Source: Acidobacteriota bacterium (GTDB taxonomy: Bacteria; Actinomycetota; Acidimicrobiia; Acidimicrobiales; RAAP-2). Taken from it: a stretch of DNA of 64,000 nucleotides. How positions within the stretch are numbered: the stretch's first letter is position 1; each line of letters begins with the position of its first letter. The DNA is taken from assembly GCA_018970215.1 (NCBI GenBank), contig JAGWWX010000003.1:4668-68667 (forward strand), written 5' to 3'. Both the position numbers and the translations under genes were made by a program. Below are positions 1 to 64,000 of the stretch, piece after piece. The notes under the pieces were generated by a model. It worked only from the letters and a program-made list of their open reading frames with translations, did not search any database and was not told where the DNA came from.

Positions 1-79
1 AAATGGCGGCCCCGACAATGCTGAGGACGAATGTGGTCCACACAGTCGCCCGCGACGCCGGTAACGCGACTGTGCGCAC
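1..79 (-). CDS. 5' end of a membrane protein running off the window edge (possibly VKOR family)
   Basis: GTG overlaps the upstream TAG stop (TAGTG). It reads MRTVALPASRATVWTTFVLSIVGAAI, the start of a hydrophobic helix. VKOR is only a guess from the adjacent thioredoxin-like gene. Confidence 0.35.
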   Translation of the reverse strand, partial: MRTVALPASRATVWTTFVLSIVGAAI

Positions 80-990
80 TAGAGACCGAGCGCCGTCGTG
101 GCAGCCTTCACGCCGGGCGTATCACATACCGCCGCGGGGGCATTGTTCGTCTGCGAACAGATACCGGCGGTGATGTAGTTCGCCGATGCGATGATTGCCT
201 GGGTGAGCGGATTGTTCGGGTTCTTGAGACTCACCGCGATGTCACCACGAGCTTGATCCTTAAACACTGACGGTGACAATGACGAGCCCGCCCACATCAC
301 TCGATTGCCGATGGTGAAGAAAGGAATTGATCCCGACTGTCCGGCAGACATCGAAGGAAAGTACGTGGCGTTGTCGTACTTGGTCACAATCTGCGTCTGC
401 AACGCGGTGGGCTTTTGCAGAGGTTCGTAGGAGGTCCCCGCAGCGTTGAGTGTGTTCTTGGCCTCTTCAACGGTCTGCAAGGTGACCCACTCGGATTGGT
501 AGGTCGCCTTGTAGAAGGTAAAAGTGGGTGTATTGGGGAAGTAGTCCTGAGCCGACGATGAAGAGTTCCCGAGGTTGGCCCACGTCCCAAATCGCGAAAG
601 GGCAACGATCACGGGCCAACGCTGCGCGGCGCAGTAGGGGCAGTATTCGGCACCGTAGTACAAAACCCCCACAGTTGAAGAGTTGTTGAACGTCAATTTC
701 GGTTCGGAGGCGTGAATCTGGGGAGGCGTGACGTTAACGACCGGAGAGTTCACACCAACGGCGTCAAACACGCTCTGAGGAACTGTTGTGAGGTCACGGA
801 TAACGCTCGCGTCAGCGGGTGTCCATTCGGTATCCGCCTGAGTTCCGTTGCCGCTCGATACTTTCACGATGACGAGGACGCCGACGACGGCGACCACGAT
901 GCCGACAGTCAGCCAGGTGAAGAGTCCGGCGGGACGACCCGACGCCTTCGTGGCGGGCGAAGGGGAGCTTTTCTTAGGGGTCTGGGTCAC
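79..990 (-). CDS. DUF929-family membrane-anchored thioredoxin-like protein
   Basis: YGAEYCPYCAAQRWP (CPYC) motif and an N-terminal TM helix. Start moved to GTG 990, which has a GGAGG RBS; the longer ORF overlaps the NUDIX gene. Confidence 0.8.
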   Translation of the reverse strand: MTQTPKKSSPSPATKASGRPAGLFTWLTVGIVVAVVGVLVIVKVSSGNGTQADTEWTPADASVIRDLTTVPQSVFDAVGVNSPVVNVTPPQIHASEPKLTFNNSSTVGVLYYGAEYCPYCAAQRWPVIVALSRFGTWANLGNSSSSAQDYFPNTPTFTFYKATYQSEWVTLQTVEEAKNTLNAAGTSYEPLQKPTALQTQIVTKYDNATYFPSMSAGQSGSIPFFTIGNRVMWAGSSLSPSVFKDQARGDIAVSLKNPNNPLTQAIIASANYITAGICSQTNNAPAAVCDTPGVKAATTALGL

Positions 991-1080
991 AACATCCTCC
1001 GTTGATAACACCTTCAGGCTAGTCGGCGTACCTCGAATGAAGCCTAAAAATTTCGGTTGAGTGAGGGCTACGGTAGTGCT

Positions 1081-1869
1081 ATGGCGAGCATTCTGGAACC
1101 CCGACCGGCCGCCACCGTTCTCCTCGTTCGCGACAGTCAAGAGGACGTAGAAGTACTGATGCTGCGCCGCAACTTGAACAGTGATTTTGTGGGCGGAGCG
1201 TACGTCTTCCCCGGAGGCTCGGTCGATAGTACGGACGCCGATCTCACGAGTGACGATGCGGACTTTACAGATGAACACGCTTCGCACCGTCTGTCGTTGA
1301 GTGACGGCGGCCTGGCCTACTACGTGGCGTGCCTACGTGAAGTCTTCGAAGAGTCAGGCCTCTTGCTTGCCAGGACCGTTGACGGCAGTTACGTCAACTT
1401 TGACGATGCGGTAACACGCGATCGATTCGCTGCCTACCGGCGAGAACTTAATGCGGGTCGTATCTCGTTTCGCGACATCGTGAAGCGTGAAGAGTTACGG
1501 CTCGACGTGCGTTCCCTGGAGTACTACTCGCATTGGGTCACCCCGGTTGGTCCGCCACGTCGCTACGACACACGTTTTTTTGTCGCACTGGCCCCCGAAG
1601 GTCAAATAGCTGCCCACGATGCCGGAGAAACTGTGGCCGACGTCTGGATCTCTCCCTCGTTAGCTCTTGAGCGCGCTCGTCGCGGCGAACTCGAAATGAT
1701 CTTTCCTACGGTGAAGAATCTTGAAGACATTGCTCATTTGCGCACGGCGCATGATGTCGTGGCCTTTGCCCGCCAGCGGCTGTCGATCAGGAAGATTGAG
1801 CCTCGTATTATCACGCGCAGCGGACGCACGGAGATCGTCATGCCCGGTGATGTCGGCTACGACGGATAG
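1081..1869 (+). CDS. NUDIX hydrolase
   Basis: VFPGGSVD...ACLREVFEESG Nudix box and WVTP...RRYDTRFF. Leaderless-type TACGGT-N6-ATG start. Confidence 0.85.
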   Translation: MASILEPRPAATVLLVRDSQEDVEVLMLRRNLNSDFVGGAYVFPGGSVDSTDADLTSDDADFTDEHASHRLSLSDGGLAYYVACLREVFEESGLLLARTVDGSYVNFDDAVTRDRFAAYRRELNAGRISFRDIVKREELRLDVRSLEYYSHWVTPVGPPRRYDTRFFVALAPEGQIAAHDAGETVADVWISPSLALERARRGELEMIFPTVKNLEDIAHLRTAHDVVAFARQRLSIRKIEPRIITRSGRTEIVMPGDVGYDG

Positions 1870-2981
1870 TCAGCAACGGCGCGTTCAACAGCATCCAGCA
1901 GTCGCGCGGAACACCCGAGCGCACCGGCGGGTGGCGCAAGATCCGCGACAATCGCCTCCACGAGGGGCTCGACCGCCAGCATTGCGGGCTGTCCCGTGTC
2001 CCCGCCGTGTGCAACTACCGTGTCGAGCGGAATGCTCGCGAGAAGGGGAACGCGCAGAGTCTCGGCGAGCTCCGCACCTCCACCTACTCCGAAAATTGCG
2101 TGGTGCTCACCACACGAGCAACGAAACGGGCTCATATTTTCGATAACACCGAGAACGCGAATGTGACTGCGACGCGCGAAGTCGGCAGCCCGTGAGGCCA
2201 CGCGTTGCGCGGCGCGTGCGGGTGTTGTCACGACAACTGCGCTCATCTGCGGCAAAAGGCGTGTGAGTCCCATGGCGATGTCGCCGGTGCCAGGGGGGGT
2301 GTCGATAATGAGGTAGTCGATTCCCGCCCAGTCGGCATCCTCAATGAACTGTTGAACAGCTCGTTGCACAATCAGTCCACGCCATAAGAGGGCGCGGTCA
2401 TCCTCACTGAGAAAACCCATAGAGAGAAGCCGAATCTCTCCTTTACCCTCACTTCGAGCGAGGGGTTGCATCTTGCCGTCGATCGCCGCTACGGAGCCTT
2501 CAATTCCGAGGAGTCGAGGCAACGAGAAACCCCAAATATCGGCATCAATGACGCCGACGATGAATCCCCGCCGAGCGAGTGCAACGGAGATGTTGGCGGT
2601 AACGGATGACTTCCCGACGCCCCCTTTACCGGACATCACGGCGATGACGGGAGTGGTTCGGGGGATGGTTGTCTCCGGGGCGTGAGCCTGCGCAATGCGT
2701 CGGGCAGTGTCCATCAGACTCGCCTTCGCGTCGGGGGGCATCTCGCTGATCTCAATCATCACCGATGTGACGCCCTCGACGGTGAGTGCCGTCTGGGTAA
2801 CGTCGCGCTCGATGCGCTGGCGTAAGGGGCATCGAATTGTCGTCAGGGCGACGGGAATGTGAGCGGTGCCGGCGGTAATGGTGATCTCCCCCACCATGCC
2901 GAGATCCACAATGGAAGCCCCCAGCTCTGGGTCCAGAACGTGACGAAGGCGGTCACGTAGTTCCTGGCTGAGCGACTCCAT
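1857..2981 (-). CDS. mrp: Mrp/ApbC (NBP35) Fe-S cluster carrier ATPase with N-terminal DUF59 domain
   Basis: VLDPELGASIVDLGMV (DUF59), SGKGGVGKS deviant Walker A, DTPPGTGD and ENMS..CxC motifs. Confidence 0.92.
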   Translation of the reverse strand: MESLSQELRDRLRHVLDPELGASIVDLGMVGEITITAGTAHIPVALTTIRCPLRQRIERDVTQTALTVEGVTSVMIEISEMPPDAKASLMDTARRIAQAHAPETTIPRTTPVIAVMSGKGGVGKSSVTANISVALARRGFIVGVIDADIWGFSLPRLLGIEGSVAAIDGKMQPLARSEGKGEIRLLSMGFLSEDDRALLWRGLIVQRAVQQFIEDADWAGIDYLIIDTPPGTGDIAMGLTRLLPQMSAVVVTTPARAAQRVASRAADFARRSHIRVLGVIENMSPFRCSCGEHHAIFGVGGGAELAETLRVPLLASIPLDTVVAHGGDTGQPAMLAVEPLVEAIVADLAPPAGALGCSARLLDAVERAVADYPS

Positions 2982-3070
2982 AGGGGGAACGCTACCGGCT
3001 GGCTCCGTGGCGTACAGGGCGATGAATCGCTACGCTTGAGTCATACGTTGACCTGGTAATAAGGAGAATC

Positions 3071-3433
3071 ATGACGACGACGCCCGTGGACCTCTCAAAC
3101 AAGACCACCCCCATTACTCTGACCGATTCCGCCGTCATGAAGGTGGCGGAACTCATCGCGGCGGAAGCGGCTGGCGAGGAGCTGGCCCTCCGAGTGGCGG
3201 TGAAGCCCGGTGGCTGTTCTGGATTCAACTACGACATGTTTTTTGACACGGAGTTCGGTGCCGATGATGTCGTGACGCAGTTTCAGAGCGTCAAGGTGGC
3301 GGTCGACCGCGCCAGTGCGGACTTATTGAAGGGATCCACCCTGGACTACGCCGACGGGCTTCAGGGTGCCGGGTTTCATATCACCAACCCCAACGCGACA
3401 AAGACCTGCGGTTGCGGCAACTCTTTTAGCTAG
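3071..3433 (+). CDS. A-type Fe-S carrier protein (IscA/ErpA/HesB family)
   Basis: GGCSG and NPNATKTCGCGNSF motifs, with an AAGGAG RBS. Confidence 0.93.
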   Translation: MTTTPVDLSNKTTPITLTDSAVMKVAELIAAEAAGEELALRVAVKPGGCSGFNYDMFFDTEFGADDVVTQFQSVKVAVDRASADLLKGSTLDYADGLQGAGFHITNPNATKTCGCGNSFS

Positions 3434-3447
3434 TTCACTAGAACGTC

Positions 3448-5010
3448 GTGTCCGCCGATGTTTCGTTTCGCCTGAACGGCGAAACCGTCACGGCGCCCTC
3501 CGAGGTATCTCTCCTTGACGCTTTGCGTGAGTGTCTTGGCGTCACGTCAGTCAAAGATGGGTGTGCACCACAAGGCCAGTGCGGAGCCTGCACCGTCATC
3601 GTGAACGGAGAAGCACGCGTGAGCTGCGTGACGTCAGTGGGTCGGGTCGCCGATGCGGATGTCACCACCGTGGACGGCCTTGACCCAGACGTACGTGATC
3701 GATGGGTAATGGCATTTGAGTCAACGGGGGCATCTCAGTGTGGCTTCTGTACGCCGGGACTTGTCTGTCGGCTGGTGAGTACCGCCGAACGTCGCGGGTT
3801 GAGTGATACGTCGATTGAACGGGCGTTGGCGGCGCATCTCTGTCGTTGCACGGGGTGGCAGCCCATCACCGAGGCAGCGATACTGATGCGCGAAGGTGGC
3901 GATGTTGCGCCCCGCAACGCCACTCTTGCCGCCGTTCGTGCGGGTATCGAGCAAGGTGTTCCGCAGGCTGCCGGGGCGGATGTCGTACTCGGCCGCGCAC
4001 CGTACTCTGATGACACAGCTCCACTTGACGCTCAACTGTGGTGGACGAACGGGGCGGTTGACTACGTTGCCGCACGGTCACGCCGAGACGCGCGGCGCGA
4101 GACGGGTGCCGTCCAAGGGCGAAATTCGACGGTGCCACTGAGGGCCGTATTACCGATCCCGCCGGGCGAGTGGGCCGTCAGTCTCCAGACCACATTCTGT
4201 GAACCGGCGTATGTCGAGCCCGACACCAGTTGGTGTGAACCGGGTGGTGAGCCGTCGTCACCGGCGGCAAACGCGGGCGCGTTTGGTGCGAAACGACGCA
4301 GTGTAATTCGCGATGATGCCCAACGCCTCGCGCAGTCGACGGGTCAAGCGGTCACGGTGGCCTGGAGCCGTGAAGCGGTGGTACGTAAAGGGAAGAAGCG
4401 TCCTCCCCTCTCGCTAGGACTTCGCTCGGACGGATCGGGCGTCGTCCACGTTGCGTTAACGCCACACAGCGATGATCTCACTGATCTCGTGGCATTAGTA
4501 CAAGGAGTACTACCTGATGTCTCGGTTGAGCTTCGCCACGTGCTGGGGCCGCCCGTGGGCTCGACCCATCGAGGCGCGATATTGGCAGAGCTTCTCGCGG
4601 CGCGAGCGTCGATCGGACGGGGAGCTGGCGATCCCATAACCGTCGTGTCTCCCAACGGAGCTACCGCGACCGTCACATTTGACGGCGACCGCGTCGACGC
4701 GGTGGTCGAAGCGGGTGAGCCACTATGTGATGTCACGCTGCGCAGCTACGTCATGGGTGCAATTCATCAGGCCGTATCCATGGTGTGGAGTGAAGGAATT
4801 GCTGTGAACGATGCGGGTGAGCCCGTCGATCTGACGGTTCGGAGCTTCGGCGTCGTCCCGGCGAGCGCGACCCCTTTGATGAATGTGACCATTCAAGCGT
4901 CCTCGTCACCCGCGGTGGCCGTTGGCGGCGCAGTGTTCGCGGCCACGTTGGCCGCCGTATGGTTACACGAAGGCGGTTCGTCGTGGCCGACAAGAAGGAA
5001 GGATGCGTAA
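3448..5010 (+). CDS. 2x[2Fe-2S] domain fused to a shortened, degenerate xanthine-dehydrogenase/aldehyde-oxidase Mo-binding-like domain
   Basis: KDGCAPQGQCGACT...SC and QCGFCTPG...CRCTG are intact. Remnant Mo-domain motifs are EPAYVEP, AGAFGAK and GAIHQAV. Confidence 0.75.
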   Translation: MSADVSFRLNGETVTAPSEVSLLDALRECLGVTSVKDGCAPQGQCGACTVIVNGEARVSCVTSVGRVADADVTTVDGLDPDVRDRWVMAFESTGASQCGFCTPGLVCRLVSTAERRGLSDTSIERALAAHLCRCTGWQPITEAAILMREGGDVAPRNATLAAVRAGIEQGVPQAAGADVVLGRAPYSDDTAPLDAQLWWTNGAVDYVAARSRRDARRETGAVQGRNSTVPLRAVLPIPPGEWAVSLQTTFCEPAYVEPDTSWCEPGGEPSSPAANAGAFGAKRRSVIRDDAQRLAQSTGQAVTVAWSREAVVRKGKKRPPLSLGLRSDGSGVVHVALTPHSDDLTDLVALVQGVLPDVSVELRHVLGPPVGSTHRGAILAELLAARASIGRGAGDPITVVSPNGATATVTFDGDRVDAVVEAGEPLCDVTLRSYVMGAIHQAVSMVWSEGIAVNDAGEPVDLTVRSFGVVPASATPLMNVTIQASSSPAVAVGGAVFAATLAAVWLHEGGSSWPTRRKDA

Positions 5011-5372
5011 TGAGCACACCCGTTGGTCCCTATTCCCCCATTCTGCGAGCTGGTGACTGGGTCGTCATCTCGGGTCAGATCGGACTCGTGCCGGGCGCGA
5101 CCCCACCGACGCTTGCGGACGGCGTTACGGCACAGCTCCGACAACTGTTGAACAACGCCCGCACACTTCTCGCGACAGAGGGTGTCGAATTCGATGATGT
5201 CGTGAAAACCACTTTATTTTTGACTGACATGAATGACTTCGCGGCGTGCAATGAAGTCTGGGTCGAGGAGTTTGCGACTCATCGTCCGACGCGTTCGGCA
5301 ATTGCCGTCGCCGCCTTACCGTTGGGTGCGTTGGTCGAAGTTGAGATGTGGGCCTATCGTTCAACCACGTGA
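5010..5372 (+). CDS. ridA: RidA/YjgF/UK114 family enamine/imine deaminase
   Basis: GPYS...SGQIG, VVKTTLFLTDMNDFAACNEV, RPTRSA..V..LP...LVEVE. TAATG overlap with the upstream gene. Confidence 0.88.
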   Translation: MSTPVGPYSPILRAGDWVVISGQIGLVPGATPPTLADGVTAQLRQLLNNARTLLATEGVEFDDVVKTTLFLTDMNDFAACNEVWVEEFATHRPTRSAIAVAALPLGALVEVEMWAYRSTT

Positions 5373-5373
5373 G

Positions 5374-6060
5374 TTAAAACTCTCGGTCGCCACCAAACTT
5401 GTATCCCACACTTCTCACCGTCTGGATAAGGTGAGCGTTCTCTTCACCAAGTTTTGCTCGTAGTCGACGAATATGAACATCGACGGTTCGAGCACCGCCG
5501 TAGTACTCATAGCCCCACACTCGGTTGAGAAGCGTTTCGCGGGTGAAGACTCGCTGGGGATTGGTGGCAAGAAAACGCAGGAGTTCGTACTCCATGTACG
5601 TGAGGTCCATAGCCCGACCATCGATGGTGGCTTGGTAGGTCTCGAGATTCAAGATCAAACCACCTTCTTCGACGAGCGACGTCGAACCTTCATGGCCGGC
5701 TCGGCGCAGTCGATGATGGAGCCGTGCCGCGAGTTCGCTGGGGTCGACCGGTGCGACCACGAAGTCGTCAAAGAGGTCTTCGCGAAACGTCAGTTCATCC
5801 AACTGATACCGATCAAGCACTAAGACAATGGGCGATATCGTGCGCTCGCGCTGCCGAAGCTGACGGCAGAGATTCATGGCGTCGGTGAAGTTCACAGCGG
5901 TGGCGTCCACGATGGCCCCGTCGTAGCCCGTCGACGGTTCGCCGCGAGCGATGTCATTGAGCTTCGTTGAGCCGACACACGTCACCTCGACGCCGGCCAG
6001 CTCGACAGCTTTGCGCAGCGGACCGTCAAGGGTCGGAATGACGAGAAGGGCGTCTTTCAT
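5374..6060 (-). CDS. glnR: GlnR-like OmpR-family response regulator
   Basis: LTYMEYELLRFLATNPQRVFTRETLLNRVWGYEYYGGARTVDVHIRRLRAKLG winged helix with an atypical receiver domain. It is TAATG-coupled to the upstream glutamine synthetase gene. Confidence 0.75.
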   Translation of the reverse strand: MKDALLVIPTLDGPLRKAVELAGVEVTCVGSTKLNDIARGEPSTGYDGAIVDATAVNFTDAMNLCRQLRQRERTISPIVLVLDRYQLDELTFREDLFDDFVVAPVDPSELAARLHHRLRRAGHEGSTSLVEEGGLILNLETYQATIDGRAMDLTYMEYELLRFLATNPQRVFTRETLLNRVWGYEYYGGARTVDVHIRRLRAKLGEENAHLIQTVRSVGYKFGGDREF

Positions 6061-7349
6061 TAGAGGAGCGGAAGGTAACTCGCCCATTCGAATGGTGTGA
6101 CCTCTGACCGATACCGAGCCCATTCTTCACGCTTATTGCGGAGAAACCACTCGACGAGGTGATCACCCAAGGTGTGGTGCAGTAGCTCGCTTTGTTCCAT
6201 GAGGTCAACTGCCTCAGCGAGCGACCTCGGTAATGAACCGATGACCTCACCTTCCGGCGGTATCTCGTACGCGCCCTCGACTCCTCGCAGACCCGCGGCC
6301 AGAATGACGGCGAAGGCCAGATACGGGTTCGCCGCGGGATCGGGTGCACGATATTCCACGCGCGTGGACTCTCGACGACCCGTCTTTACCGTGGGGACAC
6401 GAACGAGTGACGAGGGGATCGCGTGCGACCACGACGTGTGTACAGGAGCTTCGTGACCCGGCACGAGTCGTTTGTAAGAGTTCACCCACTGATTGGTAAC
6501 GGCCGTGATTTCGGCGGCGTGACGCATGAGCCCCGCAATGAAGTGCTGTGCGAGGGGCGACAGACCATACGGTCCATCGCCAACGAAGGCATTGTCTTCG
6601 CCCCGCCACAGCGATACGTGAGTATGCATACCTGAGCCCTGTTCTTGTGAGAGGGGTTTGGGCATGAAACTGGCGACCAAGCCCGACTGTCGAGCGAGTT
6701 CTTTAATGACGTGGCGAGTTGTCATCACGTGATCGGCCATCGTGAGAGCATCGGTGTAGCGCAAATCGATTTCGTACTGCCCGGGCGCATCCTCGTGTTG
6801 AGCGTGTTCAACGCCGATACCCATCTCTTCGAGAGTCAGGACGGTCTGTCGCCGTAGCACGCTCCCGGCGTTGTCAGGGAGTAAGTCGAAGTAGCTGCCA
6901 TTATCTACGGGAACGGGTCCTCGCGCTCCGTCGATATCGGAAAAGTAGAAATACTCCAGTTCGGGGGCGACGTAAAAGGTGTAGCCCTTCTCGTGCGCGT
7001 CGCCCAGCACGCGGCGGAGTTGCTGACGTGGACAACCTTCAAACACCGATCCGTCGGTGTTCACAATGTCGCAGAAGACTCGCGCGACACCTTCGCCGGA
7101 AGCGTGCCACGGGAGAAGCTGAAATGTCGTGAGATCGGGCCGAGCCAGAACATCAGACTCACGCGAACGTGAGAAGCCGTCGATGGCGCTGCCGTCAAAT
7201 GTCATACCGTCGTCTAATGCGTCCTCTAGTTCAGCAGGGGTGACGTGAAAGGCTTTGTGGCGACCGAGGACATCGGTAAACCACAGCTGCACGAATCGAA
7301 CACCTCGCTCTTCAACGGTGCGCAGCACGTATTGGACTTGGTTCTGCAT
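6060..7349 (-). CDS. glnA: Glutamine synthetase type I family protein (GlnA2-like, short form)
   Basis: FDGSAIDGF, APELEYFYF, HEDAPGQYEI, FMPKP...GSGMHTH, NSYKRLVPGHEAP and RVEYRAPDPAANPYLA motifs. Start at MQNQVQYV is likely. Confidence 0.9.
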   Translation of the reverse strand: MQNQVQYVLRTVEERGVRFVQLWFTDVLGRHKAFHVTPAELEDALDDGMTFDGSAIDGFSRSRESDVLARPDLTTFQLLPWHASGEGVARVFCDIVNTDGSVFEGCPRQQLRRVLGDAHEKGYTFYVAPELEYFYFSDIDGARGPVPVDNGSYFDLLPDNAGSVLRRQTVLTLEEMGIGVEHAQHEDAPGQYEIDLRYTDALTMADHVMTTRHVIKELARQSGLVASFMPKPLSQEQGSGMHTHVSLWRGEDNAFVGDGPYGLSPLAQHFIAGLMRHAAEITAVTNQWVNSYKRLVPGHEAPVHTSWSHAIPSSLVRVPTVKTGRRESTRVEYRAPDPAANPYLAFAVILAAGLRGVEGAYEIPPEGEVIGSLPRSLAEAVDLMEQSELLHHTLGDHLVEWFLRNKREEWARYRSEVTPFEWASYLPLL

Positions 7350-7530
7350 GCCATATTCTGACGCAGGTTCGCGCGCGGGGCGAATTGAAAGGTCTCTACC
7401 AGTATTTAGGTAATTTTCCACCGTTATTTTTCGTCAAATGTAAAGTTTTGCATCAATCACGAGCACAGAAACAATCTGTCTCAACGGAGAGCACTACGGA
7501 TCTAGTGGGAACTGTTCGTAAGAGAAATGA

Positions 7531-7560
7531 GGAACCCCGGCGGAATTCCGCCGGGGTTCC
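7531..7560. terminator. 30-bp perfect palindrome downstream of glnII, probable terminator
   Basis: GGAACCCCGGCGGAATTCCGCCGGGGTTCC is its own reverse complement and lies 15 bp after the glnII stop. Confidence 0.7.
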
Positions 7561-7575
7561 TGATATCCCAGGTGG

Positions 7576-8697
7576 TTAACGACGCTTCGCGGCCTTCTTC
7601 GCCGGCTTCTTGGCAGTTGCCTTTTTAGTGGCAGCCTTCTTTGCCGACTTCTTTGCGGTCTTCTTCGGAGCAGCTTTCGCCGCACCTCCCTTGTCGAAGG
7701 CGCCACAGACGGTCTCGACCATGACGGCGGCAACGGCGTAGGGGTCCATGTTGGCATTTGGACGTCGGTCTTCGAGCCAGCCCTTCTTTTCGCGAGCTGT
7801 CTGAATCGGAATACGAATCGATGCCCCTCGGTCAGACGTACCCCACGAGAACTTGTTCCACGGTGCCGTCTCGTGCTTACCGGTCAAGCGCTCCTCAATG
7901 CCGTGTCCATACACCGCAATGTGCTCCATGACACGCTTACCAATTGCTTCGCAAGCGGCTTCGATGGCCTTCAGCCCACCTGCCACCCGCATCTCTTTGG
8001 TCGAGAAGTTGGTGTGTGCACCTGCGCCGTTCCAGTCACCCTTCATCGGCTTGGCGTCCCAGTTGACGTCAACGCCGTAGTCCTCAGCGATGCGCTCAAG
8101 TAGCCAGCGTGCAACCCAGAGTTGGTCGGCGACAGCGACGGGTCCAAGAATTCCGATCTGAAACTCCCACTGCGACATCATCACTTCGGCGTTGGTTCCC
8201 TCGATCGCGAGTCCCGCACGGAGACAGGCGAGAGTGTGAGCTTCAACAATGTCACGACCGGCCATCTTGGCGCCACCAACACCGCAGTAGTAGGGACCCT
8301 GTGGAGCGGGGAAGCCCGTTTCGGGCCAGCCGTAGGGACGCCCGTCTTGGTAGAAGGTGTACTCCTGCTCGATGCCGAACCACGGCTCGTACTTCGCACC
8401 GAACTTCTTTTCCATCGCAACGGTCTTCGCGCGCGTGTTCGTGGAGTGTGGTGTGCCGTCGGCGTTGAGGACTTCGCACATCACGAGAATGTCGTTCGGG
8501 CCGCGTAGCGGATCGGGACAGGTGAAGACAGGCTGGAGCAGGCAGTCAGAACTGTGACCATCGGCCTGATTCGTACTCGAGCCGTCAAATCCCCACATGC
8601 TTGGCTTCTTGCCATCCGCGACGATGCGGGTCTTGCTACGCAACTTGGCCGTCGGCTGTGTGCCGTCGAGCCAGATGTATTCGGCTTGGTATGCCAC
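7576..8697 (-). CDS. glnII: Glutamine synthetase type II with a Lys/Ala-rich C-terminal tail
   Basis: AEYIWLDG, WGFDGSSTNQA, GIEQEY, NAEVMMSQWEFQIG, DWNGAGAHTNFST, RLTGKHET, DRGASIRIP and EDRRPNANMDPY motifs. Confidence 0.95.
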   Translation of the reverse strand: MAYQAEYIWLDGTQPTAKLRSKTRIVADGKKPSMWGFDGSSTNQADGHSSDCLLQPVFTCPDPLRGPNDILVMCEVLNADGTPHSTNTRAKTVAMEKKFGAKYEPWFGIEQEYTFYQDGRPYGWPETGFPAPQGPYYCGVGGAKMAGRDIVEAHTLACLRAGLAIEGTNAEVMMSQWEFQIGILGPVAVADQLWVARWLLERIAEDYGVDVNWDAKPMKGDWNGAGAHTNFSTKEMRVAGGLKAIEAACEAIGKRVMEHIAVYGHGIEERLTGKHETAPWNKFSWGTSDRGASIRIPIQTAREKKGWLEDRRPNANMDPYAVAAVMVETVCGAFDKGGAAKAAPKKTAKKSAKKAATKKATAKKPAKKAAKRR

Positions 8698-8784
8698 CTG
8701 ATGACTCCTTGGTTGATATCGAGCGGCCGAGTGGCCGACAGGTATCAGTTTGGTGGTCGGTGGTGGGCGGTACCCCCGTGTTTT

Positions 8785-8800
8785 GTTAACGAGATGTGAA
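8785..8800 (-). promoter_or_regulatory. Candidate GlnR binding site upstream of glnII (divergent glnII/nadE promoter)
   Basis: The minus strand reads TTCAC-atctcg-TTAAC, resembling the actinobacterial GlnR gTnAc-N6-GaAAc half-site pair. glnR is encoded nearby. Confidence 0.5.
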
Positions 8801-8855
8801 ACGTGGCGACCGTCACCTCTCGGTGCGAGATTTCTCGCCCCGATAGGCTCACGAC

Positions 8856-10550
8856 GTGCGCATTGCCATGCTCCAAATCAACCCTGTTGTGGGTGATTTG
8901 GTGGCTAACTCCACCGCCCTCCTTGAAGGCTACGAACAGGCGATTCGTCTTGGAGCGGTCTGCGTCGTCAGCCCGGAACTGGCCCTTTCCGGCTATCCAC
9001 CCGAGGACTTGCTCCTCAAGGACGGGTTTATCTCCGATATTCACGACCACCTCGTTGCCATCGCGGCACGAGTGGGGCCGGTGCCTTTTTTAGTCGGCGC
9101 TCCATTAGAGGCGGGGGTTGATGTTACGTTGGCTCCCCCTACCGACGCGCGACGAGTGTCGCAAGTGGCGGTGCCTACTCGCTCCACCGCACTCGGAAAC
9201 TGCGTGGCGGTCTTACGCGACGGTCGCATCGAGGACGTGGCGGTGAAGCGACTGCTACCGAACTATGACGTTTTTGATGAGCAGCGCTACTTCCAACCCG
9301 GTGTCGGCGATCCCACGATTATCTCCGTGGGATCCGAACGGGTCGCCGTTGTGGTCTGTGAAGATGCGTGGGTGAGTGATGGTCCACTCTCTTTGGTGGG
9401 TGACGTTGACGTAGTGGTGTCCGCCAACGCGTCGCCCTATGTTCGAGGTCGCCAGAGTGAACGCGAAGCAATAGCCGCCCAACGTGCACGCGAGACCAAT
9501 GCGTACTTTCTCTCGGTGAATGCCGTTGGTGGGCAAGACGAACTGGTTTTCGACGGCCAGAGCTTTGCGATGAATCCCTCTGGCGAAGTCATCGCTCGAG
9601 CGGGAGCTCACGTCGAACAGATACTGATGGTCGACACCGACGACACCGCGGCAAATGCCATCGCCATACCCCTCGATCCTCTGGCCGAGGTATATCACGC
9701 GTTAGTTCTCGGCACCCGCGACTACATCCATAAGAACGGTTTTCGATCGGTGATCGTTGCGATTTCGGGTGGTGTGGACTCCGCGCTCGTCGCCGCGATC
9801 GCGACCGACGCCCTCGGACCCGATTGTGTCCGGGGATTCGCCCTGCCGAGCCGCTATTCGTCGGAACACTCGCGCACTGACGCGGCCGACCTCGCTCGTC
9901 GATTGGGACTCACTCTCGAAGAGATTCCTATCGAAGTTGCTCACGTCGCACTGTCGTCCTCCCTCGCCCTCGCGTTAGGTGGCGAGCCGTCGGGTTTAAC
10001 AGATGAAAACCTGCAGTCTCGTATTCGGGGGGTCGTCATGATGGGCATTTCGAATGCCACCGGCGCCGTCGTTCTGACGACCGGCAACAAATCAGAGATG
10101 GCCGTCGGCTATTCCACTCTGTATGGCGACTCTGCGGGCGGCTTCGCCGTCATCAAGGACGTCCAGAAAACTTTGGTCTACGACTTGTGTCGATGGCGCA
10201 ACGACGAAGCTCGCCGAACAGCCGGTGATGAGTTGATTCCACTTTCCATTCTGACGAAGGCACCGTCCGCCGAGTTGCGACCCGATCAACGTGATGATCA
10301 GTCGCTGCCGCCCTACGACGTGCTCGACCCAATTTTGGAGATGTACATCGAGCACGACGCGACGGCGGCGCAAATTGTGGCGGCCGGACACGACGCTGCA
10401 CTCGTGGCACGTATTACTTCGATGGTGGATGCCGCGGAGTACAAACGTCGACAGTCGCCACCTGGTGTTCGTATCACCTCGAAGGCATTCGGAAAAGATA
10501 GGCGGATGCCCATCACGAACCGTTATCGCGGCCTTGAGGGTGCGAAATGA
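8856..10550 (+). CDS. nadE: Glutamine-dependent NAD+ synthetase
   Basis: N-terminal nitrilase domain (SPEL..SGYPPEDLL, K.LLPNYDVFDEQRYF, VCEDAW) plus SGGVDSA, ENLQSRIRG, TTGNKSE and PSAELRPDQ.D motifs. Confidence 0.96.
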   Translation: MRIAMLQINPVVGDLVANSTALLEGYEQAIRLGAVCVVSPELALSGYPPEDLLLKDGFISDIHDHLVAIAARVGPVPFLVGAPLEAGVDVTLAPPTDARRVSQVAVPTRSTALGNCVAVLRDGRIEDVAVKRLLPNYDVFDEQRYFQPGVGDPTIISVGSERVAVVVCEDAWVSDGPLSLVGDVDVVVSANASPYVRGRQSEREAIAAQRARETNAYFLSVNAVGGQDELVFDGQSFAMNPSGEVIARAGAHVEQILMVDTDDTAANAIAIPLDPLAEVYHALVLGTRDYIHKNGFRSVIVAISGGVDSALVAAIATDALGPDCVRGFALPSRYSSEHSRTDAADLARRLGLTLEEIPIEVAHVALSSSLALALGGEPSGLTDENLQSRIRGVVMMGISNATGAVVLTTGNKSEMAVGYSTLYGDSAGGFAVIKDVQKTLVYDLCRWRNDEARRTAGDELIPLSILTKAPSAELRPDQRDDQSLPPYDVLDPILEMYIEHDATAAQIVAAGHDAALVARITSMVDAAEYKRRQSPPGVRITSKAFGKDRRMPITNRYRGLEGAK

Positions 10551-11053
10551 TGGAGTTCGATATTCACAGCAACGAGGATCAGGCGAGGCGGATCGAAGGG
10601 TGTTTCACGGCGCTGTACGACGTTATTGGTCGACGGTGCCGCGAAGTCAATGACGACGGCAACACCATTGCACTCCACGGTATTGCCCGTGAGTGTGGCG
10701 AGTGGGCAGCTCGGTTCCGTGATCTCGGTCCGCATCGCGCCGGGGCACCTCGGAATGACGCGACTCCGAATGCGAGTGTGACGGAACTGCTGGAGGATGC
10801 ATTCACGCGTGACGCGTCAGGCTCGCTTGTCCTCTACGCACTGGTTGTTGAGATTCTCCCTCCTTTGCTGATTGTCTTGCGAGATACAACAATGTCGATT
10901 TCTCCTCCAACTCGCGTGGGGCAACGCGCGAGTGAAGCAGCAAGCTTTCTCGTTGCGACACTGCATTCCCTCACCTCGTTGCTCCGCGATCGATCGCCCT
11001 CCTTGCATCTGGAGGAGTTTGCGGCCCAATCAAGAGATAAATTTCACATTTGA
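10547..11053 (+). CDS. Hypothetical helical protein (possibly ferritin-like fold), coupled to nadE
   Basis: ATGA overlap with nadE; 168-aa ORF with no recognised motif. Confidence 0.55.
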   Translation: MMEFDIHSNEDQARRIEGCFTALYDVIGRRCREVNDDGNTIALHGIARECGEWAARFRDLGPHRAGAPRNDATPNASVTELLEDAFTRDASGSLVLYALVVEILPPLLIVLRDTTMSISPPTRVGQRASEAASFLVATLHSLTSLLRDRSPSLHLEEFAAQSRDKFHI

Positions 11054-11061
11054 GGGAGTTG

Positions 11062-11085
11062 ATTTCGGTCGGAATGGACCGAAAT
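11062..11085. terminator. Hairpin after the nadE operon
   Basis: ATTTCGGTC-ggaatg-GACCGAAAT, a 9-bp stem 8 bp after the stop. There is no U-tract. Confidence 0.45.
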
Positions 11086-11456
11086 GATCGCACGATGTTG
11101 GCGAGCTCACCCCTATACTCGTATCCCACTCTCGGGGGGTCGAGAGGATGTCGGAATGGAGTTAAGCAGTGCAAAGTCCCTATTTTTCAGGGTTTTTGGT
11201 CATGCGGGGGGTCGCAGTGGCTCCGCATGGGAGTCGTCGTGTTACACCCGGCTGTCAGAGTAATAAAGGCATGAACAGCATCACCTCCTTCCTCATAAGA
11301 GGCAACTTCAACAGGGCCGCATAAACGTTTATCCGGGCGTGTCCCCGTCGACGCATCGAGTCGGCACGACATCTCGATGCCGCAGTCTTTGGAACTGCAT
11401 ATGCATAGCGCCGTAAGGCGCACCCTAGGAAGTTTTGTGAAGAAATGAGGAAGTAA

Positions 11457-12287
11457 ATGAGTACCGGAGAGAACAAATACTCACGGACGTCAACGAATGA
11501 CTGGACACTGCTGGCGCGGTTGCCACTGTTGAACCAGTTCGAAGAGTACGACCTTGGCGTAACTATCCAAGACGGATTCGCCGCCGAGAAGGAGTTGGCG
11601 AGCAACTCGGACTTGTCGGCGAAGGAGAAGCGTCGCTTGCGGCGGGCCGTGGAAGACGGTGTGCTCGCGCGGCGGACGTTGTTTGAGCACAACGTACTTC
11701 TGGGAGTGAATGAGGCGCACAAAACGCGGGGCGGTACCCTCACGGAGCGTGAGAACTATGCCGTGGAAGGTGTGTGGCGGGCCACTGAAACGTTCGATCC
11801 CGCGCGGGGCACACGCTTTTCAACGTACGCCACGCCGTGGATTCGTAACTATGTGAATCGTGGCACCGGGGCGGATCGACTGATCTATCTGCCCGAAGAG
11901 GTGCAGTTGGAGGCCAAGCGAATGTACGGCTACATGGCGGAATTCGTTTCGGTACATCACCGTGAAGCCACGTACGCAGAGGTTGCCGATGGCTTGGGCG
12001 TTTCAATCTCTCGCGTCAATGAGGTATTGCGCGTGGCTCGCGGTGTCGATTCGCTCGACGTCGTTCGGTCCCCTGATGGTGATCTGACGTTGGGCGACAT
12101 GATTGTGGACGGCAACTACGGCGGATTAGATGCCCTCGAGGACACTCTTGAGGCAGAGGGTCTGCTGGGGGTGACCGCGGCAACCGTCACCGCTCACACG
12201 GTGCACGTCGGTGGTCTGATCCGCCCCATTGACGTGGAGCCTCTCAACCGTCTCCTGCAGTTCTTGGAGAACGGAGGTCAGCAGTGA
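11457..12287 (+). CDS. Sigma-70 family factor, regions 1.2-2-3 only (no region 4)
   Basis: LPLLNQFEEYDLG (1.2), EGVWRATETFDPARGTRFSTYATPWIR (2.2-2.4), LIYLP..REATYAEVADGLG (3) and SLD..LTLGDMI (3.2). GAGGA RBS. Confidence 0.85.
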   Translation: MSTGENKYSRTSTNDWTLLARLPLLNQFEEYDLGVTIQDGFAAEKELASNSDLSAKEKRRLRRAVEDGVLARRTLFEHNVLLGVNEAHKTRGGTLTERENYAVEGVWRATETFDPARGTRFSTYATPWIRNYVNRGTGADRLIYLPEEVQLEAKRMYGYMAEFVSVHHREATYAEVADGLGVSISRVNEVLRVARGVDSLDVVRSPDGDLTLGDMIVDGNYGGLDALEDTLEAEGLLGVTAATVTAHTVHVGGLIRPIDVEPLNRLLQFLENGGQQ

Positions 12288-12469
12288 GCGAACGGCGCCG
12301 ACACCTTTCTGCGGAGGCCTCCGCATTCTTGGCGGCCCGCTTTGGGACCGTAACGGGCGTTCCTCTGACGCTCGAGGAGCTCGCCAACATCATGGGAACA
12401 ACGCGAGAGCACGTCAGGGTTCTGGAACGACGCTTCCTTCGTGAAGCACAAGAGATCGCCGCGTCATAG
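12284..12469 (+). CDS. Stand-alone sigma-70 region 4 (HTH) polypeptide, 61 aa
   Basis: LSAEASAFLAARFG..GVPLTLEELANIMGTTREHVRVLERRFLR matches region 4.1-4.2. It has its own GGAGG-N6-GTG start, overlapping the upstream TGA (GTGA). Confidence 0.8.
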   Translation: MSERRRHLSAEASAFLAARFGTVTGVPLTLEELANIMGTTREHVRVLERRFLREAQEIAAS

Positions 12470-12481
12470 GCGTGTGGAAGG

Positions 12482-12517
12482 GTCGTTCATCGGTGCATTT
12501 ATCCACCGATGAACGAC
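12482..12517. terminator. 14-bp stem hairpin between the two sigma genes
   Basis: GTCGTTCATCGGTG-catttatc-CACCGATGAACGAC. Confidence 0.6.
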
Positions 12518-12572
12518 TGCTACCGCCTATCGAACGAAACGGGGCGGAAAACGGGTAGAACAACTAGGGATT

Positions 12573-14060
12573 TTGAAAGAGGGGACCTTCTACGTGGTGA
12601 AGGATCGCATAGACCGCGACGATGAGGACGGCGTACGTACGTATCTCACGGGCATCGGTCAATACAACCTGCTGAATAAAGAAGGCGAAGTCAAACTCGC
12701 CAAGCTGCACGGCTACGGCAAGTTGGCGACTGAACTCTTGACACTCGCAACCGAGAAAGGCGCGCTCGACGCGCTCACGCCAGAGTCGCAGATTACGTTG
12801 TCGGAAATCGTCGAAGATCTTGAAGTGACGGAGTCTCTCGATGGACGAACCAACACATCATCATTCGACTATGCGGTCTACGAAATTCCGAGTTCTCTCC
12901 ATACCACGATGCGAAACTTCGCCGGCAAGCTCGAGTTAGTGAAGAAGGGCAAAGCGGTATCAAAGGATGCGCGCACCGTCAAGCTCACGCCCCGTGAAGT
13001 CATTCCCATGAAGCGATTAAAAGTTCGAGGCGAAGAAGCACAGGAAGAGTTCGTCACTTCCAACCTCCGACTCGTGGTGTCAATTGCCAAGAAGTATCAG
13101 GCGTCGGGTCTGCCGCTCCAGGACCTTATCCAAGAGGGCAACTTCGGTCTGATGCACGCCGTTGAAAAATTTGACTACCGCAAGGGCTTTAAGTTCTCGA
13201 CCTACGCCACGTGGTGGATCCGCCAGTCGATCACTCGTGGTATCGCGAATACGGGTCGCACAATTCGCCTTCCCGTTCACGCGGGCGACACGCTCGCACG
13301 GGTACAAAAAGCGAAGAACCGACTGGAAATCAACTTGGGTCGTCCGCCCACACTCGTGGAACTGTGTTGGGAAACCGACATGAATGATTGGACGCCGGAG
13401 AAGAAACGCCAAGAAGCTGAGAAGGCCAAAGCTGAGAAGAAGGAAAAAGCGGCCAAAAAACTCGAAGGTGATGACGACGTCTCTGCGCCATCTGCGAAAT
13501 CTGCAAATAAGCGTTTTTGTCCACGTAGCCCGTGGGACCGAGGCTCCACGTACGAGGTCGGCGAAATCGTGTCGTATAAGCAGGTCTTTTACATCGCCGT
13601 TAGCGATACGACCGGCGACGAACCTCAAGGTGATAGCAAGGACAAGTCGTGGGCGAAGTATGAAGACCGCGGCGAAATCTGCGGTAACAAGTGCAAGGCT
13701 CTCAAAGATGCGCTGACGTACGCCAATGATCCCGTTTCGCTGTCTGAACCTCTGCGTGAAGACGGAGACGCCGAGCTCGGTGATGTCATTGAAGATCGCT
13801 CGGTGGTCTCACCAAGCGACGTGGCTGCGGAAAGCCTGATCCCGGGTGAAATCAAGCGAGGTCTGACGGTCCTGGAAGACCGCGAGCGTGAGATTTTGAT
13901 CAAGCGATACGGCTTAAACGGAGGCCGCCCGCTGACACTCGAAGAAGTGGGCGAGCAGATGGAGTTAACGCGTGAACGGATTCGCCAGATTGAATCACGC
14001 GCAATGAGCAAGCTGCGTCACCCCGCCGTTGATATGGGCTGGCGAGATCTCTTGAACTAG
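12573..14060 (+). CDS. RpoD/HrdB-like sigma-70 factor with an enlarged non-conserved region and a CBM5/12-like insertion in region 3
   Basis: DGVRTYL..IG..NLL (1.2), [46 protein letters not shown] (2), TLEEVG...[19 protein letters not shown] (4). The start may instead be GTG 12594 or 12597. Confidence 0.92.
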
Positions 14061-14830
14061 AGCCCGCGACGGCGCCGAGTACGCCGACCGGCGACAGCCA
14101 AGACGGCCAACACCATCGCGCCGACGAGGTATGGCGTGTGAGGCGTGCGTCGGTCGCGTGCCCGTACGGGATGCGAAAATACGAGAGTGGGCCAGCTGTT
14201 CTCTTGGGCGATTCGGGCGAGGGGCCGATCAGGGTTCACGGCAAACGGATGCCCCACGGCACTCAGCATGGCGACGTCCGTTTCGGAGTCGGAGTACGCA
14301 CTTGACGATGCAAGATCGATGTCACGTTCATTCGCAAGGGCCCGTATAGCGACGGCCTTGTTGTCTCCTTGACAGAAAAATTCAAGGCGTCCGGTGTAGC
14401 GACCGCGATCATCAACTTCAGCTCGAGAAGCAATCGCCCCCGTGACACCGATAATGTCCGCGAACGGCTCCACAATTTCCGCTGGCGACGAGCTCACAAT
14501 CCAGACTTCGTCCCCGGCGGCGAGGTGGTGATCAATGAGTTCGAGCGCTTCACGGTAAATGAGCGGCTCAATTACTTCGGCCAAAGTTTCCGTGACGAGG
14601 GCCCGGACTTCGTGGCGGTCCCAACCTTTCGCGATGGCCAACATCTGCTCGCGAAATTTCTCCATTTTGTTGTGGTCGGCACCGAACCACAAGAACATGA
14701 GTTGTCCGAAGACGGCACGGGCCAACGTGCGACGCTGGATGAACCCCTTCGCTCGCAATTCCGGCCCGAGAGCGACCACCGACGCTTTCGCGATAACGGT
14801 TTTGTCAAGGTCGAAGAAGGCGGCTCGCAC
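14057..14830 (-). CDS. HAD-IB family hydrolase (SerB-like)
   Basis: [20 protein letters not shown] and AVNPDR motifs, plus a C-terminal TM segment. Confidence 0.88.
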
Positions 14831-14856
14831 ACCTGAATGGTAGGGCGTGGGCCTAT

Positions 14857-15534
14857 CTAGTCAGAGGTAAAGATGCCACGGAGGCATTCGCTCTCACCCT
14901 TACGGACGAGCAGGAGAACGTGATCGTGCTCCTGGAAGGTACTCGTGGGTCCGGCGGGAAGTGGCACGTCATCTCGCACAATGGCGACGACCCGAGCCAC
15001 ATCAGGCAAACCAAGTTCGTCGAGGACGCTACCGGACACGATGACGGGGGCGTCCCCGGACAACGTAATTTCAACGAGCTCCATCCGACCCTGCGCGACA
15101 TCAATGAGTGGCACCACACTGCCGACTTCGACAACTTCGTCGACGAGCGAGGTGATCAATGTAGGGATGGAGACCGCAACGTCAACTCCCCAATTTTCGT
15201 TAAAGAGCCAGTTGTTGCGAGAATTGTTGACGCGAGCGATTACTCGGCCAATACCGAATTGACTGCGAGCTAACCAACTGACCACCAGATTGTCTTCGTC
15301 ATCGCCCGTCGCCGCGATCATCACATCGGCGCTTTGAATCCCGGCGCGAGCGAGCGACTTCACTTCACAGGCGTCACACTGCTCAATCTTCACGTTGGGG
15401 GACTGAATGTGCTCGCGGAGTTTGGAGATGGCGTCGCCTGACTGTTCGAGAATAATGATCTCGTGGTTCCGCTCCGCGAGGTCGTTCGCGATGGCGACTC
15501 CGACACTGCCGCCTCCGGCAATCACAATTTTCAT
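14857..15534 (-). CDS. trkA: TrkA family K+ uptake regulator (RCK; CeoC-like)
   Basis: IVIAGGGSVG Rossmann motif, ADVMIAATGDDEDN and IARVNN. Confidence 0.9.
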   Translation of the reverse strand: MKIVIAGGGSVGVAIANDLAERNHEIIILEQSGDAISKLREHIQSPNVKIEQCDACEVKSLARAGIQSADVMIAATGDDEDNLVVSWLARSQFGIGRVIARVNNSRNNWLFNENWGVDVAVSIPTLITSLVDEVVEVGSVVPLIDVAQGRMELVEITLSGDAPVIVSGSVLDELGLPDVARVVAIVRDDVPLPAGPTSTFQEHDHVLLLVRKGESECLRGIFTSD

Positions 15535-16187
15535 TTCGACTCAATCCCGAGAACGCTGTTTAACTGACGAGCACCTTCCGGCGTGACGAGGAAGTACACC
15601 TTGTCATCTTCTTGTCCGTAGAGGCCCTCGATATCGAGTCGACCGGTGCCGGCGCGGACGACTCCCACGACACGAATGTCGTTACCAGAGTTCAGTTCAC
15701 TCAAGAGTTGACCGGCGAGGGTGTCGGGCAAGAAGCGTTCGATGAGCGAAAGTTTCCCGGAGTCGGCGGTCCACGCGATTGTCTCGTCTTCGTTCAGGAG
15801 CCAGCGACGTACTTGCATGGTGGCCCACGTCACGGTTGCGACGGTGGGGATGCCGAGGCGCTGGTAGATATCGGCGCGCTGGGGATCGTAGATGCGAGCG
15901 ACGACATTTTTGATATTGAACGTGCCTTGTGCAATGCGGGCGCAGAGAATGTTGGTGTTGTCACCGTTCGTGACTGCCGCAAAGGCGTCAGCGCCGTCGG
16001 CCCCCGCCTGTCGCAAAATGACGCGATCAAACCCGGAGCCGATGACGCGCTGTCCAGTGAAGCTCTGGCCGAGTCGACGAAAAGCGTGGGCGTTCTTGTC
16101 AATGATGACGACGCTGTGGCCATCTTCAGAGAGTTGTGTTGCGAGCTCGCTTCCCACGCGACCACAACCGACGACAACGATATGCAC
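15531..16187 (-). CDS. trkA: TrkA family K+ uptake regulator (RCK; CeoB-like)
   Basis: HIVVVGCGRVG, FAAVTNGDNTNI and VVARIYDPQRA..YQRLGIPTV motifs. Confidence 0.9.
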   Translation of the reverse strand: MHIVVVGCGRVGSELATQLSEDGHSVVIIDKNAHAFRRLGQSFTGQRVIGSGFDRVILRQAGADGADAFAAVTNGDNTNILCARIAQGTFNIKNVVARIYDPQRADIYQRLGIPTVATVTWATMQVRRWLLNEDETIAWTADSGKLSLIERFLPDTLAGQLLSELNSGNDIRVVGVVRAGTGRLDIEGLYGQEDDKVYFLVTPEGARQLNSVLGIESK

Positions 16188-16306
16188 GATGTCTATCTGA
16201 CCACTTCTCCGTGCGAAACGCAAGTTTCCCCGTCGCACAAATATTTCGCCCTAACCTGTGCTTCGTGGATAAAGCCGGAGAGCAGATAGTTCGTAACTCT
16301 CCGGTA

Positions 16307-18646
16307 TTGACGTCACACGCCGACACCCGGTCGTTCTATCCCGAGCCTTTGGGCTATCGACTGAAGCGGTTATTTCTCGGAAAGCCGTATGTTTCCGAAC
16401 AACTGCGCGGCGAACGGTTGAACAACCCGACGGCTCTTGGCGTTCTCGCCCCCGACTGCATTTCATCGTCATCGTACGGCGCCGAGCAAATTCTGACCCA
16501 GCTCACCCCCGTCATTGGTTTGGCCGCGTTCTCGTTACTCGTTCCCATCATGTACGTCATTTTGGGTGTTCTCATACTGGTGACTCTCTCATATCTCGAC
16601 GTCATTGGCGCCTACTCGGTCATGGGTGGTTCCTACATCGTCACCCGGGACAACTTTGGGCCAAAGACGGCACAGATCACTGCGGTGGCGTTGCTCATTG
16701 ACTACATCGTGACGGTGGCGGTGCAGTGTTCCGCGGGAACGGCCGCTCTCACGAGTGCGTTTCCTTCACTTCTGCCGTACACATTGACCATTACGGTGTG
16801 CGTGATTTTGCTGCAGATCTATGCCAACCTGCGTGGCATTAAGGAAGCGGGGGCGTTCTTCGCGTTTCCGACGTACTTCTTTGCCACGATGATGACCATC
16901 ACCATCGTGGTGGGGTTTTATAAGCACTTCGCGGGAACCCTGCCCATTCTCCCCGTGCCGTCTCACGAACTGTTGGTCGGCGGTCAGCTCGGAACTGGTG
17001 GGCATGGATTTCTCTATGGCGTTGCCTTCATTACCTTGCTCCGTGCGTACGCCAACGGTGGTTCGTCCCTGACGGGGCTCGAAGCAATCTCCGACGCCGT
17101 GTCGGGATTTCGACGTCCCGAGGCGCGCAACGCTCGCAAGGTCATGGTGGTGATGGCGCTCTTGTTGTCCTTCCTCCTCGTCGGGACCACCATGCTGGCG
17201 ACGTGGACGCACGCGCTTCCCTACGAAGCTGGTTCACCGACGGTGGTGTCGCAAGAAGTGGGCGCAGTGTTTGGGGCGCAGGGCTTCGGGCACGCAGTGT
17301 TCTTGATGGTGCAGATCGCGACGGTACTCATTCTCTATACCGGCGGCAATACCGCGTTCAATGGGTTCCCGTTCCTCGCCAACTTTGTTGCCATCGACAA
17401 GTACTTGCCACGTCAACTGACAAAACGAGGACACCGTCTCGCGTTCTCGACGGGCATCATTTGGTTAGGTGCGTCGGCATTAGCCCTCGTCATCATTTTC
17501 GACGCTCGCGTGAATGCTCTCATTTCGCTCTACGCCATTGGTGTGTTCACCGCCTTCACGATGGCCGGATTTGGTATGGCGCGGCGCCACTATCGACGCC
17601 GTGGTAAGGCTTGGCGACTCGGGATGACGGTAAGCGGTCTCTCGGGCTTCACCTGCCTTGTGGTGGCTCTCATCTTTGGCGTCGTGAAGTTCGGTGAAGG
17701 GGCATGGGTCGTCGTGGTGGCCGCTCCGTTCATGATCGCCGGACTGCTCTATCTCAATCGTCAGTACGTCCGCGAGGAAGAAGCGTTTGGCGCGAGTGGC
17801 GGTTCTTCAGCGCTCGCGACGTCACACAATCGGATTGTCATCTTCGTTGATCAGTACGACCTCGCGACGGAACGCGCTCTCGCGTACTGCAATTCCTTGA
17901 ATCCCTACTCCGTCCGTGCCATTCACTTCGACATCGACCCGGCGGTCACACGAGAGCTCGAAGCGCGCTGGGGACGCAAAGGAACAGCCTCGGCCGCGAT
18001 TCCTCTCGAAGTCATGGAGTGTGAAGACCGACGAGTTGATCGTGCCGCACTTGAAGTTGTCTCGGACATGGTCCGCGATCCCAAGGTCTTCGCCATGGTC
18101 ATTTTGCCGCGACGCGGGTTCCGCTCGCGCATCCAACGACTGTTGCACGATCGCACTGCTGACACCATCGCAACGGCCGTCGTGAATGTTCCCCGCACTG
18201 CTGCAACCATCGTTCCCTATCGCATGGCCCCGGTTCACCACGACCGCATCACGCCCGACACCACGGACACGTTGAGTGACAGCATCACTCGTGGCGGAGT
18301 GCGGGAAGAGACGCACTTTGCGGCGGACGACAAGTTGGAGGCGCGGGCAAACGAGATTGGCGCGGTTGATATCGGCGCACTGAAACTTCGGGAAAACGCA
18401 CAGATTGCGGGCCGCGTTAAGTCCGTGACGGTCGAACGGGCGGAGAGTGGCCAGACCTTTACCTGCCAAATTGCCGATGCTTCGGGCTCCATCAAGCTGG
18501 TGTTTCAAGGTCGCTCGGCCATTCCCGGTGTTGAACGTGGCGTGCGTCTCTTAATTAAGGGAACCGTGACGTCGTTTCACCGCGAAGCGGTGATATTGAA
18601 CCCCGAATACGAGATTGTCGGGGGCGTTGGTGGGGACGAAGAGTAA
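16307..18646 (+). CDS. APC-superfamily (KimA/YdaO-like) permease fused to a C-terminal OB-fold domain
   Basis: LKRLFLG.P...ERL, DCISSSSYG, LLIDYIVTVAV, ALTGLEAISD-like and LPRQLTKRGHRLAFSTG motifs. The C-terminus has IAGRVKSV..IADASGSIKLVFQGR..I.NPEYE (OB fold). The start is uncertain. Confidence 0.85.
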   Translation: MTSHADTRSFYPEPLGYRLKRLFLGKPYVSEQLRGERLNNPTALGVLAPDCISSSSYGAEQILTQLTPVIGLAAFSLLVPIMYVILGVLILVTLSYLDVIGAYSVMGGSYIVTRDNFGPKTAQITAVALLIDYIVTVAVQCSAGTAALTSAFPSLLPYTLTITVCVILLQIYANLRGIKEAGAFFAFPTYFFATMMTITIVVGFYKHFAGTLPILPVPSHELLVGGQLGTGGHGFLYGVAFITLLRAYANGGSSLTGLEAISDAVSGFRRPEARNARKVMVVMALLLSFLLVGTTMLATWTHALPYEAGSPTVVSQEVGAVFGAQGFGHAVFLMVQIATVLILYTGGNTAFNGFPFLANFVAIDKYLPRQLTKRGHRLAFSTGIIWLGASALALVIIFDARVNALISLYAIGVFTAFTMAGFGMARRHYRRRGKAWRLGMTVSGLSGFTCLVVALIFGVVKFGEGAWVVVVAAPFMIAGLLYLNRQYVREEEAFGASGGSSALATSHNRIVIFVDQYDLATERALAYCNSLNPYSVRAIHFDIDPAVTRELEARWGRKGTASAAIPLEVMECEDRRVDRAALEVVSDMVRDPKVFAMVILPRRGFRSRIQRLLHDRTADTIATAVVNVPRTAATIVPYRMAPVHHDRITPDTTDTLSDSITRGGVREETHFAADDKLEARANEIGAVDIGALKLRENAQIAGRVKSVTVERAESGQTFTCQIADASGSIKLVFQGRSAIPGVERGVRLLIKGTVTSFHREAVILNPEYEIVGGVGGDEE

Positions 18647-18754
18647 ATACACGGGCTCGCTAATCACGCGGACTAGTTTTTTACCGGCTTTACTGCAGTG
18701 CGCGACGAATCGTGGATCCTCCACGTTTCTACATCTCAAGGAGTAACGACCTTC

Positions 18755-21004
18755 ATGAAACCGCTTATTCACTTGGCGGAGGGTGGCTACCAACCCTTCA
18801 CCTTCCACGGCTCCGACAAGACGTGGCTCTACATCGTCCTCGCCGCCGGCATCATTGGCATTCTGGCTGGTCTGAATCTGATGCGTAGCGTTCTCGCTGC
18901 GGATCAGGGCAGTGCCAAGATGCGCGAAATTGCCACGGCTATTCAAGAGGGTGCTGAGGCCTTCTTGTCGCGCCAGTTCAAGACGATTGCCATCATCGTT
19001 GTTCCTCTCGCCATTGCCATCTACTTCACGGGCACCAAAGTCGTGGACGAAATGAACTCGGTGGTTATGTCGAGCTCCGAGAATGGCCTCTGGCGTGTGG
19101 TCTGCTTCTTAGTTGGCGCCGCGTTCTCCGGCCTTACCGGATATATCGGTATGTCCACGGCAGTACGAGGCAACGTTCGAACCGCCGCGGCTGCGGTGGC
19201 CACCCAACGCACAAAGGAGGCGCTCCGCGTCGCCTTCCGCACGGGTGCCGTGACCGGTCTGCTCTGTGTTGGCCTCGGCCTCGTCGGCGCCGCAGGAATT
19301 TTCCTCGTCTTCCAAAACTCGGCAACCACCGTGTTGGTGGGCTTCGCGTTTGGAGCCTCGCTGCTCGCGCTCTTCATGCGAGTTGGTGGTGGAATCTTCA
19401 CCAAGGCAGCGGACGTGGGCGCCGACCTCGTGGGCAAGGTTGAAGCGGGTATCCCCGAAGACGACCCCCGCAACGCTGCGACGATTGCCGACAACGTCGG
19501 TGACAACGTCGGTGACTGCGCAGGAATGGCCGCCGACCTCTTTGAGTCGTACGTCATCACCATTATTTCGGCACTGATTCTCGGGTACGCCGCGACGGGG
19601 AAGAGCACCAGCCTTCTTTTCCCGTTGATCATTCCGGCCATTGGTGTCATTGCGTCAATTGTTGGTGTCTACGCCGTGAGCTCACGCGAGAGTGACAAGA
19701 ACGCGCTGCAGCCCATTAATCGAGGCGTCTGGCTGTCGTCCATCATCACCATCGTCGCGTCGTACTTTGTGGCGCGTTACTACGTGGGCGAGACGAAGGT
19801 GTTCCTCGCCGTCCTGGCCGGCGTTGGTCTGTCGCTACTTGCGAGCTTTATCACCGAGTACTTCACGTCAACTGAGCGCACGCCGGTCAAGGAGATTGCG
19901 GAGTCGGCGAAGACTGGTCCGGCGACGACCGTTCTGTCGGGTATCGCCTTTGGTCTTGAATCTTCCTTCTGGGCCGTTCTCTCGATCGTCCTCGCTCTCG
20001 CGGCCGGAATTGGTCTCGGCGGTGGTGACGTCAAGCAGACCCTCTACTACGTCTCCCTGATCGGAATCGGTCTGCTCTCCACAGCGGGAATGATTGTGTC
20101 GGAGGACTCCTTCGGCCCGGTATCGGACAACTCGGCCGGTGTCGCTGAGATGGCTGGTGAGTTTGAAGGCAACACCGAGCGTGTTCTCGTGAGTCTCGAT
20201 GCCGTGGGCAACACCACAAAGGCAATCACTAAGGGTGTCGCTATTGGTTCGGCGGTCATCGCTGCCGTGGCCCTGTTTGCGTCGTTTATTGAGACGGCCG
20301 GTAGTCAGCTGAATCTGAAGGGTGATGTGTTCGCCCAACTACCCATCAACATCGCCGACCCGAAGACGTTCATTGCGGGGTTGATTGGTGGTTCGGTGGC
20401 GTTCCTCTTCAGCGCACTGGCCATTCGGGCCGTGGGGCGTTCGGCGGGCACTGTGGTGCAAGAAGTGCGTCGACAGTTCCGCGAGCACCCCGGCATCATG
20501 AACTACACCGAAAAGCCGGAGTACGGCAAGGTCATCGCTATCTGCACGGCCGCCTCGCAGCGCGAGTTGGCAACTCCCGCGTTGCTCGCCATTTTGACCC
20601 CGGTAGCGGTGGGCTTTGGATTGGGCTACTTAGCTCTCGGTGGATTCCTCGCCGCAGCCATCATCACCGGACAGCTCATGGCGAACACGCTGTCGAACGC
20701 CGGTGGTGCGTGGGACAACGCGAAGAAGTTCATCGAAGATGGTTTCGGTGGGGGTAAGGGTTCGGAAGTCCACAAGGCCGCCGTCATCGGTGACACAGTG
20801 GGCGACCCCTTTAAGGACACCGCCGGACCGGCACTGAACCCCTTGATCAAGGTGATGAACCTCGTGTCATTGCTGATTCTCCCCGTGGTGATCACGCAGG
20901 AGAGTCACGCGGGTGTGCGCTACGGCATCGCCGCCACGGCGTCGGTGATCGTTCTCGCGGCCATCTTGTGGTCGAAGCGCGGCACCGTCTCAATGGGCGA
21001 CTAG
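18755..21004 (+). CDS. hppA: Membrane-bound H+-translocating pyrophosphatase, K+-independent type
   Basis: [51 protein letters not shown] (Lys marks K+-independence) and [14 protein letters not shown]. Confidence 0.96.
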
Positions 21005-21024
21005 TCGTTCGCCCGTACGGGCTG

Positions 21025-21064
21025 AAAACTCCCCCTTGTGGCCGTTGTCACAAGGGGGAGTTTC
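21025..21064 (+). terminator. Intrinsic terminator after hppA
   Basis: AAACTCCCCCTTGTG-gccgttgt-CACAAGGGGGAGTTT. Confidence 0.8.
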
Positions 21065-21173
21065 ACTATGTGCGCGGTGAGCGTTGTGTTGCGGAGTACG
21101 ACCGATTGTGACGATGACGCTGTACGGCACCCGTCGGCTGTATCGTCACTACCGCCAAACCGAAAGAGGTGGA

Positions 21174-23966
21174 ATGGCAAAGGCGCTTGTGATAGTTGAG
21201 TCGGTGGCGAAGGCCACGCGTATCCAAGCCATGCTCGGCAGCGATTTCATCGTCAAGCCATCCGTTGGTCATATTCGCGACCTGCCTGAGTCTGCGGCCG
21301 ACATCCCGGCCTCGGTGAAGGGCGAAAAATGGGCTCGCCTGGGCATCAATGTCAACGATCACTTCAAACCCGTCTACGTCGTGTCGTCGGACCGCAAAAA
21401 AGTTGTTGCGGAACTCAAGTCTGCGCTGAAAGAAGTCGACGAGCTCTACCTCGCGACCGACGAAGACCGCGAGGGTGAAGCGATTGCGTGGCACCTCATT
21501 GAGGTGCTCAATCCCAAGGTCCCCGTGAAGCGGATGGTGTTCCACGAGATCACGGCGGCGGCCATCGAACGGGCGGTGAACGAAACGCGTGATCTGGACA
21601 CCCACTTGGTGGACGCGCAAGAGGGGCGACGTTTTCTCGATCGTCTCGTCGGCTACGAGGTGTCACCGGTGCTCTGGCGCGCCGTCGACAAGGCCCGTTC
21701 GGCGGGTCGCGTGCAGTCGGTGGCGGTGCGACTGGTGTGCGAGCGAGAACGCGAGCGCATGGCCTTCACGTCGGCGACGTGGTTTGACATCGTGACTACG
21801 GTGGCAACGGGCGCGGGTGACTCCTTTGACGCGACACTGGATTCGTTCGGCGGCGTCGCGGTAGCGACCGGAAAGAATTTCGACTCGACGGGCAACATTG
21901 ATCAATCGGCCAATGTTGCCGCCATTGATGAGTCCACGGCACGGGCTCTCGCGACGGCGCTCGAAGGTAGCGAACTACGCGTGACATCTATCACGTCGTC
22001 ACCACGGACACAACGTCCTCAGGCCCCCTTCATGACGAGTTCTCTCCAGATTGAGGCGTCACGCAAACTTCGTATGGACCCCGACCGAACGATGAGGGCC
22101 GCCCAGCGGCTCTACGAGCAGGGTTGGATTACGTACATGCGAACCGACTCGACCACTCTTTCAAAAGAAGCCCTCACCGCGGCACGCCGCCACGCCGCCG
22201 AAATGTTTGGCGATGACTACGTTGCGGACGCACCGCGGACCTACGACCGCAAAGTGAAGAATGCCCAAGAAGCGCACGAGGCAATTCGGCCGGCCGGTGA
22301 GTCGTTCCGCACTCTCGAGGAGGCGTCGCAACAGTTACCGGGTGATGAACTCGCCGTGTACGACTTGATTTGGAAGCGAACAATCGCATCGCAGATGGTT
22401 GATGCTCGTCTAACGAGCGATCGCGTCAAGTTGACGACGACGGTAGATCTGCCCGGTCAGGGTTCAACGGACGTAGGGCTCACGGCGAACGGACTACGCA
22501 TTGAGTTTGCGGGATTCCGCCGAGCCTACGTTGAAGGCAGTGACGACCCGGAGAGTGAGCTCGCGGATCAAGAAAGAATCCTCCCCGTGTTGTCCGAGGG
22601 TGCAACCGTGACGGTACAAACGGCTGACGCTAAGGGCCACGACACGAAACCACCAGATCGCTACAGCGAAGCCACGCTGATTAAGAAACTCGAAGACTTG
22701 GGAATCGGTCGACCCTCGACCTACGCCTCGGTGATGAAGACCATCGACCGACGGGGGTACGTCTGGAAGAAGGGTAAGGCCCTCGTACCCGCGTTCAAGG
22801 CCTTCGCCGTGATCAATCTCCTCAGTACCTACTTTGCCGATCTCGTTGACTATCAGTTCACGGCGGCGATGGAAGATGGGCTAGACGCCATTGCGTCGGG
22901 TGAGAAGGATCTCGAACCGTGGCTTCGGGACTTTTACTTCGGAAACCCTTCGGCGCCGACGGAGCTCTCGCGTCGCGGGCTGCACGCACTCGTCACCGAG
23001 CAGCACGAGTTTGACTACGCCGCGATCAACTCGCTACCACTCGGAGTGGCCCCCGACGGGGAAAACGTCTCTGTGCGTTCGGGTCGCTACGGCCCCTATC
23101 TCGTCCACGGGGAGCGACGGGCGTCACTCCCCGAGGCGACGGAGCCGGACTCACTCACCGTGGCCCGCGCCCTCGAACTTCTTGATGCGCCGAGTAACGA
23201 CCGTCAATTAGGAACGGACGAGGCGACGGGCCTACCGATCTATCTCAAGGCCGGCCGTTATGGGCCCTACGTGCAGTTGGGTGATCTGGTGGAGGGTGCT
23301 GATAAGCCCCGTACGGCATCGCTGTTGTCGACCATGGCGGTCGAGACGCTCACGTTGGAGGAGGCGCAGCAACTCCTCAGCTTGCCCCGCGAAGTAGGAC
23401 GACACCCCGACGACAACGAACCGATTCTTGCGCAGAATGGTCGCTACGGTCCGTACGTCACATGGGGCAAAGAGTCTCGCTCCCTTGACAGCGAAGCAGA
23501 GATCTTCACCGTCGATGTAGCAAAGGCCCTGGAACTTCTCGCCCAACCCAAGATGCGGGGACGTCGCGCTGCCGCAGGGCCTCTGCGTGACCTGGGAGTC
23601 GATGAGATTACGGGTAAGCACGTCGTGGTGAAGACGGGCAAGTTCGGACCGTACGTGACGGACGGTGAAGTGAATGCGACGTTGCGACTCGGCGACACTC
23701 CCGAACTCATCACACTGGACCGTGCAAACGAGCTTTTAGCGGAGCGTCGTAACGCCGATCCTTCAACTCGACGCCCCGTCGCGAAGAAAGCGGCAAAGAA
23801 GACCACGAAGAAAGCGGCAAAGAAAACCACATCGTCGTCATCAAAGAAAGTCGCGTCGACCGTCACTGCGGTGAAGAAGACGGGCTCGAAAAGCGCGGCG
23901 GCCACCGCTAAGTCCAAGGGCGCTGCTGCCAATAGCGACGTGCTCGATCACCTCTCGGGCCAGTGA
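21174..23966 (+). CDS. topA: DNA topoisomerase I (actinobacterial type, Topo_C repeats and Lys-rich tail)
   Basis: LVIVES..K, GHIRDLP, LATDEDREGEAIAWH, SAGRVQS, ITYMRTDS, AQEAHEAIRP, GIGRPSTY and GRYGPY repeats. Confidence 0.97.
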   Translation: MAKALVIVESVAKATRIQAMLGSDFIVKPSVGHIRDLPESAADIPASVKGEKWARLGINVNDHFKPVYVVSSDRKKVVAELKSALKEVDELYLATDEDREGEAIAWHLIEVLNPKVPVKRMVFHEITAAAIERAVNETRDLDTHLVDAQEGRRFLDRLVGYEVSPVLWRAVDKARSAGRVQSVAVRLVCERERERMAFTSATWFDIVTTVATGAGDSFDATLDSFGGVAVATGKNFDSTGNIDQSANVAAIDESTARALATALEGSELRVTSITSSPRTQRPQAPFMTSSLQIEASRKLRMDPDRTMRAAQRLYEQGWITYMRTDSTTLSKEALTAARRHAAEMFGDDYVADAPRTYDRKVKNAQEAHEAIRPAGESFRTLEEASQQLPGDELAVYDLIWKRTIASQMVDARLTSDRVKLTTTVDLPGQGSTDVGLTANGLRIEFAGFRRAYVEGSDDPESELADQERILPVLSEGATVTVQTADAKGHDTKPPDRYSEATLIKKLEDLGIGRPSTYASVMKTIDRRGYVWKKGKALVPAFKAFAVINLLSTYFADLVDYQFTAAMEDGLDAIASGEKDLEPWLRDFYFGNPSAPTELSRRGLHALVTEQHEFDYAAINSLPLGVAPDGENVSVRSGRYGPYLVHGERRASLPEATEPDSLTVARALELLDAPSNDRQLGTDEATGLPIYLKAGRYGPYVQLGDLVEGADKPRTASLLSTMAVETLTLEEAQQLLSLPREVGRHPDDNEPILAQNGRYGPYVTWGKESRSLDSEAEIFTVDVAKALELLAQPKMRGRRAAAGPLRDLGVDEITGKHVVVKTGKFGPYVTDGEVNATLRLGDTPELITLDRANELLAERRNADPSTRRPVAKKAAKKTTKKAAKKTTSSSSKKVASTVTAVKKTGSKSAAATAKSKGAAANSDVLDHLSGQ
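23782..23829 (+). repeat. 2 x 24-bp tandem repeat encoding KKAAKKTT in the TopA tail
   Basis: CGAAGAAAGCGGCAAAGAA(G/A)ACCA occurs twice in tandem. Confidence 0.8.
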
Positions 23967-24559
23967 CCGCACTATTTGTCGCCTTCGAAGGCATCGACGG
24001 GTGTGGCAAGTCGACACAAGCTCGTCGTGTCGCTGACGCCGCGGGGGCGCATTTCACGTTCGAACCGGGTGACACAGCCCTTGGAGCCACTCTGCGGGAG
24101 CGACTGTTGGACGCGAGTCAGCCGATGACGCCGGAAACAGAGGCGCTTCTCATGCTGGCGGATCGGGCGCATCACGTCGCATCCGTGATTGCCCCTCGCG
24201 TTGAACGCGGGGAACGGGTGGTGACAGACCGCTTTTTGGGATCGACGTTGGCGTATCAAGGGAGTGGACGTGGCGTCGATCTTGAAATCCTGGAGCGGGC
24301 GACGGAGTTAGCCGTGGGGTCGTATCGTCCCGACTTAACTCTGCTGATCGATATTCCCGTGGACGTGGCTCATAGCCGCCGAACCCCCGATCGCCGTGAC
24401 CGTTTCGAAGCCGCCGGTATTGAATTTCACGAGAGAGTGCGAGCGGGGTTCTTAACCCTGGCGCAACGTCACGACAACTGGGTAGTGATTGATGGCGCCC
24501 GTGATCGTGCCGCCGTCGACGCATCAGTCGATGACGCGTTGCGCACCATTGGGTGGTGA
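23963..24559 (+). CDS. tmk: Thymidylate kinase
   Basis: FEGIDGCGKSTQ, TFEPG, DRAHHV, VVTDRF..STLAYQG and DRFE motifs. Confidence 0.95.
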   Translation: MTALFVAFEGIDGCGKSTQARRVADAAGAHFTFEPGDTALGATLRERLLDASQPMTPETEALLMLADRAHHVASVIAPRVERGERVVTDRFLGSTLAYQGSGRGVDLEILERATELAVGSYRPDLTLLIDIPVDVAHSRRTPDRRDRFEAAGIEFHERVRAGFLTLAQRHDNWVVIDGARDRAAVDASVDDALRTIGW

Positions 24560-25626
24560 CTGTGGCCGACGTCTTTGACGACATTGTGGGCCAGGACCGA
24601 GCACTCCGGTCGCTGCGAAATTTGGTCCAGACGCCGAGCCACGCGTACTTGTTGAGCGGTCCCGCCGGTTCCGCCAAACTGGAGGCTGCGATAGCGACCG
24701 CCGCCGCACTGCAGTGTGAGCAAGGCGGCTGCGGTATCTGTGACGAATGTCAGCGCGTACTGCGTCGCACTCACCCCGACGTGACCGTTATTTCCCGCGC
24801 GGGAGTGAACTGGTCGGTGGATGAGATTCGTGACGCGGAACGTATCGCGCGACGAATCCCCGTTCAGGGTCGTTATCAAATTCTCGTACTACCCAATATC
24901 GAGCTCTCGGTCTTGGCGGCTCCGGCCCTATTGAAGACGCTTGAAGAACCTCCGCGGCGAACGATCTTCATTCTGCTCGCCGACGAACTGCCAGACCACC
25001 TCACGACGGTCGAGTCGCGGTGTGTGAAGGTGCCTTTTTCGGCCCTGCATTTTGATGACATCGTGACGGTGCTCGAGCGATCGGGCGTGTCATCGGTACA
25101 GGCGCGGATGGCGGCCGAGGCGGCCGACGGCAACCTCGATCGAGCGCGCGTGGTTGCCCGCGACGAAGAGTTGGCGCAGCGCGTGACCGCCTGGCGTAAC
25201 GTACCCGATCAACTGCGAAGTGTGTCACCGGTAGCGCTGGCGCAGAGCATCATTGCGGGTCTCGACGCCGCGATCGCTCCGCTGCAGGCCGTACACGCCG
25301 AAGAGCTAGATACGTGGAAACGTGACGCCGAATTGGCTGGACGCCGGGGCGGGCAAAAAGACGTGGAGCAACGTCACCAACGAGAACAGCGGCGATTCCG
25401 AACTGATGAGTTGCGATTTGGACTGTCCACCTTGACCCGTACCTATCGCGAACGACTTGTGGCGTCGCTGGAAGGTGGCGACGATGGTGATCTACGGGCG
25501 ACGAACGAAGCGAAGTCATCGATTGCGGCGATTACCGCCATTACCCACGCCTACGAGAACTTAACCCTCAATGCAAATGAGAATTTGTTGTTGACTGACC
25601 TCCTTACGACGTTGACGCGGACGTGA
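24556..25626 (+). CDS. holB: DNA polymerase III delta-prime subunit
   Basis: HAYLLSGPAGS, CEQGGCGICDEC Zn module, HPDV and LLKTLEEPP; located after tmk. Confidence 0.88.
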   Translation: MTVADVFDDIVGQDRALRSLRNLVQTPSHAYLLSGPAGSAKLEAAIATAAALQCEQGGCGICDECQRVLRRTHPDVTVISRAGVNWSVDEIRDAERIARRIPVQGRYQILVLPNIELSVLAAPALLKTLEEPPRRTIFILLADELPDHLTTVESRCVKVPFSALHFDDIVTVLERSGVSSVQARMAAEAADGNLDRARVVARDEELAQRVTAWRNVPDQLRSVSPVALAQSIIAGLDAAIAPLQAVHAEELDTWKRDAELAGRRGGQKDVEQRHQREQRRFRTDELRFGLSTLTRTYRERLVASLEGGDDGDLRATNEAKSSIAAITAITHAYENLTLNANENLLLTDLLTTLTRT

Positions 25627-25657
25627 CATTGTCGACGTGAAGTAGGATGAATATCCT

Positions 25658-25733
25658 GCCTGTGTAGCTCAGCTGGTAGAGCAGCTCATTCGTAATGAGC
25701 AGGTCGTGGGTTCGAGTCCCACCGCAGGCTCCA
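25658..25733 (+). tRNA. tRNA-Thr(CGT)
   Basis: GCCTGTG acceptor stem, TAGCTCAGCTGGTAGAGC D arm, GCTCA-TTCGTAA-TGAGC anticodon arm, GGTTCGAGTCC T loop and encoded CCA. Confidence 0.97.
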
Positions 25734-25736
25734 GAC

Positions 25737-27008
25737 TTAATCGCGCGTTACTGCTGCGAGGAAGGCCGCCGAGCGTTCCGACCAGTTCTCAAACTCGTCG
25801 AAACTCGGTGCACCGGGCGATAAGAGAACCACACCCTCTCGACCGCGCATACGCGTGACGGCACGTTGTACGGCATCGGCGAAAGATTCTTCACGGAAGA
25901 TGGGGAGTGGGGGCGGCGCCGAGGCGGCAATGCGGTTACCTGCGGGTCCGGTAGTCACGAGCTCGATAGATCCGTGGGCCGTTGCCGCCACGAAGAGGTC
26001 ACGGTAGTCCACGCCGCGATCAAAACCACCGACAATCAGCACCACGTGGCGATCGGCGAATGACTCGAGCGCCGCCGCGGTGGCGAGAGGAGTGGTGGCC
26101 AGTCCGTCGTCGACGAAGTCAATGCCGTTGGACTGGTGCACGAGAGTCAGTCGACCCGGCAACGGCGTGAACGCATTGGCCGCAGTGAGTGCCGCTTCAC
26201 GAACGTTTTCTACGCCGACGTGCAGGGCCCGTGCGACGGCCGTGAGTGCCACTGTCACGTTGCGGGCGTTATGGCGCCCCACGAGACCGAGGGCGGAGGC
26301 GAGATTGACATCGAATCCCGTTGCGATGGTGATGTCGCCACCCATCTCGTCACGGCGGAGAAGCAGAGCTGGGTCGTCGGGTATGACCGTGAGGTGGTGA
26401 CCTTCGGTGTGAGTGAGGGACAGTTTGTCGCGGTGGTACTGATCGAGCGAACCGTGCCAATCGAGATGATCAGAACCGAGAGAAGTGACGACCACGAGAC
26501 CCGGTGCTTCAATAAGGTCCACCGCTTGAAAGCTCGACACTTCGAGAATCGTCCATTCGGCGTCCTCGATCTCCGTGTCGTAGGGAGGAACGCCGATATT
26601 GCCAGCTCGGCGTGAGGATTGTCCCAGGCTTCGAAGGAAGAAGTCGATGAGAGCCGTCGTGGTGGACTTCCCCTTTGTGCCGGTCACCGCGACCACGCGC
26701 GCCCGATCCGTTCCCGCCAGCCACACTTCGAGTGCCGAGGTGAGATGGACGCGAGCCTCGAGGCTGACCACGTCAGCTCGCCGCCGTGGAATACCCGGAC
26801 TCTTCAAAACGACATCACACGTGGTGAGAGCGTCGAGCCCTCCCGCATCAGTCGCTATGACGTCTGGACTCGAAGGTTCGTCGTCGACGAGTACGACGTC
26901 GCGCGTGACGCGTACAGCCGCCCGTTGGGCGGCGCGTCCCTCCACCCCGACGCCCCAGATGCCAACGCGGCGGTTCGCTAGATCACGAAATCCACGAGGC
27001 CGGGACAC
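25737..27008 (-). CDS. murD2: UDP-MurNAc-L-Ala:glutamate ligase, probably the L-Glu-specific MurD2
   Basis: VLKSPGI, AVTGTKGKSTT, GNIG, LEVSSFQ, DHLDWHG, GRL..FVDD and LLSPGAPSFDEF motifs. It lies directly downstream of a murL-like gene. Confidence 0.75.
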   Translation of the reverse strand: MSRPRGFRDLANRRVGIWGVGVEGRAAQRAAVRVTRDVVLVDDEPSSPDVIATDAGGLDALTTCDVVLKSPGIPRRRADVVSLEARVHLTSALEVWLAGTDRARVVAVTGTKGKSTTTALIDFFLRSLGQSSRRAGNIGVPPYDTEIEDAEWTILEVSSFQAVDLIEAPGLVVVTSLGSDHLDWHGSLDQYHRDKLSLTHTEGHHLTVIPDDPALLLRRDEMGGDITIATGFDVNLASALGLVGRHNARNVTVALTAVARALHVGVENVREAALTAANAFTPLPGRLTLVHQSNGIDFVDDGLATTPLATAAALESFADRHVVLIVGGFDRGVDYRDLFVAATAHGSIELVTTGPAGNRIAASAPPPLPIFREESFADAVQRAVTRMRGREGVVLLSPGAPSFDEFENWSERSAAFLAAVTRD

Positions 27009-28281
27009 GGCTAACTCCTTGTGGTGCGAGAAGGTCGGCGAGGGTGATGTCGAGAGAGAGCTCTGCGGCGATGGCGTGGAGGTGATTGTCGTTGGCGTAG
27101 TCGGGACGTGCCACGATTTCCTTGAGGGCCACCGCACACTCGTCGGGATCGCCCACGCATTCGAAAGGCTTCTTTTCGGTTCCGAGTCCGACCAGAGTGC
27201 GAAGGGCGTCGCGGCGGTCGACCCGGCGTAAGGGGGAGGCTCCTTCGAAGAGTGCGTCGAGCTGAGAGGAATCCATAAAAGGTGCCAGAACGAGTGCGAT
27301 GAAGAGACACTTGTCGCATTCGCCGCACCAGTTCACCGCACGATCGACCTGCTCTTGTCGAAACGCTCGATTGCAGCTGCGAAAAGTTGGCAGGACATCG
27401 TGGTGTCGCGTAAATTCACGCGCCACCCACAACTCACTGCGGTCTCGCAAGAAACTCGCCACCGTGATGCTCGGTCCACATCGCTCGGTAATGGCATCGG
27501 CGAGGAGCCGTTCGGCGTGAGCCGATTTGCTCCACTGATGGTTGATGGCGTGTGATCCTCGCATCACATTGGGCACGGACGCCGAATGTTCGTTACTCAT
27601 CACCACACCGCTGCGCCCCGTCGCGAGCGCACTGACGGTTGCCAGAAGAGTCACCATTGCGGTGACCGGTACGTGGCCGTTGAAGTATCGCGACGTGGGG
27701 GTGGTGATACGGGGGTCCAGGGTGCGCGTGGCTCTTTGACTCTCGAGTTCCATGACGGTCGCTGTTGCTTCAAGGGGCGCGAAGGTGCCCGATGATGGAC
27801 TCACGATGAACAAGTGATTGTTGAGCTGGGCGGAGAGTGCCCGAACCGTCACCACCGAATCAATGCCTCCCCCAAAGGGTGTGAGAACTGCATTGGGGTC
27901 GAGTTGTGGTTGGGTGCGTGACACGTCACGGCCACCTTCGATTGTCACATCAGAGAGATCGAGATCATTGCGAAACGCAAATTCGCCGAGGCCGTCGTAC
28001 AGCGCGGCGGCAAGAAACTCCCGGCCCGCCGCGCCCAGCGGAATGGATCCGACGTCGACGACATGGGCGGCGCGGGCTTTGTAGTAGGAGAGGCCCGCGG
28101 TGAGGTACCACAGTTCCGCCACGGATTGCACCGCCTCGGCATTATGGGCGAGCTCGTGTGAAAACTCAATGGTCTCGGTGAAGGAGTCCCCGTCGCATTC
28201 GTAGTGCCCTCGAAGAGTGGAGCCGTGAACGTCGAGCCCGAGGTACCTAAATAGTTCGGCCCGCTGCGGCACAGTTGTCAT
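26983..28281 (-). CDS. murL: UDP-MurNAc-L-Ala-L-Glu epimerase MurL
   Basis: AGLSYYKA, GGGIDS, FNGHVPVT, VMSNEHSAS, INHQWSKS, FRSCNRAF..WCGECDKCLF..L.LAPF and KPFECVG match the MurL family as I recall it. Confidence 0.8.
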   Translation of the reverse strand: MTTVPQRAELFRYLGLDVHGSTLRGHYECDGDSFTETIEFSHELAHNAEAVQSVAELWYLTAGLSYYKARAAHVVDVGSIPLGAAGREFLAAALYDGLGEFAFRNDLDLSDVTIEGGRDVSRTQPQLDPNAVLTPFGGGIDSVVTVRALSAQLNNHLFIVSPSSGTFAPLEATATVMELESQRATRTLDPRITTPTSRYFNGHVPVTAMVTLLATVSALATGRSGVVMSNEHSASVPNVMRGSHAINHQWSKSAHAERLLADAITERCGPSITVASFLRDRSELWVAREFTRHHDVLPTFRSCNRAFRQEQVDRAVNWCGECDKCLFIALVLAPFMDSSQLDALFEGASPLRRVDRRDALRTLVGLGTEKKPFECVGDPDECAVALKEIVARPDYANDNHLHAIAAELSLDITLADLLAPQGVSRVPASWIS

Positions 28282-28282
28282 G

Positions 28283-29050
28283 CTACGACTCCCACCGGGC
28301 GAGCAGGGCAAATCGGCCGCATGGACGCGCCGCACGGTCGGAGAAGAAAGTGTCGCCACCGTCTGTGACCTCGCGCGACATCCAGGTATGGGCGTCATCG
28401 ACGCCGACCCGCGCGAGCTGAGTCCGCACGACCCCGCGGAGATCGAGTAGTGAACGATCGCCGATGTCGTGTACCGCGTGCTTCGCGAAATCGGAATGTG
28501 CGTCAATAACCTCGGGTCCCACTTGGTACGTAGCACCCGAGATCGATGGGCCCACGACCGCCAGTACCGGCGCCCCGTCGTCTCCCGCGATAGCGCGCGC
28601 CTTGTCGATGATGTTGAGCGCGAGGCCTCGCCACCCGGCGTGCACCATAACGCACCGCCTCGTGTGTGGATTTATGAGCGCGAGCGGCACGCAGTCGGCG
28701 ACACGAATGCCTGCGGCTGGGTCTCCGGAATCCACAATGATGCCGTCAGCCGCGGTGTCGTCATTGATCTCACTGACCCTGACGATGTCCGTCCCGTGTA
28801 CTTGGTGGACGAAAGAAACTCGGTCACCACCGAAGGCGCTTGACAGCATGAGTCCGTTCAGTGCGACGGCGGTCGGGCTGTCACCCACGTGCGTACCGAG
28901 ATTGAGTCCGGCGTAGGGCCCGGTGGAGACTCCACCGGCTCGCGAAGTGACCGCCAAGTCAAGACCAGCGACGGGCAGTCCGGGGAAGCGCCACAAGGTG
29001 ACACCTCGACTCGTATCGGGGACGAGAGAAACTACCGGCACTGTCGACAC
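28283..29050 (-). CDS. pgeF: Peptidoglycan editing factor PgeF (YfiH/laccase-domain protein)
   Basis: GGVS.GPY..LNLG.HVGD, QVHG, ADCVP, HAGWRG (His-Cys-His triad) and FFSDR. Confidence 0.85.
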   Translation of the reverse strand: MSTVPVVSLVPDTSRGVTLWRFPGLPVAGLDLAVTSRAGGVSTGPYAGLNLGTHVGDSPTAVALNGLMLSSAFGGDRVSFVHQVHGTDIVRVSEINDDTAADGIIVDSGDPAAGIRVADCVPLALINPHTRRCVMVHAGWRGLALNIIDKARAIAGDDGAPVLAVVGPSISGATYQVGPEVIDAHSDFAKHAVHDIGDRSLLDLRGVVRTQLARVGVDDAHTWMSREVTDGGDTFFSDRAARPCGRFALLARWES

Positions 29051-29403
29051 GTTCCGATGAGTTCCACGACGTGCTCGACGTCGGCAAAGTCAGCGGCGGT
29101 CGCGACCGATTCAATCCAACGTTCTAAGTCGAGTCCGTCAATTTCCGCCGTAGTTCCACAGTGACCACAGACGAGATGGTGATGATGTCCCGCCCCACAC
29201 CACCGGTAGCGGGCTTCTCCGCTCTGATCGTGCAACACGTCCAAACTGCCGGCAGTCAACATGCGTCGAAGCTCACGATAGATGGTGGCAAGTCCGACGT
29301 GCTCGCCACGCACAGCAATCATCGTGTGGAGTTCTCGAGCACTAGCAAATCCCTCGCTGTCACGAAAGGCTTGTTCGATTAGCGGGCGCGTTTTACGCGC
29401 CAT
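29032..29403 (-). CDS. zur: Fur-family regulator, Zur (FurB)-like
   Basis: GLATIYR, HHHHLVCGHCG and HVVELIGTCRQC resemble mycobacterial Zur; the gene follows a ZIP transporter. Confidence 0.8.
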   Translation of the reverse strand: MARKTRPLIEQAFRDSEGFASARELHTMIAVRGEHVGLATIYRELRRMLTAGSLDVLHDQSGEARYRWCGAGHHHHLVCGHCGTTAEIDGLDLERWIESVATAADFADVEHVVELIGTCRQCR

Positions 29404-30127
29404 GTGCCACCACAACCCACATCACCGCAATACCCACGACGGTCGAGACGAGAGTCCAACGAGTGGGGTGGCTTGCGTGCGCTTCGGGCAGGATATGGGC
29501 CGTCGCAATGTAGATAACGAAGCCCGTAAAGAGCGCTAAATACAGGGTGATGTCATCACCACTGATCAGCATTGTCGTGCCGACCGCTGCGCCGGCCACG
29601 CGCGCAACAGCATCTGCGACTACCAGATACATTGCTCGGTTCGAGATTTTCCCGTGTCGCACCATGAAAGAGACGGAGTTCAGTCCATCGTTGAATGCGT
29701 GGACGAGAAGGGCGATAAAAACGGAGAGCCCGAGCTGATTCGAAACCTGAAATGCCGCACCGATACCGACGCCGTCAAGAAACACGTGCGCGATGAGGGC
29801 GAGACCGCTCAGCGTCCCAACCACATGCTTATGCGTGTGCCCGTCTCCATAGTCCGAGTGCTGCGGCTCGTGGGTTGCGAACAGTTTTTCCACGCCGTGT
29901 AGAGCGAGAAAACCCGCCACGATCGCAATCGAGACGGCGCGCGTGCCGAGGAACTCGTGTCGATTTTGCCCGAAGACCTCCGGCAGAAGATCGAATCCGA
30001 CGAGACCAAGAAGGAGGCCAGCCGAGAGTCCCAAAATGAGGTGGAGCCGGTCACGAACCCGCAGTGCCAAGAGTCCGCCGGCCGTCGTGGCGCCTGCGGT
30101 CAAAAAAGCGAATGCCATGGCTCGCAT
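29393..30127 (-). CDS. zupT: ZIP family Zn/divalent metal transporter
   Basis: Multiple TM helices, LGLSAGLLLG..FDLLPE, a His-rich loop HTHKH, HVFLDG, HAFNDG and HILPEAH. Confidence 0.85.
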   Translation of the reverse strand: MRAMAFAFLTAGATTAGGLLALRVRDRLHLILGLSAGLLLGLVGFDLLPEVFGQNRHEFLGTRAVSIAIVAGFLALHGVEKLFATHEPQHSDYGDGHTHKHVVGTLSGLALIAHVFLDGVGIGAAFQVSNQLGLSVFIALLVHAFNDGLNSVSFMVRHGKISNRAMYLVVADAVARVAGAAVGTTMLISGDDITLYLALFTGFVIYIATAHILPEAHASHPTRWTLVSTVVGIAVMWVVVAHGA

Positions 30128-30143
30128 GGTGTCAGGTTAGCCA

Positions 30144-30164
30144 AAATGAGAATGATTTTCAAAA
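30144..30164. promoter_or_regulatory. Zur/Fur box in the divergent zupT/tilS promoter
   Basis: AAATGAGAATGATTTTCAAAA is an imperfect palindrome close to the actinobacterial Zur consensus TATTGAAAATnATTTTCAATA, 16 bp upstream of the zupT start. Confidence 0.75.
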
Positions 30165-30204
30165 TGTCGACACGGCCGGTTCTTCAGTGTCGTATCGTGA
30201 CGCC

Positions 30205-31110
30205 GTGACGGGTGCGAGTGAACTACTGCCACGCTGCCGATTCCCAACGGACGAAAAGACTCTTCACGTGGCGGTTTCGGGGGGACCCGACTCCGTTGGC
30301 CTCGCCTTGCTGGCGCACGCGGCGGGGCTCCACCTCCATCTCCATCACGTCAATCACCATCTTCGCGACGATAGTGATCGTGACGCACGCTGCGTCGAAT
30401 CGCTCGCCCAACATTTGGACGTACCGGTAACGGTGCACCACGTAGAAGTCGACCGTGCGAAGGGAGTCGAGGCGGGTGCTCGCGCGGCACGTCGTACCGT
30501 CATGCCAGCCGACGCGGTAACGGGGCACACTATGGATGATCTCGCTGAAACTATGTTGATCAACTTGCTACGGGGTGCCGGCCGAGACGGCCTTTCACCC
30601 ATGGTGGGTAGTCCCACAAAGCCACTCTTACAAATCCGACGTCACGAGCTCCGAGATTTTGTTGAGCAGTCGCTGGTCGACTTCGTCATTGATCCCACAA
30701 ACCACGACCGAACGCTCGTGCGTAATGAAGTTCGCCATTCGGTGGTGCCCCTGTTGAATCGAGTGGCGGGTCGAGATATTGTTCCGATTCTGGCTCGGCA
30801 GGCGTACGTCATCGCCGAAGAGTCGTCATGGCTTGATGAGATGACGATGCACGATCGCTTGCTGACACTCGAATCCGCCGACTGCCGAGAGTTGCGGACG
30901 TGGCATCCCGCGCGCCTCGCCCGCTGGCTGCGACTGGTTCTTCTCCGTGACGATGTTGACGGTCTCCACCCACCCACCCTGGCGGAAGTGGAGCGAGTAA
31001 TGGCCGTCGTCCGCGGTGACGTGACAGCGACCGAGCTAGAAGGCGGTCGTCGTGTCGCTCGCCACCAGCAGAACCTCTCGTTATCAGTGAGTGCGCCCGC
31101 TACCCTGTGA
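30205..31110 (+). CDS. tilS: tRNA(Ile)-lysidine synthetase
   Basis: VAVSGGPDS, HVNHHLR, EAGARAAR, TGHTMDDLAET and KPLL motifs. Leaderless TATCGT-GACGCC-GTG start. Confidence 0.93.
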   Translation: MTGASELLPRCRFPTDEKTLHVAVSGGPDSVGLALLAHAAGLHLHLHHVNHHLRDDSDRDARCVESLAQHLDVPVTVHHVEVDRAKGVEAGARAARRTVMPADAVTGHTMDDLAETMLINLLRGAGRDGLSPMVGSPTKPLLQIRRHELRDFVEQSLVDFVIDPTNHDRTLVRNEVRHSVVPLLNRVAGRDIVPILARQAYVIAEESSWLDEMTMHDRLLTLESADCRELRTWHPARLARWLRLVLLRDDVDGLHPPTLAEVERVMAVVRGDVTATELEGGRRVARHQQNLSLSVSAPATL

Positions 31111-31114
31111 GCCA

Positions 31115-31684
31115 ATGAGTTCGTCCTCAATTCCAGAACATCTGCAGTGGACCGGCGACGACCTTGCCGGTGCCGTTTTGACGGGGGAGCAAATCCAACA
31201 GCGAGTAGCTGAGTTGGGCGAGACAATTTCTGCCGATTACGGCGACACTCCACCGCTACTGGTGTGCGTGTTAAAGGGTGCCGTGACGTTTATGAGCGAT
31301 CTCATGCGCGCTGTCCGCCTGCCGTGCGATATCGATTTCATGGCTGTTTCGTCCTACGGTGCCGCCACCAAGTCGTCGGGCGTCGTACGGATTATCAAGG
31401 ACTTAGAAAGTGATATTGCGGGCCGTCACGTTCTAATCGTGGAAGACATTGTTGACTCTGGCCTGACGTTGAACTATTTGCGTAAGTACCTGGGAGCGCG
31501 AAAGCCAGCGAGCCTGGAAGTCTGCGCGCTTCTCTTGAAAGAAGGCGAACAGAAGGTTGAGCAAACGATTCGTTACGTGGGTTTTACTATCCCGTCGACC
31601 TTCGTGGTGGGGTATGGCCTTGACGTCGCGGAGAAGTATCGGAATCTCGACGGCATTTACACCTACCAAGGAGAAGGTTCGTGA
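31115..31684 (+). CDS. hpt: Hypoxanthine phosphoribosyltransferase
   Basis: [31 protein letters not shown] and FVVGYGLD motifs. Confidence 0.96.
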
Positions 31685-32262
31685 TTGATCACAATCGAAT
31701 TGCCGCCGCCGTCAAAGAAATCCTCGCGGCAATTGGGGAGGACGTCAATCGCGACGGACTTCTGGAGACGCCCCGGCGAGTCGCCGACATGTACGTCGAA
31801 CTTTTCGAGGGTCTTGAGGCCGACCCCGGCGCACATCTCCGCACGACATTTGAAGCCGGACACGACGAAATGGTGATGGTACGTGACATCCCGTTTACGT
31901 CTCTTTGTGAGCATCACCTTGTGCCGTTTATCGGCCACGCCCACGTGGCCTACCTTCCGGGCACCGAAGGAAGGATCACTGGCTTGTCGAAGCTGGCTCG
32001 TTTGGTGGAGGGGTACGCACGTCGATTGCAGGTACAGGAACGAATGACGACCCAAATTGTCGACGCACTGGAGCGTGAACTCGCGCCGCGTGGCTCGATT
32101 GTCGTGATTGAAGCGGAGCACTTCTGTATGTCAATGCGAGGCGTGAAGAAGGCAGGTGCCACCACGGTGACCTCCGCGGTCCGCGGGGCATTCCAAACCG
32201 ATCCCACGACCCGCGCGGAGGCGCTGAACTTCATCCATCAGCGGAGGTCCTCGTGGCATTGA
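31681..32262 (+). CDS. folE: GTP cyclohydrolase I
   Basis: [36 protein letters not shown] and HFCMSMRGV motifs. Confidence 0.96.
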
Positions 32263-33053
32263 GCCCCTCGGTGATGGGGATTGTGAACGTCACGCCAGAT
32301 TCGTTTTTCCCCAATGGAAGGTCCGCAACCATTGACCATGCGATTCAGCGCGGTGTCGAGATGTTTGCCGCCGGCGCCGACATCGTCGACGTGGGTGGAG
32401 AATCAACACGGCCCGGCGCGGACGACGTCACACCCGAGGAAGAAATCGCCCGTGTGGTACCGGTCGTGCGCGCGCTCGCGCATCACGGACCGGTATCCAT
32501 CGATACGCAAAAGCCCGAGGTGGCGCGTGCGGCAGTGGCGGTCGGTGCCACCGTCATGAACGATGTTTCTGCGTCACTTATGACAGTGGCGGGGGAATTG
32601 GGCGTGGGTTATGTCGGCATGCACCGTCAGGGCACCGCCCAGACGATGCAGATCGACCCGCAGTACGACAACGTCGTGCTCGAGGTGAGGGACTTTCTCG
32701 CTCGCGTGGCAGATGAATCGCGCCGCGCGGGCATCACACAGTTGTGGCTTGATCCTGGAATTGGTTTCGGCAAGACGTCGCAGCACAACGTGGAGCTCCT
32801 CGCTCACCTTGATGTTGTGCGGACGCTCTGCGACGAATTTGACTGCGGTCTATTGATTGGCACCAGTCGCAAACGGTTTCTCGGTACGCTCTCACCGTTG
32901 GAATTAGAGGTAGACGAGCGCCTTGAAGGTTCGATTGCGACAGAGGCGTGGTCATTACTTCATGGAGCAGACATGGTGCGAGTGCACGATGTGCCCGCTG
33001 CGGTATACCTCCGCGAATTAGTAACGATGCCGTACGAAGAGGTGACAACGTGA
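32253..33053 (+). CDS. folP: Dihydropteroate synthase
   Basis: [42 protein letters not shown] and RVHDV motifs. Confidence 0.96.
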
Positions 33054-33547
33054 GAGGTAAGTGGGCGGCGGGGATTGAACCTCGTAACTTCACGTGGATT
33101 TTCCAAGGGCAACTGGCCGCCGCTGATCGGCCGGGTGGAGCGACGCGGGTTCACCGACAAGTACGTCGTGAAGAAGAACTCCGGTGGTTGAAGAATCAGA
33201 AGTTCACTCGAGTGATATCGCTCTTCGCGCTGCCGCTGAGTCATCGCGCCTACGAAGATCACGGAATGACCACGGCCATTTATCCCATTACAAATGACAC
33301 CGATCAACCGGAACTCATCACTGCTTTGTTCAGCGATATTCGCGACTCGGTCACTCGCGGCGAAGTCGTCTTGTTGCACGCCGATGAGGTGTCCGACCGA
33401 CTCCTTGGTCTTGTTGCCGGGTATCTCATTTGGTCGGGCCGTGCACCGAGTGACGCGATTGCCCTCGCCGCCATCGAACGGCTCTTTCGGCGCTCCATCA
33501 GCATTGAGGGACGCAACGTGTTGAAAAGTCTGCCGGAGAGGTCGTGA
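33050..33547 (+). CDS. Protein-tyrosine/dual-specificity phosphatase-fold protein lacking the catalytic Cys
   Basis: NFTWI..GQLAAADRPG, RVISL and VLLHADEVSDR (HCX5R with C to A). GTGA overlaps on both sides. Confidence 0.65.
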   Translation: MRGKWAAGIEPRNFTWIFQGQLAAADRPGGATRVHRQVRREEELRWLKNQKFTRVISLFALPLSHRAYEDHGMTTAIYPITNDTDQPELITALFSDIRDSVTRGEVVLLHADEVSDRLLGLVAGYLIWSGRAPSDAIALAAIERLFRRSISIEGRNVLKSLPERS

Positions 33548-33912
33548 CGGACACCATTGAACTCCGAGACATTCGGTTCTCGGCAATTGTGGGAGTGTTG
33601 CCTGAAGAGCGCGAGCGCCAGCAGCCCCTTTCGGTCGACATTGATATCGTGCGGGACTTTTTGGAGGCAGCACGTCACGACGACATCGACGCCACGACGA
33701 ACTACGCCCAGGTCATCACCACGGCCATCACCATTGCGCAACACGGAGAGTTTCAACTTCTCGAAACGTTGGCGCACCGAATTGCGAGTGGTGTTCTTGG
33801 TGTCGATGTGGCGATAGAGAGTGTGACGGTGGCGGTGCGGAAACTTCGCCCACCAGTTCCCGAGGATGTCGCAACGGTCGGCGTTCGCTGCACTCTAACG
33901 AGAGAGACGTGA
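33544..33912 (+). CDS. folB: Dihydroneopterin aldolase
   Basis: GVLPEERERQQP, TTNYA, LLETLA and VRKLRPP motifs. Confidence 0.93.
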   Translation: MTDTIELRDIRFSAIVGVLPEERERQQPLSVDIDIVRDFLEAARHDDIDATTNYAQVITTAITIAQHGEFQLLETLAHRIASGVLGVDVAIESVTVAVRKLRPPVPEDVATVGVRCTLTRET

Positions 33913-34373
33913 AAGCGTATTTTTCGCTGGGATCAAATCTCGGTCAGCGGGCGGATTACTTCACGACTGCGATTCCCATCCTGGCTCACGGCGATACCTT
34001 TCGTCTTTCACAGGTCTACGACACGGAGCCACAAGGTGGGGTTGAACAGGAGAGTTTTTGGAACCTTGTGATGGAGATTGAGACAGAGGCAACGCCTCGT
34101 CAACTCCTGGAACGCGCTCGCGCGGCCGAAGCGGCCAGTCACCGCACGCGGGAGGTGCGATGGGGGCCACGGACACTTGATGTAGATGTTCTGCTCGTCG
34201 GCGAACTTGTGAGTCGCGATCCCGACATCGTCGTTCCGCATCCACGGATGTGGGAGCGACGATTTGTCTTGGTTCCCCTGCGAGAGCTCGCCCCTGACCT
34301 GGTCTCGCTGGAGGCACTCGAACGCGCCCACGGCGAGGTCGTAGCGCTGGGTACACTGGCATCGTTGAGCTAA
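33909..34373 (+). CDS. folK: 2-amino-4-hydroxy-6-hydroxymethyldihydropteridine diphosphokinase
   Basis: SLGSNLG, RWGPRTLDVDVL and VPHPRMWERRFVLVPL motifs. Confidence 0.95.
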   Translation: MKAYFSLGSNLGQRADYFTTAIPILAHGDTFRLSQVYDTEPQGGVEQESFWNLVMEIETEATPRQLLERARAAEAASHRTREVRWGPRTLDVDVLLVGELVSRDPDIVVPHPRMWERRFVLVPLRELAPDLVSLEALERAHGEVVALGTLASLS

Positions 34374-34416
34374 CGACGAACGGCACCCGCGAGGGGCCGG
34401 AACGAAACGGGGCCGT

Positions 34417-35130
34417 ATGAAAATTGTCATTGTGGGTGCAGGTCGTTGCGGTCTGTCACTGGCGGCCGCCGCCGAGACGGTGGGTCACGACGTCACCGTC
34501 GTACATCACGACGAACTCGAACAGATTCCCGCTGCCGATGCGATCATCGTGTGCGTACCTGATAGCGCAATTGCGAGCGTGGCGACGGCCATTCCTCTCA
34601 CATCCGCCGTGGTCATGCACGTTGCCGGGTCACGAGGACTTGACGTTCTCGAACCACACACTCGTGTCGCTTCGATGCACCCACTGATGGCGCTGCCCAA
34701 TCCTGAAGTTGGTGCGCAACGACTCCGGGACGCAACATTCGCCGTCGCCGGCGATCCATTGGCCACCGAACTCGTGACGTCTCTTGGGGGACGCCCCGTG
34801 ATCATCCACGATGACAATCGGGTGAACTATCACGCCGCCGCGTGCGTTGCGGCGAATCACCTCGTGGCGTTGATGGCGTCAGTTGATGAGATTGCTCGAT
34901 CGGTTGGTCTCACTGTGGATGACTATCTTCCGCTCGCCGTCGCGTCACTGCGCGATGTGGCCACCATGGGTCCTCGTGACGCCCTGACGGGACCCGCCTC
35001 TCGTGGCGACTTATCGACAATCGATGCACATTTGCACGCCATCCCTGCGTCGGAGCGTGAGCTCTACGTCGCCCTCGCTCGAGAGGCATTAGCCCTCGGC
35101 GAGTTACAACGCTCCTCGACCGTCGCCTAA
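34417..35130 (+). CDS. Rossmann-like + DUF2520 protein (PanG-like putative ketopantoate reductase)
   Basis: VGAGRCG, VPDSAI, HVAGS, SMHPL, YHAAA..AANHLV and LTGPASRGD motifs; directly upstream of panC. Confidence 0.75.
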   Translation: MKIVIVGAGRCGLSLAAAAETVGHDVTVVHHDELEQIPAADAIIVCVPDSAIASVATAIPLTSAVVMHVAGSRGLDVLEPHTRVASMHPLMALPNPEVGAQRLRDATFAVAGDPLATELVTSLGGRPVIIHDDNRVNYHAAACVAANHLVALMASVDEIARSVGLTVDDYLPLAVASLRDVATMGPRDALTGPASRGDLSTIDAHLHAIPASERELYVALAREALALGELQRSSTVA

Positions 35131-35990
35131 TGCGTCAGATTTCCACTCTGTCGGAGTGGCGCGCCGCTACAGAAGACATTCGTCAATCGGGCCAACGTGT
35201 TGGTGTGATTCCAACAATGGGCGCGCTGCACGAAGGACATCGTTCGCTCATCCAACGGGCGATTGACGACGGCACCACTCCATGTGTCACCATCTTTGTC
35301 AATCCTCGTCAGTTCAATGACGAAGTCGATCTTCACGCGTACCCTCAGCCACTCGACGACGACCTCGCGCGTTGTCGTGAATGGGGCGTCGCGTACGTGT
35401 TGACGCCGACGATTCAAGAGATGTGGCCGTCGTACCCGCAGGCGACGGCAACAACGGTGCAGGTCGCGGGTGTTACGGAGGAGTTCGAAGGTGCGGGGCG
35501 ACCGGGACACTTTGACGGCGTCGCATCGGTCGTAACGAAACTCTTTGTTGTTACCGGACCTTCTACGGCCTATTTTGGCGAAAAGGACTTTCAGCAGTTG
35601 GCGATGGTTCGCCGCCTGGTGCTCGATATGGGTTTCGATATCGACATTGTGGGGTGCCCTATCGTGCGCGACGACAAGGGCCTCGCTCTTTCAAGTCGCA
35701 ATGCCCGCTTGAGTCCCACCGGCCGCACTGCGGCGCTCGCGATCTCCCGAGCGCTGAAGTGGGCGGCGGACAGACCACGCACTGTTGATGAAATCGACCA
35801 TCACGTCCGAGCGGCGTTAATCCAGGCCGGTATTGACGTGGCGTACGTGGCGGTGGTGAACCAAGAGACTTTGCAAACAGACATCGTTGATGGTTCGGCG
35901 AGGGTACTCGTCGCGGGAATAGTGGAGGGAGTGCGACTGCTCGATAACGCGCCAGTCGTGATTCGAAAGGACGACACGACGTGCTGTTAG
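35130..35990 (+). CDS. panC: Pantoate--beta-alanine ligase
   Basis: PTMGALHEGH, IFVNPRQF, RPGHFDGV, YFGEKDFQQ, GLALSSRN and RLLDN motifs. Confidence 0.96.
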   Translation: MRQISTLSEWRAATEDIRQSGQRVGVIPTMGALHEGHRSLIQRAIDDGTTPCVTIFVNPRQFNDEVDLHAYPQPLDDDLARCREWGVAYVLTPTIQEMWPSYPQATATTVQVAGVTEEFEGAGRPGHFDGVASVVTKLFVVTGPSTAYFGEKDFQQLAMVRRLVLDMGFDIDIVGCPIVRDDKGLALSSRNARLSPTGRTAALAISRALKWAADRPRTVDEIDHHVRAALIQAGIDVAYVAVVNQETLQTDIVDGSARVLVAGIVEGVRLLDNAPVVIRKDDTTCC

Positions 35991-36817
35991 CAATCGATAC
36001 AGGCAATACCGAGACCGTCATTGGGCTTATTGGCGACGAACCTGCCGATGTTTCCGATCGAGCGCTCGGGATTGCTCGAGCGACCGGTGAACACGGTTTG
36101 AAGTACCACTGGCGACTCAGCACAATTCCCGATCGCACTCCCGATGAACTCGCCATGGTGTTGACCCAACTGCTGTCGCTCGAGGGCCTGGATCTACGTA
36201 CCACCGTGTCTGCCATAGCGGTCTCGTCGTCGGTGCCAGCGGTCATAACGCAGATTCGCCGTATGGCGAATCGATGGTTCTCGTCAATGCCGCTCACCAT
36301 TCTCGGTCCGGGCGTGAAGTCGGGTATGCCGATTTTGTACGACAATCCAAAGGAAGTCGGACCAGACCGTATCGCCAATGCGGTTGGCGCCTTTGACCTG
36401 TATCCCGGATCAAGCATTGTGGTCGATATGGGTACGGCGACCACATTCGATGTCGTGAGTGGGAAAGGTGAATACCTCGGCGGCGCCATTGCTCCTGGTG
36501 TGGCGATCTCTCTCGACGCCCTCTACTCGCACGCCGCCGCCCTACGCTCCGTCGAGCTTGTGGAGCCCCGCTCGGTAATCGGTCGTTCGACGGTCGAATC
36601 GATTCAGTCCGGAGTTCTGTACGGCTTTGCGGCGCAGGTCGACGGCATGGTGGAGCGGATCCGTCGAGAGGTGGGGGAAGCGCAAGTGATTGCAACGGGC
36701 GGTCTCGCCGGCCTGATCGCTCCTCGAACCCAACACGTCCAATTTGTAGAACCGTGGCTCACCCTCCACGGATTGCGTATCGTTCATGAGAGAAACCACG
36801 TGGGAGAAAATTCGTGA
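35981..36817 (+). CDS. coaX: Type III pantothenate kinase
   Basis: LAIDTGNT, SSSVP, EVGPDR, VDMGTATTFD, GGAIAPG and LTLHGL motifs. Confidence 0.94.
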   Translation: MLLAIDTGNTETVIGLIGDEPADVSDRALGIARATGEHGLKYHWRLSTIPDRTPDELAMVLTQLLSLEGLDLRTTVSAIAVSSSVPAVITQIRRMANRWFSSMPLTILGPGVKSGMPILYDNPKEVGPDRIANAVGAFDLYPGSSIVVDMGTATTFDVVSGKGEYLGGAIAPGVAISLDALYSHAAALRSVELVEPRSVIGRSTVESIQSGVLYGFAAQVDGMVERIRREVGEAQVIATGGLAGLIAPRTQHVQFVEPWLTLHGLRIVHERNHVGENS

Positions 36818-38220
36818 CTACGCCCTACTCGTTTGAGCATGACGCCTTTGCGTCGTCGCTGCATGAGCGCTTCGCCCACTTAGGTGACGGAGCGGAATCG
36901 GGTACTACCGTCAAAGTTGCCGGGCGAGTCATGTTGTTGCGTACCCAGGGCAAGCTGGCCTTCGCCACGATGCGAGATTCCAGTGGCGAGATTCAGCTCT
37001 TCGCACTCTCCGCGGTGACCACTGAGTTCGAGGACTTTGTGAAGTTGCACCTTGGTGATTGGGTCGGTGTCGAAGGGGAAGTCGTGAGGACTCGTCGCGG
37101 TGAACTTTCCGTGAAAGTCGGCTCGTGGCAACTTCTCGCCGAGGCGAAGTTGAACTTCGGTGATAAGTGGGCAGGAATCTCCGATCACGAACTCCGCTAC
37201 CGTCACCGCGAGGCCGACCTATGGGCGAATCCCGAGAGTCGCCTCGCACTGACTCGCCGAAGTGAGCTCGTCCGCTCGATGCGTCAACGACTCTGGGAAC
37301 GTTCGTTCACGGAGGTGGAGACGCCCATCTTGAACGGCATCCCCTCGGGAGCAGCGGCACGCCCATTCGTCACCCACCACAATGCGCTCGATGCGGAGTT
37401 TTTCTTGCGCATTGCTCCTGAGTTGTGGCTGAAACGTCTAGTCGTTGGGGGATTTGAGCGCGTCTTTGAGATTGGGCGTCTCTTTCGCAACGAGGGCATA
37501 AGCCCGCGACATAATCCTGAGTTCACAACTCTCGAGCTGTATGCGGCCTATTGGGACTTCAACGACATGATGGCGTTAACCGAAGAGCTGGTGGCGGACA
37601 TCGCTCGAGACGTCCTGGGAACGACCGAAGTGAGTTATCAGGGGCGTCCCTTTTCCTTCGCGGCGCCGTGGCCGCGACTCTCGATGAGTGAGATCACGAG
37701 TGAGAAGATCGGCGAAGAAGTGTCGGTCCATACGCCCGAATCCCGCTTACACGCCCTTTTGGCGGAGCGAGGTATTGCACTTCATGATTCGTGGGGTCCC
37801 GGGCGGTGCCTCTCAGAACTATTCGAGGCGACGTGTGAAGCCGATCTATGGAACCCCATTTTTATTACCGAGCACCCCGTAGAGATTTCGCCACTTGCCC
37901 GCCGTCATCGCCGTGACGCCCTGCTCACCGAACGCTTTGAGGCATTCGCGGTAGGACGTGAGTTGGCAAATGGTTTTTCTGAGCTCAACGATCCGGACGA
38001 ACAACGCGCTCGTTTTGAAGAGCAAGCGCGCCTCGCCGCCGCGGGCGACGACGAAGCGATGACAATTGATCACGATTTCATCAAAGCTCTCGAATGGGGA
38101 CTGCCACCGACGGCCGGTCTCGGTATTGGCATTGACCGTCTCGCCATGCTGATTGCCGACGTGGCCAATATTCGCGAAGTAATTGCGTTCCCCACGCTGA
38201 AGCCGTTGCGCGACGCCTAG
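36814..38220 (+). CDS. lysS: Lysine--tRNA ligase (class II)
   Basis: OB-fold GRVM..R.QGKL.F, RYRHR, GAAARPF.THHNALD, LRIAPEL, FRNEG..HNPEFT and PPTAGLGIGIDRL motifs. Confidence 0.96.
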   Translation: MTTPYSFEHDAFASSLHERFAHLGDGAESGTTVKVAGRVMLLRTQGKLAFATMRDSSGEIQLFALSAVTTEFEDFVKLHLGDWVGVEGEVVRTRRGELSVKVGSWQLLAEAKLNFGDKWAGISDHELRYRHREADLWANPESRLALTRRSELVRSMRQRLWERSFTEVETPILNGIPSGAAARPFVTHHNALDAEFFLRIAPELWLKRLVVGGFERVFEIGRLFRNEGISPRHNPEFTTLELYAAYWDFNDMMALTEELVADIARDVLGTTEVSYQGRPFSFAAPWPRLSMSEITSEKIGEEVSVHTPESRLHALLAERGIALHDSWGPGRCLSELFEATCEADLWNPIFITEHPVEISPLARRHRRDALLTERFEAFAVGRELANGFSELNDPDEQRARFEEQARLAAAGDDEAMTIDHDFIKALEWGLPPTAGLGIGIDRLAMLIADVANIREVIAFPTLKPLRDA

Positions 38221-39194
38221 GCCTCCGGAAGACCTTCGAGCAAACCTCGCAGAAGCGAACTAAACCCCTGACGTAATTCGACATCGGGGAGCGACTCCAG
38301 CGATTCGGTGCCTTGATCGAGGTACGTTGTCGCTGCGGCGTACGTGGCGGCGATGGCATCGGTGGAGACCACTAATTTGCGGGCTCGCTCCCGCTCGTCA
38401 TCATTCAGTGGGCGGCCGAGTAGGTCGGAAAGTTCCGCACGTACCTGCGAATCATTGAGTGCATGTAGAGCGGGCAGGGTATAGATACCCTCCGCAAGAT
38501 CTTGACCGGCCGGTTTGCCCAACTGCCCGTCGGTGGCCGTCATATCCAAAATGTCGTCACGTAGTTGATAGACCATGCCAAAACAACGACCAAACTCTTC
38601 AAGTGCGTCTACCTCGGGGAGTGGTCGGCTCGCCGTGAGCGCACCGACGCGACAGCTGGCCGCCATGAGCGACGCAGTTTTACCTTCGATAGCGACGAAG
38701 TAGTCATCGAGGGATCGCGCAGTGTCGAACGCAGTGCGAACTTCGGCCACTTGACCTCGCGTTAACCACGCGAGAGTTCGCGCGAGTAGCCCGGCAATTT
38801 CAACACCCAAGTCGGCAGCGATGGCTGCCGAACGAGCCATGAGGTAGTCCCCCGCAACGATGGCGACCAAGTTCCCGTAACGAGCGTTCACCGAGTCCAC
38901 GTTGCGTCGAATCTCCGCTTCGTCCATGACGTCATCGTGGTAGAGCGACGCGAGGTGCATCAGTTCAACGGCGATGCCGCCCATGAGGTCATCGGAAGTT
39001 CCGGGTCGCTGACCACCCGTGGCCGACGCGACGGCGAGGAGAGGTCGCAGGCGCTTGCCACCGGCGTGGATGAGATGAGTCGTGATCTGATCGAGATGTG
39101 GGTCGCCCACAACAACGGACTCACCCAGTAACACTTCGAGACGCTGTAAGTCCTGCTCAACGTGCGGAAGTCCTAGTCGTTCGTGCACGTTCAC
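38217..39194 (-). CDS. Polyprenyl diphosphate synthase (HepST/GrcC-like)
   Basis: GGKRLRP, ASLYHDDVMD...RR (FARM), IEGKTA and YQLRDDILD (SARM). Confidence 0.92.
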   Translation of the reverse strand: MNVHERLGLPHVEQDLQRLEVLLGESVVVGDPHLDQITTHLIHAGGKRLRPLLAVASATGGQRPGTSDDLMGGIAVELMHLASLYHDDVMDEAEIRRNVDSVNARYGNLVAIVAGDYLMARSAAIAADLGVEIAGLLARTLAWLTRGQVAEVRTAFDTARSLDDYFVAIEGKTASLMAASCRVGALTASRPLPEVDALEEFGRCFGMVYQLRDDILDMTATDGQLGKPAGQDLAEGIYTLPALHALNDSQVRAELSDLLGRPLNDDERERARKLVVSTDAIAATYAAATTYLDQGTESLESLPDVELRQGFSSLLRGLLEGLPEA

Positions 39195-39314
39195 GGAGTC
39201 AGGTTATGCCCTCGTGTCATTCGGTCCGTCAGGGGATGCGATTGCAAATCACATAGATGTTGTCTGGCGACGTGCCCGACATAACGAGAAACACCCCACC
39301 GGTACACTGACGAC

Positions 39315-41816
39315 ATGTTTGAAAGATTCACTGATCGAGCCCGCCGAGTCCTGGTTCTCGCCCAGGAAGAAGCCCGTGAGCTCAACCACGCCTTCATCGG
39401 TACTGAGCACATCTTGCTCGGCCTCATCCGGGAAGGCGAAGGAGTGGCCTACAAGGCTCTCGATGCACTGGGTATCGCCTTTGAGTCGGTCAGAGAAAAA
39501 GTCGAAGAAGCGATCGGGACACCCGGCTCGGCGGCAGCTGGTTCGCCTCCGTTTACACCGCGGGCCAAAAAGGTCTTAGAGCTCTCGTTGCGCGAAGCGC
39601 TGAGCTTGGGCCACAGTTATATCGGCACCGAACATATGTTGCTCGGGTTGGTTCGCGAGTCCGAGGGTGTCGCCGCGCAGATCTTGGAGCAACTCGGTGC
39701 CGACCCCACTCGGGTGCGAAATCAAGTAATGAACATGATGTCGGGCCAAGGACAGCGTGACACGTCGGCGCCTCAATCTCCCGGCAGTGGCAAGAGTGAA
39801 TCTGGCGAGTCAGGTGGATCGGCCGTCCTTGATCAATTTGGTCGGAACCTTACGCAGCTCGCTCGTGACGGCAAGCTCGACCCGCTGGTAGGCCGCGACA
39901 AAGAAATTGAACGGGTGATGCAGGTGCTCTCCCGTCGCACGAAGAACAATCCTGTGTTAATTGGTGAACCCGGCGTCGGAAAGACGGCCATCGTTGAGGG
40001 GTTGGCCCAGCGGATTGTGGCGAACAAGGTCCCCGTGACGTTGAAAGATAAGCAGCTGTACACCCTTGACCTCGGCTCACTCGTTGCCGGGTCGCGTTAT
40101 CGCGGTGACTTCGAAGAACGGCTTAAGAAAGTTCTTAAAGAGATTCGAACGCGCGGTGACATCATTATGTTCATCGACGAGATCCACACCTTGGTGGGCG
40201 CCGGTGCCGCAGAAGGTGCCATTGACGCAGCGTCCATTCTGAAGCCGATGTTGGCGCGTGGTGAGCTCCAAACAGTGGGAGCAACCACCTTGGACGAATA
40301 TCGCAAGCACATCGAGAAAGATGCCGCTTTAGAGCGCCGTTTTCAGCCGGTCAAAGTTGATCAGCCGTCGGTAGCGATGACCATTGAAATCTTGAAGGGG
40401 CTTCGCGCTGTCTACGAGGAGTTCCATGCTGTGTCAATTACCGATCAGGCGCTCGTCGCGGCCGCGAATCTCGCCGATCGCTACATTGCCGATCGGTTTC
40501 TCCCTGACAAGGCCATTGACTTGATCGATGAGGCTGGATCGCGCTTGCGTATTCGCCGAATGGACGCCACACCACAACAACGTGAGGTGGAGGAGAAGTT
40601 GGCACGAGTTCGCACTGACCGTGCGGAAGCCGTTGAACGCGGTGCGGACGAGCAAGCCAAGCTCCTCGAAAGTCAAGAGCAGTCGCTCGTCGCGGAGAAA
40701 GACGCTCTCGATGCGGAGGCGAAAGCTGCGGGCGGCGTCACATTCGATGTCGTCGACGAAGAGATGATCGCTGAAGTTCTGGCGAACTGGACGGGAATCC
40801 CCGTGTATCGCTTGACCGAAGAAGAGACGTCGAAGTTGCTGCGCATGGAAGAAGAGCTCCACAAGCGCATTGTCGGCCAAGACGAAGCGGTGCGCGCCCT
40901 TTCGCGAGCCATCCGCCGGACACGCTCGGGCCTCAAAGATCCGAAGCGCCCGGCCGGTTCATTTATCTTCCTCGGTCCCACGGGTGTGGGTAAGACGGAA
41001 TTGGCGAAGACATTGGCCGAATTCCTCTTTGATGACGAAGATGCGCTCATCCAACTCGACATGTCGGAGTACATGGAGAAACACACCGTGAGTCGACTCG
41101 TCGGCTCCCCTCCGGGCTACGTAGGGTACGACGAAGGCGGTCAGTTGACCGAAGCTGTTCGTCGGAAGCCCTTCTCCGTTGTTCTTTTTGACGAGGTCGA
41201 AAAGGCACACCCCGATGTCTTTAACACGCTGCTGCAGATTCTTGAGGACGGTCGTTTGACTGATGCTCAAGGACGCAGCGTGGACTTTAAGAACACGATT
41301 TTGATTATGACGTCAAACCTCGGCACCGCCGATCTGCGTCGTTCTTCAATTGGTTTTGCAAAGTCAGACAGCGAAGTAACACACGAAAAGATGAAGGAAA
41401 AGGTTCGGGCCGCTCTGAAGTCACACTTCCGACCGGAGTTTTTGAACCGAATCGACGACACCATTGTGTTCCGTGAGCTGACCCAGGATGAAGTCATCGA
41501 AATCTCCGATCTCTTCATTGGGCGTCTACGTACGCAGCTCGAAGTTCAAGGGCTGGGTTTGGAAATTTCTCGGTCCGCACAGCTGTTCTTATCCGAAAAG
41601 GGTTACGACCCCGAGTTAGGTGCGCGTCCGCTGCGTCGAGTGATACAACAAGAAATCGAAGATGTTCTGAGCGAGAAGATTCTGTTCAAGGATTTCCGTG
41701 CGGGCCAAACGATTGTGATCGACTGCGTGACCAATGACGGCGCTCAAGAGTTGACCTTTGAGGCCGTCGAAGGACTTCCGCCATCAGTTGATTTCGACGC
41801 CACACCGAGCGCGTAG
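39315..41816 (+). CDS. clpC: ATP-dependent Clp protease ATPase subunit ClpC
   Basis: [12 protein letters not shown] Clp-N repeats, [14 protein letters not shown], a UVR-like segment, GPTGVGKT and LFDEVEKAH. Confidence 0.97.
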
Positions 41817-41908
41817 TCAACGCTTTTCGCGGGCACATTACAAGGTGGTAGAATTAACGTCGGCGACCACACTTTTTGTCCGTCGTGCATAATTTTGAGG
41901 AGTTGTAG

Positions 41909-42403
41909 GTGACCGCTGCTGTTCGGAAGTTCAAGAAGGGCGATCGGCTCGTCTACCCCCACCACGGCGCCTGCACGGTGCTCAAGGTGGAGAAGCGAGA
42001 GGCCTTCGGCACGAAGCAGGACTATCTCAAGCTGAAAGTTGAGTACTCCGATCTGACGCTGATGGTCCCGGTGGCCAATGTCGATATGGTGGGTCTTCGC
42101 GACGTCATTAATGAGGACGAAGTCGAAGAAGTCTTCGCCGTTTTGCGCAAGAAAGAAGCGCGTATGCCCGGGAACTGGTCGCGGCGTTTTAAGAACCACT
42201 CCGAAAAACTTCGCTCGGGTGACATCTATCAGGTAGCGGAAGTCGTGCGCAACCTCTCGATACGCGACAAGGACAAGGGCCTCTCAGCGGGTGAGAAGAA
42301 GATGCTGACTCGGGCTCGTCAAATTTTGGTATCGGAACTGACGTTTGCATTAGATATCGATCTACCGACGGCTGAGGAGAAGCTCACGTCGGCCCTGATC
42401 TAG
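41909..42403 (+). CDS. carD: CarD transcriptional regulator
   Basis: FKKGDRLVYPHHG, LMVP, NWSRRFK.H.EKL.SGD..VAEVVRNL and LSAGEK motifs. Confidence 0.95.
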   Translation: MTAAVRKFKKGDRLVYPHHGACTVLKVEKREAFGTKQDYLKLKVEYSDLTLMVPVANVDMVGLRDVINEDEVEEVFAVLRKKEARMPGNWSRRFKNHSEKLRSGDIYQVAEVVRNLSIRDKDKGLSAGEKKMLTRARQILVSELTFALDIDLPTAEEKLTSALI

Positions 42404-42405
42404 CC

Positions 42406-43032
42406 ATGTCCGTCGCGGCCATCGTGGTGGCCGGCGGTCGCGGGGAACGATTCGGCGGTTTGAAACAGTTCGCCGAATTGCACGGGCGAACATTGGCGTC
42501 GCTCAGCGTGGAACGATGCCGTGAAGTCGCAGAGCACGTTGTCCTCGTCGTTCCATCGACCTACAGCGGCGACGGTGAGGGAGCGGACGTTGTGATTCAC
42601 GGCGGAACAACTCGGTCTGAATCGGTACGCGCGGGCCTTGCGGTGTGCGGTGATGCGGACATCATCGTGGTGCACGATGCAGTCCGACCGAACGCCTCAC
42701 GGGCGTTATTCCTGCGTGTCGTAGAGGAAGTTCGCCACGGCGCGGCGGCGGCAATACCTGGGATCGCTGTAACCGACACGATCAAAACGGTTCACGGAGG
42801 CATCGTCACCGGCACTCCCCGTCGGGAAGAACTCGTTGCCGTGCAGACGCCGCAAGCATTTCGAGCATCAGTTCTTTCGGCCGCGCACATGAGCGAAGCA
42901 TCGGCAACCGACGATGCGGCACTCGTGGAGGCGATCGGAGAAGAGGTGCATGTGGTTCTCGGTGAGTCCGGAAATTTCAAGGTCACCGAACAGGTCGACC
43001 TCCTTCGCCTTCAGCGGGAGGTGCGATCATGA
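42406..43032 (+). CDS. ispD: 2-C-methyl-D-erythritol 4-phosphate cytidylyltransferase
   Basis: AGGRGERFGGLKQF, GGTTRSESV, VHDAVRP, VQTPQAF, TDDAAL and NFKVT motifs. Confidence 0.94.
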   Translation: MSVAAIVVAGGRGERFGGLKQFAELHGRTLASLSVERCREVAEHVVLVVPSTYSGDGEGADVVIHGGTTRSESVRAGLAVCGDADIIVVHDAVRPNASRALFLRVVEEVRHGAAAAIPGIAVTDTIKTVHGGIVTGTPRREELVAVQTPQAFRASVLSAAHMSEASATDDAALVEAIGEEVHVVLGESGNFKVTEQVDLLRLQREVRS

Positions 43033-43502
43033 GAGTCGGACAGGGATTTGATATCCATCGATTCAGCAGCGACCCGTCGCGTGAACTTCGACTCGGATTG
43101 GTCACGATTCCTGAATCTCCCGGTCTCGAAGGTCACAGTGACGCCGATGTGGTGACGCACGCCATTGTTGATGCCCTCCTCGGAGCCGCCGGCCTTGGTG
43201 ACATCGGTGAACACTTCTCCGACCGCGATCCCGCGAATCACGGACTCGACTCACGGGTGATGTTAGATCACACTTTGGCGCTCGTGGCGCAAGCCGGGTG
43301 GCGTGTGGCCAACGTTGATGTGACGGTGGTGGCGGAAGCCCCTCGTCTGGCGCCATTTCGCACAGCTCAAGTTGCCGCGTTGACGGCGGCGGTGGGAGCC
43401 CCCGTGTCGGTGAAGGCAACCACGATGGAGGGCCTAGGTCCAATCGGTCACCGAGAGGGCATTGCCTGCCTCGCTAGTTGTCTGTTAGAGGAGAGGGCAT
43501 GA
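43029..43502 (+). CDS. ispF: 2-C-methyl-D-erythritol 2,4-cyclodiphosphate synthase
   Basis: RVGQGFDIH, GHSDADV..HA..DALLGAA..GDIG and VKATTMEGLG motifs. Confidence 0.95.
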   Translation: MRVGQGFDIHRFSSDPSRELRLGLVTIPESPGLEGHSDADVVTHAIVDALLGAAGLGDIGEHFSDRDPANHGLDSRVMLDHTLALVAQAGWRVANVDVTVVAEAPRLAPFRTAQVAALTAAVGAPVSVKATTMEGLGPIGHREGIACLASCLLEERA

Positions 43503-44335
43503 CCCCGAAACCGCCATCTCGAAAACCGCGCAGTGCGACTCCCGCCGGTCGCCGTTCGCCGTCAGGTCGTTCCACCACGCCGGCGCGCCGCAGTCAGGAA
43601 GGATTGGGCGGAGAGCAAGTCGAAGGCCGGCAGGCCGTGCTGGAACTTCTCACCGCCCGCCGTCGCACGGTGCGAAAGATTTATATGGCGGACACGTTGG
43701 AACCGGCCGCCATTTTGGACGCCATCGAAGACGAAGCTCGCCGTCAGCGCGTGCTGGTACAGCACGTGTCGTGGGCGCGGATCGACCGCGACGCTCGTAC
43801 CGAAGGTCACCAGGGGGTCTACGCCGAGGCCGAACGTCTACGAGACGTCGAACTTGATGTCTTCTTAAGCGAACCTTCACCGTTCTTGCTCGTTGCGGAC
43901 GGTGTCACGGACCCACGGAATCTTGGCGCCATGTTGCGCAGTGCCGATGGTGCGGGAGTAACGGGCGTTGTACTTCCCCGGCATCGCTCGGCGCGCATTT
44001 CGCCAACGGTGACCAAGACGGCAGCCGGTGCGGTGGAGCATCTACGGTTTGCGCAGGTGGGTGGAATACCCACGGCAATCGAACGAATGAACAAGGCGGG
44101 GCTCGTGACGGTAGGTCTCGCGGGTGAAGCGCGCCAGAGTCTGTACGACCTTGATCTCGGTGACGTGCCCGTGGCTCTCGTCGTAGGTGGTGAAGAGAGT
44201 GGTTTGGCCCAACTCACGCGCAAGAGATGCGCGGCCGTTGTTTCGATTCCCCAGTTGGGAAAGATATCGTCGCTGAACGCTGGTGTCGCAGCGTCCGTGG
44301 CGGCATTTGAAGTGGCACGTCAACGCCGTCAGTAG
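43499..44335 (+). CDS. rlmB: 23S rRNA (G2251)-2'-O-methyltransferase RlmB (SpoU family)
   Basis: HQGV, DGVTDPRNLGAMLRSA, GGEESG and IPQLGKISSLNAGVA motifs. Confidence 0.9.
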   Translation: MTPKPPSRKPRSATPAGRRSPSGRSTTPARRSQEGLGGEQVEGRQAVLELLTARRRTVRKIYMADTLEPAAILDAIEDEARRQRVLVQHVSWARIDRDARTEGHQGVYAEAERLRDVELDVFLSEPSPFLLVADGVTDPRNLGAMLRSADGAGVTGVVLPRHRSARISPTVTKTAAGAVEHLRFAQVGGIPTAIERMNKAGLVTVGLAGEARQSLYDLDLGDVPVALVVGGEESGLAQLTRKRCAAVVSIPQLGKISSLNAGVAASVAAFEVARQRRQ

Positions 44336-44411
44336 TGGAGCCGACGGTGGGACTCGAACCCACGACCTGACGATTACAAATCGCCTGCGCTACCAGCTGC
44401 GCCACGTCGGC
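44336..44411 (-). tRNA. tRNA-Thr(TGT)
   Basis: Reverse complement GCCGACGTGGCGCAGCTGGTAGCGCAGGCGATTTGTAATCGTCAGGTCGTGGGTTCGAGTCCCACCGTCGGCTCCA folds as a cloverleaf with anticodon TGT. Confidence 0.96.
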
Positions 44412-44554
44412 ACGTGAAGCACCAGCCTACCGGCGACCCCCCGACGTCATCTTTTGTTGGTGCTTTTTTATGTGCTCGCTACGGCACCTCATCGGCCGTG
44501 GGGTTATCACGGTCGGGCGGCGGTCGATGAGGACGCTGTCGTAGGCTGAGGGAA

Positions 44555-45025
44555 GTGTCGAACGATACCTCTCACAAGTTCCAGCCTCGACCACCGGTCA
44601 TCGCGGCGATTTTGATTTTCATGGTGACGGTGTCGTTCGCGGTGATGTCGCAGTCAGGCGTCCTGCGCGTTGGTGGTGTGATTCGCCATCCCCATCACAC
44701 GACGACAACCGTCGACACGTCAGGGGCTACCACGCCCCGGAATCAAGTTCTCGTCCAAGTGGCGAACGGCACCAAAAAATTGGGCCTCGCTCGTTTTGAA
44801 ACGCAGCAGCTCGCGGCACAGGGCTGGAACATGCTGACCGGCATCAATGGTCCACGGGTGGGTCGAACCACGATCTACTACAAGCCGGACTACGCCGACG
44901 CCGCTGCAACGATTCAAAAATTTTTAGGTTCCGGATCGCTGCTGAGTTGGACGGGACCCTCACCGGTTCCCGGCTCCGGCGTGTGCCACATTTTGGTCGT
45001 GGTGGGTCCTGATCTCGCCAACTAG
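44555..45025 (+). CDS. LytR C-terminal domain membrane protein
   Basis: N-terminal TM helix, VQVANGT..GLA, TTIYY and ILVVVGPD motifs. Confidence 0.75.
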   Translation: MSNDTSHKFQPRPPVIAAILIFMVTVSFAVMSQSGVLRVGGVIRHPHHTTTTVDTSGATTPRNQVLVQVANGTKKLGLARFETQQLAAQGWNMLTGINGPRVGRTTIYYKPDYADAAATIQKFLGSGSLLSWTGPSPVPGSGVCHILVVVGPDLAN

Positions 45026-45471
45026 TGAGAGTGTGACCAACCTTCGGGGAGAACTTCGGTGCAGAACGCACATCGGCGCGCAGCGAGAGGAATTTCCGTA
45101 AGGCAGGCGGGGCATTTGGCCTTCGTCGGAGCTTCGTCGGAGTCGAAGCCCAGCGTGCGTCGCAACGTATTGAGGGGCTTCACCACGAAAAAGAAGATGA
45201 CAGCGGAGATCACGACGAGCGAGATGAGCGAGTTAAGTACTTCGCCGTAGAGGAACGTACTTTTATTTATGTGGAACGCGAGGTTCTTGAAGTTCTCGTT
45301 TCCCGCAAATGCCGAGATTATGGGAGTGAACATTCCCTGCACAATGGAATTCACGACTCCCGTGAACGCGGCACCTACCGTGACTCCGATTGCGAGGTCA
45401 ATGGCGTTGGCACGGAGAGCAAAGGCTCGAAACTCTTTGAGAATGGTCTTGGGTTTTTTCATGACGGACAT
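45022..45471 (-). CDS. mscL: Large-conductance mechanosensitive channel (with C-terminal CPxC..CxxC Zn-ribbon)
   Basis: LKEFRAFALRANAIDLAIGV.VGAAF and YGEVLNSLISLV..IFF.V motifs. Confidence 0.92.
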   Translation of the reverse strand: MSVMKKPKTILKEFRAFALRANAIDLAIGVTVGAAFTGVVNSIVQGMFTPIISAFAGNENFKNLAFHINKSTFLYGEVLNSLISLVVISAVIFFFVVKPLNTLRRTLGFDSDEAPTKAKCPACLTEIPLAARRCAFCTEVLPEGWSHSH

Positions 45472-45498
45472 GCCGTCAGTCTCCCAGAACGTCGGCAG

Positions 45499-46281
45499 TT
45501 AGGACGGTAATCGAACGCCGAAGCGCGTCAGTGCGGCACGTAAAACGTCAACGGACATTGGTCGCAACTCTTCGATCGGTCGATTACGGTGCCGTCGTAC
45601 TCCGAGGTCAACTTGGGCAATGCTGGCGACCCCGTACGTAGTTGCGACATCAATCAGCAGTGCGATCTCTACTCCGTAGGCGTCGGCGAACCCCACCGTG
45701 ACGAAGGTGTCGCGCCGACCGGCCGTTTCACCGGCCAGGGGCTGGCGAATCTCTCCGAGTCCCGGGTAGAGCAACGACAAAATGGGGCGCGCGGCGAGTT
45801 CCGTGACGCGTCCTCCTCCGGTGGGCATGTTGTGAAGGGGCCGGTCGTAGTACGCCTTCACGAGTCGGATTGTTTCGTTGGCCATGAGGGGTGCGATAAG
45901 CCGCGGTACGAACTCCTCGGTGGTGTTTTGCACGTCAGCGTCGAGAAAAACGACGATGTCGCCGGACGTGACCGAAAGACCAAACTGCATCGCCTGGCCT
46001 TTTCCTCCGTCACCCCGAAGAACGGCGACGCGGGCTCCGTGTCGTGAGGCGATGGCGGCGGTGTCATCGGTCGAGTGATCGTCAACGACAACGATTTCGT
46101 CAATCAATCCCGGCCAGCGTCGGTTGGATGCTTGCACGGCATCGATGACACCGCCGATCGTCGGCGCTTCATTTTGTGCCGGAATGATGACACTTACGCG
46201 ACGACCGTTCTTGGCTTCACCGAGGGTCGCGAGGAGGGCCGGGTCAACGGAGAATGTGGTGGGAATATCCGACACGGCCAT
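45499..46281 (-). CDS. gpgS: Glucosyl-3-phosphoglycerate synthase (GT2-like)
   Basis: VIIPAQNEA, GKGQAM, FLDAD, VKAYYDRP, GGRVTELAARP, QPLAGE, YGVEIALLID and HRNRP motifs. Confidence 0.88.
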   Translation of the reverse strand: MAVSDIPTTFSVDPALLATLGEAKNGRRVSVIIPAQNEAPTIGGVIDAVQASNRRWPGLIDEIVVVDDHSTDDTAAIASRHGARVAVLRGDGGKGQAMQFGLSVTSGDIVVFLDADVQNTTEEFVPRLIAPLMANETIRLVKAYYDRPLHNMPTGGGRVTELAARPILSLLYPGLGEIRQPLAGETAGRRDTFVTVGFADAYGVEIALLIDVATTYGVASIAQVDLGVRRHRNRPIEELRPMSVDVLRAALTRFGVRLPS

Positions 46282-46343
46282 TCCCACAGGCTAGGACAGG
46301 TCCGATATTGACATCGATGCCGAAGTTCCGGCATACTGGATAT

Positions 46344-46448
46344 GTCATCAAGAGCGACTGAGGGACGGGCCCGTTGACGTCGCGGCAACCAGGGTGATGA
46401 TTGGGTTCTCCGCCCATCACTCCAGGTGCCAAAGCCCGTGCGATGAGT
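46344..46448 (+). ncRNA. SAM riboswitch (SAM-I clan, apparently lacking P4)
   Basis: TCATCAAGAG..GAGGGA..GGCCC..GAC..CGGCAACC...GGTGCCAAA..GATGAG. P1 is TCATC/GATGA, immediately before the AGGAG SD of the next gene. Confidence 0.85.
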
Positions 46449-46460
46449 TAGGAGTCATCA

Positions 46461-47711
46461 GTGAGTTTTGCAGTTGGCCTACGGTGCCGAGAGTGTGGGA
46501 CAACGTATCCCACCGAAGCTCGTTACTCGTGCGACATGTGCTTTGGTCCACTCGAGGTCGCGTACGACCTCGAAGCCGCTCGCAGTGTCGTGACGCGAGA
46601 ACGGATCGCGGCCGGTCCCGCCTCAATTTGGCGTTACGCCGACTTACTTCCTGACCACGGGGGGCACCCGGTCGACCTTGGCGCCGGGTGGACACCCCTA
46701 CGACGTGCCGATCGACTCGCCGCGGAAATTGGGCTCGATGAACTGTGGTTGAAGGACGACACCCGCAATCCCACCGGCTCGTTCAAAGACCGCGTGGTGT
46801 CGTGTGCTTTGTCGTCAGCTCAGCGACTCGGCTTCACCACTGCGGCGTGTGCTTCGACGGGCAATCTCGCCACGTCAGTCGCAGCCCACGCAGCGGCGCT
46901 GGGCTGGCCCAGCGTGACCGTGATTCCGTCGGATCTCGAGAAGAGCAAAGTCGCCATGACGGCAATCTTCGGCGGCACCGTTCTCGCAGTGGACGGTAAC
47001 TATGACGACGTCAACCGTCTCTGCGCTGAACTGGTTGATTCTCACCCGGACTGGGCCTTTGCGAACGTCAATCTTCGGGCGTATTACGCGGAAGGCTCCA
47101 AAACTCTGGCCTACGAGATCGCTGAGCAACTGGGCTGGCAGTTGCCCGCTCAGGTTCTTGCACCTATTGCGTCAGGATCACAACTCACCAAAATCGCCAA
47201 AGGCTTTCGAGAGTTTCTGGAGCTGGGGCTCGTGAGTGGCGAACTACCGACTATGTTCGGAGCACAGGCCGCCGGCTGCTCTCCCGTGGCGAGCGCGTTG
47301 GCGGATGGAACCAACGTGATCCGCCCGGTGAAGCCCAACACGATTGCACGTTCGTTGGCGATTGGTAACCCGGCCGACGGTCCCTACGCCATCGATGAAA
47401 TGCGGGCGAGTGGCGGTGACTGCGGGTCCGTGACGGACGAGGAAGTGTTGTTGTCCATTGCCCAGCTCGCGAGAACTGAGGGAGTGTTCGCCGAGACGGC
47501 GGGAGGAGTCGTCATAGCGTCACTGAAGCAACTCGTTGAGCGCGGTTCGATCGATCGCCACCGTCCCGTCGTGGCGATCATCTCGGGACACGGACTCAAG
47601 ACACTGGACGCCATCGTCGATACCGCAACACCCACCGCAGTAATTTCACCAAAATTGGCCGACGCAGAAGCTGCGTTAGCTCGATTCCACCACATGGAGG
47701 CAGCAGTATGA
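46461..47711 (+). CDS. Threonine-synthase-like PLP enzyme (possibly an O-phosphohomoserine sulfhydrylase)
   Basis: N-terminal CRECG...CDMCFG, LGAGWTPL, KDDTRNPTGSFKDR, ASTGN, EGSKT, SLAIGNP and GHGLKT motifs. Confidence 0.88.
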   Translation: MSFAVGLRCRECGTTYPTEARYSCDMCFGPLEVAYDLEAARSVVTRERIAAGPASIWRYADLLPDHGGHPVDLGAGWTPLRRADRLAAEIGLDELWLKDDTRNPTGSFKDRVVSCALSSAQRLGFTTAACASTGNLATSVAAHAAALGWPSVTVIPSDLEKSKVAMTAIFGGTVLAVDGNYDDVNRLCAELVDSHPDWAFANVNLRAYYAEGSKTLAYEIAEQLGWQLPAQVLAPIASGSQLTKIAKGFREFLELGLVSGELPTMFGAQAAGCSPVASALADGTNVIRPVKPNTIARSLAIGNPADGPYAIDEMRASGGDCGSVTDEEVLLSIAQLARTEGVFAETAGGVVIASLKQLVERGSIDRHRPVVAIISGHGLKTLDAIVDTATPTAVISPKLADAEAALARFHHMEAAV

Positions 47712-47983
47712 CCGTTTCAGTTCGACTCCCAAGTCAACTTCGCGCTCTCGTTGGCGGTGCCGGCGAAGTGAGTGTTGAGGCAACCACAGTACGAGAAGCA
47801 ATTCACGCTGTTGAGAGTCTTCACCCCGGCTTGGCAGCACGCGTTCTCGACGAGGCCGGTGAGTTACGGCGATTCGTCAACGTGTTTGTCGCCGATGAAG
47901 ACGTGCGTTTTCTTCAGGGACTTGATACGACACTGGCCGCCGGTGCGGTGGTGTCGCTGGTGCCCGCCGTTGCGGGTGGCTAG
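47708..47983 (+). CDS. MoaD/ThiS/CysO-family ubiquitin-like sulfur carrier
   Basis: VRLPSQLR, RRFVNVFV..EDVRFL.GLDT and C-terminal PAVAGG; ATGA-coupled to the upstream gene. Confidence 0.92.
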   Translation: MTVSVRLPSQLRALVGGAGEVSVEATTVREAIHAVESLHPGLAARVLDEAGELRRFVNVFVADEDVRFLQGLDTTLAAGAVVSLVPAVAGG

Positions 47984-48022
47984 TCGTCATCACTAATCGA
48001 GACCTAGGCTCACGCACGTCGC

Positions 48023-49885
48023 GTGAGTACTCCCTTTATTGCCCCTCGCCGTCTCGCGGCCGTCCTCGTGGCGGCACTGTGCGCGTCGCTTCTCACTCCG
48101 ATGGCGACCCGAGCGGTACCGACGTCATTGTCGGTGGCCCTTCCGCTCGGCGAGTATCCGACCTACATCCTTCCCTTTACTCCCGCCAGCGAAGCATCTC
48201 GCACAAATCTGTCGTACTTCCAATCATCGCTGTATCGACCGCTGTATGTGGTCGGACGTGGTCCGCTTCTCGGCGTCCAGGCCGATCTTTCGCCAGCCGA
48301 GCCGCCGGTGTTTTCCAATGGCAACACCACCGCAACGGTGACGATGAAGGGGTGGAATTTTTCGAACGGTGAAGTGATCGATGGTCGATCCGTTGTTTTC
48401 TTCTTTAACTTGTGGCGAGCCGCTCCCGCCCTGTTCCACGACACACTCTCGAGTTCGGTAATGCCGAACCAGATTTCTTCCGTGACGGCATCCGGTAGTA
48501 CCGTCACCATCACTACGGCGGTCGCGGTACAGCCGGACTGGTTCGTGCAGAACGTGCTCGCACGAGTGACACCCCTGCCGATGGCGTGGGATCGAACTTC
48601 TCTCACGGCACTCGCCGGATCGGCCCAGTGTTCATCGAATCTGACCTCCTTTACGCAAGCCACAGCTCGTGCCGCCTGTGGATCACCCGCCCGCCCCGCG
48701 TTGGGTCGGGGGGAGAGCGGAGTGGTGAAGTTTTTACGAACGCGGGCAGCCGATCGTTCGACCTACGTCGCGGACGATCCGATTTGGGGTGTGACATCCG
48801 GACCATGGCGACTGTTGTCGTATGACGTCAAACGTGTTGCCCCCGTCGTGCTGGTACCGAGTCCCACCTACGACGGTCCCGTCAAGGCACCGGTGGCCCA
48901 ACTGCGTCTCGTACCTTTCTCAACGCTGGAGGGCGAGCGAACTGCTCTGCAAAACGGCACTGTCGATGTGGGGTACTTAGGCGCCACTGATGTCCAGCCA
49001 CCGAGTGCGAAGTATCCAAACGGGAGAATTGTGGCGACGGCGTTGCGAGCACGAGTCGTTGCGCGGTACACACCGCTGTGGATGAGCACGTTCGCGGTGG
49101 TGAATTTTGATCCCACCACGGGGTCAAGCCCGCTGCTGCGTCAGCTCTACTTCCGTCAAGCACTCCAGAGTTCGCTCAATCAAAGTGCTCTTATCTCCGG
49201 TCTCTATGGTCGCCTGGCGTACGCCAACTGGAGTGCCGTTCCGGCGTTTCCCGGTTCTCCCGCACTCGGCACCGCCACCAACCCGTATCCGTACAACGTG
49301 GTTCGCGCCAAGAAGTACCTGACCGATAATGGCTGGACCGTGCCAGTCCGGGGAGTCGCAACGTGTGTTCGTGACGCGGGGTGTGGGAGCGGCGTACCAA
49401 AAGGCACTTCCGCGTCGATCACTTACAAATACTTCAACGCTGGACCACTCGTGTCGCAACGTCTCGCTTTTGAACAAGCGGGGTGGGCCCAGATTGGAAT
49501 CCAAGTCAATCTGGTACCCATTGAGAGCACATCACGACTCGTCCGAGAGTGCGTTTCGGGGTCGCCCGGTACCGCGTGGCAGATCTGCGAGTTGTCGCCG
49601 TGGGCGTACTTCCCCGACACATACCCCTCGGGGGAGGCGCTCTTTCACTCCACCTCACCAGCGAACATCGGGTCATTTCGTGACACCACGATGGATGCGA
49701 TTGTCACCGCCACGTCCCTCGGGAGTGAGCCGCTCGGCACCCGATATGCGGCGTACAGCGCAACCCAACTTCCGGTGCTCTATCAGCCAAATCGGGGCGC
49801 CCTCGTGGCGTGGAGCAAGCGACTCAAGGCGGCCCTTGGGCCTAGTCCGACCGAGACCTTCCTGCCTGAATTTTTCCACCCGTAG
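48023..49885 (+). CDS. ABC transporter substrate-binding protein, family 5 (peptide/nickel)
   Basis: Signal peptide, LYRPLY, WNFSNGE.I, SGPWRL, LYFRQAL, NPYPYN..RAKKYL..GW and PVLYQP motifs. Confidence 0.85.
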   Translation: MSTPFIAPRRLAAVLVAALCASLLTPMATRAVPTSLSVALPLGEYPTYILPFTPASEASRTNLSYFQSSLYRPLYVVGRGPLLGVQADLSPAEPPVFSNGNTTATVTMKGWNFSNGEVIDGRSVVFFFNLWRAAPALFHDTLSSSVMPNQISSVTASGSTVTITTAVAVQPDWFVQNVLARVTPLPMAWDRTSLTALAGSAQCSSNLTSFTQATARAACGSPARPALGRGESGVVKFLRTRAADRSTYVADDPIWGVTSGPWRLLSYDVKRVAPVVLVPSPTYDGPVKAPVAQLRLVPFSTLEGERTALQNGTVDVGYLGATDVQPPSAKYPNGRIVATALRARVVARYTPLWMSTFAVVNFDPTTGSSPLLRQLYFRQALQSSLNQSALISGLYGRLAYANWSAVPAFPGSPALGTATNPYPYNVVRAKKYLTDNGWTVPVRGVATCVRDAGCGSGVPKGTSASITYKYFNAGPLVSQRLAFEQAGWAQIGIQVNLVPIESTSRLVRECVSGSPGTAWQICELSPWAYFPDTYPSGEALFHSTSPANIGSFRDTTMDAIVTATSLGSEPLGTRYAAYSATQLPVLYQPNRGALVAWSKRLKAALGPSPTETFLPEFFHP

Positions 49886-49891
49886 GGCGCG

Positions 49892-51590
<1,699 letters not shown>

Positions 51591-51607
51591 AACGTTCACC
51601 AACGCGC

Positions 51608-51635
51608 AGAGTCCCCGGGAACCCCCGGGGACTCT
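51608..51635 (+). terminator. Intrinsic terminator after groEL
   Basis: AGAGTCCCCGG-gaaccc-CCGGGGACTCT followed by TTGCTTTTT. Confidence 0.85.
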
Positions 51636-51688
51636 TTGCTTTTTGACTGACTCGGCAGAGTCGTAACGTAATAGATGAAGGAGTTGAT

Positions 51689-51940
51689 GTGGAGAGATAC
51701 GAGGAGATGCACGCGGGGCTAGAGGGTCCATGGTTGTTCGTTGTACTAGCCCTCGTCATCACGGCGCTCGCCATCGTTTTCATCGTTCGCTACTACCAGC
51801 AACGTCCGAACGCGATGCCTGCCGTCGAACCACCGCGAAAGAGCGATAACGAGGCGATTCGCGTCCTTCAATTACGGCTCGCCACGGGCGAAATTTCGGT
51901 TGAGGAGTATCACGAAAAGCTCGCCGCGTTACGTTCGTAG
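51689..51940 (+). CDS. Small membrane protein with a SHOCT domain
   Basis: TM helix followed by AIRVLQLRLATGEISVEEY. Confidence 0.75.
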   Translation: MERYEEMHAGLEGPWLFVVLALVITALAIVFIVRYYQQRPNAMPAVEPPRKSDNEAIRVLQLRLATGEISVEEYHEKLAALRS

Positions 51941-51975
51941 CGTGCCACTTTGCAGAAGACTCGTAATCTGACGAC

Positions 51976-52659
51976 ATGAGTACTTCACCGATGGGTCCAA
52001 CGAAGGGCCTCAACGTCATTCACCTCTTTTGTCACGCACAAGGTGAAGTTGACCGCGAACGCGTCCACGATGCCGTCGCCTGGGCAACCGAGCAGGGCGT
52101 ACAGGTCGTCGTCGCTTCCATCGTGGGAGCAAAAGCAGATATGTGTTTCATGGTGCTGGGATCAGACCTGTGGGATCTTCGAAAGTTTCAATCGAAGATT
52201 TCGGCGTCGGGGCTATCGGTGGCTGAGAGCTACGTGTCGGTCACTGAAGTGAGCGAATACGCCCAAGGGATGCCGGAGGAGATGTTGACGGCTCGACTGT
52301 ATCCCGTGCTACCGCCAGACGGCCTTGCCGCTTTTTGTTTCTATCCGATGAGTAAGCGTCGGGAGGAGAGCCACAATTGGTACGCGCTGCCGTATGACGA
52401 ACGCGACCAGCTCATGCGCCAACACGGTAAGTCGGGTCGGGAGTTCAAGGGTCGCGTCCTGCAAGTGGTGACGGGCTCCACGGGTCTCGACGACTGGGAG
52501 TGGGGCGTCACGCTGTTCGGTGCCCACGTCGATGATCTCAAGGACTGTGTTTATACGATGCGATTTGACGAGGCCTCCACGCATTACGGAGAGTTCGGAC
52601 AGTTCTATACCGGAATGGTCGGCTCGGTAGATGATGTCCTCGCCGCATCGGTCGGATAG
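51976..52659 (+). CDS. hemQ: Coproheme decarboxylase / chlorite dismutase family
   Basis: SVTEVSEY, CFYPMSKRR..HNWY.LP..ER..LM..HG..GR, GLDDWEWGVTL and MRFDEAS..YGEFG motifs. Confidence 0.85.
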   Translation: MSTSPMGPTKGLNVIHLFCHAQGEVDRERVHDAVAWATEQGVQVVVASIVGAKADMCFMVLGSDLWDLRKFQSKISASGLSVAESYVSVTEVSEYAQGMPEEMLTARLYPVLPPDGLAAFCFYPMSKRREESHNWYALPYDERDQLMRQHGKSGREFKGRVLQVVTGSTGLDDWEWGVTLFGAHVDDLKDCVYTMRFDEASTHYGEFGQFYTGMVGSVDDVLAASVG

Positions 52660-52679
52660 TCAGCGATAGCGTCATACGC

Positions 52680-53360
52680 GTGAGTGAACCCGTTGGAGAG
52701 CGCACGCTACGTCGGTGGGCGGAAGCGCTGGCCGGTATAGCCCGAACGGGTCTCGCGTTCTCTGAAAGTCAGTACGAACGAGAGCGGTTTGACGAGGTTC
52801 TCAAAATTGCCGGCGATATCAAGCACGTTGCCGAACTGGGCGACGGTCCCGATAGTCACGTGGAAGAGTGGTACGGCGAGGTGCTTCCCGGTCGCCGTGG
52901 CTACGCGACGCCGAAGTTGGCGGTCGGTGCCGCCGTTATGAACGACAAAGGTGAACTACTACTTATCCAACGAGCCGATTCGGGGGTCTGGCTGTACCCC
53001 ACTGGCTACTGCGATATCGGCTATTCGGCCATCGAAGTTTGTGTGAAGGAAGTCGAAGAAGAGACGGGCATTCAGGTCGAACCCATTCGCCTGCTCGGCA
53101 TTCTCGACACGTTGCGACACGGAACATCGCGTATGGCGCTCTACTCGATGCTGTTTCTTTGCCGTCAGACGGGCGGTGAACTCAACTTGCACCCACTGGA
53201 GTGCTCCGACGCTGGGTGGTTCACTCCCGACAATCTCCCAGGGCCAATTTTCGGTCTCGAACGTTGGGGCGGACCGGTATTTGCTGCCCTCGCTGGTGAG
53301 GTGCATCCGCCTTTTTATGACGACCTACGTGATCCCGTTTGGCGAGGAGGGCAGTCGTGA
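52680..53360 (+). CDS. NUDIX hydrolase with Nudix_N domain (YjhB-like)
   Basis: LAGIARTGLAF....YERERF, GYATPK, PTGYCDIG..KEVEEETG and E..DAGWF motifs. Confidence 0.85.
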   Translation: MSEPVGERTLRRWAEALAGIARTGLAFSESQYERERFDEVLKIAGDIKHVAELGDGPDSHVEEWYGEVLPGRRGYATPKLAVGAAVMNDKGELLLIQRADSGVWLYPTGYCDIGYSAIEVCVKEVEEETGIQVEPIRLLGILDTLRHGTSRMALYSMLFLCRQTGGELNLHPLECSDAGWFTPDNLPGPIFGLERWGGPVFAALAGEVHPPFYDDLRDPVWRGGQS

Positions 53361-53785
53361 GAGTAGAAGAACTGACGTCGGTCGACCACAAGACGGTGGA
53401 GGCGATTCAGCGGTTGATGTCACAGTTGTCGACGAGTGCGCCACCGGTAACCGTGGATGTCATGACGAGCGTTGTGAGTTCTCCCGTGAACACAGTGTTC
53501 GTCGCGAGAGATGGCGACGACATAGTGGGCACGCTGACCTTGGTTGTATTCCCGATACCGACCGGGGTGCGCGCGTGGATTGAAGATGTGGTGGTCGACG
53601 AATCGGCTCGCGGGAACGGAATCGGTGATGACCTGATCGCGGCGGCAGTTGAGAAATCGCAACGCCTGGGAGCTCGGTCGATCGATTTGACGAGCCGACC
53701 GGCGAGGGAAGCCGCACACCGTCTCTACCTCAAGGCGGGATTCATTGTTCGTGAAACCAACGTTTACCGTTTCTCGATTGAGTAA
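53357..53785 (+). CDS. GNAT acetyltransferase
   Basis: WIEDVVVDESARGNGIG, LTSRPAREAA and LYLKAGF motifs. Confidence 0.88.
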   Translation: MRVEELTSVDHKTVEAIQRLMSQLSTSAPPVTVDVMTSVVSSPVNTVFVARDGDDIVGTLTLVVFPIPTGVRAWIEDVVVDESARGNGIGDDLIAAAVEKSQRLGARSIDLTSRPAREAAHRLYLKAGFIVRETNVYRFSIE

Positions 53786-53809
53786 TACGGTGATCTCGCG
53801 GACGAGGAA

Positions 53810-54385
53810 TCAACGATAGGCGTCAGCATTCTTCTGGACCACTGCGACGTAGTTCGTCCACTGTTCGCCATCAAAGTCGGGAAGGTTCATCGCACTATGG
53901 CGATACCCGATGCCTCCATCAATGAGTTCCCGCACGATGTCGGCGTGACCAGCGTGCCGATTCGTTTCGGCCGTCATGTGAACAAGAATCTGGTGCAGAG
54001 TGACATTCTTTTTCTCGTCAGCCCACCAGGGAACTACACCCGGGGAGTCGAGGTCGAGGTCGTGGATCGTGCTGTCCGACGCGTCCCACGATGTGTGATA
54101 CAGAGCGACAATGTCATCGCGCGACTCGTCTGATGTTGCGAACATGTCAAGATTCGGAGCGGCGCCGTCGGCGAACCACGGTAATTCGATCGGACAGGCT
54201 CGTCCGAAAGTGTCGGTGAAGTAGCCCAGTTCCACGCTGGCAACGTGCTTGACGATGCCTAACAAGTTGGTGCCCGAGTTGGTGAGTGGTCGTCGGACGT
54301 CGTACTCGCTCAATCCATCGAGTTTCCATAGCAGTGCCTCGCGGGCCGTCTTGAGGTAGCCGTGCAAAATTTCTTTCGGTGACAT
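53810..54385 (-). CDS. DinB family (DUF664) protein
   Basis: TNLLGIVKHVASVE..YF and LVHMTAETNRHAGHADIVRE motifs. Confidence 0.88.
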   Translation of the reverse strand: MSPKEILHGYLKTAREALLWKLDGLSEYDVRRPLTNSGTNLLGIVKHVASVELGYFTDTFGRACPIELPWFADGAAPNLDMFATSDESRDDIVALYHTSWDASDSTIHDLDLDSPGVVPWWADEKKNVTLHQILVHMTAETNRHAGHADIVRELIDGGIGYRHSAMNLPDFDGEQWTNYVAVVQKNADAYR

Positions 54386-54428
54386 CACACCTCGTAGTCT
54401 GCCCTCTCCGACATGCAAGAATGGATGT

Positions 54429-54881
54429 ATGGAGATCGACGCTGCAACTCATCGCACATTGGCAATCACGGCGAATAACTCCACCTGGGAGTTCATCGAT
54501 ATTCCTGACGCCGAGCGCACTATTGACGACACAGAAGAGATGCTCCGTCGGGCGTACGCCGCTGCCTACCACTGGGCGCGAGCCGAAGGTCGCACTCGTC
54601 AAAATGACGCCCGCGCCGAGTGGCTCTTATCTCGCGTGTGGCGCGCGACGGGTAACGGCGAACGGACCCTGCACCACGCCCAGCGTTGTCTCGTAATCAC
54701 CGAGGAGATGGGGCTGAAGGATTTTGACCTCGCCTACGCCTACGACGCAGTCGCGCGGGGGCTCGCGATGACCGGTCGTCGCGACGAGGCCACGACGTGG
54801 TGGGAGCGGGCAATGGCCGTTGAAATTGGTAACGATGGCGATCGCCGTCAATTGATGTCAGACATATCGGACGCTCCCTAG
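54429..54881 (+). CDS. Conserved hypothetical helical-repeat protein
   Basis: 150-aa ORF with AYAAAYHW, WLLSRVW and LAYAYDAVAR; no function recognised. Confidence 0.6.
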   Translation: MEIDAATHRTLAITANNSTWEFIDIPDAERTIDDTEEMLRRAYAAAYHWARAEGRTRQNDARAEWLLSRVWRATGNGERTLHHAQRCLVITEEMGLKDFDLAYAYDAVARGLAMTGRRDEATTWWERAMAVEIGNDGDRRQLMSDISDAP

Positions 54882-54917
54882 CGCACTGCCGGTCAGTTCA
54901 TCACTACGATTCGCAAC

Positions 54918-56642
54918 GTGCACGACCTCATCATTTCTTCGGGCAATGTCGTTGACGGTACGGGGTCACCCGGCCGCATCGCCGATATCGCCATTCAAGG
55001 TGACCGCATCGTTGCCGTCGGGGACCGCGGAACTCTCGGGCGTGCTCGTCGAACGATTTCGGCCGAAGGCCGACTCGTCACCCCGGGCTTTGTTGATACC
55101 CATACTCACTACGACGGACAAGCGTCGTGGGATCCGTGGTTGACACCGTCGAGTTGGCACGGTGTAACGACCGTGGTGGGTGGGAACTGCGGTGTGGGCT
55201 TTGCCCCGGTCCGTCCACATCAACACGAGTGGCTCGTGCAACTGATGGAGGGCGTCGAGGATATTCCCGGTTCGGCACTCACCGAAGGGATCACGTGGGA
55301 GTGGGAGTCGTTCCCCGAATTTCTCGATGCCGTTGCCGCTCGACCGCACATTATGGACTTTGGATTCCAACTTTCTCACGGGGCGTTACGTGGTTACGTC
55401 ATGGATCAGCGAGGAGCGCGAAATGAGTCGGCGACCGCTGACGACCTGGCCATGATGGAGCAGCTAGCAGTGGAGGCGTTGGCAGCGGGGGCGATGGGAA
55501 TTTCGACGTCGCGAACGTCGCTCCACAAAGCGAAGGACGGCGAGTTCGTTCCAGGGACTTTTGCTGAACTCGACGAGCTCTTTGTCTTTGCCGATGCACT
55601 TCATGGGCATCGGCAACGCACGGGGCACCGGGGGGTGTTTCAACTCGCTATTGAACATGTCGAGGTCCCCGATCAGTTTGAGTGGATGAGGGCTTTTATC
55701 GATCGCTCGGGGGCTCGGGTCGTGTTTAATTTCTCGCAGACTCGCCACGCCCCCGATGTCTGGCGCGAGGTCATTCGCCGCCTCGACGACGCGCGACGTG
55801 ATGGGTACGACATTTTGGGTCAGGTCGCCGGTCGCTCCATCGGCGTCTTGGAGTGCCTCGAAGGAAGCGTGCATCCTTTCATTCGCCACCGGACCTGGCG
55901 CTCAATCGCCGAAGCATCTCTGGAAGAAAAGGTTGCCGCACTTCGCGACCCCAGCTTTCGCGATGCGTTGCTGAGTGAGACCCGGTCGAGTTCAACTCCC
56001 ACGGGCGAACTTCTGATGTCGGCGTGGGACCGGATGTATCCGGTGGGGAATAAGAACATTAACTACGAACCCGATCCGGCCACCGACTCCCTCCAGGCCC
56101 TCGCCGATCGCCTCGGACGTTCTCCTCAAGAACTCGCGCTCGACGCGCTACTCGACGGTGACGGACACGGCATGCTCTACGTCCCGCTCTTCAACTACGC
56201 CGACGGCGATTTGGAATTGGTACGTCAACTCCATCTTCACCCGTCAACTCGAATGGGTCTTTCTGACGCCGGCGCACACTGCGGTGCCATCTGTGACGGC
56301 GGAATGCCGACATTCATGCTCACGCACTGGACTCGTGACCGAGAGCGTGGCGACACCCTGCCCCTTGAATACATCGTCCACCGCCAGACGCAACAGACGG
56401 CGCAGCTTTTTAACATGTTCGACCGTGGTGTAATCGCTCCCGGTATGAAAGCCGACATCAATGTCATCGACTACGAAAAACTCGAGTTCTCTCACGCCGA
56501 GATGGCCTATGACTTTCCGACTGGGGCGCGACGTTTGGTACAACGAGCGCGCGGTTACGAGCTCACCATGGTGAGCGGAGTCCCCACGGTGGAAAACGAT
56601 GAATTTACGGGATCGCTGCCCGGACAGTTACTAAGGAGCTAG
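54918..56642 (+). CDS. N-acyl-D-amino-acid deacylase family amidohydrolase
   Basis: VVDGTG, PGFVDTHTHYD, GNCGVGFAP, SDAGAH and G.IAPGMKADIN motifs. Confidence 0.9.
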   Translation: MHDLIISSGNVVDGTGSPGRIADIAIQGDRIVAVGDRGTLGRARRTISAEGRLVTPGFVDTHTHYDGQASWDPWLTPSSWHGVTTVVGGNCGVGFAPVRPHQHEWLVQLMEGVEDIPGSALTEGITWEWESFPEFLDAVAARPHIMDFGFQLSHGALRGYVMDQRGARNESATADDLAMMEQLAVEALAAGAMGISTSRTSLHKAKDGEFVPGTFAELDELFVFADALHGHRQRTGHRGVFQLAIEHVEVPDQFEWMRAFIDRSGARVVFNFSQTRHAPDVWREVIRRLDDARRDGYDILGQVAGRSIGVLECLEGSVHPFIRHRTWRSIAEASLEEKVAALRDPSFRDALLSETRSSSTPTGELLMSAWDRMYPVGNKNINYEPDPATDSLQALADRLGRSPQELALDALLDGDGHGMLYVPLFNYADGDLELVRQLHLHPSTRMGLSDAGAHCGAICDGGMPTFMLTHWTRDRERGDTLPLEYIVHRQTQQTAQLFNMFDRGVIAPGMKADINVIDYEKLEFSHAEMAYDFPTGARRLVQRARGYELTMVSGVPTVENDEFTGSLPGQLLRS

Positions 56643-57032
56643 ATGCCTCGCGAGATTGATGAATCGAAGTACATCTCATTTGGCACCTATCGCGCCGACG
56701 GCAGTATGGCGCGAACACCCGTGTGGGTTGTGCCGTTCGAAGGCGGCTATGCCTTTTCGACGGAAGGACATTCCCACAAAGTGCGTCGACTCGCAGCTAA
56801 TCCTCGAGTTGATATTGCGCCATGCACTATTCGTGGCGTCATTGACCCCACCGCACCACACTTTGAGGGAACGGCGGAAGTGCTCACTGGAGCACGTTGC
56901 GAAGAAGTCGAAAGACTGGTAGCAAGAAAGTACTTTTTCGCGTGGTGGCTCATGATCGTTCCGAATGAGTGGTGGTCGCGCCTTCGTGGGAAAAATCCCA
57001 TCAGCGTCGCGATCAAAGTCACCTTGGATTGA
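56643..57032 (+). CDS. PPOX-class F420-dependent oxidoreductase
   Basis: YISFGTYRADG..ARTPVW, KVRRLAANPRV..APC..RG and KY motifs. Confidence 0.85.
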   Translation: MPREIDESKYISFGTYRADGSMARTPVWVVPFEGGYAFSTEGHSHKVRRLAANPRVDIAPCTIRGVIDPTAPHFEGTAEVLTGARCEEVERLVARKYFFAWWLMIVPNEWWSRLRGKNPISVAIKVTLD

Positions 57033-57553
57033 TGTCACTGCTCATACGAGACCTCAACTTCTCGGATGAGGCGGACTACCGAGCGGCCTCGAACGAATTT
57101 GTCGGCAGCGGATTTGACTGGTCCGCGCCACTTGAACCGCAACTGGCCTGGACGGAGTACGTTGCCACGGTGCACGCGTGGTCCCGAGGCGAATCTCTCC
57201 CACCCGGGTGGGTTCCCGTCACAACGCGGATTGCTGAGTGGGATGGGGTCGTTGCGGGTCGCCTCTCTGTACGACACGAGCTGAATGACTTCTTGGCGCA
57301 TGTCGGTGGTCATATCGGGTACGGAGTACGACCCGCATTCCGACGTCGGGGGATTGCGACGGCTCTCTTGCGCGACGGCCTTGAGATTGCGCGCCGAGCG
57401 GGCGTGGCGAAAGTTCTCGTGACGTGCCGCGACGACAACATTGGATCGGCCACCGTCATTGAACGGTGTGGCGGGGTGTGCCGCGACACCGTTGAGCACC
57501 CTGATGGCGGACAGCCCATGCGCCGGTACGACATCGTTCTTTCTCCCGCCTAA
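57032..57553 (+). CDS. GNAT acetyltransferase
   Basis: GRLSVRHELN, GGHIGY.VRP..RRRGIA and TCRDDNIGSA.VIERCGG motifs. Confidence 0.88.
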   Translation: MSLLIRDLNFSDEADYRAASNEFVGSGFDWSAPLEPQLAWTEYVATVHAWSRGESLPPGWVPVTTRIAEWDGVVAGRLSVRHELNDFLAHVGGHIGYGVRPAFRRRGIATALLRDGLEIARRAGVAKVLVTCRDDNIGSATVIERCGGVCRDTVEHPDGGQPMRRYDIVLSPA

Positions 57554-57586
57554 AAAAAACAGTCGGAAGCGACTTAGGCTGATGGT

Positions 57587-57961
57587 ATGAGCCGAGCCCA
57601 TACTCTCCGCGGCACGGTTTTTGCGTTGTTGTTCGCTGTGGTGATAGGGACGCCCGCACTTGCCGCTGATCGAGTCCCGCAGAAACGAGCACAACCGGCA
57701 TGCGATCAAGGTGCATTGGTCAACTACAACGCGTACTTCGAGGCTCGCCGCGCAGTGAATATTGCGTTCCGTGATGCCATGACCGCGGCGAATGAGGCGT
57801 TTCGTACGACCATGCTCACGGGGACGAAGTCTGAGCGAAAGCTCGCTCCACAGCAACGCCAACATGCTCGCGACGACGCGCGAGCGAACTTCAACCGTGC
57901 AGTGGCGGCACTGGGACCACCGCCTACGAAGCCCCCTGGATGTCACTCGACAAAGTTGTAA
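57587..57961 (+). CDS. Secreted hypothetical helical protein
   Basis: Signal peptide ending in ALA, two Cys, an Ala-rich helical hairpin, and a leaderless TAGGCT-N6-ATG start. Confidence 0.6.
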   Translation: MSRAHTLRGTVFALLFAVVIGTPALAADRVPQKRAQPACDQGALVNYNAYFEARRAVNIAFRDAMTAANEAFRTTMLTGTKSERKLAPQQRQHARDDARANFNRAVAALGPPPTKPPGCHSTKL

Positions 57962-57968
57962 CTAGCAC

Positions 57969-58463
57969 GTGATGATTGATGAAGTGGTTGTGCGTCGTGC
58001 CGCCCCAATCGATGCACCCCGTGCCCGCGAAATACGGTGCCTCGCACTGTACGAAAGTCCTCTGGCGTACGGCACGCGGCTAGAAGAAGTTGCGACTCGC
58101 CCTCTGCGTTACTGGAGGAATCTGATTCGACAGAGGCCCTGGTTTCTTGCGTTTGATGGCGACACTGTGGTCGGCATGGCGACCACCGATACGTACCACT
58201 TCAACGGGGAGACGCATCCGGGTGTCTACGGAATGTACGTCGCTCCTTCGCACCGCGGCACGCGTGTCGCCTTGTTGCTCCTAGAAAAAATTAAGGAGTT
58301 CAATCGGTCGTGTGGGCACCACCGCCTCTTTCTCGATGTTGTGATCGGTAACGATCGGGCGGAAGGCTTTTACGAGCGCGAAGGATTCCGGCGTATTGGG
58401 GAAGTGCGACCGCTGGACCGCGACCCACGCCGCCACCTCACCCCGATGGTGTGCGACCTGTGA
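57969..58463 (+). CDS. GNAT acetyltransferase
   Basis: VYGMYVAPSHRGT, N.RAEGFYEREGF motifs. Confidence 0.85.
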   Translation: MMIDEVVVRRAAPIDAPRAREIRCLALYESPLAYGTRLEEVATRPLRYWRNLIRQRPWFLAFDGDTVVGMATTDTYHFNGETHPGVYGMYVAPSHRGTRVALLLLEKIKEFNRSCGHHRLFLDVVIGNDRAEGFYEREGFRRIGEVRPLDRDPRRHLTPMVCDL

Positions 58464-58912
58464 TTTCGATTGCCTTGGTATCACCCTCACGTCTCTATGA
58501 CATTCGGCGACGTGTACTCCGCGATAATCGCCCGGAGGCCAACGTGCGCGATCCCCGGGACGAAGAGGCCGACGCCATTCACGTGGCGGCAATCCATCAC
58601 GATGCGGTGGTCGGATCGGGCTCGGTCTATCCGTCGACCTGGCCTCTTCCCGAGCCGATGGGACTGACCTATCAATTGCGATATCTGGCCGTTGATCCCG
58701 AATTTCAACGTCGCGGAATTGGCGAGAAGTTAATGAGTCGTGTGGAGTCGGAAATCACCGCACGAGGTGCGTACGCCCTGTGGGCGAATGGACGAGATAG
58801 CGCCCTTTCGTTCTACACCGCCACGGGGTGGTCGATAGTCCCGGCATCGGCTCACCTCAGCACAGAGACACAGTTGCCGCACCATGTCATCGTGAAGCGT
58901 CTTTCAAGGTGA
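58460..58912 (+). CDS. GNAT acetyltransferase (ElaA/YitI-like)
   Basis: RRRVLR, QLRYLAVDPEFQRRGIG, LWANGR and FY...GW motifs. Confidence 0.85.
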   Translation: MISIALVSPSRLYDIRRRVLRDNRPEANVRDPRDEEADAIHVAAIHHDAVVGSGSVYPSTWPLPEPMGLTYQLRYLAVDPEFQRRGIGEKLMSRVESEITARGAYALWANGRDSALSFYTATGWSIVPASAHLSTETQLPHHVIVKRLSR

Positions 58913-58950
58913 CCCGAGGTACGTAGTTCAACAGGTCCTAGGCTGACGTC

Positions 58951-60045
58951 GTGGCTACGTCTCGCTCCGCTCGCCGTCGTGCCACGTCGCGTCGACGTAC
59001 CGTGATGGCGCTGGCGAGTGCCGTCTTTTTGACTGCCCTCGGCGCGGGCATCACATCTCAGCGCTTTGGCCAACCCTTCCCCGTTCAGTGTTCCTTACCC
59101 TTGGCTGCGGCGACATCCTGCGATTCGACTACTTCAAGCCTGCCGACATCATCGACAACGACGCCGGTCGTGGCCCCGCTCACGGGTCTGGTCGATCCCA
59201 CGGGGCTCTCCGTCCGTCGACCAGCTTTGACCATCAAGATTGAAAACACTCCCGACGCCCGGCCTCAGTTCGGGGTCGACCGCGCCGACGTGGTCTATGA
59301 AGAGATTGTCGAAGGTGGGATTACGCGACTCGCTGCAGTCTTTAATCAGTTTTCCCCGCCCAAGGTTGGACCGGTTCGCTCTGTTCGAAAAACGGACCAA
59401 GCAATTGTGTGGTGCCTAGGGGGACTCTTCGCATTTTCGGGTGGAGCACCGTACGCGGTGGCATCCATTTCCACGGCCCCCGTCGAAATTTTTTCCGAGA
59501 CGCGAGCGGGGATAGCGATGTTTCGAGATCCAACTCGCTATGCACCCCACAATCTCTACGCCAACGCAGCCAACATGTTTCAGTTCAAAGGCACGCCAAC
59601 TCCACCACGTTCAATATTTACTTTCCGTGAGAGCGGTACACCCGCGAGCGGCAAGAAGGTCAAGAGCTTCCGCGTTGGTTTTCGGATGGGCTACGCAACA
59701 TCCTTCTACTGGAATGTGACGACGGAGTCGTGGGACCGCGTCATTTTCGCCAAACCTGACATCACCGGTACCGGTGTGCAGGTATCACCGAAGAATGTGG
59801 TGGTGATGTGGATCACCTATGCCGGTGGTGTCGGATCGTTTGGTGCGGAAGGAGTCATGGTGGGAACCGGACGCGCCCAAGTATTTACGGGCGGTCGCAC
59901 CGTTCTGGGAACGTGGAGTCGAGCGACGAAGAGCGATCCCATCGTGTATCGCGATAGTGCCGGCGACGTTATTCCGCTGACACCTGGTCAGACCTGGGTA
60001 GAACTCGCCGCGACGAGTGACCCCGTGTCAGTCGTTCACCGCTAA
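58951..60045 (+). CDS. DUF3048 domain protein
   Basis: APLTG, IKIEN...ARPQFG...ADVVYEE.VEGGITR, GPVRS.R and RYAPHNLY motifs. Confidence 0.88.
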   Translation: MATSRSARRRATSRRRTVMALASAVFLTALGAGITSQRFGQPFPVQCSLPLAAATSCDSTTSSLPTSSTTTPVVAPLTGLVDPTGLSVRRPALTIKIENTPDARPQFGVDRADVVYEEIVEGGITRLAAVFNQFSPPKVGPVRSVRKTDQAIVWCLGGLFAFSGGAPYAVASISTAPVEIFSETRAGIAMFRDPTRYAPHNLYANAANMFQFKGTPTPPRSIFTFRESGTPASGKKVKSFRVGFRMGYATSFYWNVTTESWDRVIFAKPDITGTGVQVSPKNVVVMWITYAGGVGSFGAEGVMVGTGRAQVFTGGRTVLGTWSRATKSDPIVYRDSAGDVIPLTPGQTWVELAATSDPVSVVHR

Positions 60046-60470
60046 CTCACGAGTTTTTCGAGCCGCTCCAGCGTTGCGGTGATGGACCGTGTCGTTTTCC
60101 CGGCCCAGTCAAGGAGAGTGAGCGGAAGCCCCCACGGTTTACGAAAGTCGAACGATTCCGTGACGAGTGTCCCATCACCTTGCGGTGTGAGTTCATAGCG
60201 CCAGACGAAGCGAGCCCAGTGGCACCACGCAATGACGCGATTTTCCTCAAATTCGACGACACGATTCGCGGTGACATACGAGGCACCCATTTTCATGTCC
60301 ATTGAAAATCGGGCTCCCAGAAAGAGTCGGTGAGGCGCATCGCCGCGCGGTAGGTGAACGGTTCCCGATCCATCTAATCGGTGATGTTCGTAGGGGTTAG
60401 CCAGCAGGTCGAAAATGACTGAAGGCGACGCAGGTATGTATCGAGAAACACTCACGAATCGCTGTGACAT
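60042..60470 (-). CDS. SRPBCC family protein
   Basis: IFDLLANP..H..DGSG.V, GARFSMDM and WRYELTP..GTLVTESFD motifs. Confidence 0.8.
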   Translation of the reverse strand: MSQRFVSVSRYIPASPSVIFDLLANPYEHHRLDGSGTVHLPRGDAPHRLFLGARFSMDMKMGASYVTANRVVEFEENRVIAWCHWARFVWRYELTPQGDGTLVTESFDFRKPWGLPLTLLDWAGKTTRSITATLERLEKLVS

Positions 60471-60505
60471 GGAGTCAGCCTACGGGTGGTCGCTACGATT
60501 TCTAT

Positions 60506-61237
60506 ATGAATTTCACATCGCACCGGGACGCCAACGGTGTCCTTGAGCGTGAATCAGAACTCCTCGGATCACGTGGCCCTATTCCCGTTGTGGTCTGGTC
60601 ACCGAGCGAGCGCATAGCTGAGCATGTTGTGCTCGTTGGTCACGGGGCCGCGGGTGACAAACGTGAAGATTATGTTGTGGCGTTCGCCGACTACTTAGTT
60701 CGTCGCCACTCCGCCGCGGTGGTCTCCATTGATGGCCCGGTGCACGGGCGCCGACGTGAGTACCTCGGACTCGGGTCGTCGCAACCGTTTTTGGATTTTG
60801 TCGCTGCGTGGTCGTCAGATGATGCGATGACCGATGACATGATTTCGGATTGGACGACAACGTTAGATGCGGTGCTACAGAGCGACATGACCGTGCCTTA
60901 CGCAAAAGTGGCGTACTGGGGTTTGTCGATGGGGACGATTCTGGGACTGCCATTCGTGGCGCAAGAGCCCCGTATTGCGGCCTGCGTGCTCGGACTGATG
61001 GGCGCAACCGGACCGACACACGATCGGATCACTCGTGACGCCCGCAGACTCCGTATTCCGACGATGTTCCTGATGCAGTGGCACGACCAGTTCTTCCCTC
61101 GAGAAGTTGCACTGACACTCTTTGACGAACTTGGCTCCGATATCAAGACTCTCGTCGCGAACCCGGGTGTACACGGTGGGGTACCACCGCGGGCCTTCGA
61201 CGCTTCGGCCCGTTTTCTTTTCGAGCACCTCGCCTGA
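60506..61237 (+). CDS. Alpha/beta hydrolase
   Basis: GHG, IDGPVHG, YWGLSMG nucleophile elbow, D..FP and NPG.H motifs. Confidence 0.82.
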   Translation: MNFTSHRDANGVLERESELLGSRGPIPVVVWSPSERIAEHVVLVGHGAAGDKREDYVVAFADYLVRRHSAAVVSIDGPVHGRRREYLGLGSSQPFLDFVAAWSSDDAMTDDMISDWTTTLDAVLQSDMTVPYAKVAYWGLSMGTILGLPFVAQEPRIAACVLGLMGATGPTHDRITRDARRLRIPTMFLMQWHDQFFPREVALTLFDELGSDIKTLVANPGVHGGVPPRAFDASARFLFEHLA

Positions 61238-61255
61238 GCTGATTAGGCTGACAAC

Positions 61256-62185
61256 GTGTGCGCCATGAGTGTCGGATTTCTCGGACCTCACGGCACGTTC
61301 ACGCACGAAGCGCTGTTGCGCCAATCTGACTTCGCCCACGTCGCGGCCGTACCCTTCCCGACGATTGAGGATGTTCTCCAGGCGGTCGCAGCGGGCGAGG
61401 TCACGTACGGAGTGGTCCCGTTGGAGAACGCCATAGAGGGCACCGTGTCCGCCACGGTCGACTCACTGATTTTTGATCACGACGTTCTCATTGAGCGAGA
61501 GATTGTGATGCCTATTTCACTGAACCTGCTCGCACCTCCGGGAGTGGCGCTCGCCGATATTACGGAGGTGTGGAGTTACCCCCATGCGCTGGCACAATGT
61601 CGGACGTTTTTGCGAACGCTTGGTTCGGTCGAAACACGGGTCGCCGCTTCAACTGCCGACGCCGCACGAGTGGTCTCCGAGGTGGGCGGAACTTCAGCTG
61701 CCGTTGCTCCATCCGTGGCGGCCAATCTCTACGGACTTCATGTCCTCGCTACTGATGTTGAAGATCACGTCGGCAACGCAACCAAGTTTGTGGTGGTGGG
61801 CCGATCGTCCATCCCCGCCCCCACTGGCCACGATCGAACCACGATTGTGTGTTTCCAAGACGCCGACCGCCCCGGATCGCTCTACGGGATTTTGGGTCGT
61901 TTTGCCGCGCGAGATATCAACCTCACCCGCCTCGAATCGCGTCCAACGAAGAAGGGTCTCGGCGACTACTGCTTTGTCATTGAACTGGAAGGACATGTCG
62001 CCGATGACGTGGTGGGGGACTGTCTGGCGGATCTCCAGGCGCATCACACCCGTATCAAGTTCCTCGGCTCGTATCCCGTGACGGGTGACGTCGCCGCCTC
62101 GGCGCGTGCGGAGATCACCGAGGCTCGAGGCGAGGCTGACCGCTGGCTGGCCGAACTCCGGTCAAAGGTCGAACCTCACTCCTAA
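61256..62185 (+). CDS. pheA: Prephenate dehydratase (PDT + ACT)
   Basis: FLGPHGTF, VVPLENAIEG, ALAQC, STA.AA, NATKF, DRPGSL and INLTRLESRP motifs. Confidence 0.94.
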   Translation: MCAMSVGFLGPHGTFTHEALLRQSDFAHVAAVPFPTIEDVLQAVAAGEVTYGVVPLENAIEGTVSATVDSLIFDHDVLIEREIVMPISLNLLAPPGVALADITEVWSYPHALAQCRTFLRTLGSVETRVAASTADAARVVSEVGGTSAAVAPSVAANLYGLHVLATDVEDHVGNATKFVVVGRSSIPAPTGHDRTTIVCFQDADRPGSLYGILGRFAARDINLTRLESRPTKKGLGDYCFVIELEGHVADDVVGDCLADLQAHHTRIKFLGSYPVTGDVAASARAEITEARGEADRWLAELRSKVEPHS

Positions 62186-62213
62186 AGTGATGAGAGTGTC
62201 GTGAAAGGTAGAT

Positions 62214-62795
62214 ATGTCCAGTAACACGCTTACCAATCGTCGAGTTCGAGTGATTGCCGACGTCTTTCCCGAAAGTCTCGTCAGCGCCGTCGCTCTCATT
62301 GTCGGTGGTGCTGCTCTCGTCGGTCTGCTCGCCCAGGTGTCGATTCCTTTGGGTTTCACGCCCGTACCCGTGACCGGCCAGACTCTCGGTGTGCTCATCG
62401 TGGGGTCGGCGCTGGGATTCTCCCGTGCGTCAGCGTCGATGAGCCTGTACCTTCTTGCCGGACTGGCGGGTGTGCCGTGGTTCGCAGGAGGAATGAGTGG
62501 CTACGCGCCATCGTGTGGCTACATCGTTGGTTTTATTCTCGCATCCGCATTTCTTGGTCGAGCGGCCGAACGGGGCGCCAGTGGCTCCGTTCTGCGGAGC
62601 GTCCCCTCGATGCTGATCGCTGAAGCGATTATTTACATTGTCGGAGTGACGTGGTTGAAGATTGATCTCGGTGTGTCATGGTCAACGGCTCTCTCACTCG
62701 GATTTACTCCCTTCATTGCGGGGGACGTCATCAAGGCCGCCATTGCCGGCTGCCTCCTTCCGACGGCGTGGAACATCGTCAAGAAGTCCAAGTAG
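62214..62795 (+). CDS. bioY: Biotin transporter BioY (ECF S-component)
   Basis: PVPVTGQTLGV, YLLAGLAGVPWF, GYIVGF and PFIAGDVIK motifs. Confidence 0.9.
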   Translation: MSSNTLTNRRVRVIADVFPESLVSAVALIVGGAALVGLLAQVSIPLGFTPVPVTGQTLGVLIVGSALGFSRASASMSLYLLAGLAGVPWFAGGMSGYAPSCGYIVGFILASAFLGRAAERGASGSVLRSVPSMLIAEAIIYIVGVTWLKIDLGVSWSTALSLGFTPFIAGDVIKAAIAGCLLPTAWNIVKKSK

Positions 62796-62872
62796 TTCAC
62801 TGTTTGAGGGACTCCGGCTCGTGAAAATGGCACTCAGTGTCGAGTGTTCCACACGATGAAGAAGGAAGATTT

Positions 62873-64000
62873 ATGAGCACTGCAGGATTTCGTAGTCCAC
62901 TGTTTGCGCTGTCGTCGATGTACATCGACGATTTGGCGGAAAAAAATTCGCTCTTCGCCATCACAGAAGGTCTGGGGACACCCACTACCTTGGCGGATTT
63001 TTCGCCACGCGCTACCGAAGCGCGCATCGCTCAGCTGCGACACTTTCTCGCCGCGCTCGACAGTGCGGAAAATACACCGACCGATGACATCGACCGCATC
63101 GCGGCGATTGTCATGAGAGAGCGGTGGACGAGTGCGCTTCATCTCGCCGAGTCGGGAGAGTCGGACCGAACATTTTCGGTGCTGTGGTCGCCTGTATCGG
63201 AGATACGCCAGGCGTTCGACCTGATCCCCCATGAATCGGACATCGACCGAGAGAGGATTGTGGGGTGGCTCGGACAAGTCCGTCCCGCCCTGGCGACGTG
63301 GAAAGAAACACTCGATCGTGTCGCTTCTCGCGGAGAGCTTCCTTCACGCCGACACGTGCTCGGCGTCGCCGAACAGGCCGTCACCTATAGCGAAGGAACT
63401 TTTGACCACCTCGTGTCAACGGTGGAGACATCACACGGACCGCAGCCCGCGTTGCGGGCCGCTGCCGCCGAGGCCCAAGCGGCTTTCGGAGAGTTTGGTC
63501 GAATGCTGTCCTCGACGTACGCCCCTCAGGCAACGGCGTCTGACTATGTCGGTGAACGGCGGTATCTCCTGTGGGCATCGCATTTCACGGGTAAGACCCT
63601 CGACCTTCATGAGCTCTACGCCTGGGGCTGGCAGGACTTGAGCGCGATCCACCGTCGGATGATGGAACTGGCGAAGGAGTTTGCTCCGAACAGTGCAACA
63701 CTCGCGGACGCCATCGACGTTCTTGACGCTGACGAGAAGTACCTCATTCACGGCGAAGCGGCCCTGATTTCGGCACTAGAGAAAATTATTGAAGGAGCTA
63801 ACTCGGCCCTTGAGGATAAGTACTTCGCCATTGACCCACGAATTCGTCACTGTGACGTGAAGTTGGCCCCTCCAGGTTCGGCCTCGGCGGCCTACTACAT
63901 CGGCCCCAACGAGGATCTCTCTCGGCCGGGTTCGACGTGGTTTCCCACGATGGGCGCGACGGAGTTTCCACTCTGGCGCAGCATCTCTACGTGGTATCAC
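62873..64000 (+). CDS. DUF885 family protein, truncated by the window end
   Basis: Open frame from ATG 62873 to the end, absent from the ORF track because it has no stop. My translation includes LYAWGW, PPGSASAAYY.GP..D.SRPG..W and TWYH. Confidence 0.8.
   Translation, partial: MSTAGFRSPLFALSSMYIDDLAEKNSLFAITEGLGTPTTLADFSPRATEARIAQLRHFLAALDSAENTPTDDIDRIAAIVMRERWTSALHLAESGESDRTFSVLWSPVSEIRQAFDLIPHESDIDRERIVGWLGQVRPALATWKETLDRVASRGELPSRRHVLGVAEQAVTYSEGTFDHLVSTVETSHGPQPALRAAAAEAQAAFGEFGRMLSSTYAPQATASDYVGERRYLLWASHFTGKTLDLHELYAWGWQDLSAIHRRMMELAKEFAPNSATLADAIDVLDADEKYLIHGEAALISALEKIIEGANSALEDKYFAIDPRIRHCDVKLAPPGSASAAYYIGPNEDLSRPGSTWFPTMGATEFPLWRSISTWYH

Follow-up and report, generated by a model that had tools for sequence, protein, structure and literature searches.

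The locus lies in the window, i.e. the whole 64,000-nucleotide stretch of DNA that was analysed, and comprises three genes in the order ORF1, ORF2, and sigma2, all located on the + strand (Table 1). ORF1 and ORF2 share a GTGA overlap of stop and start codon. Upstream, the locus is flanked by nadE and a 168-aa gene without a family match, and downstream by a HAD gene, two trkA genes, and a permease gene, in agreement with the initial annotation, which had placed it between nadE and HAD/trk genes. Its description of two remodelled group-1/2-like sigma genes in tandem with a free-standing sigma4 gene between them is likewise borne out. As stated there, no anti-sigma or two-component gene is recognisable among the neighbours. 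Further sigma genes were not found elsewhere in the 64-kb window.

Table 1. Features of the locus. Coordinates refer to the window.
Feature	Coordinates	Strand	Basis and remarks
Promoter-like bipartite motif ATCGCAC-N20-TATACT, upstream of the ORF1 leader	11087..11119	+	conserved; promoter function putative
Structured leader of ORF1 (5' UTR candidate)	11120..11456	+	conservation, covariation; ~330 nt
Candidate 17-codon upstream ORF (MNSITSFLIRGNFNRAA) within the leader	11271..11324	+	ATG-stop spacing conserved
ORF1, fast-evolving sigma70-family protein, 276 aa	11457..12287	+	Pfam r2, r3
Shine-Dalgarno sequence GGAGG of ORF2, inside the last Gly-Gly codons of ORF1	12268..12272	+	sequence
ORF2, 61-aa sigma4-only protein (part of 4.1 and 4.2 helix-turn-helix)	12284..12469	+	Sigma70_r4 3.4e-8
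Strong hairpin in the ORF2-sigma2 gap, terminator or processing-site candidate	12466..12530	+	-40.3 kcal/mol, z = -7.9
Promoter-like motif ATCGAAC-N20-TAGAAC, upstream of sigma2	12529..12561	+	conserved; same architecture as 11087-11119
Sigma2, 488-aa principal-like (group 2/SigB-like) sigma	12594..14060	+	Pfam r1.2, r2, r3, r4 in order
~95-aa helical insertion of sigma2 between regions 1.2 and 2.1 (non-conserved region)	12720..13004	+	alignment, AF2
Nested insertion in the sigma3 helix-turn-helix of sigma2, 110 aa	13365..13694	+	alignment

An assembly or frameshift artefact was rejected as the origin of this layout: contigs of four independent runs, covering 11000-12456, are gapless and free of indels over the ORF1/ORF2 junction, the ORF1 length of 276/277 aa was seen again in more than 20 member sequences assembled independently, and the orthologs are conserved. 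The order ORF1, ORF2, sigma2 is kept in six diverged lineages, and the genes occur together in every relative that has ORF1, a point at which the initial annotation could have failed. Pseudogenisation, a further such point, is contradicted by purifying selection on all three genes, with dN/dS values of 0.16-0.24 for ORF1 among close lineages (0.22 for its tail in the only pair with unsaturated dS), 0.11-0.36 for ORF2, and 0.025-0.1 for sigma2.

Only 1 of 185,579 species-representative genomes contains an ORF1 ortholog. Leader, ORF1, and ORF2 form a three-part module which is inserted just upstream of a conserved principal-like sigma gene and confined to a narrow clade of uncultured freshwater/estuarine Acidimicrobiia-like actinobacteria. 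In case of lineage L115, nadE, a 312-aa sigma gene, and HAD follow each other in this order, and in lineage L117 the insert-bearing sigma is present and ORF1 and ORF2 are absent. Since both lineages have the sigma gene without ORF1 and ORF2, sigma2 is the original occupant of the site, and ORF1, ORF2, and the leader were inserted later.

ORF1 consists of regions 1.2, 2, 3, and 3.2 and a vestigial sigma4, of which only the first and the last helix are left. Pfam matches were obtained for Sigma70_r2 (3.6e-8) and r3 (9.7e-11); an above-threshold r4 match in Pfam was not obtained, and the sole sub-threshold one lies inside sigma3. The best NCBIfam match is actinobacterial SigB, aligned over model positions 41-243 of 328 and thus ending before sigma4. 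In the AF2 model, the sigma2 and sigma3 domains (sigma2 here being the domain, not the neighbouring gene) are predicted with confidence over residues 20-195, and residues 232-260 are disordered. A recent duplication of sigma2 was considered as a possible origin of ORF1, whose proteins share ~30-34% identity with any group 1/2 sigma and form long branches at the base of a neighbour-joining tree; they descend from a SigB/RpoD-type ancestor. A defence-system sigma (MzaA) was rejected, as the similarity is generic to sigma70 only and no other defence genes are located nearby.

An intact sigma4 is absent from ORF1 of the window, L001, L002, and L004. ORF1 of L003, L120, and L121 retains a degenerate sigma4 of its own, reaching the end of the SigB model, and in comparison with these lineages a deletion of ~20 aa in ORF1 of the window takes out the helix-turn-helix. 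This deletion is restricted to the window's subclade. Due to the fact that ORF1 of the deeper lineages still has its own sigma4, ORF2 is an extra sigma4 gene beside a sigma and not the mere severed end of ORF1. Of the "split" sigma proposed initially, the location of sigma4 on a separate gene thus stands, but ORF2 is not simply the detached C-terminus of ORF1. Region 2 of ORF1 is also divergent in the window's subclade, with a change from WW to PW in 2.3 and an altered 2.2, and for this reason we infer sigma competence of ORF1 only from family membership and purifying selection.

Such degeneration of region 2 and sigma4 would be expected if ORF1 and ORF2 were functionless, decaying remnants of a duplicated sigma gene, as would the protein-level evolution of ORF1, which is ~8x faster than that of sigma2 (window versus L001: dN 0.316 versus 0.039). 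We regard this explanation as very improbable, given that dN/dS is far below 1 in both ORF1 and ORF2, that the reading frames are intact over six lineages and dozens of assemblies with a constant ORF1 length inside each lineage, and that conservation extends to the Shine-Dalgarno site and to the leader.

ORF2 is a separate gene in all six lineages, either overlapping ORF1 by 4 nt or 1 nt or following it after a gap of 43 nt; the gap is found in L120, where ORF2 is situated in another frame. In the window, 6 nt separate GGAGG from the GTG start of ORF2, and the glycines G273 and G274 of ORF1, which overlie this site, are invariant. A clear Shine-Dalgarno sequence (GGAGG, AGGAGG, or AAGGAG) precedes the ORF2 start by 5-9 nt in five of the six lineages; L003 has a weaker GGTGG. 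Because overlap or gap and frame differ among the lineages and a Shine-Dalgarno site precedes ORF2, the gene is presumably translated separately. A programmed frameshift between ORF1 and ORF2, for which no slippery site is present either, was rejected on these grounds. The tight coupling of both genes suggests that their proteins are made in matched amounts.

ORF2 aligns to positions 176-225 of 238 of RpoD_Cterm and is 35-45% identical to canonical sigma4, with the equivalents of R584, E585, and R588 kept; in L001-type ORF2, the R584 equivalent is replaced by Pro. For the sigma4 copies within ORF1, identity to canonical sigma4 amounts to 29-33%, and the E585 equivalent is no longer present. 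In searches for relatives of ORF2, a word-index search gave a 98% identical copy only, and an exhaustive phmmer search gave only orthologs and generic sigma4 segments. The decay of sigma4 in ORF1 while ORF2 stays canonical fits ORF2 as partner of ORF1 in a two-subunit factor. Our preferred reading, which has in our estimate about an even chance of being correct, is that ORF1 and ORF2 act together as a two-subunit alternative sigma beside a stepwise enlarged sigma2. Neither the first helix of region 4.1 nor a sigma3.2 tether is present in ORF2, so that its stable docking on the beta-flap is only assumed in this reading.

Since ORF2 coexists with ORF1's own sigma4 in L003, L120, and L121, ORF1 did not originally depend on ORF2 for completeness, and ORF2 may serve another purpose. 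It could be an autonomous sigma4-like modulator and not an ORF1 subunit, e.g., a small helix-turn-helix repressor or activator, a sigma4 mimic competing for the beta-flap, or an anti-sigma-like binder of ORF1, with ORF1 acting alone and needing no -35 element. The position of ORF2, directly downstream of ORF1 and translationally coupled to it, is the classic one of an anti-sigma gene, and small stand-alone sigma4-like proteins are found sporadically elsewhere. We nevertheless consider a modulator rather unlikely: the -35-contacting residues and the RFG/TLEE core are better preserved in ORF2 than in the sigma4 of ORF1 itself, and the cis sigma4 of ORF1 decays wherever ORF2 is present, as redundancy would produce. 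Furthermore, we know of no anti-sigma with a sigma4 fold.

The leader of ORF1 is indeed structured, as had been proposed. Its nucleotide identity over four lineages amounts to 73%, compared to 36-72% identity of their ORF1 proteins. Four hairpins, located at 11334-11347, 11353-11380, 11382-11398, and 11408-11421, show 97.7% pairing and include 8 compensatory pairs, none of 500 shuffles was equally good, and the G-U pairs favour the + strand. Long-range helices predicted by RNAalifold compete with these local hairpins, of which the local ones covary more cleanly; the folding energy of the whole leader is unremarkable (z = -1.6). Rfam covariance models gave no match at E<=1 in 10500-14500 on both strands, and a covariance model of the 3' leader did not detect the leaders of L120 and L121. 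Within the leader, ATG and stop of the candidate upstream ORF are exactly 17 codons apart in five of six lineages, including L121 with its barely alignable leader. The stop alternates between TAA and TAG and the Arg codons between AGG, CGG, and CGA; a clear Shine-Dalgarno site was not found before the ATG. The motif upstream of the leader is present at the orthologous place in L001, L002, L003, and L004.

The hairpin between ORF2 and sigma2 is real and stronger than the 14 bp initially claimed, as it consists of a 15-bp inner stem and an outer stem. A U-tract does not follow in the window (UGCUACC after the inner stem), and a simple terminator scan does not list the hairpin. In case of L003, a hairpin of different sequence is located at the same place, followed by TTTTCTT. 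The pattern upstream of sigma2 occurs exactly in L001, L003, L004, and L121 and as a variant with one mismatch in L120; GTAGAAC also precedes the ortholog of L117, a lineage without ORF1 and ORF2. A scan for sigma70-type promoters gave no match in 10900-14300. Due to the hairpin and the conserved promoter-like block preceding sigma2, ORF1-ORF2 on the one hand and sigma2 on the other are suggested to be separate transcription units. The pattern ATCGMAC-N20-TANNNY, set post hoc from its two sites, has only these two sites (11087 and 12529) in the 64-kb window, where 0.3 are expected, and its 7-mer is no more frequent in this stretch than by chance (27 occurrences versus 30 expected). This shared post hoc motif is the only hint of a possible common control of ORF1 and sigma2.

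For sigma2, the GTG at 12594 rather than 12573 is likely the start, since it yields 488 aa as in the orthologs and in P0001. Sigma2 is the positional ortholog of a near-invariant 311-312-aa Acidimicrobiia sigma, found at the same site between nadE and HAD in its 312-aa form. Regions 2 and 4 are nearly invariant between both, and the alignment shows no variation between sigma2 and the 312-aa orthologs in the canonical motifs for reading the -10 and -35 elements. Like these proteins, SigB, and HrdA-D, sigma2 has regions 1.2, 2, 3, and 4 and no region 1.1 (no Sigma70_r1_1 match in Pfam), which does not fit a primary (group 1) sigma; separate RpoD-type proteins of 388-452 aa with r1_1 occur in the Acidimicrobiales (P0184, P0200). 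The difference consists of ~175 extra residues in sigma2, i.e. the 95-aa region and the 110-aa nested sigma3 insert. Because they are broken by these insertions, the NCBIfam matches do not reach the cut-offs (RpoD 304 bits versus 555, SigB 274 versus 464); the uninserted 312-aa P0043 is also below. Foldseek returned only sigmaA chains in holoenzyme structures and is uninformative on the insert.

The alignment of sigma2 orthologs shows stepwise insertion. The 312-aa orthologs lack the 95-aa insertion, and P0007 and P0010 have a different sequence there; AF2 predicts helices for this insertion, and its omega is 0.03-0.10. The sigma3 insert, with an omega of 0.07-0.19, comprises the cysteines C258, C309, C363, and C367, a Lys/Glu-rich helix (13389-13463), and a CBM5/12-like beta module (13527-13661). 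These four are the only cysteines of sigma2; they are kept in all insert-bearing orthologs and absent from the 312-aa P0043, P0112, and P0106. The additions to sigma2 are maintained by selection. The four-cysteine knuckle is a candidate Zn, Fe-S, or redox site.

All four orthologous modules match Pfam CBM_5_12, the best with 4.2e-5 and 23.9 bits and thus under the gathering cut-off of 26.2. Resemblance to PF02839 and thereby to the chitin-binding domains of chitinases and deacetylases is given by the signature W..Y..G..V.Y.G..Y...P...W, of which the residues W, Y, G, V, Y, Y, P, and W are conserved in the four orthologs, by matches of the module profile to the CBM12/chitin-binding domains 4nz1 (2.5e-5), 1ed7, and 2d49 in the PDB, and by a predicted small beta fold (AF2 strands at 313-355, pLDDT 72-81). 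Unlike those domains, the module is cytoplasmic, situated in a sigma-factor loop, and flanked by cysteines. The initial annotation had described a ligand-binding-like insert. The insert is present, CBM5/12-like, and nested in an older four-cysteine insertion; a ligand-binding role is putative. We see no reason to expect a polysaccharide ligand, and the module may rather have a role in protein or DNA contact.

The initial annotation had combined these elements into a self-contained sigma cascade with an inserted sensor, in which the free sigma4 could serve either sigma. In such a cascade or feedback loop, the expression of one sigma would depend on the other, and the sigma3 insert would be the sensor. 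The genes are always adjacent within the clade, no anti-sigma gene is recognisable nearby, and the bipartite motif with its unusual spacing of 20 nt, found in the window upstream of ORF1 and sigma2 only, is conserved in relatives. A precedent for a cysteine-rich on-board sensor in a sigma is OrbS of Burkholderia cenocepacia, in which this element likewise belongs to the sigma itself and not to an anti-sigma (PMC9023288). OrbS is, however, an ECF sigma, whereas the four cysteines of sigma2 frame a sigma3 insertion of a principal-like sigma. Apart from the post hoc nature of the motif and its non-enriched 7-mer, a cascade is at odds with the complete, near-invariant sigma4 of sigma2, which has no need of ORF2, with the greater age of sigma2 and part of its upstream block compared to ORF1/ORF2 (L117), and with the -40 kcal/mol hairpin dividing both units. 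We hence deem such a cascade improbable.

We infer the functions of ORF1, ORF2, and the sigma2 additions from sequence, and according to the two-subunit reading they would be as follows. ORF1 would be the subunit that associates with core RNA polymerase and recognises the -10 region by means of its sigma2 and sigma3 domains, and ORF2, positioned on the beta-flap, would recognise the -35 element in trans. ORF2 would have arisen while ORF1 still possessed its own sigma4; this cis sigma4 would then have degenerated in all lineages, up to the entire loss of the helix-turn-helix in the window's subclade, so that ORF2 would now be the sole intact -35-reading module of the ORF1/ORF2 locus. The strong hairpin probably terminates or processes the ORF1-ORF2 transcript, and an older promoter region specific to sigma2 would drive the expression of that gene. 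Sigma2 itself would have gained the four-cysteine knuckle in sigma3, the charged helix, and the CBM5/12-like module in this order, as well as the helical region between 1.2 and 2.1.

Sigma factors are usually seen as single chains in which the spacing of the domains fixes the promoter geometry. Two-polypeptide sigmas have already been described, as given in PMC7826278 (citing PMC2795558) for SigO-RsoA; T4 gp55/gp33 is also a sigma divided over two polypeptides (PMC12867686), and MtvS1/MtvS2 of Francisella is a proposed two-polypeptide sigma pair (doi 10.1101/2024.09.12.612765). In common with SigO-RsoA (YvrI-YvrHa) of Bacillus subtilis, the sigma function would be located on two adjacent, co-expressed cellular polypeptides (PMC7826278, citing PMC2795558, PMC5903212). 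In SigO-RsoA, the small partner supplies a region-2.3-like segment, whereas ORF2 supplies sigma4. Furthermore, ORF1, an RpoD/SigB-type protein possessing regions 1.2 and 3, is not ECF-like, and its comparative series contains lineages that still have a cis sigma4. The two systems appear to be related at the level of the sigma70 superfamily only and are set apart by the domain split and by the best NCBIfam matches (SigB/RpoD/RpoS types).

T4 gp55/gp33 and MtvS1/MtvS2 resemble the proposed arrangement of ORF1/ORF2 in having one protein in the sigma2 role and a small separate one on the beta-flap that replaces sigma4 (PMC12867686; doi 10.1101/2024.09.12.612765). Compared to the T4 pair, ORF2 is a genuine sigma4 helix-turn-helix with its -35-contacting residues retained, and ORF1/ORF2 are chromosomal genes passed on vertically within a bacterial clade; the T4 system depends on the sliding clamp. 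To our knowledge, gp33 is not a sigma4 homolog and reads no -35 element.

It is tempting to go further and to presume that sigma4 was outsourced stepwise to a separate subunit, with full cis sigma4, decayed copy, and deleted helix-turn-helix as stages, and that the resulting two-subunit sigma is wired via a shared promoter type with a 20-nt spacer to a neighbouring sigma that senses directly by its four-cysteine site and CBM5/12-like module. Together with the leader and the leader peptide, this would be a self-contained, anti-sigma-free system. So far-reaching a combination is in our opinion doubtful.

Altogether, the locus appears to be a natural example of sigma factors dismantled and rebuilt. 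If ORF1 and ORF2 indeed form a two-subunit sigma, the separate sigma4 gene and the relatives at intermediate stages would show how a sigma gets dismantled, and the pair would be a cellular counterpart to T4 gp55/gp33 and SigO-RsoA as well as a natural analogue of the split-sigma tools of synthetic biology. Sigma2 with its four-cysteine, CBM-like sigma3 module is a candidate for a direct signal sensor, the module being part of the domain facing the extended -10 and the spacer DNA. Since the organisms bearing the module are abundant in freshwater and estuarine metagenomes, such regulation would be ecologically relevant.

The sigma-related genes ORF1, ORF2, and sigma2 follow each other in tandem, and no additional sigma-like genes were found elsewhere in the 64-kb window.

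Features of the sigma locus and its surroundings
Feature	Position	Strand	Remark
nadE	8856-10550	+	upstream neighbour
168-aa gene	10547-11053	+	upstream neighbour; overlaps nadE stop codon
Non-coding stretch, 403 nt	between 168-aa gene and ORF1	+	
ATCGCAC-N20-TATACT	11087-11119		head of ORF1 leader
Candidate ORF, 17 codons	11271-11324		inside leader; starts with ATG
ORF1, 276 aa	11457-12287	+	Pfam: Sigma70 r2 and r3 only
ORF2, 61 aa	12284-12469	+	Pfam: Sigma70 r4 (3.4e-8)
Spacer, 124 nt	between ORF2 and sigma2	+	
ATCGAAC-N20-TAGAAC	12529-12561		upstream of sigma2
T-run	12570		just 5' of sigma2
sigma2, 488 aa	12594-14060	+	Pfam: r1.2, r2, r3, r4, weak CBM_5_12 match; start in mechanical ORF list is TTG 12573
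sigma2 codons 1-42	12594-12719	+	low synonymous divergence
HAD hydrolase, two trkA genes, then permease	downstream of sigma2	opposite	
Permease, amino-acid type	16136-18646	opposite	soluble C-terminal extension

The layout of the initial annotation was confirmed. Contigs of four unrelated estuary and freshwater runs span positions 11000-12456 without indels, and dozens of independent assemblies repeat the lengths of ORF1 (276/277 aa), ORF2 (61 aa), and sigma2 (488 aa). The T-run is polymorphic in length; two of the four metagenome runs show a subpopulation with one additional T. The source organism is often present in metagenomes from freshwater and estuaries. The gene order hypothetical gene, leader, ORF1, ORF2, and sigma2 is common to six diverged lineages, i.e., the window and the relatives' loci L001 (matching locus L004 of a GTDB MAG), L002, L003, L120, and L121. 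HAD, two trkA genes, and the permease are situated 3' of sigma2 in all contigs long enough (L001, L003, and L121); the contig of L120 ends just past sigma2 and that of L002 just past ORF2. An ORF1 ortholog occurs in 1 of 185,579 species-representative genomes, and the metagenome scan added none apart from the contig of L003; thus the ORF1/ORF2 clade is narrow, and the arrangement is limited to a small uncultured group.

Purifying selection acts on all three genes, with pairwise dN/dS among close lineages of 0.16-0.24 for ORF1, 0.11-0.36 for ORF2, and 0.025-0.1 for sigma2. Due to these values and the intact frames, pseudogenisation of ORF1 and ORF2 is unlikely. ORF1 evolves roughly eight times as fast as sigma2, and identity between the window and L003 is 36% and 86%, respectively. 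At the 5' end of sigma2 (codons 1-42), synonymous divergence is far lower than in the remaining codons (pS 0.17-0.47 versus about 0.65-0.7), which suggests constraint at the nucleotide level, e.g., by mRNA structure or translation initiation.

In case of L003, L120, and L121, ORF1 comprises 301-314 aa with a still recognisable C-terminal sigma4 and matches the SigB model (328 positions) up to 316-325, versus only 243 for ORF1 of the window. In the alignment, a deletion of about 20 residues, by which the helix-turn-helix is gone, is common to ORF1 of the window, L002, and L001. Their sigma4 remnant consists of the first helix, LEDTLEAEGLL, and the terminal helix IRPIDVEPLNRLLQF, which is conserved, and residues 232-260 of ORF1 are disordered in the AF2 model. 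The initial proposal was partly supported, and its term "split" must be qualified, since ORF1 of L003, L120, and L121 keeps its own sigma4. As ORF1 still bears sigma4 in these three lineages, ORF2 is an additional sigma4 gene, and by sequence comparison it appears to predate the loss of sigma4 from ORF1. ORF2 proteins share 35-45% identity with canonical sigma4, and have preserved the cores RFG and TLEE as well as counterparts of residues R584, E585, and R588 of the E. coli protein. The cis sigma4 of ORF1 has decayed: its segments share 29-33% identity with the canonical domain and have lost the E585 equivalent.

In the window, the ORF1 stop overlaps the GTG start of ORF2 (GTGA), with GGAGG located 6 nt 5' of this start. 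A clear Shine-Dalgarno sequence precedes ORF2 in five of the six lineages, L003 having a weaker GGTGG, and the junction varies by lineage between a 4-nt overlap, a 1-nt overlap, and a 43-nt gap in another frame. Both observations argue against programmed frameshifting joining ORF1 and ORF2 and indicate separate but coupled translation.

From these features we infer that ORF1 and ORF2 most likely represent one sigma built from two polypeptides, in which ORF2 would be positioned on the beta-flap and read the -35 element. A two-polypeptide sigma is given by SigO-RsoA, according to PMC7826278, which cites PMC2795558, and similar divisions by T4 gp55/gp33 (PMC12867686) and the proposed MtvS1/MtvS2 pair (doi 10.1101/2024.09.12.612765). 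The main alternative is that ORF2 may be a sigma4-like regulator in its own right or a partner resembling an anti-sigma, as three lineages have it alongside a full ORF1. The initially proposed self-contained cascade, with a free sigma4 serving either sigma, is weakened, as sigma2 has its own intact sigma4 and a hairpin separates ORF1-ORF2 from sigma2. This hairpin 3' of ORF2 is highly stable (-40.3 kcal/mol, z = -7.9), and L003 has a different hairpin with a U-tract in its place, which suggests termination or processing of the ORF1-ORF2 transcript after ORF2.

The leader upstream of ORF1 is far more conserved than ORF1 itself, with 73% nucleotide identity in a comparison of four lineages, L003 among them. 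In the 3' third of the leader, four local hairpins reach 97.7% pairing with eight pairs changed on both sides, which none of 500 shuffles equalled; from four sequences only, this covariation is supportive but not conclusive. G-U pairs point to the + strand. The leader has no match in Rfam, its overall folding energy is ordinary (z = -1.6), and its covariance model misses the L120 and L121 leaders, which are just as long. The 17-codon ORF within the leader (MNSITSFLIRGNFNRAA) has a constant length and ends similarly, in N.x.RA[AC]-stop, in five of the six lineages, among them L121 with its barely alignable leader. It overlaps a small CCTC/GAGG hairpin, for which L121 has CCACC/GGTGG, and could encode a leader or arrest peptide.

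The promoter-like block before sigma2 is conserved in the clade, its GTAGAAC part also in the closer relative L117, and shares its architecture with the block at the head of the ORF1 leader. Defined post hoc, after both sites were known, the joint pattern ATCGMAC-N20-TANNNY occurs only at these two sites in the window (0.3 expected) and at the orthologous sites of both in relatives; the 7-mer ATCGMAC by itself is not enriched in the window. Usual sigma70-type promoters have a shorter spacer than the 20 nt seen here. We regard this shared motif as a lead, not a finding.

In marine Acidimicrobiales (L115), nadE, a 312-aa sigma gene, and HAD follow each other, and L117 shows a hypothetical gene, a 463-aa sigma gene, HAD, and two trkA genes without ORF1 and ORF2. 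Sigma2 is thus the long-standing occupant of the nadE-HAD site. Just past HAD in L115 (10107-10890), STAS (anti-anti-sigma-like) and HATPase_c_2 (RsbW-like) genes, whose place is taken by trkA genes in the window's clade, hint at partner-switching control of this sigma family in marine Acidimicrobiales. Synteny of the 168-aa gene with sigma2 also reaches outside the ORF1/ORF2 clade. Its helical product, without match in Pfam, NCBIfam, or PADLOC, is a candidate partner of sigma2; it shares 31% identity (E = 2e-11) with P0095, a 510-aa gene call running on into the sigma, and is likened by position alone to a 179-aa gene product of L117 (no Pfam match). The C-terminal extension of the permease, with a weak OB-fold (tRNA_anti-codon) match, is kept in L001, L003, and L117.

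In regions 2 and 4, sigma2 hardly differs from the 311-312-aa proteins of the L115 type, and the alignment shows that insertions were added in stages: a short insertion with four cysteines within the helix-turn-helix of sigma3 (proteins P0008, P0007, P0010, and all later forms), a Lys/Glu-rich helix (L120/P0003 and later forms), a beta module of 45 aa (window, L001, L003, and L121), and, apart from these, some 95 aa of helical sequence inserted between regions 1.2 and 2.1 (window clade). The only cysteines of sigma2 (C258, C309, C363, and C367) are all located in the sigma3 insert. Each of the four orthologous beta modules matches Pfam CBM_5_12 (best 4.2e-5, 23.9 bits, below the gathering score of 26.2), and a profile built from the module finds the solved CBM12/chitin-binding domains 4nz1 (2.5e-5), 1ed7, and 2d49; AF2 predicts strands with pLDDT 72-81. 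Inserted segments with estimable dS have omega values of 0.03-0.19 each; for the Lys/Glu helix and linker, pN is low (0.05-0.19) and saturated synonymous sites yield no omega. An apparent internal duplication (Pfam r1_2 and r2 again after r4) occurs in P0006 (L118 375-1733), a 452-aa sigma unrelated to the locus and neighboured by transposase, PemK toxin, and AbiU2-like HEPN genes.

By domain content, sigma2 is principal-like; it lacks region 1.1, which separate RpoD-type proteins of the same class possess, and scores below the curated NCBIfam cut-offs. The four-cysteine site and CBM-like module may constitute a sensor. A cysteine-rich on-board sensor within a sigma is known from OrbS (PMC9023288); both sigmas carry such an element themselves, the sensor role being putative for sigma2. 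New here would be an RpoD/SigB-descended two-polypeptide sigma with intermediate stages surviving in relatives, combined with a principal-like sigma whose sigma3 carries a nested, CBM5/12-like insert with four cysteines.

Follow-up and report, generated by a model that had tools for sequence, protein, structure and literature searches.

A sigma-70 family gene in the 64-kb stretch of DNA analysed here (the window) encodes a protein in which sigma region 3 is interrupted, in the turn between its helices 2 and 3, by a nested insertion carrying a single CBM5/12-type beta-module. The combination of domains is genuine; it is also rare, and none of the sources examined annotates it. We propose that the nested insertion forms a surface appendage, predicted to be stapled by zinc, which would serve as a docking site, a reading to which we give a probability of about 0.5. 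The placement of a CBM5/12 module in the region 3 helix turn had been put forward from the DNA alone in an original prediction, and profile searches, PDB sequence matches and the predicted fold now agree on it. That prediction had also held that such an architecture was unknown in sigma factors, and the sources bear it out: the precomputed Pfam annotation lists sigma domains only and the source names the product 'sigma-70 family'.

The mechanically called open reading frame runs from 12573 to 14060 on the plus strand and has 495 aa with TTG as its first codon; residue numbers below follow this frame unless 488-aa numbering is stated. The true start is likely the GTG at 12594, as in the database protein P0001 and the homologues, giving a protein of 488 aa (Table 1). 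The protein matches the Pfam families Sigma70_r1_2, r2, r3 and r4 at 26.5, 76.3, 43.3 and 62.4 bits, all above their gathering scores, which upholds the earlier view that regions 1.2, 2 and 4 are intact; the r3 match is broken into two pieces by insert 2. Region 1.2 starts 12 residues past the likely GTG start, or 19 when counted along the longer ORF. In Foldseek the model of the full protein resembles the sigma-A and sigma-70 chains of Thermus, Mycobacterium, Streptomyces and E. coli. The NCBIfam models for RpoD, SigA and SigB are those that match best, though none of their equivalog cut-offs is reached (304 bits for PRK05658 RpoD, whose cut-off is 555; 275 for SigB PRK07921, cut-off 464), and these matches are split by the inserts. 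We regard the protein as apparently an RpoD/SigA-type sigma factor of group 1/2 that is otherwise intact despite its inserts.

Table 1. Coordinates of the sigma gene and its parts in the window
Feature	Coordinates	Strand	Remarks or basis
Sigma-70 family gene (putatively RpoD/SigA-type, group 1/2)	12594..14060	+	488 aa from GTG 12594 (likely start)
Insert 1, residues 45-145, 101 aa, helical	12705..13007	+	Alignments, insert lengths per sequence, AlphaFold
Sigma region 3, N-terminal part (helices 1-2), with Cys265 at 13365-13367	13278..13382	+	Pfam, alignment
Insert 2, complete (104 aa, residues 271-374)	13383..13694	+	Alignments
K/E-rich helix, 22 aa, 10 basic and 5 acidic residues	13395..13460	+	AlphaFold, composition
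Linker, acidic then Ser/Ala/Pro-rich, predicted disordered	13461..13514	+	pLDDT, alignment
'FCPRSP' entry motif with Cys316 (13518-13520)	13515..13532	+	Alignments
CBM5/12-type beta-module consisting of one repeat unit (W-x38-W-A; residues 321-361)	13533..13655	+	Homology, fold, indel boundary
Return segment with Cys370 (13680-13682) and Cys374 (13692-13694)	13656..13694	+	CxxxC leading into helix 3
Sigma region 3 helix 3, region 3.2 linker and region 4	13695..14021	+	Pfam r3 (377-416) and r4 (431-483), invariant columns

The gene occupies the genomic place of the plain 311-aa sigma genes of related genomes, in the order GlnR - GS - GS - NAD synthase - ... - sigma, and the only other sigma gene in the window is a divergent split paralogue. 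It is 66-68% identical overall to compact Acidimicrobiia sigma factors of 311-312 aa such as P0112 and P0043 (named 'RNA polymerase sigma factor RpoD/SigA [Acidimicrobiales bacterium]' at NCBI), with which it shares genomic position and near-identity in regions 2, 3.2 and 4. Where these compact proteins have 25 aa and 3 aa, and usually no Cys, the window sigma has inserts of 101 aa and 104 aa. It is the positional orthologue of the ubiquitous compact sigma of Acidimicrobiia, with a putative housekeeping role. The original label 'primary-type' is only partly borne out: region 1.1, which Pfam and alignment show to be missing from all 311-aa homologues as well, is absent and the NCBIfam RpoD cut-off is not reached. 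MzaA, the sigma factor of the MZA anti-phage system, was considered and rejected, the 276-bit match to NF041931, whose cut-off is 800, representing generic sigma similarity in a housekeeping context. Two overlapping reading frames, 13080..13628 on the minus strand and 13384..13716 on the plus strand, were set aside as high-GC artefacts because the substitution patterns suit the sigma frame. No sigma-70-like promoter was found upstream of the gene; the sole terminator-like match lies inside it on the minus strand, and such matches are fewer than in shuffled sequences. The stretch is absent from the RNA runs searched, which lend no support to its expression.

Insert 1, between regions 1.2 and 2.1, takes a site that holds about 25 aa in plain homologues and corresponds by its placement to the sigma non-conserved region. 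AlphaFold predicts helices here with a pLDDT of about 90, and dN/dS is 0.04-0.07. This second insert, 101 aa between regions 1.2 and 2, had escaped the earlier reading of the DNA, as had the nested four-cysteine loop described below.

Insert 2 stands in for the 3-residue turn 'PED' between helices 2 and 3 of the 311-312 aa homologues, preceded by '...ELCWETDM' and followed by 'KALKDAL...'; alignment with these homologues places it at residues 271-374, in exact agreement with the 13383-13694 first proposed. Its K/E-rich helix (268-289 in 488-aa numbering in the AlphaFold model) is found too in P0003, of the CBM-less sister clade. The low-complexity linker that follows has a pLDDT below 50 at 292-308 (488-aa numbering) and varies in length among relatives, with both indels and substitutions. 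The motif 'FCPRSP' is invariant among CBM-bearing sigmas and is represented by 'FCP' or 'C' in all Cys-loop relatives. Set against P0003, the beta-module is a precise indel: 'FCPKAP/KNGEKGEEC' in the sister protein corresponds to 'FCPRSP/W...A/KYEDRGEIC' here (slashes mark the junctions). Insert 2 is modelled with no more than moderate confidence (pLDDT 60-86), and the pLDDT falls below 50 near Cys370/374 when the module is modelled in isolation.

Several lines of evidence connect the module with the CBM5/12 family. The Pfam profile PF02839 scores 22.2-23.9 bits (E = 4e-5 to 1.4e-4) when the insert or the module is searched by itself and 18.8 bits on the whole protein (E = 4e-5 to 1.7e-3 overall), a consistent match that stays below the gathering score of 26.2; it is obtained for 13 of 14 insert variants, with no other Pfam family matched. 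The profile check proposed with the original prediction was thus positive for PF02839, if below threshold, and negative for PF14600 (CBM_5_12_2), which matched neither the window protein at E <= 10 nor the variants at E <= 0.01. A profile built from four sigma inserts retrieved 1017 proteins at E <= 1e-3 from 1.84 billion representatives, and all eight of those sampled carry CBM_5_12 at 44-245 bits; a word-indexed homology search with the insert alignment gave no matches. Insert profiles also match CBM5/12 domains in the PDB at E = 6e-6 to 8e-11, including the ChiA1 ChBD (1ed7; E = 8e-11 with a widened profile) and the CBM12 of a Vibrio deacetylase. The module is modelled as a small antiparallel beta fold, its strands at a pLDDT of 74-86, and the top Foldseek matches are all CBM5/12 domains of chitinases or deacetylases, or phage tail fibres (probability 1.00; E = 4e-3 in the PDB and 3e-4 in BFVD), with an rmsd of 1.5-2.7 Å over 43-45 residues and TM-scores of 0.51-0.57 (query-normalised), or 0.68 against 2D49 (target-normalised); confidence in the fold is moderate because the domain is small. 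Homology and modelling together indicate that residues 321-361 are a true CBM5/12 homologue. The module shares sequence pattern and predicted fold with PF02839 domains such as 1ED7, Streptomyces griseus ChiC (2D49/1WVV), the Vibrio cholerae deacetylase (4NZ1) and Serratia marcescens ChiB; unlike the chitin-binding members, it is cytoplasmic, inside a sigma factor, present in single copy and below the Pfam gathering score.

The closest relatives of the module are the tandem repeats of phage tail fibres, at 30-36% identity. Tail-fibre PHROGs are matched by six of the retrieved proteins (P0134, P0152, P0153, P0189, P0206 and P0213), with E = 1e-22 to 1e-115; for the module on its own the matches are phrog_9851 (E = 1.5e-4) and phrog_5073 (E = 6.9e-3). 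It aligns without gaps to 45 tail-fibre repeats, and a table of 668 repeats gives the shared consensus 'W-D-x4-Y-x2-G-[DE]-I-V-x-Y-x4-Y-I-A-x2-D-T-T-G-x2-P...W'. It resembles the tail-fibre repeats (phrog_9851, phrog_5073; 8KEC of cyanophage A-1(L); 9RKV of Agrobacterium phage 7-7-1) in this consensus and in the absence of the WW pair, and differs from them in being single, framed by Cys and located within a chromosomal sigma gene, the repeats forming arrays of 3-33 in virion proteins.

These comparisons bear on the function first suggested for the protein, that of a one-component sensor sigma whose module would bind a small cytoplasmic ligand, such as GlcNAc oligomers or muropeptides, and so modulate sigma activity. 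Such a role would fit the genuine homology of the module with chitin-binding CBM5/12 domains and its similarity to them in fold, as well as several conserved aromatics that remain in it. The remaining aromatics, however, are fold-core positions conserved in all repeats, and the residues that matter for chitin are replaced: Asp349 aligns with the Trp of 'GWEP' in the ChiA1 ChBD (1ed7), W687, known to be pivotal for chitin binding, and Ser344-Asp345 occupy the canonical WW position, whose loss had been noticed from the start. The tail-fibre repeats likewise lack aromatics at the chitin-binding positions, where the 668 repeats have A/Q/T and D/A/N. The conserved neighbourhood of the gene contains no sugar-related genes. 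On this evidence sugar sensing by the module is unlikely, and we consider the small-ligand sensor very improbable.

The protein has exactly four Cys, at positions 265, 316, 370 and 374, and most plain homologues have none. Cys316, Cys370 and Cys374 are found in 8 of 8 region 3-insert relatives and in 0 of 50 plain homologues (alignment A3); the conservation of Cys265 was read from alignment A1. All four are invariant in the 19 CBM-bearing variants and are kept also in insert relatives that have no CBM; the CBM module is nested in this four-cysteine loop, which is common to CBM-less relatives and apparently older. Their spacing, C...CPxxP...CxxxC, includes no classical CxxC knuckle. Cys-rich inserts occur in further Acidimicrobiia sigmas, P0007/P0010 with 'GDCADVKGDCSIKGCPKS' and P0031 with 'ECQCQRCECG...RCC'; a word-indexed search with P0010 added only the fragment P0313 to the Cys-loop sigmas.

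The four Cys might form a redox or metal switch (labile Zn, disulfides or Fe-S), with the CBM module as its passenger; oxidation or loss of this centre would rearrange region 3 and the adjacent 3.2 finger and make transcription by this sigma directly responsive to oxidative or metal stress. Thiol and Zn switches do govern sigma activity elsewhere, as in the ZAS anti-sigma RsrA and the Cys-rich ECF sigma CorE. That the only four Cys of the protein are invariant in all insert clades and mostly absent from plain homologues would suit a switch, and the Cys-rich inserts of the other Acidimicrobiia sigmas hint at a habit of the lineage. A purely structural Zn site, however, predicts the same invariance, and Pfam shows no Fe-S or ZAS family match in the sigma protein; we hold the switch to be rather unlikely. 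Less likely again is a housekeeping-type sigma in which a domesticated receptor-binding repeat of a phage tail fibre sits on a Cys4 metal or redox centre in region 3, so that the holoenzyme itself would sense signals, no anti-sigma factor being needed. Through the Cys it could respond to redox or metal state or, through the module, to a glycan, to a muropeptide or to a protein of phage or host origin.

The insert is retained in 31 database sequences from NCBI, ENA, JGI and Logan, representing 19 distinct insert variants in four 90% clusters, and the gene recurs in more than 20 runs from at least nine studies of freshwater or estuary metagenomes. It is rare all the same: an insert-bearing sigma was found in 1 of 185,579 GTDB species genomes and at one locus in a scan of JGI metagenomes, and the insert profile has one sigma among the best 150 of its matches. 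A chimeric assembly, frameshift or pseudogene might be suspected, as the contig is of metagenome type from an uncultured organism and the sequence of one relative, P0006, is plainly a tandem chimera produced by assembly. In each of three independent runs, nevertheless, a single unitig covers 13197/13203 to 14044/14200 and with it both insert junctions, which removes the misassembly that had been named as a possible refutation. With the frame open, the recurrence just described and the purifying selection considered next, the chance of an artefact is negligible.

For the module dN/dS is about 0.11 against 0.016 in the sigma core, with dS saturated, and dN is 0.24 in the insert against 0.02 in the core, an approximately tenfold faster evolution. 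The fold-core residues W321, Y327, G330, I332, V333, Y335, Y340, G348, P351 and W360 are kept in the 19 variants, and in P0005, where module identity falls to 38-41%, the fold-defining residues are still kept. The gene evolves under purifying selection. No flanking direct or inverted repeats were detected around the insert and its base composition is close to that of the rest of the gene; the insertion is apparently old, without marks of recent mobile-element insertion.

The same data must be weighed for the view that the insert is a tolerated passenger in a permissive loop, the K/E-rich helix and the repeat being baggage without function of their own, kept only as their removal or misfolding would damage region 3. 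RNA polymerase subunits commonly carry lineage-specific inserts, and both the rapid evolution of the insert and its low-complexity, indel-prone linker are what a passenger might show. The CBM-less sister clade is also the more abundant (79 members in the P0003 cluster against 16, 15 and 2 in the CBM-bearing clusters); sigmas of this type can therefore dispense with the module. Against a mere passenger stand the dN/dS of about 0.1 over saturated synonymous divergence, the retention of the fold-defining residues across the 19 variants, and a reading frame that stays open in more than 30 sequences of widely spread origin. We judge this view doubtful, on a par with the switch.

For the zinc-stapled appendage that we favour, we envisage an insertion that is nested, arose in two steps and is particular to its lineage, placed in the solvent-exposed helix 2/helix 3 turn of region 3 in an RpoD/SigA-type sigma of a freshwater/estuarine Acidimicrobiia clade. 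In the first step, common to the CBM-less relatives, the loop would have gained Cys265 (in helix 2), Cys316 ('FCP') and Cys370/Cys374 (CxxxC, where helix 3 begins). In the second, exactly one 41-residue CBM5/12 unit of the tail-fibre subtype would have been captured between Cys316 and Cys370. The stretch from Cys265 to Cys316 holds the K/E-rich helix and the disordered linker. The four Cys may chelate one metal ion, most likely a structural Zn; the module would then be fastened at its two ends to the helices of region 3, leaving the three-helix domain able to fold. In the holoenzyme the beta-module would lie on the outer face of region 3 as an extra docking surface, for which a protein partner, nearby DNA and elements of RNA polymerase are candidates; it would tune the holoenzyme rather than bind a chitin-type sugar. 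No evident partner gene is present in the conserved neighbourhood.

Large, clade-restricted insertions into surface loops of otherwise invariant machinery are familiar from the sigma non-conserved region and from RNA polymerase subunits. To our knowledge, known sigma inserts sit between regions 1.2 and 2.1, whereas insert 2 lies in the region 3 helix 2/helix 3 turn and brings a domain of CBM type. As a concept, a sigma factor bearing its own regulatory domain or metal-binding Cys recalls ECF41, ECF42 and the CorE-type Cys-rich ECF sigmas. Those belong to group 4 and carry their extensions at the C-terminus; here the protein is apparently of group 1/2, the insertion is internal and a regulatory role is hypothetical. 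The literature searched contained no sigma factor with a CBM5/12 domain or a region 3 insertion, and no report of inserts in Acidimicrobiia sigmas.

Sigma region 3 is among the most conserved parts of the bacterial transcription machinery, and our searches turned up no description of a folded foreign domain within it, nor of any sigma factor with a CBM5/12 or tail-fibre module. The locus presents a clean natural series, from a plain sigma through a Cys4 loop and a K/E-rich helix to a captured beta-module. Such a series opens a way to examine how machinery that is essential can accept inserted domains and perhaps turn them to use, and the locus also illustrates the reuse of a virion-type module within cells. 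If the insert is only decoration, it marks a permissive site usable for engineering sigma factors; if the Cys bind metal or sense redox, it would represent anti-sigma-independent control in a main sigma factor of abundant freshwater Actinomycetota.

The window sigma gene lies in chromosomal DNA of about 59% G+C among housekeeping genes, namely a GlnR-like regulator, two glutamine synthetase (GS) genes, NAD synthase and a HAD hydrolase, and further two TrkA genes, an amino-acid permease and a proton pyrophosphatase; the catalytic-domain model matches the second GS-family gene only at profile positions 69-156 of 344 (63 bits). GTG 12594 is where the homologues and the database copy P0001 (488 aa) begin; residues are numbered here from TTG 12573. 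Pfam regions 1.2, 2, 3 and 4 score above threshold, region 3 in two pieces, in agreement with the original prediction that regions 1.2, 2 and 4 are intact. The RpoD/SigA/SigB models of NCBIfam are nearest, none of the cut-offs being reached because the inserts break the alignments, and the AlphaFold prediction for the whole protein (mean pLDDT 74.8) finds its matches in sigma-A/sigma-70 chains from initiation complexes of Thermus, Mycobacterium, Streptomyces and E. coli. The closest relatives are thousands of Acidimicrobiia sigmas of 311-312 aa (named sources: Acidimicrobiales, Acidimicrobiaceae and Ilumatobacteraceae), with 66-68% overall identity and nearly invariant regions 2, 3.2 and 4; region 1.1 is absent from the window sigma and all its compact homologues. 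The block GlnR - GS - GS - NAD synthase is conserved upstream of the sigma gene across Acidimicrobiia, and in marine members a plain 311-aa sigma (P0112, indexed in 1025 blocks of the searched collection) likewise follows it; the relatives' genes run in the order NAD synthase - (small ORF) - (split sigma) - sigma - HAD - TrkA - TrkA - permease - pyrophosphatase. Judged by gene order, then, the window gene and the compact RpoD/SigA-type sigma of the lineage are orthologues. To that extent the earlier label "primary-type" stands, less region 1.1 and any NCBIfam cut-off.

Coordinates of features in the window, in the window sigma protein and in relatives' loci
Feature	Position	Strand	Remarks
GlnR-type regulator gene	5374-6123	-	beside two GS-family genes
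GS-family gene, first	6060-7421	-	
GS-family gene, second	7576-8697	-	
Split sigma paralogue	11457-12287 and 12284-12469	+	directly upstream of window sigma; two translationally coupled ORFs
Split sigma paralogue, locus L001	806-1711 + 1708-1914		
Split sigma paralogue, locus L002	2275-3192 + 3192-3380		
Split sigma paralogue, locus L006	2630-3475 + next ORF		
Sigma-70 family ORF	12573..14060	+	ORF list
Second large insert, regions 1.2 to 2.1	12705-13007 (residues 45-145)	+	
'NDWTPEK', conserved	residues 271-277		
K/E-rich helix	residues 275-296		AlphaFold secondary structure
Linker	residues 297-314		acidic, then Ser/Ala/Pro; disordered, indel-prone
'FCPRSP'	residues 315-320		
Beta-module	residues 321-361		
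Segment leading into region 3 helix 3	residues 362-374		
tRNA gene	25658-25730	+	Rfam scan of window
tRNA gene	44339-44411	-	Rfam scan of window
SAM riboswitch	46342-46449	+	Rfam scan of window, 60.8 bits

In the split paralogue the first ORF (276-305 aa) covers regions 2 and 3 and the second (61-68 aa) region 4, with a GTGA or ATGA stop/start overlap and a GGAGG-like site ahead. Sequencing error is ruled out because the arrangement is conserved in four diverged genomes; the loci of the marine P0112 and of the relative P0007 lack it. It has the look of a sigma factor naturally made of two polypeptides, conceptually akin to SigO-RsoA of B. subtilis. The 124-nt gap between its region 4 ORF and the window sigma gene holds a perfect 14-bp inverted repeat (12482-12517, GTCGTTCATCGGTG ... 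CACCGATGAACGAC, 8-nt loop), followed by no T-run, which could be a terminator, an attenuator or a protein-binding site. Gene calling splits the L002 orthologue of the window sigma into two overlapping ORFs (3500-3784 and 3741-4892; 94 + 383 aa), probably through a frameshift error in that assembly, because the cluster member P0312 has the full 488 aa; P0006 (452 aa), a chimeric tandem-duplicated sigma, is probably an assembly artefact.

Relative to the 311-312 aa homologues the window sigma carries two insertions, at residues 45-145 and 271-374. The former, 101 aa long where plain homologues have about 25 aa, is modelled with confidence as a bundle of helices (pLDDT ~90) and is under strong purifying selection; it is a lineage-specific counterpart of the sigma non-conserved region. 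The latter (13383-13694) takes the place of the 'PED' turn that joins helix 2 ('...ELCWETDM') to helix 3 ('KALKDAL...') in region 3, exactly where the original prediction had placed it. That it is an artefact is extremely improbable: in each of three independent metagenome runs a single unitig spans 13197/13203 to 14044/14200 with 1 to 7 differences, the insert-bearing stretch occurs in 20 freshwater, estuary, reservoir, aquatic and sediment runs (nine studies), and four 90%-identity clusters from NCBI, ENA, JGI and Logan carry it (31 sequences, 19 distinct insert variants). These recurrences rule out misassembly.

The beta-module is a CBM5/12 homologue, as had been proposed. PF02839 is the sole Pfam match of 13 of 14 module variants; for the window sigma its scores (18.8 bits for the whole protein, 22.2 for the insert, and 23.9 with E = 4e-5 for the module) all fall short of the gathering score of 26.2. 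We regard the reverse search as decisive. Four sigma inserts were made into a 60-position profile, which was searched through 1.84 billion representative proteins: 1017 matched at E <= 1e-3, 162 of them at E <= 1e-10. Most of the matches are long and carry 3-33 copies of the unit, and CBM_5_12 was found in 8/8 sampled matches (44-245 bits). In the PDB the profile matched CBM12 domains of a Vibrio chitin deacetylase (E = 6e-6) and, when widened with tail-fibre repeats, the ChiA1 chitin-binding domain 1ED7 (E = 8e-11). Module and repeats align without gaps as W-D-x4-Y-x2-G-[DE]-I-V-x-Y-x4-Y-I-A...G-x2-P-x8-W. AlphaFold with the repeat alignment predicts a small beta-domain (strands pLDDT 74-86), whose best Foldseek PDB matches are CBM5/12 domains (ChiC, MmChi60, ChiB, Vibrio deacetylase) and tail fibres of cyanophage A-1(L) and Agrobacterium phages (probability 1.00, E ~4e-3, rmsd 1.5-2.7 Å over 43-45 residues); among viral models the best are tail-fibre, collagen-like and 'ChiC_BD' phage proteins.

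The nearest relatives of the module are tail-fibre repeats: proteins retrieved by the profile match tail-fibre PHROGs 9851, 5073 and 26419 with E values as low as 1e-115, and the sigma module on its own matches phrog_9851 (E = 1.5e-4). In 668 such repeats the canonical CBM5 'WW' positions hold A/Q/T/L and D/A/N, and that of the 1ED7 'GWEP' Trp, which we take to be W687 in literature numbering, holds N/D/Q. The sigma module likewise differs from the canonical domains, with Ser344 and Asp345 at the 'WW' positions, as the caveat to the original prediction had anticipated, and Asp349 at the 'GWEP' Trp; its retained aromatics occupy fold-core positions. On these residues the module is assigned to a subfamily lacking the classical chitin-binding aromatics. 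A sensor of glycans or muropeptides, the function first suggested, is accordingly hard to credit for this CBM5/12 homologue.

The window sigma has exactly four cysteines (265, 316, 370 and 374), invariant in every relative with any region 3 insert. Relatives with inserts of 27-34 aa (P0007, P0008, P0010) and the sister-clade P0003, whose 71-aa insert includes the K/E helix, have the four cysteines without the CBM; the CBM-bearing clusters keep them all; plain sigmas have mostly no cysteine, or CxxC on helix 2. Aligned in this way, the insert is nested within a four-cysteine loop, a point the original prediction missed. Relative to P0003 the added piece is exactly residues 321-361, one repeat unit ('FCPKAP|KNGEKGEEC' vs 'FCPRSP|W...A|KYEDRGEIC'). 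The simplest history would run from a plain sigma through the Cys4 loop and K/E helix expansion to the acquisition of a single unit of tail-fibre type. That the insertion is old is judged from its base composition, which equals that of the rest of the gene, and from the lack of flanking repeats. Cysteine-bearing decorations seem recurrent in Acidimicrobiia sigmas: between regions 1.2 and 2, alignment A1 has Cys-rich inserts in P0007/P0010 ('GDCADVKGDCSIKGCPKS') and P0031 ('ECQCQRCECGSDHPKSRCC'), and some plain sigmas, P0026 among them ('ELCEECEMPED'), have CxxC on region 3 helix 2.

Between the window and an 85% relative, with synonymous sites saturated, dN/dS is 0.11 for the module, 0.016 for regions 2-3 and 0.02 for the CxxxC segment. 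The module evolves about 10 times faster than the core, and its fold-defining residues are all kept, down to 38-41% module identity in the CBM-bearing P0005; the reading that it is a functionless, tolerated passenger seems unlikely. The cysteines lie on helix 2, at the module entry and, as CxxxC, at the helix 3 N-terminus. Most likely they would hold a single metal ion, probably a structural zinc, which would tie both module ends to the region 3 helices and so preserve the three-helix domain; a regulatory redox or metal switch acting through them is doubtful. The K/E helix and linker would form an excursion out of the domain. The beta-module would sit exposed on the outside of region 3, giving the holoenzyme an extra binding surface. 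What was observed of the insert is its anatomy, homology, nesting, conservation and selection; to the metal tie with an outward-facing binding surface we give about even odds (0.5). The original prediction stands as an observation and in part as an interpretation.

The motif 'FCPRSPWD' occurs in 1 of 185,579 GTDB species genomes and at one JGI metagenome locus, and only one of the top 150 profile matches is a sigma factor. None of the sources of sigma sequences examined annotates the module, and a literature search found nothing comparable to a sigma with a CBM-type region 3 insert. The window sigma is a group 1/2 sigma factor with lineage-specific insertions, and what is new in it is a domain combination without precedent, together with an overlooked Cys4 feature.
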